This document shows, in pieces, positions 1 to 32,000 of a stretch of 32,000 nucleotides of DNA. The stretch lies in contig NZ_JHXR01000001.1 of assembly GCF_000621645.1 (NCBI RefSeq), positions 270,001 through 302,000 on the forward strand. Direction: 5' to 3'. The stretch is from Vibrio cholerae ATCC 14035 (GTDB lineage: Bacteria; Pseudomonadota; Gammaproteobacteria; Enterobacterales; Vibrionaceae). The first letter of the stretch is position 1, and each line of letters begins with the position of its first letter. A program made the position numbers and the translations under genes. The notes beneath the pieces are model-generated. The model was not told where the DNA came from. It saw only the letters and a program-made list of their open reading frames with translations, and searched no databases.

Positions 1-49
1 AGCAATCCGCACCTGAAACGAAAGTACATAGCGGATAAGGCTGTTTTCG

Positions 50-1219
50 ATGTTAGAAATACTGTTCCTGTTATTGCCCATCGCTGCCGCCTACGGCTGG
101 TACATGGGGCATCGTAGCGCCCAGCAAGATAAACAGAAACAATCACACCAAATTTCGCGTCAATACGTGACCGGTTTGAACCTCTTACTCTCCGATCAAT
201 CGGATAAAGCGGTTGATCACTTTATCGAATTACTGCAAGTCGATAATGAAACCATTGATACCCATCTAGCACTCGGTAACCTTTTCCGGTCTCGTGGCGA
301 AGTGGATCGCGCTATTCGTATTCACCAAAACCTTATCTCTCGCTCTGGGTTGACCATAGACCAGAAAAACTTGGCGCTGCAGCAGTTAGCTAAGGACTAT
401 ATGGTGTCCGGTTTTCTTGATCGTGCTGAGAAAATATTTGAACAACTGATTGATGAGCCTGAGCATCGTGAATCTGCTCTCCAGCAGCTCACGGCAATTT
501 ATCAACAGACTCGTGAGTGGCACAAAGCGATTGAGTGTGCCACCGCTTTGGTTAAGCTTGGGCGCAAACGTATGAAGGTGAACATTGCGCATTTCTACTG
601 CGAGCTGGCCATGCTTGAAAAGGCGGACAGTAACGATAACAAAGCCATTCAACTGTTTAAAAAAGCATTACAAGAAGATCCGAAATGTGTACGTGCAACC
701 ATTTCACTCGGTAAACTCTACCTACAAAACGAAGACTATCAGAAGACTATTGACCATCTAGAGATGGTTCTTGAGCAAGATATCGATTTTATCGGTGAAG
801 TGCTCAATACGTTGGCTGAGTGTTACCACCATTTGGGGCGAGAGCAAGATTTGATCACCTTCTTACGTCGCTGTATCGCCAATAAAGCGGGGGTATCGGC
901 CGAATTAATGCTCGCTCAGCTGGTTGCACAGCATGAAGGTATTGCCGCTGCACAAGAGATTTTAACTCGTCAGTTGGTTAAAAATCCTACTATGAAAGGC
1001 TTTTACCGGTTGATTGATTACCATATTGCCGAAGCGGAAGAGGGCAGAGCCAAAGCCAGTCTCTCTACGTTACAACGCTTAGTGGGTGAACAGCTTAAAG
1101 TAAAACCCCATTACCGTTGCCGTAAATGTGGCTTTTCGACCCATTCACTTTATTGGCATTGCCCATCATGTAAAAACTGGGGTTCAATCAAGCCAATCAG
1201 AGGCTTAGATGGTGAGTAA
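50..1219 (+). CDS. lapB: Lipopolysaccharide assembly protein B (LapB/YciM): membrane anchor, TPR repeats, C-terminal rubredoxin-like zinc finger
   Basis: 389-aa ORF. Hydrophobic N-terminus MLEILFLLLPIAAAYGWY, helical TPR-like repeats, and a C-terminal Cys4 motif CRKCG...HCPSCKNWGS. pyrF follows directly, as in E. coli. Confidence 0.9.
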   Translation: MLEILFLLLPIAAAYGWYMGHRSAQQDKQKQSHQISRQYVTGLNLLLSDQSDKAVDHFIELLQVDNETIDTHLALGNLFRSRGEVDRAIRIHQNLISRSGLTIDQKNLALQQLAKDYMVSGFLDRAEKIFEQLIDEPEHRESALQQLTAIYQQTREWHKAIECATALVKLGRKRMKVNIAHFYCELAMLEKADSNDNKAIQLFKKALQEDPKCVRATISLGKLYLQNEDYQKTIDHLEMVLEQDIDFIGEVLNTLAECYHHLGREQDLITFLRRCIANKAGVSAELMLAQLVAQHEGIAAAQEILTRQLVKNPTMKGFYRLIDYHIAEAEEGRAKASLSTLQRLVGEQLKVKPHYRCRKCGFSTHSLYWHCPSCKNWGSIKPIRGLDGE

Positions 1220-1239
1220 TTAAAAATCAACAGTATGAC

Positions 1240-1265
1240 GCAGCTATTTATGGCTGCTTTTTTTT
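1240..1265 (+). terminator. Weak rho-independent terminator or attenuator between lapB and pyrF
   Basis: gcagc-tatttatg-gctgc stem-loop (5-bp stem) followed by a run of 9 T, 20 nt after the lapB stop. Confidence 0.45.
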
Positions 1266-1291
1266 AACTCGATATACAGATAGGAGAAACG

Positions 1292-1987
1292 ATGAACGAC
1301 CCAAAAGTGATTGTTGCACTGGACTATGACAATCTGGCGGATGCGCTCGCGTTTGTGGACAAAATTGACCCAAGCACATGTCGACTCAAAGTGGGTAAAG
1401 AGATGTTTACTCTATTTGGTCCTGATTTTGTCCGTGAGCTGCATAAACGAGGTTTTTCTGTGTTTCTGGATCTTAAATTTCACGATATTCCGAATACCTG
1501 TTCAAAAGCGGTGAAAGCTGCCGCTGAGCTTGGGGTTTGGATGGTGAATGTGCACGCGAGTGGTGGCGAGCGAATGATGGCAGCATCGCGTGAGATTCTG
1601 GAGCCGTATGGTAAAGAGCGCCCACTGCTGATTGGTGTCACTGTATTGACCAGTATGGAATCTGCCGATTTACAAGGTATTGGCATCTTGAGTGCGCCAC
1701 AAGATCATGTGCTGCGATTAGCAACGCTCGCCAAAAATGCTGGTCTTGATGGTGTGGTATGCTCCGCACAAGAGGCATCACTATTGAAGCAACATTTGGG
1801 GCGTGAATTCAAATTGGTGACGCCAGGAATTCGTCCAGCGGGTTCAGAGCAAGGCGATCAACGCCGTATTATGACTCCAGCCCAAGCCATTGCCTCTGGT
1901 TCAGATTATCTCGTGATCGGTCGCCCTATCACTCAAGCCGCACATCCTGAAGTGGTTCTGGAAGAGATAAACAGCTCTTTAGTTTAG
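1292..1987 (+). CDS. pyrF: Orotidine 5'-phosphate decarboxylase
   Basis: 231-aa ORF with the PyrF signature IVALDY...[12 protein letters not shown]...VIGRPI. SD aggag lies 6 nt upstream of the ATG. Confidence 0.95.
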
Positions 1988-2009
1988 CTTTACTAGATTG
2001 GATAAACTC

Positions 2010-2037
2010 AAGCCCAGTCACAGTACTGGGCTTTTTT
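2010..2037. terminator. Rho-independent terminator between convergent pyrF and miaE
   Basis: aagcccagt / actgggctt 9-bp stem followed by TTTTTT on the + strand. It lies between the two convergent stop codons. Confidence 0.7.
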
Positions 2038-2044
2038 AAAAAGG

Positions 2045-2821
2045 CTATTTAGGAATACCACTGTGAAACTTGAAATCGCTATCGGGAGTGGAAATTAACT
2101 CCGCTTCGACTCGGCCAAAATACGCAACACGTTCAGAGATATCGTAGCCCGCAATTTGTTCAGCCAGTTGCAAGTAGTCTTGATAATGGCGAGCTTCAGA
2201 GCGAAGCAGAGAAACATAAAATTTTGCTATCTCGTCATCTAAGTAGGGGGCGAGTTTGGCAAAGCGCTCACAAGAGCGAGCCTCAATATAAGCGCCTACT
2301 ATCAGCTTATCAATCAATGTCTGTGGTTCATGAGTCTTCATATGGGCTAGAAGGCTTTTGGCATAACGGCTAGCCGGAATTGACTCATACTCCACATTGC
2401 GCGCTTGCATAATTTCCAACACTTGATAGAAATGGTGTAGCTCTTCTTTGATCAGCAATACCATTTTATCGATCAAATCTTGGCTATAAGGAGAATCCGA
2501 TTTGGCAATGATCGCTTTGGAGATTTGGCTTTTGCCTTTGAGCGATTGGATATCTCCCATTTTGCGATACGCAAAGTCTTCATAAGGTTTAAACCAATCC
2601 AATAGCGAAAGTTCACTCTCTTTATCAACCGCATACTTACGGATCAGAAACATGGCGGATTGACCAGCTTTCAGCTCACATAGTAAATGGTCTAACAACA
2701 AAACACGTAGGTTTTCAGGTTTGCGCGCTTCTTCAACCCATTCGTCGGGTGTAGGACATTGCAGGAAATGGTTAATCGGTTCTAAAAGTTGTTGGATAGC
2801 AGATGGATGAATCATGGGCAC
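2045..2821 (-). CDS. miaE: tRNA-(ms2io6A37)-hydroxylase, ferritin-like di-iron enzyme (MiaE family)
   Basis: 258-aa ORF. N-terminal FLQCPTPDEWVEEARKPENLRVLLLDHLLCELKAGQSA plus EELHHF, ARSCERF and SEARHYQ (repeated E..H di-iron ligand motifs) match my recollection of MiaE. The start is GTG at 2821 or ATG at 2815. Confidence 0.75.
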   Translation of the reverse strand: MPMIHPSAIQQLLEPINHFLQCPTPDEWVEEARKPENLRVLLLDHLLCELKAGQSAMFLIRKYAVDKESELSLLDWFKPYEDFAYRKMGDIQSLKGKSQISKAIIAKSDSPYSQDLIDKMVLLIKEELHHFYQVLEIMQARNVEYESIPASRYAKSLLAHMKTHEPQTLIDKLIVGAYIEARSCERFAKLAPYLDDEIAKFYVSLLRSEARHYQDYLQLAEQIAGYDISERVAYFGRVEAELISTPDSDFKFHSGIPK

Positions 2822-2825
2822 TATT

Positions 2826-2851
2826 TAAGAAAAAGGCCGCATAAGCGGCCT
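2826..2851 (-). terminator. Rho-independent terminator of the upstream 254-aa gene, abutting the miaE start
   Basis: On the minus strand: aggccgc-ttat-gcggcct followed by TTTTTCTT. The hairpin base is 13 nt from the miaE GTG. Confidence 0.7.
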
Positions 2852-2882
2852 GAAGTTAATCAAGTCATTATCGTGCGGTATC

Positions 2883-3647
2883 TTACCACTTTTTCTTCTC
2901 GCCAAAGAGCACATCCATGTCACTTTTGCGTTCATTTTCTTCAATTTGTTGGAGGTCAGAAGCACTTTTGTTTTGACGTTTCTGCTCAAGTTCATCATAC
3001 ATAGTCTGTAACTTTTCACGGGCTTGATTTGAGTAGCTGTCATTTTTTGAGGACAAGACATCAATCCCTTTACGTAGTAGTTGGATTGCAGTGCCGGGTT
3101 GCCCACGCAAAATCGAGTCGTTAGCGCGCTTAATCACGTTTTCGATGTTGATTCGAATCTGAATGGTCTCTAAGCGAGCATTTTCTGCCACATAGGCTTG
3201 GGTTTCAAAACGTCCTTTATTGTGCTCACTGCGAATGGTGTCACGCAGACGTTTAACTAGCTTTAGCATGATGATGGCTTGTTTATCGCTGCTAGGAACC
3301 TTAAATGAAGTACTTTCACCACCCGGATGGTTATTTTGCAGGTGGTTGATCTGTCCCTTCATATTTTCGATACGTTGAGCGAGTTGTTTATTTTTAGGAT
3401 CAAGGTCATACATGCTTTGTAGTGCATCAAGAATACGGTTATTCAAGCAGACTAAAAGCTCTTTACTGAATGGCAGATGGTGAGCATTGCCGATTAAATC
3501 TTCAGTTGCATCAATAATGGCCACATAGCGCGAGGATTCCTGTTTCTTGGCGCTTTCGACTTTCACCCGATATTGCAACATGATGTTGTAGCCAAGAACC
3601 AAAATGAGCAAAATGGCCACCAGAGCAATGATTAAACCTATATTCAT
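2883..3647 (-). CDS. Membrane-anchored coiled-coil protein of unknown function
   Basis: The ORF is open to a TTG at 3671, which has no SD. The ATG at 3647 gives MNIGLIIALVAILLILVLGYNIML, a single N-terminal TM helix. The rest is charged and helical (coiled-coil-like) with a K/E-rich tail. I recognise no family. Confidence 0.6.
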   Translation of the reverse strand: MNIGLIIALVAILLILVLGYNIMLQYRVKVESAKKQESSRYVAIIDATEDLIGNAHHLPFSKELLVCLNNRILDALQSMYDLDPKNKQLAQRIENMKGQINHLQNNHPGGESTSFKVPSSDKQAIIMLKLVKRLRDTIRSEHNKGRFETQAYVAENARLETIQIRINIENVIKRANDSILRGQPGTAIQLLRKGIDVLSSKNDSYSNQAREKLQTMYDELEQKRQNKSASDLQQIEENERKSDMDVLFGEKKKW

Positions 3648-3875
3648 AAAATCCGTATCTTCAGTTTTCAATGGCTAACGATTAAGGATACACGCTCGTT
3701 GTGATCCCGACAATTTACTCTGTTGATTATTCCCGTTTTATCATGCAAAAACCGCTTTCCCACGATGAGTTTGAGCGTTGCGTGGCAATTTTTTCACCGA
3801 ATAAGCAAGGCGCTGAATATTCATTTCACGCTTCTCTCGATAAAGGCTAGGAATTGTCGCGCTGAAGCGTTATAA

Positions 3876-4910
<1,035 letters not shown>

Positions 4911-4934
4911 CGCGCTTTTACTTTCACTTCATTG

Positions 4935-4972
4935 TGCTTCCTCCTAGAATGGTTCACCGATAGGAGGAAGCA
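4935..4972 (+). promoter_or_regulatory. Perfect 12-bp stem-loop sequestering the SD and the first base of the start codon of the downstream methyltransferase gene
   Basis: Left arm tgcttcctccta (4935-4946), 14-nt loop, right arm taggaggaagca (4961-4972). The right arm contains AGGAGG and the A of the ATG at 4972. No U-tract follows. Confidence 0.6.
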
Positions 4973-6168
4973 TGCAAGCTCTATTCATACAACTCGATTC
5001 ATTCTTAACTCAAACCCAATCTTTTTGGCGTTATGAGGCTTTTCATGCTTGCCGTTTATCGGCGTTGCCTTGGGGGGATGCGTATCCCGAGTTAACCGCT
5101 TGGCTCTATGCTCTTAGTCAGAATGAGGTCGTGGAGTTCAAAACCGATCCAGAGAAACTCTCTTCCGTCTTATCTGGTTTTTTTCCCGGGTTAGAGGAGA
5201 TGAAACTCCCAGTCGACATTTCAGACTCTTCCTTGCTTTCACTCCGATTACCAAAGTTTTTTGACAAAGGGATCCCCGGACGTAAATGGCAACAAATAGA
5301 AGCGATCAGTAAAGTGCTTGTTGCGCACCATCAAGGCACTCAGTGGTTAGAGTGGTGTGCTGGGAAAGGTTACTTGGGGCGTATTTTGGCGGGTGTGACT
5401 CAGCAACCAGTCGTCAGTTTTGAGTATCAAGCCGAGCTTTGCTGCTCTGGACAACAAGAAGTCGATGCGTTGCAACTCCCTATGCAGTTTGTGCAGGGGG
5501 ATGCATTTGATGAGCGTTCTGCTGCCCTGTTTAACTCCAGTACCCATGCTGTTGCCTTACATGCGTGTGGTGACTTACACGTAAAGATGCTCCATTACGC
5601 CACCTCTTCGCATGCCGCGGCGATTAGCTTTTCTCCCTGCTGCTACCATTTGATTCGAGATAACGAATATCACGCGATGTCGAAAGTGGCGGCTCAGTCA
5701 GATTTGCAATTGACCCGTCGAGAACTGCGACTTCCACTGCAAGAAACCGTGACCGGAGGGGAAAGGGTTAGACGGCAGCGACAGCAAGAGATGGTTTATC
5801 GGTTAGGATTTGATGCTCTGGTGAGTCAAGTCGGCCATCAAGCGGGTTATATACCTATCCCTAGTATTCAGAAATCAAAACTCAACCAAGGGTTTGCCGA
5901 GTTTTGCCAGTGGGCGGCTCAAGAGAAAAATATCGCTATGGATTTCACTCACGTCGATTTGGCTCATTTTGAAAGTTTAGGCTATCAGAGATTCTGGCAG
6001 ATGGAACGGATAAGTTTAGTTCAAGACGGGTTTCGGCGGCTGCTAGAGCTATGGTTGGTGTTGGATAAAGCGCTCTATTTGCAGGAGCAGGGCTATCAAG
6101 TCAGGGTGAGTGAGTTTTGCGATCGTAAAGCAACACCGCGCAATTTAGTGGTCAATGCTTGGCGCTGA
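4972..6168 (+). CDS. Putative SAM-dependent methyltransferase of unknown substrate
   Basis: 398-aa ORF with a strong SD (taggagga). It has a glycine-rich motif-I-like segment LEWCAGKGYLGRILA and a later acidic motif VQGDAF. The family assignment (Methyltransf_32-like) is from memory and tentative. Confidence 0.55.
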   Translation: MQALFIQLDSFLTQTQSFWRYEAFHACRLSALPWGDAYPELTAWLYALSQNEVVEFKTDPEKLSSVLSGFFPGLEEMKLPVDISDSSLLSLRLPKFFDKGIPGRKWQQIEAISKVLVAHHQGTQWLEWCAGKGYLGRILAGVTQQPVVSFEYQAELCCSGQQEVDALQLPMQFVQGDAFDERSAALFNSSTHAVALHACGDLHVKMLHYATSSHAAAISFSPCCYHLIRDNEYHAMSKVAAQSDLQLTRRELRLPLQETVTGGERVRRQRQQEMVYRLGFDALVSQVGHQAGYIPIPSIQKSKLNQGFAEFCQWAAQEKNIAMDFTHVDLAHFESLGYQRFWQMERISLVQDGFRRLLELWLVLDKALYLQEQGYQVRVSEFCDRKATPRNLVVNAWR

Positions 6169-6179
6169 ATTGAAGAGGG

Positions 6180-6202
6180 GAGAGCCGATAATATCGGCTC
6201 TC
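6180..6202. terminator. Palindromic hairpin between the convergent methyltransferase gene and ald
   Basis: gagagccgat / atcggctctc near-perfect palindrome between the two stop codons. There is no clear U-tract on either strand. Confidence 0.4.
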
Positions 6203-6209
6203 TGAATCA

Positions 6210-7334
6210 TTAATTAAACATCGCAATCGCTTTAGCGGGGTCGACATAATCGAGGCCAAAGTTTTCTGCAACCTCTTTGTAAGTCACTTTTCCGTGAATT
6301 ACGTTGAGGCCTTTTAAAAATCCTGCATCTTCTAGTAGGGCTTTTTGGTAGCCTTTATTGGCGAGTTTAACGATATATGGTAGCGTGGCGTTATTAAGAG
6401 CAAAGGTAGAAGTGCGCGCCACAGCGCCGGGTATATTGGCTACACAGTAGTGCACCACATCATCAACAATATAAGTGGGCTCTGCGTGAGTGGTAGGGTG
6501 AGAGGTTTCGAAGCAACCCCCTTGGTCGATCGCGACATCAACTACGGCTGAACCGGGTTTCATGCGTTTGATGTGTTGCTGAGTGACCAGTTTAGGCGCA
6601 GCAGCACCAGGGATAAGAACGGCACCGATCACTAAGTCTGCTTCTAATACGTATTTTTCGATGGCATCTGCGGTGGAATATACGACGTTAGCTCGGCCTT
6701 GAAACTCTTCATCGAGTTTACGTAGAGTATCGATGTTGCGATCTAGAATAGTGACATCGGCACGTAGGCCAATAGCCATACGGGCTGCGTTAGCGCCGAC
6801 TACACCGCCGCCGAGTACTACGACTTTTGCAGGAGCAACACCGGGAACGCCACCGAGTAATAAGCCACTGCCGCCACGTGATTTTTCTAAGGTTTGAGCG
6901 CCAGCCTGAATGGACATACGGCCTGCGACTTCAGACATCGGTGCCAGTAGTGGTAAGCGACCCATATTATCTGTTACAGTCTCATAGGCTATGCAGACAG
7001 CTTTGCTCTTGATTAGCTCTTCAGTTTGTGGAAAATCTGGAGCTAGGTGCAAATAAGTAAATAAAATTTGCCCCTCTTTGAGCATGGCTCGCTCGATAGC
7101 TTGAGGTTCTTTAACCTTTACAATCATCTCTGCTTTCGCAAAGACGTCTGCAGCGGTAGGAAGAATGGATGCGCCTACAGCGATGTAATCATCGTCTGAA
7201 AAGCCGATGCCGGAACCGGCATTTGTTTCTACGTAAACTTGGTGTCCGTGTGAGACAAGCTCCCGCACGCTAGCTGGAATCATGCCCACACGATATTCGT
7301 GGTTCTTGATTTCTTTAGGAACGCCAATGATCAT
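6210..7334 (-). CDS. ald: L-alanine dehydrogenase
   Basis: 374-aa ORF beginning [23 protein letters not shown]-binding motif [16 protein letters not shown] aggagt upstream. Confidence 0.93.
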
Positions 7335-7490
7335 CCTAACTCCTTAGATTAATTTGGTTGTATTGACTATATGTAGGGTTGTTCTATCGAATTTGTGGCT
7401 AGTATAGTGACTAGTGTGAAAAATTTGATGCTAAATATTAAGAAGTTGTAGTATATTTTTTTGCAAGGAAGTAATAAGGTGGAATAAAAA

Positions 7491-7985
7491 ATGGTGGATA
7501 GTTATAAGAAGCCGTCTAAGGACTTAGACCGTATAGATCGCAATATATTGAATGAATTGCAAAAAGACGGTCGAATTTCAAACGTAGAGTTATCAAAGCG
7601 TGTAGGGCTTTCACCTACACCCTGTCTTGAGCGTGTTCGTCGTCTAGAACGTCAAGGGTTTATTACTGGTTATACTGCATTATTGAACCCTCAGTATTTG
7701 GACGCCTCACTGTTGGTGTTTGTTGAAATTACGTTAAATCGTGGCGCGCCCGATGTATTTGAACAGTTTAATGCCGCGGTACAAAAGTTGGATGATATTC
7801 AAGAGTGTCACCTAGTTTCTGGTGATTTTGACTATCTGCTGAAAACCCGTGTATCGGATATGGGGGCTTATCGCCGTTTGTTAGGTGATACCTTGCTCCG
7901 TTTGCCGGGAGTCAATGACACTCGTACTTACGTGGTCATGGAAGAAGTGAAGCAAACCAACCAATTAGTGATTAAAACTCGCTAA
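7491..7985 (+). CDS. lrp: Leucine-responsive regulatory protein (Lrp/AsnC family)
   Basis: 164-aa ORF with DRIDRNILNELQKDGRISNVELSKRVGLSPTPCLERVRRLERQGFI. ftsK follows, as in E. coli. Confidence 0.95.
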   Translation: MVDSYKKPSKDLDRIDRNILNELQKDGRISNVELSKRVGLSPTPCLERVRRLERQGFITGYTALLNPQYLDASLLVFVEITLNRGAPDVFEQFNAAVQKLDDIQECHLVSGDFDYLLKTRVSDMGAYRRLLGDTLLRLPGVNDTRTYVVMEEVKQTNQLVIKTR

Positions 7986-8071
7986 CTTAAAGCGAATGTT
8001 GGAGATCTTTCCACATTCTGACTTTCGTGAATTGGGTTTTTGCCCTTGATATGGTTAAATCTCCAAACAAA

Positions 8072-8100
8072 CCGAGCGGCGTTGGCCGCTCGGACTGTTT
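8072..8100 (+). terminator. Probable lrp terminator
   Basis: ccgagcggc-gttg-gccgctcgg 9-bp GC-rich stem, followed by actgttt (a poor U-tract). Confidence 0.5.
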
Positions 8101-8150
8101 CACCGCCATGAAACTGCGTATAGTGTTGCGCATTATGGCCTTAATCATAG

Positions 8151-11045
<2,895 letters not shown>

Positions 11046-11065
11046 ACAGCAGAAACAACAAAAGT

Positions 11066-11092
11066 AAAAAAGGCGCTTTAAGCGCCTTTTTT
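11066..11092. terminator. Bidirectional rho-independent terminator between convergent ftsK and dsbB
   Basis: aaaaaaggcgc-tttaa-gcgcctttttt: a hairpin flanked by an A-run and a T-run. Confidence 0.8.
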
Positions 11093-11120
11093 ATCAACCG
11101 GATTGAGCGATGCGATTGGC

Positions 11121-11642
11121 TTAGCGTGAGGTTTTAGCCAGTTGTGCGACGACAAAAATCGCTAATGCGAGTAAGTTTGCCGCGAAGATAACGACAAGCC
11201 ACTGTGGCATAGAGAGCGTCAAAAACTGCCATACCACCTTGCTACAGTCACCATACGCTTCAAACAGATTGGGAGCCCATTGGTTGAGCGGAGCCCAAGC
11301 CGGGAAGGTGACAAACAGATCGCAAGTACCAAAAGGCGAAGGGTTAAACTGGTAGTTGACATGCTCGATCGCCAGCATCAAACCTTTGTAGCTGCTGGCA
11401 CCCCAAGCAGCAAAACCGAGCCAACGTACGACAGGGTTTTGTGGTGCAATTGCGCCAATCAAGGCGGCGACACCAATCCCCAGCATAGCGATACGTTCAT
11501 AGATACACATGACACAAGGTGCAAGTAGCATCACATGTTGAAAGTACATGGCACACAAGGTAAAGAAAACGACAAATGCCAGCAGCAACAGCCAAGATAA
11601 TCGCGACTGAGAAAAGGTTTTAAGGGAGGATAATATACGCAC
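11121..11642 (-). CDS. dsbB: Disulfide bond formation protein B
   Basis: 173-aa ORF with a GTG start and SD aagga. Four TM segments, CVMCIYER (CxxC pair) and a second Cys pair in the periplasmic loop. The dsbB-nhaB-fadR order matches E. coli. Confidence 0.9.
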   Translation of the reverse strand: MRILSSLKTFSQSRLSWLLLLAFVVFFTLCAMYFQHVMLLAPCVMCIYERIAMLGIGVAALIGAIAPQNPVVRWLGFAAWGASSYKGLMLAIEHVNYQFNPSPFGTCDLFVTFPAWAPLNQWAPNLFEAYGDCSKVVWQFLTLSMPQWLVVIFAANLLALAIFVVAQLAKTSR

Positions 11643-11655
11643 AGATAGATCCTTG

Positions 11656-11686
11656 TTAAAAAGAAAAGCTCTGAATACTCAGAGCT
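11656..11686 (-). terminator. Rho-independent terminator of nhaB
   Basis: On the minus strand: agctctga-gtat-tcagagct followed by TTTTCTTTTT. Confidence 0.75.
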
Positions 11687-11721
11687 TTGTATCTTGGATT
11701 AGTTTCAGTTTCAATTGAAAT

Positions 11722-13314
11722 TTAGTGGCCACTTTGCAGTAGTGCATCTGCAGCTGGCGCGACATGATGGCTGATCCAACCTAGGCTATAGAACACTTCA
11801 GTCATTGGCTCAAGTAAGAACATGATGCCAATAAAACCAACCAGTGAAAGCGCCAGCGTATAAGGAAACGCCATGATGACCATACGACCGTAAGAGAGAC
11901 GGATTAGTGGCGCCAAAGCCGAAGTGAGCAAGAATAAGAAGGCCGCTTGACCGTTCGGTGTGGCTACTGAAGGTAAGTTGGTGCCGGTATTGATGGCGAC
12001 GGCCAACAAATCAAATTGGTCACGTGAAATCATGCCTTCCATCAGTGCGGTTTTTACTTCAGTGATGTAAACCGTCCCCACAAACACGTTGTCTGACACC
12101 ATGGAAAGTAGACCATTCGCCACATAGAAGAGTGCGAGCTGAGTGCCATGGTCTTCGACATTTAGTACCGCATCAATCACGGGTTTGAACAGCTCTTGGT
12201 CGATAATAACTGCAACAATCGAGAAGAAAACCGCCAGCAATGCGGTAAACGGTAGCGCTTCTTCAAACGCTTTACCTAGCGAATGTTCTTCAATCACACC
12301 AGTAAAAGCTGTGGCGAGAATAATCACCGACAAACCAATAAGACCAACGGCGGCTAAGTGAAGAGCTAAGCCCACAATCAACCAAACCGCGATAGCACCT
12401 TGCACCCAGAGTTTGGCAACGTCTTGGTTTGTGCGGTTTTTGCGCTCTTCTGAGTCAAAATCGAGCAGAATTTGACGAACATTGGCAGGAAGACGAGCTC
12501 CGTAGCCAAAAATGCGGAATTTCTCAACCAACATACAGGTCAGCATACCTGCAATAAACACGGGTACGGTAACGGGGGCCATGCGGAGTAGGAACTCACC
12601 AAATTGCCAGCCTGCTTGGTCAGCAATGATCAGGTTTTGTGGTTCACCGACCATAGTGGTGACACCACCCAGTGCTGTACCCACACCTGCGTGCATCAGC
12701 AGTGAACGTAAAAATGCACGATAGTTTTCTAAGTCATCACGAGTTAATTCTGAAATACCTTCATCATGGGTGTGATCGTGAGAAGAGTGAACACTTTGAC
12801 CCGAAGCAACCTTGTGATAAATCGAGTAGAAACCCACCGCCACACTGATGATGACCGCAATCACTGTCAGCGCATCTAGGAAGGCAGAGAGAAACGCTGC
12901 CGTAACACTAAAGGCTATCGAAAGGAGAACTTTGGAGCGAATGCCAAGCAGAATTTTAGTGAAAATAAACAGCAGCAGTTGCTTCATAAAATAGATGCCT
13001 GCCACCATAAACACCAACAGTAGCAATACCTCGATATTGGCAACCAGTTCATGCTTAACTTGCCCCGGACTTGTCATCCCAATCGCAATCGCTTCAATCG
13101 CAAGTAAACCACCCGGTTGTAGAGGGTAGCATTTCAGTGCCATGGCCAGAGTAAAAATAAACTCAACCACTAATAACCAACCCGCGAGGAAGGGATTAAT
13201 AAAGAAGAACACTATTGGGTTAATAATAAGAAAAGCAATGATGGCAACTTTGTACCAATCAGGCGCTTTACCAAGGAAATTCTTGATAAACGCGTTTCCG
13301 AGGGACATCGGCAT
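11722..13314 (-). CDS. nhaB: Na+/H+ antiporter NhaB
   Basis: 530-aa polytopic membrane ORF beginning [22 protein letters not shown]. Divergent from fadR, as in E. coli. Confidence 0.93.
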
Positions 13315-13885
13315 GATGATTACTCTTTAACTGTTGTTATAGATAGACTTTGTGTCGTACCTGCTTTCACCAAAGCATGAGACTCAGTGTGTAGACAAAA
13401 TCTTTTCAACAGTGATTTAGCAGGAAAATAAGGTTGTTCACCGATTCAATTCCAGCTAAGTCACTCCCTGAGAAAAACAAGCACTCCGTACTTCGACCGC
13501 AACTCTACTTGTCGTTACACAATAGTCAACAACAAATATCATGATGATAAAAAGTTACTAAACTTTCGTTAAAAAACGCGATCTAAGTGGTGTAAGCATA
13601 ACACAAAGTTGACGAAAAATTCATTTAGAAGCCGTGAGTTAGGTGAAATTGAATTTAATACATCTTTACTCCAAAGAAATACCTCTTTCGAGTAAGTTTA
13701 TTTTGCTAATTAGAAATAGGATAGTGTGAGCTGTGTCCATTTAATTTCAGGTGTTTTATGTAGTCGATGAAAAGAAAAGTGTTTACCAGTCATCTTATAA
13801 GCAAAATGTTCACAATGATTCGCTCAAGTTAAATTAGAGTAATTGCACTATGTCTGCTTTGTGACAAGTTTATCGATGCTTGGTT

Positions 13886-13913
13886 TTCGACGTACACCAA
13901 CTAGTGGTATGAT
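13886..13913 (+). promoter_or_regulatory. Candidate sigma70 promoter of fadR
   Basis: TTCGAC (13886-13891), a 16-nt spacer, then the extended -10 TGgTATGAT (-10 hexamer at 13908-13913), about 45 nt upstream of the fadR ATG. Confidence 0.4.
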
Positions 13914-13958
13914 GAGTGCCATTCGACCCAAATAAAACAAGTATTGGATTAGTCATTA

Positions 13959-14798
13959 ATGGTCATTAAGGCAAAAAGCCCAGCCGGTTTCGCTGAGAAG
14001 TATATTATTGAAAGTATTTGGAACGGCCGCTTTCCGCCAGGTTCCATCTTACCTGCAGAGCGTGAGCTTTCTGAATTGATCGGTGTTACGCGTACCACAC
14101 TACGTGAGGTGTTACAGCGTTTAGCGCGTGATGGTTGGCTCACGATTCAACACGGTAAACCCACCAAGGTGAATCAGTTTATGGAAACATCAGGTTTGCA
14201 TATTCTTGATACCTTGATGACTCTTGATGCAGAGAATGCCACCAGCATTGTTGAAGACTTACTAGCTGCAAGAACCAATATCAGCCCCATTTTCATGCGT
14301 TACGCTTTTAAGCTAAATAAAGAGAGCGCAGAGCGGATCATGATCAATGTGATTGAGTCTTGTGAAGCCTTGGTTAACGCCCCTTCTTGGGATGCGTTTA
14401 TCGCAGCTTCTCCCTATGCGGAAAAAATCCAGCAGCACGTGAAAGAAGACAGCGAAAAAGATGAGCTCAAAAGGCAGGAAATCTTGATCGCGAAAACATT
14501 TAATTTCTACGATTACATGTTATTCCAGCGTCTCGCTTTCCATTCTGGTAACCAGATTTACGGTTTGATCTTTAACGGGTTGAAAAAGCTGTATGACCGT
14601 GTGGGAAGTTACTATTTTTCCAATCCTCAAGCGCGTGAATTGGCCATGGAATTCTACCGTCAGTTGTTAGCTGTGTGCCAAAGCGGCGAGCGTGAGCATT
14701 TGCCTCAGGTTATTCGTCAGTATGGTATTGCTAGCGGACACATCTGGAATCAGATGAAAATGACGCTGCCGTCCAATTTTACTGAAGACGATTGCTAA
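13959..14798 (+). CDS. fadR: Fatty-acid metabolism regulator FadR (GntR family), long Vibrio form
   Basis: 279-aa ORF beginning [72 protein letters not shown]. It carries about 40 extra residues in the effector domain relative to the 239-aa E. coli protein. Confidence 0.95.
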
Positions 14799-14824
14799 TC
14801 TAGCACTGTTCGTTTTCGTTAAAG

Positions 14825-14851
14825 AAGCCCGCATTGTCACGCGGGCTTTTT
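14825..14851 (+). terminator. Rho-independent terminator of fadR
   Basis: aagcccgc-attgtcac-gcgggctt followed by TTT. Confidence 0.75.
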
Positions 14852-14892
14852 ACTATTGAAATTAATCCCAATCCCTTGAGTTTAGTGATGAT

Positions 14893-15023
14893 GGTTATCC
14901 CCTTTCTACTTGAAGCTGCAGGGGTGTTGGCTACGTTCGTTCACCCCAATCACATAGCCTCTCTATGCTCATGGGGATGAATTCACTTGCCGCCTACCTG
15001 CAACTCCAAGTTGTTTGGGTATA
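14893..15023 (-). repeat. ERIC/IRU-like imperfect-palindromic intergenic repeat, copy 1
   Basis: Its reverse complement aligns by eye with 25346-25468. Shared blocks are tatacccaaac, acttggagtt, ggcaagtg, catccccatgagcatag, gattgggg, tagccaa and gcttcaagtag. The internal arms acttggagttgcagg and cctgcagcttcaagt can pair. The core resembles the ERIC consensus (GTGAATCCCCAGGAGC...GACTGGGGTGAGCG...AGCCAAC) as I recall it. Confidence 0.75.
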
Positions 15024-15032
15024 GAGATTGAC

Positions 15033-16184
15033 TTAATTTCCCCCTGCGGCTTTGAACCATTGGGTTAAATGGGTTTTCAAATCTTTCAATTCATCTGGAC
15101 CAATCAAAGCCAGCCCCAAATCTTCGGCACGCGTAATATCGTTATGGCGTAGAGGGCGGAAGCTGACCAACATAGCTCGAGCCTGTAGACCGCCGAGAAG
15201 GTCACGCAGAGATTCGAGTTTGTACAAGGTATCGTCACCGTCATCACGCATCCCTTTGGTTTTACACTCAATAATGTGCAGTTTGTTGTTCACCACGGTC
15301 GCCACATCCAACTCGTTACGCACTTCTCTCTCTCCAAGCTGGCGATAGACTTGCACGTTCAGCGAGCGATCTTGAATGGTTGGCATGTCATCTTGGATCT
15401 GTTTTACAGTGCTGTGAACTAGGGTTTCTAACCACTCACCATTGGCAAAGCGACGAGCCTCTTCGTTTATGAACGTGAGAATGCCGTTTTCATAACTGGC
15501 AATCTTGGCCTCAACCAGATCGCTGAGTAGCAAGTTTAATTCGCGATAGCCTTGCTGTTTGTCAGATAATTCCACATCCAGCTTCTGCTCTTTTCGGCAA
15601 GTGGTGGCGAGGTAATTGAGGGTGGCGAGGCCTGGGCCTAATTCCAATGCATTACTCGCCCAGCGTTCGCCAAGCTGATACAACTGCTGATCTAATTGTG
15701 GAGAGAGTTGATGCTCATTGAATTCGCCACGCGCACCAAAAATGGTGAGATAGTCGGCAATGGTGATGCGGTCTTGAACTTGAGTATCGTTATTGCCTTC
15801 GGGATACAGCCAGCATAAGCAGTCACTATTGGGTTCTACGACAAAAATTGGCCAGTGGTAGCTGCGAAACACTTCGTAAGCCGACAGCAAGCGGTGGCGT
15901 AACCCACAACTGGCGTTGAATTTGACCTCTTCACCACGCGCTTTAAGTGTTTCGGCAAGTTCTCGAATCGCACTTTTGATGGCAGAGGTGTTTGAGCCGG
16001 CGGGAATTTCAAAGAAGTCTGTTGAGATATTACGCTTGTTTAAAACGTCGCTAAGGCGTTGATAAATTACCGTTTGGGTATGGTCGCCAATAAAAATAAT
16101 GTGGCGGCTAACGGTTCGATGATCGAGCAGCGGTGTCACTAAGCGAACCGGGTCCTGATCGATAATCCCTACGTGAATAGCCAT
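15033..16184 (-). CDS. Stand-alone CARF-like / wHTH-like / PD-(D/E)xK nuclease-fold protein (Card1/Can2-type, DUF1887-like)
   Basis: 383-aa ORF with SD gagga 6 nt before the ATG. The N-terminal half has Rossmann-like beta/alpha alternation (MAIHVGIID, HIIFIGD, VKFNASCGLRH). The C-terminal part has the nuclease motif GEWLE ... ELDVATVVNNKLHIIECKTKG (E, D, ExK). I recall the V. cholerae member of this family being discussed as a CARF plus restriction-endonuclease fusion. Confidence 0.7.
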   Translation of the reverse strand: MAIHVGIIDQDPVRLVTPLLDHRTVSRHIIFIGDHTQTVIYQRLSDVLNKRNISTDFFEIPAGSNTSAIKSAIRELAETLKARGEEVKFNASCGLRHRLLSAYEVFRSYHWPIFVVEPNSDCLCWLYPEGNNDTQVQDRITIADYLTIFGARGEFNEHQLSPQLDQQLYQLGERWASNALELGPGLATLNYLATTCRKEQKLDVELSDKQQGYRELNLLLSDLVEAKIASYENGILTFINEEARRFANGEWLETLVHSTVKQIQDDMPTIQDRSLNVQVYRQLGEREVRNELDVATVVNNKLHIIECKTKGMRDDGDDTLYKLESLRDLLGGLQARAMLVSFRPLRHNDITRAEDLGLALIGPDELKDLKTHLTQWFKAAGGN

Positions 16185-16262
16185 AAAGTGTCCTCATGAT
16201 TTGCTTGCATGAGTGGAGGGAAAAGTGGCGCAAGCTTGTTACTCATATAACGATGAGGTGTT

Positions 16263-16299
16263 GAAAAAACAAGAGCGACTCTGATGAAAAGTCGCTCTT
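16263..16299 (-). terminator. Rho-independent terminator of the MCP gene
   Basis: On the minus strand: aagagcgac-ttttcatcag-gtcgctctt followed by gTTTTTTc. It separates the MCP gene from the CARF-nuclease gene. Confidence 0.8.
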
Positions 16300-16353
16300 T
16301 GTGGAAAAATTGACAGTAAGAGTATCTAGCAAGAGTGCTAGCCGTTCATCGGA

Positions 16354-18345
16354 TTAGAGTTTAAACCTATGGACTAACTCACTCTGTTGGTTGGCGAGTG
16401 CGGTCAAATTCGCACTGGTTTGCGCAATTTGTGACATCGCTTGGTAGCTTTCATCCGAGATATGGTTGATATCTTCGATGCTGCGAGCGATCGAGGTGGT
16501 GGTTTCGTTTTGCTCACCGGCCGCTTGAGAGATATGCGTACTCATATGGCTGATTTCGATGATCAATGCTTGAATTTCTTCCATGGCACTGTTGGCATGG
16601 GAAGCTTGTTCGACGGAGAGTTCCATATCTTGCATACAGCTCTCAATAACCTTACTGGCTAATGAAGAGCTGGATTGCAGATTGCTGATCATCGATTCGA
16701 TTTCTGACGTCGATTGCGTTGTGCGCTGCGCAAGAACGCGAACTTCATCCGCCACCACCGCAAAGCCGCGGCCTTGTTCTCCTGCACGCGCCGCTTCAAT
16801 CGCAGCATTGAGCGCCAAAAGGTTGGTCTGCTCAGCAATATTGCGGATGACATCTAAGATAGAGCCGATTTGGCTGCTCATCTTGCGTAAGTCGCCGACC
16901 GCCTCGACTGACTCGATTAAGCGTGTTTCAAGTTGACGGATTGTGCTGATGTTGGTGCTCATGATCTGGCGGCCTGACTCCGATGCGGTTTCGACTTGTT
17001 GCACCATCGCCAGTGAATTTTGCGCACTATTGGCGACTTCTTGCACCGAGTGAGCCATTTCCGTCATTGCGGCTGCGACGCTAGAGGTCTGTTCACGTTG
17101 ACTGTTGAGCTTGTTTTGTGCACTCAGTGAGGTCGTTTGGTTTGTCGATGCTGTCGCGGTCAAATCATCGGAGGCACTGTTGAGCTTGACTAAAATGTCG
17201 TGTAGGTTATCGGCAAGACTATTGATGTGACGGCTCAGGCGGCTGAATTCGTTGTTGTAGCGAATCTCAATTCGTTGCGTCATATTGCCTTGGGTGAGGC
17301 TTTCTAAGGTTTTGAGGATCCGAGTTACGGGTTCACGCACACTGTGCGCAATGTGGTAACCAATCGCAGTTGCCAATAGAACGACGGCAATACCAATCAC
17401 TACCGCTTTAATCGCACCTTGTTGGTAAACTGAGCCGGCTTCAGCAAGGGATTGGTTCAGGTCGTCGGTCGCCGTTTGGTTAAACGCGCCTAAAATGGTC
17501 ATTGCTTTGTCCACTTCATTGGCGAGGTTGGCAATATTGTTATAGAGCGCAGCGCGAGCTTGCAGATATTCATTGTGTTGATCCAGTACGCCGCCTTTTT
17601 GGCCGATGTCTTGGGTGAATTTCGCGACTGGCTCATCAAAGCGCTCTTTCAACTGCGGCATCTGCGTGGTGAGGCCTCGGTACGCGTAGTTTAGGTGGGT
17701 AACCGCTTTTTTGTTTTGATTGACCGCTTTTTCCACAAAGGCGACATCTGAACTGGCTAAGGCATCAGAAGTGATCACTTCGGCATCTTTTAATTTGATG
17801 AAGTAGCTTTTGGCCATCACTTTGACCGAAATGCTGTCGTTGTCATCGACAAACTCTTTCATCCCGACACTCAGTTCTGAATGAAGACGTTGGAACTCAC
17901 GAGTCGACTTTTGCACGGAAGCTTGAGCAGCAAACATGGCTTGATAGTTATCCATGGCGAGGTCAGCTTCACTAAAATAGCGGGTTTCGAGCTGCTTTAA
18001 TTCCGTGATTGGCTGTGCCAGTTCGGGATGATTCACACTGGCTTGACTCAGTTCCGCCAAAACAGATTGAAAGCGCTGTTTAGACTGAGCAAACTCTTGA
18101 CGCATACCGTCCATGAGCGAAGTATCTTGCGTAGTCAGAAAGTCTTTAAACGATTTATCGGCAGACAAGAGTTGAACACTCGTCTGATTAGAGAGAGAGA
18201 CGAGAGGCAATGCAGCGGTTGAAACACTTTCAAAATTGCTGTGAATTTGATTCATGCCACGAAGCATGATGGCGACAGTCACCACAAACATTATGATGAT
18301 CAGCGCAAAACCGGCATACATACGCCGAATAACGGAACCCTGCAT
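16354..18345 (-). CDS. Methyl-accepting chemotaxis protein with a large helical periplasmic sensor, HAMP and MA domains
   Basis: The ORF is open to 18372. The ATG at 18345 (MQGSVIRR...) is preceded by gagggagag, so I prefer it. Two TM helices flank a periplasmic region of about 284 aa. Signalling-domain signature [38 protein letters not shown]. Confidence 0.9.
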
Positions 18346-18390
18346 AATTTCTCTCCCTCGAAAATCACTCATTGTTATTAGAATTCATCA

Positions 18391-18406
18391 AAGACAAATT
18401 TGTCTT
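18391..18406. promoter_or_regulatory. Perfect 16-bp palindrome in the MCP/hinT divergent region (candidate operator)
   Basis: aagacaaatttgtctt is its own reverse complement. Its centre is 53 nt upstream of the preferred MCP start. Confidence 0.35.
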
Positions 18407-18604
18407 AAAAAAGTAACAAAACAGTCATTATTGTATTGAGGTTGGGAAACGCGTTTTATGACCAATACAGCAAAAAAAACCTTTCACCAGTGAGCTTGCT
18501 CAGGTTCTTTTAACTGTACGGTGTTTTTTATTGAGCTTTACTATGCCTTGACGCATACTCAAGCCAGAAAAATTCTTAATCAAAACCTTTGTATGGAGTA
18601 CGTC

Positions 18605-18955
18605 ATGGCGGAAGAAACCATTTTCAGCAAAATCGTTCGTAGAGAGATTCCCGCTGATATTCTTTATCAAGATGAGTTGGTCACTGCATTTCGAGACATT
18701 CATCCGCGCGCGCCAAGCCATATTTTGATCATCCCCAATAAGCTCATCCCAACGGTCAATGATGTTGAAGTTGAAGATGAATTAGCACTCGGTCGGCTGT
18801 TTACTGTCGCCAAAAAAATCGCTGAGCAAGAAGGGATCGCCGAAAACGGCTACCGCTTGATCATGAACTGCAACTCACACGGGGGTCAGGAGGTCTATCA
18901 CATCCATATGCATTTGGTGGGTGGTCGTCCGCTTGGGCCGCTTTTGATGGGTTAA
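18605..18955 (+). CDS. hinT: HIT-family purine nucleoside phosphoramidase HinT
   Basis: From the ATG at 18605 (SD ggag upstream) the protein is 116 aa, beginning [34 protein letters not shown], with the histidine triad HIHMHLVGG. The ORF-track start at 18521 is an upstream extension. Confidence 0.92.
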
Positions 18956-18967
18956 CTTCATTCTCCG

Positions 18968-20386
18968 ATGTTGATGGTGACGAATCACGTGGTTCAATAC
19001 ATTAAACGACCTATACGTAGCCTCACTCTTACTTCACTACTGCTCGCGGGGTGTGCCAATCTCACTGCGGGCAATCTTTTTAGCCATTACAGTGCGCAAA
19101 ACAGTGATTTATATCAGTCTGTTGCGGCAGGGCAATACCAACAAGCTACGCAGTTATTGCCCGATTATGTCGCCGGTGAAGTGTTAGACAACCTTGAAAA
19201 AGGTCGGGTTTATTTTCTTAGCCAGCAATACGCAGAAAGCCAGCAAAGTTTGGCTGCTGCAGATTTGGCGGTTAAACAGCAGCAAGACCGAGCGATCATC
19301 TCTGTGAGTAGTACCGCGACCAGTGTGGGTTCGCTGGCGGTCAACGATAACTTGAATGAGTACGAACCTGCCGATTATGAACTGGGCTTTTTGCACCTGT
19401 ACTTAGGGCTGAATTATGTGCGCAATAATGATCTGGATGGTGCATTAGTTGAAATGCGCCGCGCTAACCAAGTTCAGGAAGCCGCTAAAAAACGCCGTGA
19501 ACAAGCGTTGTCCAGTGCGGAGCAAGAGATGCGCTCACAAGGATTATCCCCGAACTTAGGCAGTGTGCTTGCACAATATCCAGATGCCGGAAAAACCTTA
19601 CAAGCGGTGCAAAATGGTTATCTGTTGTATCTTTCGGCGCTGCTTTATGAAGCGGATAATGATTTGAACTCGGCTTATGTTGACTACCGCAGAGCACTGG
19701 CGGTTGCCCCCAATAATCCATCGGTTATTGATGGAACACTTCGAGTCGCGTCTCGGCTTGGCATGCAACAAGATCTCAAGCTTCTTAAACAGCAATATGG
19801 TGAGCCTAAACGCTTAACCTCTGCGCAAGGCCGAGTCATCGTCATAGAAGAGCAGGGTATAGTACAACCTAAGCAAGCGTGGCGACTCTCTTTACCTTTG
19901 TCTGACAGTCGTGGCAATACGGCGCTGTATTCTTTGGCTCTGCCTTATTATTCATCTTCGGTGGCGCAGAGTCGTGTACCGATCAGTCTAAATGGCGCTA
20001 GTTTGGCCTCTATGCCAGTTACTGATGTGGATTTGATGGCTAAGCAGGCATTAACGGAGCAAATGCCTGCGCTGGTACTGCGCCAAGCGCTGCGTGTGGT
20101 CGCCAAAGACCAATTACGCAAAGAGACGACTCAGGAAGAGGATGTCGCCAATTTAGTGTTTAATATTTGGAATACGTTAACGGAGCAGCCTGATACACGC
20201 AGCTGGTTAACCTTGCCCGCCACAGTCAATACGGCCACCCAAGTGGTGAAAGCGGGTGATCAAGTGCTGGATATTGCAGGGACTCACTATACCTTTCATG
20301 TTCCAGAAAATGGCACAGTGTTAGTTTGGCTATCTCACCAAGGTAACAATGTGACAATTTGGCATAAACAACTAGGGATACGGTAA
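18968..20386 (+). CDS. Large lipoprotein of unknown function (TPR-like N-terminal half; COG3014-like)
   Basis: 472-aa ORF starting 12 nt after hinT. Signal peptide with lipobox LLLAGC. Helical repeat region (YELGFLHLYLGLNYVRNNDLDGALVEMRRA...LSALLYEADNDLNSAYVDYRRALAV). Its stop overlaps the ycfL start (TAATG). Confidence 0.65.
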   Translation: MLMVTNHVVQYIKRPIRSLTLTSLLLAGCANLTAGNLFSHYSAQNSDLYQSVAAGQYQQATQLLPDYVAGEVLDNLEKGRVYFLSQQYAESQQSLAAADLAVKQQQDRAIISVSSTATSVGSLAVNDNLNEYEPADYELGFLHLYLGLNYVRNNDLDGALVEMRRANQVQEAAKKRREQALSSAEQEMRSQGLSPNLGSVLAQYPDAGKTLQAVQNGYLLYLSALLYEADNDLNSAYVDYRRALAVAPNNPSVIDGTLRVASRLGMQQDLKLLKQQYGEPKRLTSAQGRVIVIEEQGIVQPKQAWRLSLPLSDSRGNTALYSLALPYYSSSVAQSRVPISLNGASLASMPVTDVDLMAKQALTEQMPALVLRQALRVVAKDQLRKETTQEEDVANLVFNIWNTLTEQPDTRSWLTLPATVNTATQVVKAGDQVLDIAGTHYTFHVPENGTVLVWLSHQGNNVTIWHKQLGIR

Positions 20387-20775
20387 TGAGAACGTGGCTA
20401 TTAGCAGTATTAACCGCTTTACTCTTAGTGGGATGCAGTGCTAACACTGCGGGTTTGCGAGTGGATGGCGCATCACAGCAAGTCTTATTTAACGACAGCG
20501 CTTTAAGCAAAAGCTTAAGTATTGAGGACATTTCAACCACGGAAGTGGATGGACATACTCGAGGCGTGGTTCGTTTGCAGAGTAACCAAAAAAGCGATGT
20601 GCATGTGCAGTACCGTTTTTATTGGTATGACAATGATGGGCTTGAAGTGAATACCAAGTTAAGCCCATGGAAAACCATCATTTTGCGAGGCATGGAAACC
20701 GTGTCACTGACTGAGGTTTCGGTGAACCCGAACGGTAAGCAGTTTCGCGTCCAGATCCGCGAAAGCGATCAATAA
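20386..20775 (+). CDS. ycfL: YcfL-family (DUF1425) lipoprotein
   Basis: 129-aa ORF with lipobox LLLVGC. The YRFYWYDNDGLEV motif matches E. coli YcfL (YRFYWYD..GLE). Its position between hinT and lpoB matches E. coli. Confidence 0.8.
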   Translation: MRTWLLAVLTALLLVGCSANTAGLRVDGASQQVLFNDSALSKSLSIEDISTTEVDGHTRGVVRLQSNQKSDVHVQYRFYWYDNDGLEVNTKLSPWKTIILRGMETVSLTEVSVNPNGKQFRVQIRESDQ

Positions 20776-20827
20776 AAAAGCGGTCGAATAAGCGATCGAT
20801 AAAAATACGTTTTTAAGAGGAATCACG

Positions 20828-21418
20828 ATGAAAAAAAGTGTCATTGCCCTGCTAGGTTTGGCGGTTATCTTAGGGGGATGTTCGAATAAAGTGAGCTACG
20901 GTGATGCGCAAGCGGTAGAAACCGTCAATGTTGACTTTGGTTCGACCGACCTGCAAAAAATTGCTGCAGAAATGGTGGATAGCATGATGATGTCAGGCTC
21001 GGTTTCTGCCATCACTCGCGATGGTCGCCCGATTGTGTTTGTTGAACGTATTAAGAACAAAACCAGTGAACATATTGATACCGAATCGATCACGGACACC
21101 ATAAGCACCAAGATGCTTAATTCAGGCAAGTTCCGTTTCGTCGATATGGATCGTGTTGAAGCGGTTCGCGATCAGTTGAACTTCCAGAATAATGACGAAC
21201 TCGTCAACCAAAGCACAGCGATCCAGTTTGGTAAGATGGTCGGCGCGCAATACATGCTGTACGGCAATCTATCGAGTATCGTGAAAAACGCGGGTAGTGA
21301 TAAAGATGTCTACTACAAGATGACCATGCGTTTGATGGATCTACAAACAGGTTTAATTGAGTGGGCTGACGAAACCGAAATCCGTAAGCAACAGTCAAAG
21401 AGCTTACTCGGTTTGTAA
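20828..21418 (+). CDS. lpoB: Penicillin-binding protein activator LpoB-like lipoprotein (COG3417)
   Basis: 196-aa ORF with lipobox ILGGCS. Globular-domain pattern IKNKTSEHIDTESITDTISTKMLNSGKFRFV ... GAQYMLYG ... LMDLQTGLIEW, similar to E. coli LpoB. The ycfL-lpoB-thiK order is conserved. Confidence 0.75.
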   Translation: MKKSVIALLGLAVILGGCSNKVSYGDAQAVETVNVDFGSTDLQKIAAEMVDSMMMSGSVSAITRDGRPIVFVERIKNKTSEHIDTESITDTISTKMLNSGKFRFVDMDRVEAVRDQLNFQNNDELVNQSTAIQFGKMVGAQYMLYGNLSSIVKNAGSDKDVYYKMTMRLMDLQTGLIEWADETEIRKQQSKSLLGL

Positions 21419-21445
21419 TCCACTAGCACAGGGAAGGAGTTGGTT

Positions 21446-22306
21446 ATGGCAAAGATTGCATGGCGAGAAGCAAGCGCACTGGATCCATCGCTGTTGTCAT
21501 TAAATCACTTTTTCTCTGTGCCGCCAGAATATGCGCAGACCTTGACCGGAGGTCTCACTAATCGTTGCTGGAAAATCGTTGCGGGCGATCGTGCTTTCGT
21601 GTGGCGTCCAGCAACGCCTATTACCAAAGCTTTCTCTATTTCTCGATTTCAAGAGTATCAAATCCTCAAAGCGATTGAGCATGATCATATCGGCCCGAAA
21701 GCCGAACTGGTTAATGAACACGGCTTGCTTGTGGAATGGATCGATGGCGAATCACTGCGTGATGGTATCGCTTTTGACGTGGTATTGAAAACGCAAACGC
21801 GCATTCATGAGTTGGATATCCATCGCATTCCGGTAGCGCCTTTTAACTATCTTGGTCGAGTTGACCACTACTGGCTACAGATCCGAGATGACCTGAAAAC
21901 CGATGAGGTTAAAGCGCTCTATGAGCAGTGGCGGTCTGTGCCCAATCTCACCGATGTGGGGCAAGTGCTTTGTCACTTTGATCTGGCTGGCTATAACATG
22001 GTGAAAACCGAGCAAGGACAAAGAGTCATCGATTGGGAATACGCCGCCTTGGCCGATCCGCGCATTGATTTAGCGCTGAGTATTGATGTCGCTGGTGAAA
22101 ACGTACTTGATGCGGTATTCCGTTACTGCCAACGGCGCGAATTATCCGATATCGATGCTTGGGTCTCTGGTGTTCAAGCTTGGCGACCGCGTACCACTAT
22201 GATGGCAATGCTCTGGTATCTATTGGCTTATCAACTTTGGGCTGACGAACTTTATCGAGATCAGGCGCAGCAACTTGCACAGACTTTGCAGTCGAACCAA
22301 GGCTAG
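21446..22306 (+). CDS. thiK: Thiamine kinase (aminoglycoside/choline kinase-fold)
   Basis: The ATG at 21446 is preceded by ggaaggag. Kinase-fold motifs CHFDLAGYNMV (HxDxxxxN) and VIDWEYA. Its position after lpoB matches E. coli ycfN/thiK. The function is inferred from synteny plus the fold motifs. Confidence 0.65.
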   Translation: MAKIAWREASALDPSLLSLNHFFSVPPEYAQTLTGGLTNRCWKIVAGDRAFVWRPATPITKAFSISRFQEYQILKAIEHDHIGPKAELVNEHGLLVEWIDGESLRDGIAFDVVLKTQTRIHELDIHRIPVAPFNYLGRVDHYWLQIRDDLKTDEVKALYEQWRSVPNLTDVGQVLCHFDLAGYNMVKTEQGQRVIDWEYAALADPRIDLALSIDVAGENVLDAVFRYCQRRELSDIDAWVSGVQAWRPRTTMMAMLWYLLAYQLWADELYRDQAQQLAQTLQSNQG

Positions 22307-22485
22307 CCAAAAGCATAACCAAGCATTACGTGATGAGCGGATGCTGCCGTCAGCGGTAACCTTGTTTGGAGAAATGCGGTTCAAATTCTCTTTACGGTGA
22401 AATTCTCTTTACTGATAGTCTACTAGGCTGTTTAAAACCATACTCTTCGTGGTAGATTAAAACCTCAAGGAACGGGGGAGACATT

Positions 22486-23025
22486 ATGATTATTTACTTA
22501 CACGGATTCGATTCAAATAGCCCGGGTAACCATGAAAAAGTGCTGCAATTGCAATTCATTGATAGCGATGTGCGTTTCATTAATTACAGCACCTTACATC
22601 CCAAACATGATATGCAACATCTACTGAAAGAGGTGCATAAGGCGATCGAGCAGTCTGGCGATCCAAATCCACTGATTTGCGGTGTCGGGCTCGGTGGTTA
22701 TTGGTCTGAGCGGATTGGTTTTTTGTGTGGAATAAAGCAGGTTATCTTTAACCCTAACTTGCATCCTGAATTGACGATGCAGGGGCGCATTGATCGCCCA
22801 GAAGAGTACGAAGACATCTCCACCAAATGCGTTGAAAAATTCCGAGCGAAGAATCAAGGTCGTTGTCTGGTGATCCTATCCCGTCAGGATGAAATTCACG
22901 ATAACCAGAAAACCGCGCAAGAGCTACAAGACTATTACGACATTGTTTGGGATGACACTCAAACGCATAAATTCAAAAAAATCTCTCATCATTTGCAAGC
23001 GATGAAAGCCTTCAAAGCGGCTTAG
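22486..23025 (+). CDS. ycfP: YcfP/YqiA-family alpha/beta-hydrolase (UPF0227 esterase)
   Basis: 179-aa ORF beginning [19 protein letters not shown], with a nucleophile-elbow-like GVGLGG. It precedes ndh, as in E. coli. Confidence 0.85.
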
Positions 23026-23049
23026 TTTCCCTAAGCGATGCGATCTTGA

Positions 23050-23075
23050 ACAGCCTCTTTTAGAGGCTGTTTTTA
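23050..23075 (+). terminator. Rho-independent terminator of ycfP
   Basis: cagcctc-tttta-gaggctg followed by TTTTT. Confidence 0.8.
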
Positions 23076-23122
23076 CTTATCCAAACCCACAAAAAATCTA
23101 ATGAGAATGGCTTAATCTGTGG

Positions 23123-23150
23123 TTGCGTGATGAAATCAGCCCTATATAAT
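23123..23150 (+). promoter_or_regulatory. Candidate sigma70 promoter for ndh
   Basis: TTGCGT (23123-23128), a 16-nt spacer, then the consensus TATAAT (23145-23150). Confidence 0.4.
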
Positions 23151-23168
23151 GACCAGCACTAAGATTTG

Positions 23169-23182
23169 TTGATAAATATCAA
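23169..23182. promoter_or_regulatory. Perfect FNR-type box TTGAT-N4-ATCAA upstream of ndh
   Basis: ttgataaatatcaa matches both consensus half-sites exactly. It lies about 20 nt downstream of the candidate -10 and about 207 nt upstream of the ndh start. Confidence 0.55.
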
Positions 23183-23382
23183 AATAAATTGAGAGCGAGT
23201 GGAAAACTTGCCGATTATTTGTGTTAGCGCAGCTTTTTGCTGCCGAGTAACGTGCCACTGAGAGTAACCAAACCTCACCCAAGTCTGCTGGATGTTAAAC
23301 GCATCATGGCGATAACAGATTCCCTCAGCACGAGCAATCGGGCTGGATAATAATTATTCATCTTTATTTGAGGATTGTTGTT

Positions 23383-24672
23383 GTGACACGAATTATCGTT
23401 GTAGGTGGTGGCGCTGGCGGTTTAGAGCTGGTGACCAAACTGGGTCGCACACTCGGGCGCAAAGGTCGAGCCAATGTAACCTTGGTGGATCGCAATTCAA
23501 GTCATCTCTGGAAACCTTTGTTGCATGAAGTGGCAACAGGTTCATTGGATGAAGGCGTAGATGCGCTGAGTTACCGCGCACATGCGAAAAATCATAGCTT
23601 CGATTTCCAGCTCGGTAGCTTAGCGTCGATTGATCGTGAAAGTAAAACGATCACGCTCAGTGAACTGAAAGATGAGCATGGTGAGCTGCTGATGCCAAAG
23701 CGTGATTTAGAATACGATATTCTGGTATTAGCGATTGGCTCGACGTCTAATGATTTCAATACTCCGGGCGTGAAAGAGCACTGTATTTTCCTAGATAGCC
23801 CAGAGCAAGCAAACCGTTTCCGTACGGAAATGAACAACGAGTTTTTGAAGCTGCACGCGAAAAACGGTCAAGGTTCTGTGGATATCGCTATCGTTGGCGC
23901 GGGCGCAACAGGTGTTGAGCTATCGGCTGAATTACATAATGCGGTCAAAGAGTTACGCACTTATGGATTTGGTGACCTCGATTCAAGCAAGCTGAACGTG
24001 AACTTGATTGAAGCGGGTGAGCGTATTTTGCCAGCACTGCCACCACGCATTTCGGCGGCAGCACACCAAGAGTTGACTAAGTTAGGCGTCAATGTACGCA
24101 CGATGACCATGGTGACCAAAGCGGAGAAAGATGGCCTGACGACCAAAGATGGCGAAAAGATTTCTGCGCACATCATGGTTTGGGCTGCTGGGATCAAAGC
24201 ACCTGATTTCATGAAAGACATCGCAGGCCTTGAAACGAACCGGATTAACCAATTGGTCGTGAAAGGCACACTACAAACCACACGTGATGATGACATCTTT
24301 GTCATTGGCGACTTAGCCCAGTGCACACAGGCGGATGGCAAATTTGTACCACCTCGCGCACAGGCGGCGCACCAAATGGCTTCACTGGCATTTCGTAATA
24401 TTGTGGCCAAAATGTATGGCCGCGAGCTCAAAGCTTACGTTTATAAAGATCATGGCTCACTGGTTTCCCTCAGTCGTTTCTCAACGGTCGGTAGCCTAAT
24501 GGGTAACTTAACTCGTGGCTCTATGATGGTCGAAGGGCGTATTGCTCGCGTGGTGTACATCTCTTTATACCGTATGCACCAAATGGCGCTGCACGGCATG
24601 ATTAAAACCGGTTTGATGATGTTGGTGGGGCGTATTAACCGCGTTCTGCGTCCAAACCTCAAGCTACACTAA
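23383..24672 (+). CDS. ndh: Type II NADH:quinone oxidoreductase (NDH-2)
   Basis: The GTG at 23383 is preceded by gagga at 8 nt and gives 429 aa, beginning [58 protein letters not shown], close to E. coli Ndh. A second dinucleotide fold is [12 protein letters not shown]. Confidence 0.93.
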
Positions 24673-24686
24673 TCATGTTAGATAGA

Positions 24687-24718
24687 ATCAAGCGGCACTC
24701 GTAGCCGCTTGATTTTTA
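24687..24718 (+). terminator. Rho-independent terminator of ndh
   Basis: atcaagcggc-actcgta-gccgcttgat followed by TTTT. Confidence 0.8.
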
Positions 24719-24784
24719 TATGTCCCCAAACGAAAGGGGGGCCGTTAGGCGGTCAGTCAGTGTATGTCTATCAACATAGACAGG

Positions 24785-25321
24785 CTATGGAATTAAAGAG
24801 AACACAATGCCGGCTTTCGGCTCGCCAGCATACAAAAAGCGGTTGGGTGCTAACTGCTCTCGATTGGCGCCACAGCGCAGCGCTAATGCCTGACTGGGTA
24901 CATTTTCCGGATCACAAACGATCTCCAAACGTGTTAATTCCAAACGCTCAAAACAGAATAAAATCAGCGCAGTGAGTGCTTCCTTACCATAGCCTTGTCT
25001 TTGATAACGATCCCCAATCCAATACCCCAGACTGGCCATATTGAAAGTATGGTAAAACTCATTAATCGCCACCATCCCGACTAAGGTTTGCGTTTGTCGT
25101 TCAAATACGCCAAATCCATAAGCTTCGGCTTTAACCCAATTAAGTCGTGTGGCTTGAATAAACTGCTCTGCTTCTTGCTGGCTAAACAACGCATGACACC
25201 AATCCACCCATTGATGAAGCGTTTGTGACTGACGAATACACTGTACCAACTCTTCAGCTTCATCGGCAGTGATGAGGCGAAGCTGCAAGCGTTGAGTGAC
25301 GATTTGAAAATCCGGAGTCAT
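24785..25321 (-). CDS. GNAT-family N-acetyltransferase (RimJ/RimL-like)
   Basis: 178-aa ORF with the acetyl-CoA motif QRQGYGKEAL and the RimJ/RimL-type layout (LRLITADEAEEL ... LTRLEIVCDPENVPSQALALRCG). SD aagga. Confidence 0.75.
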   Translation of the reverse strand: MTPDFQIVTQRLQLRLITADEAEELVQCIRQSQTLHQWVDWCHALFSQQEAEQFIQATRLNWVKAEAYGFGVFERQTQTLVGMVAINEFYHTFNMASLGYWIGDRYQRQGYGKEALTALILFCFERLELTRLEIVCDPENVPSQALALRCGANREQLAPNRFLYAGEPKAGIVFSLIP

Positions 25322-25345
25322 GGTTTATTCCTTTATCTTTTTATG

Positions 25346-25468
25346 TATACCCAAACGACTTGGAGTTAGGAGGCAAGTGGGAGCATCCCCATGAGCATAG
25401 AAAGTTCTATGATTGGGGGAATGATCCTAGCCAAGACCACAGCGCTTCAAGTAGGAAAGGTATCATCC
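25346..25468 (+). repeat. ERIC/IRU-like imperfect-palindromic intergenic repeat, copy 2 (inverted relative to copy 1)
   Basis: See copy 1. It starts 25 nt upstream of the GNAT start codon and lies about 100 nt from the bap1 terminator. The ORF-track ORFs at 25360-25635 and 25470-25685 fall in this non-coding region. Confidence 0.75.
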
Positions 25469-25564
25469 GATGCACTCGACTCTTGATTATAAGCAACGAA
25501 GTAAGATTTGTGGAAAATCAGTGGCTTTGTGGCGTAAGAGTGGAAGAAGATGTGAGCATAGCGA

Positions 25565-25592
25565 TAAAAAAGCCGCTCCGGATGGAGCGGCT
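25565..25592 (-). terminator. Rho-independent terminator of bap1
   Basis: On the minus strand: agccgctcc-atcc-ggagcggct followed by TTTTTT, 14 nt after the stop codon. Confidence 0.85.
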
Positions 25593-25605
25593 GGCAGAAG
25601 TATCT

Positions 25606-27681
25606 TTACTTCAGCGGAACGCGAATGGTCGCTGAACGGAAGCTGTTGTGGGTTAACCAGCTTGGTTGTGCATTCGTTGGGATAGTACCGTTGGCGTTAA
25701 TATCTGAGAAATTAAACGCGTACTGGTTCCAGATACGAGTCGCATTTCGCCAAGGCTTGCTTGGATTGGCGGACTCATACACAAACACACCGTGGTTGAC
25801 TTGGCTTTCGCGATCGTAGTCATTGGCAACCATGATCAGTGAAGCGTTATTGTTGCCTTCTAAGTCTGCCACGACTGGGTATTCCCACAAGGTGCCAGAA
25901 GAGTTCGCAATAATGCCCATCACACGGCCCGTTTGGCCATCGAGAATACGCATTCTCAAACGATCTTGAACCAACACTTCATCAATACCATCACCGGTAA
26001 AGTCGTAAGCGGAGACACCAATTTTGCCGCTGTTCAGGTCATCGTTAGCCACAGACCACACTTTGTTGCCTTGCGCATCGTACATATCAACCGCGTAGTA
26101 ACCCGCGTACACAATGCCCATGTGTGATTGGTCAGCAGTCACTTTACCAACTAGGAACTGCACCGCATTGACTTGCTGTTTGTGTTTAAAGAGGTGTTTC
26201 TCTTTACTCCATACATTCATACCCAAGAGCTGTGAGCCTTGTGGAATGTCATAGCGTACTGTGGTCGATTTCGACAGTGTCACAGGAACGGCATAAGGGA
26301 TGGTTTTCTCTTTCCATACTGGCGCTAAATAAGCCACTTGTTTAGTGTGCCAGCCAAAGAACCAGTAAGAGACGGTTTTGGTACGCCACTCAACACCTAG
26401 ATAAGGAACCGTTTTAGTTTTCCACTCTAATCCTAGATAAGTAAACGCAGAATCTTTTGACCCCACAGTGACTTTTGCGCCGTTATCGAGAGTAAAACTC
26501 ATCTCGAGGACACCATACTTCCAGGTGTATTTGTTTTTACCGTAAGTCACATCAATGGCACGGACTTTACTGGTATCAATTGTGCTCAGTGAGCCACCGC
26601 TGCCGCCGATCATGTTTTGGCTATTAGCACCAATTGCATCGACTACAGCACCAGAACGAATCGCTAACTGATGATTTTCTGCGAGAACACGTTGTTGATG
26701 TGCCCAGTCGGTGTAGCCATAAACGGCAGACTGAGCATCAACAGTGGTTGCACTGGAGCTTGGTTTACCCAGAAAACTGGAGACGGCTTGTACGCTACCA
26801 CCTGGGTTAGATAGGTTGTTGACTCGCCATTTCACTGAGCCATCATGCTCAAGCACAGCGATTTCACTGTTCTCGGGTGTGCTCAAAGACGCTGGAACCG
26901 ACACGACCAGTTCAGGCTTATCATCGCCATCAAGGTTTGCTACGGAAGAGAACCAAACGGTGTCATTGGCTTGGTATTGCCATAGGTAAGCGCCGTTGTT
27001 TTGATAGAGTGTACCGTTGGCAAAGACTTCACGTTGGCCATCGCCATTGCTATCAAACGCAATCGAACTTGGTGCCCAATCATGACTAAAGAGCAAGCCT
27101 GATTCGTAACTATAAACACCATCGGCAGCCAGAATTTCAATGTTGCCATCGCCATTAATGTCTGCCAGTGCAATATCACCTACAGAACGCCAGCCTGAAG
27201 CAGATTTCAGCAGTTGCTTTTTGATGTTGCCTTGGTGGTCCAGAATATTGATATAAGGTGTCAACGCGCTGGTGGAGACGATTTCAATCAGTCCGTCACC
27301 ATCGAGATCCGCGGCTGCTGGTGCATAGCGAGCATCGGCAATCACGCCTCCATTGCTATAACTCCACAATTCAGAGCCATCCACACCGCTCAGGGCGCGG
27401 ATATAACCACCATTCGCGTACTTATTACCTTCAAAGGTGACCACAATAATGTCAGCCACATCTTTCTCATCAATTTTGCCATCGCCATTATCGTCGTTGA
27501 GTTGTACGACAATTGGCGCGGCCATCACCTGATTGGACTCAGGATGAAAAACGCTGGTAGACCAAGACCATTTCAATTTGGTCTGTATATCACTGCTGCT
27601 TGACGCGAATGCGGTGCTTTGAGTCATTAAATGGCTCAACGCGAGAACGCTTATCGCGGTCAACGTTTTTGTCTGTTTCAT
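25606..27681 (-). CDS. bap1: Secreted biofilm matrix adhesin Bap1: FG-GAP/VCBS beta-propeller interrupted by a beta-prism (jacalin-like) lectin domain
   Basis: 691-aa ORF with signal peptide MKQTKTLTAISVLALSHLMTQSTAFA. At least seven Ca-binding DxDxDG-type blade motifs (NDDNGDGKID, DLDGDGLIE, DINGDGNIE, DSNGDGQRE, NLDGDDKPE, then FTGDGIDE and DLEGNNNAS). An insertion of about 225 aa between them contains IGGSGGS...VRAIDVTYG...FTLDNGAKVTVG. The length, architecture and position next to csiV and mfd match my recollection of V. cholerae Bap1. Confidence 0.8.
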   Translation of the reverse strand: MKQTKTLTAISVLALSHLMTQSTAFASSSSDIQTKLKWSWSTSVFHPESNQVMAAPIVVQLNDDNGDGKIDEKDVADIIVVTFEGNKYANGGYIRALSGVDGSELWSYSNGGVIADARYAPAAADLDGDGLIEIVSTSALTPYINILDHQGNIKKQLLKSASGWRSVGDIALADINGDGNIEILAADGVYSYESGLLFSHDWAPSSIAFDSNGDGQREVFANGTLYQNNGAYLWQYQANDTVWFSSVANLDGDDKPELVVSVPASLSTPENSEIAVLEHDGSVKWRVNNLSNPGGSVQAVSSFLGKPSSSATTVDAQSAVYGYTDWAHQQRVLAENHQLAIRSGAVVDAIGANSQNMIGGSGGSLSTIDTSKVRAIDVTYGKNKYTWKYGVLEMSFTLDNGAKVTVGSKDSAFTYLGLEWKTKTVPYLGVEWRTKTVSYWFFGWHTKQVAYLAPVWKEKTIPYAVPVTLSKSTTVRYDIPQGSQLLGMNVWSKEKHLFKHKQQVNAVQFLVGKVTADQSHMGIVYAGYYAVDMYDAQGNKVWSVANDDLNSGKIGVSAYDFTGDGIDEVLVQDRLRMRILDGQTGRVMGIIANSSGTLWEYPVVADLEGNNNASLIMVANDYDRESQVNHGVFVYESANPSKPWRNATRIWNQYAFNFSDINANGTIPTNAQPSWLTHNSFRSATIRVPLK
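26296..26439 (-). repeat. Four in-frame tandem 36-nt (12-aa) repeats inside bap1
   Basis: Protein residues 415-462: YLGLEWKTKTVP / YLGVEWRTKTVS / YWFFGWHTKQVA / YLAPVWKEKTIP. The 36-nt period is visible in the DNA (ccactc...cctagataag recurring). A degenerate fifth unit follows. Confidence 0.85.
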
Positions 27682-27967
27682 GGCTTGACCTTCATCTCTC
27701 TTGACAGTTCGAGTGGGTTGTATAATGAGTTTCCTTACTCTCTCGTTAGATTGATGCGCAAATACGTGGAAGAGATGGTGGCATCAATAACGATATGCTG
27801 AGAGCGATAAGATTATCAGTGGCAAATACTAGAGGGTTCAACCCACTCAAAGGCTTATAAAGGCGAGTTCTTGTTTGATAGACAAATCCACTCATTAAAT
27901 GTGAGAGAGTGGATCATTTTTGAAACAGACGGGAGGTAGCACTAACAACTTTGCTCTCTAGAAGGGG

Positions 27968-28006
27968 GTGAGTTTGAATCCGCTTAAAGCGCGTATTCAA
28001 ACTCAC
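27968..28006 (-). terminator. Long hairpin just downstream of csiV (non-canonical terminator or RNA-stabilising element)
   Basis: Perfect 12-bp stem gtgagtttgaat / attcaaactcac with a 15-nt loop that holds an inner cgctt/aagcg stem. It lies 10 nt after the csiV stop. There is no U-tract on either strand. Confidence 0.4.
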
Positions 28007-28015
28007 GATCGAGTC

Positions 28016-28780
28016 TTACTCAGCAACGCGGCGGACTTGAATGATCACGCCCATGAGAGGGTGATCCAGATAGTGGGTTTCACCACTGCGCATACGGCGT
28101 TTCTGATCGAGACGATAACTTTTCAGGAAGGTTTCTTCCTGAACTTTAGGTGAGACCGATTCAAGCATGCCGGCTTGTACCGTTGCGCCTTGTTCTTCAT
28201 TAGTGCCCAATTCTAAAGGCGAGTCTTGCAATACGACTTCGCGTACCGAGGGCTTTTTCAAATCCAGCACGGCTTCAGCAAACAAAAAGTGCTGAACGTA
28301 AATTTGTAAAGTGCCATCAAGTTCATACAGCGGGTTGGCGATGCTCATTTCACTGACACCATCTACGGGGGCGGTGACTGTGCTGCCAACTGGGCTTCCA
28401 TTGGCTTGAAACTGCCCAGAAAAATCTCGACCTGCTTGAATATGGAATACAGGAGCGGATTGGCGACCCTGATCATTTTGACGCCAAGCGGTATGCAGTA
28501 ACACATTGAAGCCTGCGTGGTTGCGTAATTTCTGCGCTTCACTATTGAGTTGATAAGCGGAGCTTGGCAATAGTGTTACGCCTTTACTTTGGCGAAAGCT
28601 AACATCGGCAAAACTGCCTGCGCGATCAACATTGATGGCAGGTAAGCTGTTAGGCCAAGACTCACTCACTTTTTCCGCATCTACTGCTCGTTTAAAAATG
28701 ATCACTTCAATATCAAACTGCCGAGCCGCCATGCTGGGCATTGCAATCAGCAACAGCAGCAGTGGGATCAATCTTTTCAT
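28016..28780 (-). CDS. csiV: Periplasmic peptidoglycan-binding protein CsiV-like (PBP1A/LpoA pathway factor in V. cholerae)
   Basis: The ATG at 28780 is preceded by ggag at 6 nt and gives 254 aa with signal peptide MKRLIPLLLLLIAMPSMAA. The mature N-terminus is RQFDIEVIIFKR. The identification rests on my recollection that csiV is the gene next to mfd in V. cholerae and on the family N-terminal motif. Confidence 0.55.
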   Translation of the reverse strand: MKRLIPLLLLLIAMPSMAARQFDIEVIIFKRAVDAEKVSESWPNSLPAINVDRAGSFADVSFRQSKGVTLLPSSAYQLNSEAQKLRNHAGFNVLLHTAWRQNDQGRQSAPVFHIQAGRDFSGQFQANGSPVGSTVTAPVDGVSEMSIANPLYELDGTLQIYVQHFLFAEAVLDLKKPSVREVVLQDSPLELGTNEEQGATVQAGMLESVSPKVQEETFLKSYRLDQKRRMRSGETHYLDHPLMGVIIQVRRVAE

Positions 28781-28955
28781 TGTCACTCCATCGTTCAGTG
28801 TTTCACACTGGGTCATTACTGGTGATTTTTTCTATATCCCTTGCGAATGAATCCCGCGAAGAGATTGGCTTAGTTCATTCGCCCTAATCTTAGTGTTATC
28901 TCGCGATTAAAGGCGTACTGATTTGCCGCTTACCTGTCCTATCAATTTGAGAATC

Positions 28956-31900
28956 TTACCGAGCAGGTAGTACATTTTGCTGGAAATTCTTCAACATGTC
29001 AGCGACAAATTGAATGCGCGCACTGCGTTCAACCAAAGGCAAGGTAAATTTCAATTTGGTTGGCCCATCCATCGCCAGTAACTTTGGTTGCGATTGCAGC
29101 AGTTTAACCAAAAACACCGGGTTAATGTCAGCATTGGGATAGAACTCTACGTATCCGCCACGCTCATGCGCCTCAATTTTACGCACTTTTAGGCGCATAG
29201 CATTGAGTTTCAGTTCAGCAATGGCGAGTAAGTTTAACGCGGCGTCTGGTAATTTACCAAAGCGATCAATCAATTCGACTTTGAGTTCAGCCAATTCGTC
29301 TTTACTCGCTACGCTGGCGATCTGTTTGTACATGGATAACCGCGTATTGATATCGGGGATGTACTCTTCCGGCAGCAAGGCTGGTAGGCGCATTTCGACT
29401 TCGGTCTGCTCACGCAGTAAATCATCCAGCGCAGGTTCTTTGCCTGATTTTAGGGCTTCGACCGCTTGTTCGAGCATTTCCATATACAGAGTAAAACCGA
29501 CCGACTGAATCTGGCCACTTTGCTCTTCGCCTAACAATTCACCGGCCCCGCGAATTTCTAGGTCGTGCGTGGCGAGAGTAAAGCCGGCCCCCAAATCTTC
29601 TAAAGAGGCAATCGCCTCTAGGCGTTTGACCGCATCTTTGGTAATCGCTTTAGGCGGTGGCGTTAACAGGTAAGCATAGGCTTGGTGATGCGAACGACCG
29701 ACGCGGCCACGTAACTGGTGCAACTGGGCTAAACCTAAGCTGTCAGCGCGATCCATGATGATGGTATTCGCGGTCGGAACGTCGATACCGGTTTCGATGA
29801 TCGTGGTACACACCAGCAAATTGAAACGCTGGTGGTAGAAATCGTTCATCACTTTTTCCAGCTCACGTTCACGCATCTGCCCGTGAGCGACGGTAATCCG
29901 CGCTTCAGGCACCAGTTTTTCTAAATCTGCGGCCACTTTATCGATGGTTTCAACCTGATTATGCAGAAAGTACACCTGACCACCGCGCATAATTTCACGC
30001 AGTACCGCTTCACGGATCACACTATCTTCACTTTGACGAACAAAGGTTTTGATGGCTAAACGGCGCGCTGGAGGTGTGGCAATAATCGACAGGTCACGCA
30101 TACCACTCATGGCCATGTTGAGTGTACGTGGGATTGGCGTGGCAGTGAGAGTCAGAATATCCACATCGGCACGCATCGCTTTGACTTTTTCTTTTTGGCG
30201 CACTCCGAAACGGTGTTCTTCGTCAACAATCAGCAAGCCAAGATCCGCAAAACGAATTTCGCTAGAGAGCAACTTATGGGTACCGACCAGAATGTCGACT
30301 TTGCCGTCCGCTACGTCTTGTAGGATTTGTTTTTGCTCTTTGGCTGATTTAAAGCGGGAGAGCACTTCGACGCGGATCGGCAAGTTAGCAAAGCGGTCGC
30401 GGAAGTTTTCAAAATGCTGCTGGGCGAGCAGCGTAGTTGGAACTAATACGGCGACTTGCTTGCCGTTATCGGTCGCGACAAACGCGGCGCGCATCGCTAC
30501 TTCTGTTTTTCCAAAGCCGACGTCACCACACACCAAACGATCCATGGCTTTGGCTTGACACATGTCGGATAGCACGGCGTTGATCGCCATTGCTTGGTCA
30601 TCGGTTTCTTCAAACGGGAAGGTGGCTTTGAAGGTCGCGTATTGTTCACGGTCGAGATGAAATTTAAAGCCCGGTTTGATTTCACGCTTGGCATACACAT
30701 CCAAAAGTTCTGCCGCGACATCGCGCACTTTTTCCGCCGCTTTGCGGCGCGCTTTGACCCACGCTTCACCCCCTAATTTATGCAATTGGGCGGCTTCTTC
30801 TGCGCCACCGGAGTAGCGGCTGATCAGGTTCAGTGACGAAACCGGCACATACAGCTTGGCTTCGTTTTGGTACTCCAGCATCACGTATTCGCTGACCATG
30901 CCACCCGCTTCAAGGGTTTGTAAGCCTAAGTAACGTCCGATCCCGTGATCAATATGGACAACGGGTTGCCCCGGTTTGAGCTCGGCAAGGTTGCGGATTA
31001 CCGCATCACTGTTGGTGACGTTTTTGCGATCTTTTTTGCGGCGACGTTGAATCACCCGATCGCCCAGTAAATCGCTCTCACAAATCAAGGCAACTTGATT
31101 ATCACCATAGATAAATCCGCGCTCTGCTGAGCCGAGCACCAGTGAGTATTTTTCCGTTTGTTGGCACGCAAGGCTGAAATCATTTTGGCTTTGCGGGCGC
31201 AGTTTAATGCGCTGTAACAACTCCAGTAGCGCTTCACGGCGACCTTCCGACTCGACTGAGAAAATGATTTTGCCGGTAAATTGTTCGCTAAATTGGCGCA
31301 GTGCCGCCAAAGGCTCTTTGTTTTGATGTTCAACGGCCAATACGGGTAGTGGTTGAACTTGCGCATTCATTCGACCGGCACGCAGCTCGATAGGTGAGCT
31401 TGTCAGTTGGACTTGCGGCAGAGTTTTAAAGTGGGCAAACAGCTCATCTTTACGCAGCCACAACTCATTGGGCGGCAGCAGTGGGCGCAGTGGGTCGATA
31501 TTGCGTTGGTCGTAGCGGTAATCGACATCAGTTAAGAACTGGTCGATGGCTTTTTCCAGCTCGCCAACCACCAAAAGCTGGCTGTTGGCGGGCAGGTAAT
31601 CAAACAGAGTCTCGCTGTGCTCAAAAAAGAGTGGCTGCCAATACTCAATCCCTGCCGGCCAAGTGCCTTTAGAGACTTGGCTGTAAACCGATTCCGGCTC
31701 GCGGCGCGCTTCAAAACGCTGTCGCCAGCGGTTACGAAACTCTTCGATCGCCGCGGCCGTCGTCGGAAACTCATGGGCGGGCAGCAGGCGAATTTCATCC
31801 ATTTCAGCGATTGAGCGCTGATTGTCTGGATCAAAGGTGCGAATGGTGTCGATTTCATCATCAAAGAAATCGATCCGGAATGGGTCGCTACTGCCCATAG

Positions 31901-32000
31901 GGAAGAGATCAAGAATCGACCCGCGACTGGCGTATTCACCGGGGCCAAAGACCTGATCGACATGGCGATAGCTGCTGTTTTCTAACTGCAAGCGCAGTTT
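28956..32000 (-). CDS. mfd: Transcription-repair coupling factor Mfd (N-terminus lies beyond the window edge)
   Basis: The frame is open from 28956 to the window end. Superfamily-2 helicase motifs GDVGFGKTEVAMRAAF and LLIVDEEHRFG, an RNAP-interaction/CarD-like region (LKPGQPVVHIDHGIGRY), and a TRG-type C-terminal part. The ORF-track start at 31991 is an internal TTG. Confidence 0.95.
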   Translation of the reverse strand, partial: KLRLQLENSSYRHVDQVFGPGEYASRGSILDLFPMGSSDPFRIDFFDDEIDTIRTFDPDNQRSIAEMDEIRLLPAHEFPTTAAAIEEFRNRWRQRFEARREPESVYSQVSKGTWPAGIEYWQPLFFEHSETLFDYLPANSQLLVVGELEKAIDQFLTDVDYRYDQRNIDPLRPLLPPNELWLRKDELFAHFKTLPQVQLTSSPIELRAGRMNAQVQPLPVLAVEHQNKEPLAALRQFSEQFTGKIIFSVESEGRREALLELLQRIKLRPQSQNDFSLACQQTEKYSLVLGSAERGFIYGDNQVALICESDLLGDRVIQRRRKKDRKNVTNSDAVIRNLAELKPGQPVVHIDHGIGRYLGLQTLEAGGMVSEYVMLEYQNEAKLYVPVSSLNLISRYSGGAEEAAQLHKLGGEAWVKARRKAAEKVRDVAAELLDVYAKREIKPGFKFHLDREQYATFKATFPFEETDDQAMAINAVLSDMCQAKAMDRLVCGDVGFGKTEVAMRAAFVATDNGKQVAVLVPTTLLAQQHFENFRDRFANLPIRVEVLSRFKSAKEQKQILQDVADGKVDILVGTHKLLSSEIRFADLGLLIVDEEHRFGVRQKEKVKAMRADVDILTLTATPIPRTLNMAMSGMRDLSIIATPPARRLAIKTFVRQSEDSVIREAVLREIMRGGQVYFLHNQVETIDKVAADLEKLVPEARITVAHGQMRERELEKVMNDFYHQRFNLLVCTTIIETGIDVPTANTIIMDRADSLGLAQLHQLRGRVGRSHHQAYAYLLTPPPKAITKDAVKRLEAIASLEDLGAGFTLATHDLEIRGAGELLGEEQSGQIQSVGFTLYMEMLEQAVEALKSGKEPALDDLLREQTEVEMRLPALLPEEYIPDINTRLSMYKQIASVASKDELAELKVELIDRFGKLPDAALNLLAIAELKLNAMRLKVRKIEAHERGGYVEFYPNADINPVFLVKLLQSQPKLLAMDGPTKLKFTLPLVERSARIQFVADMLKNFQQNVLPAR

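Follow-up and report, generated by a model that had tools for sequence, protein, structure and literature searches.

The question raised by this locus is what a nuclease of the CRISPR effector type is doing on the chromosome of Vibrio cholerae, and whether it is still at work there. The ORF lies in a stretch of 32,000 nucleotides of the genome of strain ATCC 14035, analysed as a whole and referred to here as the window. A previous sequence-only reading had described its product as a 383-residue orphan of Card1/Can2 architecture (Rossmann-like CARF part, winged helix and restriction-endonuclease fold) and as an uncharacterised new lead. All the motifs given for it (MAIHVGIID, HIIFIGD, VKFNASCGLRH, GEWLE and ELDVATVVNNKLHIIECKTKG) are found at 15033..16184 of the minus strand, and the architecture agrees with the solved structure, of which the middle region was described as a wHTH (PMC1462988). 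The coding sequence and its parts are the following:

15033..16184, minus strand: coding sequence of VC1899 (383 aa plus stop), an ORF for a Can2/Card1-family CARF-wHTH-PD-(D/E)xK nuclease
15735..16184, minus strand: CARF domain (ca. residues 1–150), from the secondary structure of the model and Foldseek matches to Can2, Card1, Cam1 and Csa3
15465..15734, minus strand: helical or winged-helix middle (ca. residues 151–240), with helices at 162–225 and short strands in the model
15036..15464, minus strand: PD-(D/E)xK nuclease domain (ca. residues 241–383), with the PF09002 match at 240–379 and residues E253, E291, D293, E306 and K308

The claim of novelty could not be maintained. Its sequence agrees in all 383 residues (100%) with the V. 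cholerae protein VC1899 of PDB entry 1XMX, the founding member of the DUF1887/PF09002, Can2/Card1 family, which had already been called an orphan CARF protein, purified and assayed (PMC7969007). VC1899 is therefore a known object, and its domains, orphan status and lack of response to cA4 are all in print (Makarova 2006, 2014; Zhu 2021). Our own searches gave the same picture. In Pfam, the Card1_endonuc domain (PF09002) was matched at residues 240–379 with 213.6 bits (cutoff 26.4; 8.5e-64), and CARF_Card1 (PF23400) reached 19.3 bits for a cutoff of 24.6, the CARF fold being known from 1XMX and from Foldseek. The PADLOC profile CARF4--CARF_PDDEXK matched the ORF at 1.7e-146, and NCBIfam had no match for the protein. 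The crystal structure dates from 2004 and was the template from which CARF domains were defined. The AlphaFold model (pLDDT 92) reproduces it with a TM of 0.97. The structure prediction and Foldseek search that the sequence-only reading had proposed returned the CARF/nuclease fold, with full-length matches to Can2 (TM 0.78–0.87, the range also found against the cA4-bound form 7BDV), Cdn1 (0.78–0.87) and Card1 (0.65–0.70), while Cam1 and Csa3 matched the CARF part only. The ORF thus encodes VC1899, a dimeric protein made of a CARF sensor, a winged-helix middle and a metal-dependent PD-(D/E)xK nuclease.

The biochemistry available comes from Zhu et al. (2021; PMC7969007). The purified protein did not nick plasmid DNA and had a weak RNase activity that was not regulated by cA4, the only ligand reported as tried, which leaves room for cA3, cA6 and others. 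The Can2 residues S19, T42, K99 and Y118 correspond to D9, D34, R96 and V115 of VC1899, and the apo structure is “open”, with the nuclease helices ca. 45 Å apart compared to ca. 25 Å in cA4-bound Can2. These authors proposed that VC1899 is a degenerate defence enzyme that was cast adrift. Our literature search found no functional work on VC1899 past that study, and the remaining mentions were a SNP table, a table of predicted sRNA targets in V. alginolyticus and an unrelated phage cluster named VC_1899_0.

We have examined how the gene behaves across the family, one of the checks proposed beforehand. The 120 best protein matches were all from Vibrio, and so were the best 80 of 414 GTDB species loci, with identities of 82–100%. 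Over these 80 Vibrio loci the median identity to V. cholerae was 83.8% for VC1899, next to 84.2% for FadR, 85.7% for NhaB, 75.7% for DsbB and 73.6% for the chemoreceptor (MCP), and no frameshifted or truncated copy was found, all ORFs being 1146–1149 nt or more. Vibrio has inherited VC1899 vertically as part of its core genome, and further genera of the Vibrionaceae have orthologues. The pooled dN/dS over 15 independent pairs of close species was 0.014 (0.024 for the CARF domain, 0.010 for the middle and 0.009 for the nuclease), and a dN/dS of 0.03 was obtained against V. mimicus and V. metoecus, where the neighbouring genes ranged between 0.002 and 0.069. Strong purifying selection acts on all three domains. 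Along the same lines, D293, E306 and K308 were present in 106/106 Vibrionaceae orthologues and E253 and E291 in 105/106. Among 131 family representatives the E..ExD..ExK constellation was also kept, with D293, E306 and K308 invariant and E253 and E291 nearly so, i.e., the nuclease active site is intact.

The CARF pocket is where VC1899 departs from its relatives. Two motifs mark it: strand 1 ends with IID9-Q-D11-P, and strand 4 is followed by N90-A-S92-C-G94-L-R96, which fits the [DN]x[ST]xxx[RK] signature of CARF ligand sites (PMC4012209). The end of strand 1, where an S/T is expected in CARF domains, has D9 in 106/106 orthologues (S in 82 of the 131 representatives). Furthermore, D9, D34, R96 and V115 replace the S, S/T, K and Y typical of the representatives, and over positions 9/11/92/96/115 the canonical S/Q/T/K/Y becomes D/D/S/R/V in the VC1899 clade, with the nuclease residues staying invariant throughout. 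The conservation check that the sequence-only reading had asked for covered 106 Vibrionaceae orthologues with 42–94% identity, and most pocket positions turned out, like the catalytic triad, to be fully or nearly invariant: D9, D11, R96 and Q334 in all 106, R14, L95 and V115 in 105, and N90, S92 and G94 invariant as well. D34, one of the four substituted contacts, is variable (62/106). Positions conserved at 97% or more made up 7/9 of the pocket vs. 53/141 of all other CARF positions (p=0.02 by Fisher and p=0.006 by Mann-Whitney, both tests ignoring phylogenetic non-independence). The VC1899 pocket differs from the cA4-binding Can2 pocket at key contacts, and the variant itself is almost invariant. 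Judged from the aligned residues, it is best read as a coherent variant and not as decay.

The statement that no signal-generating partner is found nearby was upheld in the window and in 1.66 Mb surrounding 82 Vibrionaceae orthologues. Pfam gave only housekeeping families for the 24 other ORFs of the window, PADLOC gave only a generic HIT-family match for ten of them, and no CRISPR-like array was detected in the 32 kb. HMMs that we built for Cas10, Cas7, Cas1, Cas2, Cas6, CorA, NrN and DEDD found nothing either in the window or in the 1.66 Mb, where there was also no cyclase or maker of a SAM-AMP-type signal. Accordingly, in the window and at the 82 orthologue loci VC1899 is neither inside nor adjoining a type III CRISPR-Cas locus, as an ancillary effector of these systems would be, nor does it belong to a III-B/III-D2 locus with CorA and NrN, DEDD or SAM lyase. 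As to its actual neighbours, a chemoreceptor gene precedes VC1899 on the same strand in 76 of the 77 loci having an upstream flank. We considered and rejected a functional tie between both, since the pairing, near-universal in Vibrio, is missing in Photobacterium and Salinivibrio and is then synteny by descent and no evidence of a link. A link to fadR was also discarded, this gene being downstream in only 39/80 loci; udp, a heavy-metal ATPase, a MATE transporter with a CBS protein, or a norR-hcp insert were found in the others, all of them housekeeping. A mobile-element origin of the Vibrio gene was rejected too: tblastn over 50,697 phage records found no relative, over 72,556 plasmids only one weak Aeromonas match, and the IMG/VR viral contigs contained none.

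The elements that had been described around the gene were all located, i.e., its own GAGGA Shine-Dalgarno (16195–16191), the MCP terminator directly upstream (hairpin 16299–16271 and T-run) and, downstream, the fadR terminator and a repeat taken for ERIC-like that matches V_AS5. A leader repeat and a -10-like box were found in addition:

16261..16299, minus strand: intrinsic terminator of the upstream chemoreceptor (MCP) gene, a 12-bp stem (16299–16271) followed by a T-run
16245..16250, minus strand: -10-like box TTATAT, flanked by the MCP terminator and the leader repeat, (T/C)(T/A)ATATG across the aligned Vibrio
16203..16235, minus strand: inverted repeat GCTTGC-N21-GCAAGC, putative 5' leader, the sole match within the window
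16191..16195, minus strand: Shine-Dalgarno GAGGA, read from the sequence, 6 nt before the ATG
14900..15024, minus strand: palindromic repeat matching Rfam V_AS5 (RF02818, 101.6 bits vs. a gathering score of 96)
14822–14851: fadR hairpin, downstream of VC1899

The MCP terminator hairpin is kept in the Vibrio intergenic regions and splits the MCP and VC1899 transcription units, and GAGGA or AAGGA is kept at the Shine-Dalgarno site in their alignments. A promoter function can be inferred for the TTATAT box, where a consensus promoter scan called no promoter. The leader repeat was present in 13/13 aligned Vibrio species, with arms GGCTTGC...GCAAGCC in most of them and a variable, pyrimidine-rich loop. 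RNAalifold gave seven pairs, with no compensatory covariation and only two U-A to U-G changes in the alignments, and Rfam had no match at this repeat. It may be either an RNA hairpin or a DNA operator, the two being indistinguishable on alignment data. The downstream repeat is an imperfect palindrome (14896–15023, with inverted arms at 14896–14922 and 14997–15023), and its V_AS5 match lies 9 nt past the VC1899 stop.

A different context was found for some CRISPR-linked relatives. A CorA-like gene adjoins four of them with the S92/R96 pocket (L087, L089, L114 and L169), in type III-D-like loci. Overall, CorA was beside the gene in 4/8 S92/R96 loci vs. 0/20 T92/K96 loci (p=0.003), in a small sample seeded with CorA-linked queries. 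Three of the four also carry NrN or DEDD (an NrN-like DHH gene in L169, DEDD in L087 and L089), and the set of Cas10, Cas7-5 and Cas7-fusion is fully visible in L114 and L169 only. These relatives share the pocket class of VC1899 at 29–35% identity. The CRISPR-linked homologues include P0356 of Paraglaciecola sp. 20A4, a species whose type III-D2 locus comprises CorA, NrN, Cas10, Cas7-5 and Cas7 fusions besides its Card1-like gene, and also metagenomic proteins. The CorA loci characterised so far use SAM-AMP or SAM-AMP2 as signal (PMC10600005, PMC13294483), and one signal per locus is the usual tendency (PMC11229360). We found no report of a CARF protein binding SAM-AMP in the literature searched. 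The idea that CorA always accompanies the variant pocket had to be rejected, as L110, L163, L120 and L130 are CRISPR-linked with no visible CorA. In addition, L093, L110 and L163, of the S92/R96 type, have CARF5-type partners such as also accompany canonical Can2, which argues against one new ligand for the whole clade. In a neighbour-joining tree of the family the Vibrionaceae clade had a bootstrap of 99 and the deep nodes 10–50, so we make no claim of monophyly for the S92/R96 class.

The explanation that we consider somewhat probable is that VC1899 is a working ligand-gated nuclease that responds to a signal other than cA4, derived from CRISPR and now a stand-alone gene of the Vibrionaceae. 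Its ancestor would have been an ancillary nuclease of type III CRISPR systems, from a lineage in which the pocket was already remodelled for a non-cA4 signal, and an ancestor of the Vibrionaceae would have captured it and retained it as a stand-alone chromosomal gene. A small molecule would bind across the CARF dimer, at a site lined by D9, D11, R14, R96, V115 and Q334, and, like cA4 in Can2, would bring the two nuclease domains together around RNA or DNA. Unliganded, the protein would be left with no more than the weak basal RNase measured in vitro. The ligand would not be cA4, and the most concrete candidate is a SAM-AMP-type nucleotide, cationic or with an adenosyl-sulfonium group. What VC1899 offers as a new lead is a ligand other than a cOA, perhaps one of the SAM-AMP type. 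A much more specific proposal, suggested by the CorA loci, is that the clade with D9/D11/S92/R96/V115 was re-tuned from cOA to a SAM-AMP-type signal, that its CRISPR-linked members are the nuclease arm of CorA III-D2 systems, and that the Vibrionaceae domesticated one copy as a core, stand-alone nuclease, whose signal would be a molecule of this kind, or an allied endogenous nucleotide derived from SAM, coming from an invader or from host metabolism. We regard this chain as quite unlikely to hold as a whole.

In the published view VC1899 is a relic, a type III CRISPR effector left without its partner system, no longer functional and now drifting. This accounts for the in vitro results (no response to cA4, no DNA nicking, weak RNase and the cA4 contacts gone; PMC7969007) and for the lack of CRISPR-Cas genes in the window and around the orthologues. 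The selection data already contradict it (dN/dS 0.014 overall and at most 0.025 in each domain), as do a conservation level equal to that of FadR and NhaB across 80 Vibrio species with no broken copy in any locus, catalytic and pocket residues invariant over 106 orthologues, and the maintenance of both synteny and leader element. Near-invariant key residues together with a low dN/dS make degeneration unlikely, and in this form we find the idea extremely improbable; we favour a functional protein with a kept, remodelled pocket. Conservation proves function, not ligand gating, and the pocket could be kept for protein contact or folding instead. It is here that a constitutive housekeeping nuclease comes in, with the CARF domain as a dimerisation or docking scaffold and a role in RNA turnover, DNA repair or a restriction-like process, with no small-molecule switch. 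Core-gene behaviour and housekeeping neighbours fit it, and so does a basal RNase independent of cA4 (PMC7969007). Helicobacter pylori TieA, a non-CRISPR DUF1887 protein, has been reported as a non-specific DNase (PMC5100599), and independent stand-alone chromosomal copies were seen in Shewanella, amid housekeeping genes, and, with synteny conserved, in Salinimonas and one close relative (L170, L172). However, conservation in the CARF domain is highest exactly at the residues of the canonical ligand site, joined by Q334, which projects into it from the nuclease domain, and weak activity in vitro is what an unliganded, open state would be expected to show. We hold this possibility to be rather unlikely, though the likeliest among the rivals.

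It could also be that VC1899 is a conventional cOA effector, served with cA3, cA6 or another cOA by a type III CRISPR, CBASS or mCpol-type enzyme encoded elsewhere in the genome or on mobile elements. Family membership, a retained [DN]x[ST]xxx[RK] motif that includes R96, the fact that cA4 alone is reported as tested, and the CARF5 proteins next to some S92/R96 relatives, as with canonical Can2, all point that way. Nevertheless, an acidic and hydrophobic pocket (D9, D11, V115 and L95) is unfavourable to a polyanionic ligand, and no cyclase was found near the orthologues at 82 Vibrionaceae loci. As far as is known, type III CRISPR is rare in Vibrio, and the gene is present in all 80 Vibrio loci (the best 80 of 414), so that the two distributions do not match. 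We take this explanation to be decidedly improbable.

That a core gene evolves at a dN/dS of 0.014 and keeps its remodelled pocket unchanged indicates a defence-type sensor-nuclease long kept without its CRISPR system, and something must control it. If the ligand were found, CARF chemistry would reach past cyclic oligoadenylates, and Vibrio pathogens, the cholera agent among them, would turn out to have a further signalling pathway. If the SAM-AMP reading were true, VC1899 would be the first CARF protein to sense a CRISPR messenger that is not a cOA, and a case of a defence effector that became fixed, like a housekeeping gene, throughout a whole bacterial family. If no ligand exists, it would be a case of exaptation, from CRISPR effector to housekeeping nuclease. 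What is new here is the core-gene status, the purifying selection, the residue conservation, the coherent pocket variant and the CorA-locus link of the relatives.

Among the known systems the closest is Can2, with which VC1899 shares the three-part architecture and dimer (E-value 1e-26, TM 0.78–0.87), the E..ExD..ExK nuclease constellation and the CARF motif [DN]x[ST]xxx[RK]. Unlike Can2, its cA4 contacts are replaced, with neither cA4 activation nor nicking in vitro (PMC7969007), and it is a core Vibrio chromosomal gene with no CRISPR-Cas linkage. Card1 of Treponema succinifaciens (6WXW/6XL1) and Cdn1 (9U49/8Z4I) belong to the same family and fold (TM 0.65–0.82), but they are CRISPR-encoded, activated by cOA and only 16–18% identical, and the pocket of VC1899 is acidic. 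Ligand range in the CARF4 clade is plastic, with binding of cA4 and cA6 and a dually activated Cdn1 (PMC12825302). The CorA-type III-B/III-D2 systems that signal with SAM-AMP and SAM-AMP2 resemble our case in that CRISPR-linked relatives of the VC1899 pocket class have CorA as immediate neighbour. No locus of this kind lies near VC1899 itself, and the link is one of guilt by association at 29–35% identity. Finally, RtcR-type and other non-CRISPR CARF proteins are a precedent for CARF domains that may sense other ligands outside CRISPR loci. It has been pointed out that CARF families without the basic residue are likely to recognise other ligands, and that CRISPR linkage is missing for some genes of the VC1899 family (PMC4012209). 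In contrast to the RtcR type, VC1899 retains the basic R96, and its output is a nuclease and not a transcription factor.

VC1899, which the sequence-only reading had described as an orphan CARF-like nuclease of Card1/Can2 architecture, is as an object already known. Over its whole length it is 100% identical to PDB 1XMX ("hypothetical protein VC1899", Vibrio cholerae), it matches Pfam PF09002 (Card1_endonuc) at 8.5e-64, and the PADLOC models "Csx1" and "CARF4--CARF_PDDEXK" match it full-length at 1e-146 to 1e-150; the Pfam CARF_Card1 profile scored under threshold. The AlphaFold model (pLDDT 92) superposes on 1XMX with a TM of 0.97, and its next matches were Can2 7BDV (TM 0.78–0.87), Cdn1, Card1, further Can2 structures and Can1. 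The identity to 1XMX, the profile matches and the superposition together establish the fold, so that the claimed architecture is correct. The domains of 1XMX were described as Rossmann-like, winged HTH and restriction endonuclease by Makarova et al. 2006 (PMC1462988), and Makarova et al. 2014 (PMC4012209) took VC1899 as the model CARF domain and reported some members of its family without CRISPR linkage. The interpretation made from the sequence was therefore largely right and, as novelty, already published (Makarova 2006, 2014; Zhu 2021); as Zhu et al. 2021 had published work on VC1899, it is the rediscovery of a known puzzle. Our literature search found no functional study of VC1899 later than theirs. 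What the present analysis adds is strong evidence against the label "degenerate", a defined pocket signature and a testable ligand hypothesis drawn from CorA-linked relatives.

All the elements that had been reported around the gene were found, as was every peptide string cited from it:

15033–16184, minus strand: VC1899 ORF, 383 aa
six bases 5' of the VC1899 ATG, minus strand: GAGGA
16299–16271: terminator of the upstream chemoreceptor gene, then a T-run
14896–15023: palindromic repeat
14822–14851: fadR hairpin

The repeat, formerly labelled ERIC-like, matches Rfam RF02818 (V_AS5, "Vibrio RNA AS5") above the gathering score at 14900–15024 on the minus strand, that of VC1899. It lies 9 nt 3' of the stop codon and could belong to the 3' UTR of VC1899 instead of being a separate antisense RNA. 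Another inverted repeat, GGCTTGC-N22–35-GCAAGCC (spacer up to ~90) with a pyrimidine-rich loop, lies at 16203–16235 of the window and, among the 80 Vibrio species loci (L001–L080), directly 5' of the orthologues' Shine-Dalgarno, between it and a conserved TTATATG box. It is kept in every Vibrio species inspected, where its arms had no compensatory covariation, so that an RNA hairpin and an operator are not told apart.

The genes of the window are lapB, pyrF, miaE, a LysR regulator, a methyltransferase, ald, lrp, ftsK, dsbB, nhaB, fadR, VC1899, the chemoreceptor, hinT, ycfL/lpoB/thiK-like, ycfP, ndh, GNAT, a lectin, csiV and mfd. VC1899 has no local partner among them: as had been claimed, the window holds no cas gene, CRISPR array, cyclase or mobile-element gene, and its only defence-family match besides VC1899 is a generic HIT match. 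Two window ORFs, at 2883–3671 (minus strand, 262 aa) and 18968–20386 (plus strand, 472 aa), had no Pfam or PADLOC match; the second is conserved, and flanked by hinT and the DUF1425 gene, in 75 Vibrio loci (~61% median identity).

Purified VC1899 neither nicked nor degraded supercoiled plasmid at 37 or 50°C (Zhu et al. 2021, PMC7969007). That the protein is a degenerate relic is nevertheless very unlikely given its distribution, neighbour-level identity, synteny, low dN/dS and lack of mobile copies. Its 120 best database matches are all Vibrio proteins (82–100% identity), and when one genome from each GTDB species was scanned, 414 species proved to have relatives, the best 80 of the 414 being the 80 different Vibrio species loci. 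The median identity of these 80 orthologues to the V. cholerae protein is 83.8%, and that of the flanking proteins at the same loci is 84.2 for FadR, 85.7 for NhaB, 83.2 for YcfP, 75.7 for DsbB, 77.8 for HinT, 73.6 for the chemoreceptor and 71.5 for FtsK. The chemoreceptor gene lies 5' of VC1899 on the same strand, 137–440 bp apart, in 76 of 77 loci that include an upstream flank; only 39 of the 80 loci retain fadR on the other side, and in the rest other housekeeping genes take its place. The dN/dS of VC1899 is 0.030 with V. mimicus and 0.029 with V. metoecus (neighbouring genes 0.002–0.069), and 0.014 when pooled over 15 close species pairs, independent of one another and with dS unsaturated (0.15–1.07); the values by domain are 0.024 (CARF), 0.010 (middle region) and 0.009 (nuclease), indicating purifying selection. 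With the exception of one weak plasmid match, no copy was found on a phage, plasmid or viral contig. VC1899 has the traits of a vertically inherited, functional core gene.

A rearrangement breakpoint lies directly 3' of the orthologue in L001–L080: 39 loci continue with fadR-nhaB-dsbB, and the Splendidus and Harveyi group loci inspected have udp, a heavy-metal ATPase, a MATE transporter and a CBS protein instead. Three loci carry inserts of 3–5 kb at this side, that of L042 being norR-hcp-hcr. We also found a second, divergent copy besides the syntenic orthologue in V. azureus (P0421, BS333_15930, 58% identical to VC1899) and a similar one in V. owensii (P0410), both retaining the VC1899 pocket residues with F in place of H4.

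In Can2, cA4 contacts S19, T42, K99 and Y118, which correspond to D9, D34, R96 and V115 of VC1899, and the rest of the VC1899 pocket (Q10, D11, R14, L95, P118, Q334) is acidic or hydrophobic (PMC7969007). Across 106 aligned Vibrionaceae orthologues (Vibrio, Photobacterium, Salinivibrio, Thaumasiovibrio, Paraphotobacterium; 42–94% identity to VC1899) D9, D11, T17, N90, S92, C93, G94, R96 and Q334 are invariant; R14, L95 and V115 are each present in 105, P118 in 103 and Q10 in 98, and D34 is the only variable pocket residue. The CARF signature [DN]x[ST]xxx[RK] (PMC4012209) is intact as N90-A-S-C-G-L-R96. Among 131 representatives of 50%-identity clusters of the family, the large majority have S/Q/[ST]/T/T/K/Y at positions 9/11/34/92/95/96/115, the canonical Can2 pocket, and the sequences closest to VC1899 have D/D/x/S/x/R/V. 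The active site is intact, E253, E291, D293, E306 and K308 being essentially invariant across all 131. Conservation of the pocket and of the E/D/ExK residues, proposed earlier as a check, held for both in the 106 orthologues. The near-invariance in orthologues and the shared residues of the closest sequences show that the pocket is a coherent, conserved variant and not the product of random decay.

We infer that VC1899 may be a ligand-gated nuclease with an activator other than cA4. The ligand would bind across the CARF dimer and the nuclease domains would then close, as in Can2; the published apo structure is in the open conformation. The re-tuning of the lineage could have happened when it was still part of CRISPR immunity as an effector, before its fixation in Vibrionaceae. 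The chief alternative is a constitutive nuclease in which the CARF domain would serve for structure or protein docking. The RNase activity of VC1899 is weak, residual and without cA4 regulation (PMC7969007). Seven of the nine CARF residues near the modelled ligand (per Zhu et al.) are at least 97% conserved, versus 53 of the 141 other residues of the domain (Fisher p=0.02, Mann-Whitney p=0.006, shared ancestry uncorrected).

Outside Vibrionaceae, members of the clade with this pocket occur in Alteromonadales, among them Shewanella, Pseudoalteromonas, Thalassotalea, Paraglaciecola, Salinimonas and Alteromonas. The contexts of relatives with this pocket, inside Vibrionaceae and outside, fall into four groups. 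The gene stands alone among housekeeping genes in Photobacterium, Salinivibrio, Shewanella gelidii, and Salinimonas and a close relative (synteny common to two assemblies). It is found in variable or mobile regions (Pseudoalteromonas translucida, L090), and directly 3' of a TraG/VirD4-like ATPase at six loci (L084, L085, L091, L092, L162, L163). In this recurrent pair the coupling-protein ATPase (~510 aa) abuts or overlaps the Card1-like nuclease (L084 6488–10467; L085 5428–8164), and it might represent a defence or CRISPR-ancillary module not described so far. In Thalassotalea the pair is followed by a 428-aa unknown protein; L162 and L163 have a CARF5-like match in the same region, and L163 additionally Cas7 fusions together with an RT-Cas1-like gene. 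For a relative among the closest outside Vibrionaceae (L093 404–5885; 39% identity, pocket D/N/S/R/V), a CHAT-domain protein of 938 aa and a CARF protein of Cas_NE0113 type are encoded 5' of the nuclease on a short contig, an arrangement that looks like a CRISPR-ancillary or defence cassette.

Four type III CRISPR loci, the last of the four contexts, link the nuclease gene to CorA:

L089, 7779–14049 (longer stretch of the L086 contig): two CorA-like genes flanking the nuclease gene; CRISPR array, Cas2, RT-Cas1, DEDD nuclease, 761-aa Cas7 fusion
L087, 7001–14470: array directly after the nuclease gene, then Cas2, RT-Cas1, CorA, DEDD, Cas7_IIId-like protein
L114, 9863–20744: nuclease gene overlapping CorA (1.7e-120), then Cas10, Cas7-5, Cas7 fusions
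L169, 8001–17161 (Paraglaciecola sp. 20A4): nuclease gene, NrN-like "DHH_CorA" gene, CorA, Cas10, Cas7-5, Cas7

At L089, six consecutive ORFs (707–7594; 295, 177, 965, 288, 157 and 331 aa) with absent or very weak PADLOC and almost no Pfam matches lie 5' of the CorA and Card1-like genes, and could be part of the CRISPR locus or a separate unknown system.

Counting every CRISPR-linked locus fetched, CorA lies beside the nuclease in 4 of 8 with the S92/R96 pocket versus 0 of 20 with T92/K96 (Fisher p=0.003), in a small sample seeded with CorA-linked queries and including partial contigs. Three S92/R96 loci have CARF5-type partners, as with canonical Can2, and the deep nodes of the family tree are unresolved. 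We found no paper on a CARF nuclease in CorA (SAM-AMP-type) loci, nor a CARF protein linked to SAM-AMP, in the literature searched. The most concrete candidate ligand is one of the SAM-AMP type; for the Vibrio protein its support is weak, since no synthase was seen near any of 82 Vibrionaceae loci. The distinguishing mark of SAM-AMP signalling is CorA accompanied by NrN or DEDD (PMC10600005; PMC11229360), and a single signal per locus tends to be used (PMC11229360). The four CorA-linked loci match in layout the type III-D2 system of Mitsuda et al. [quoted passage not shown]
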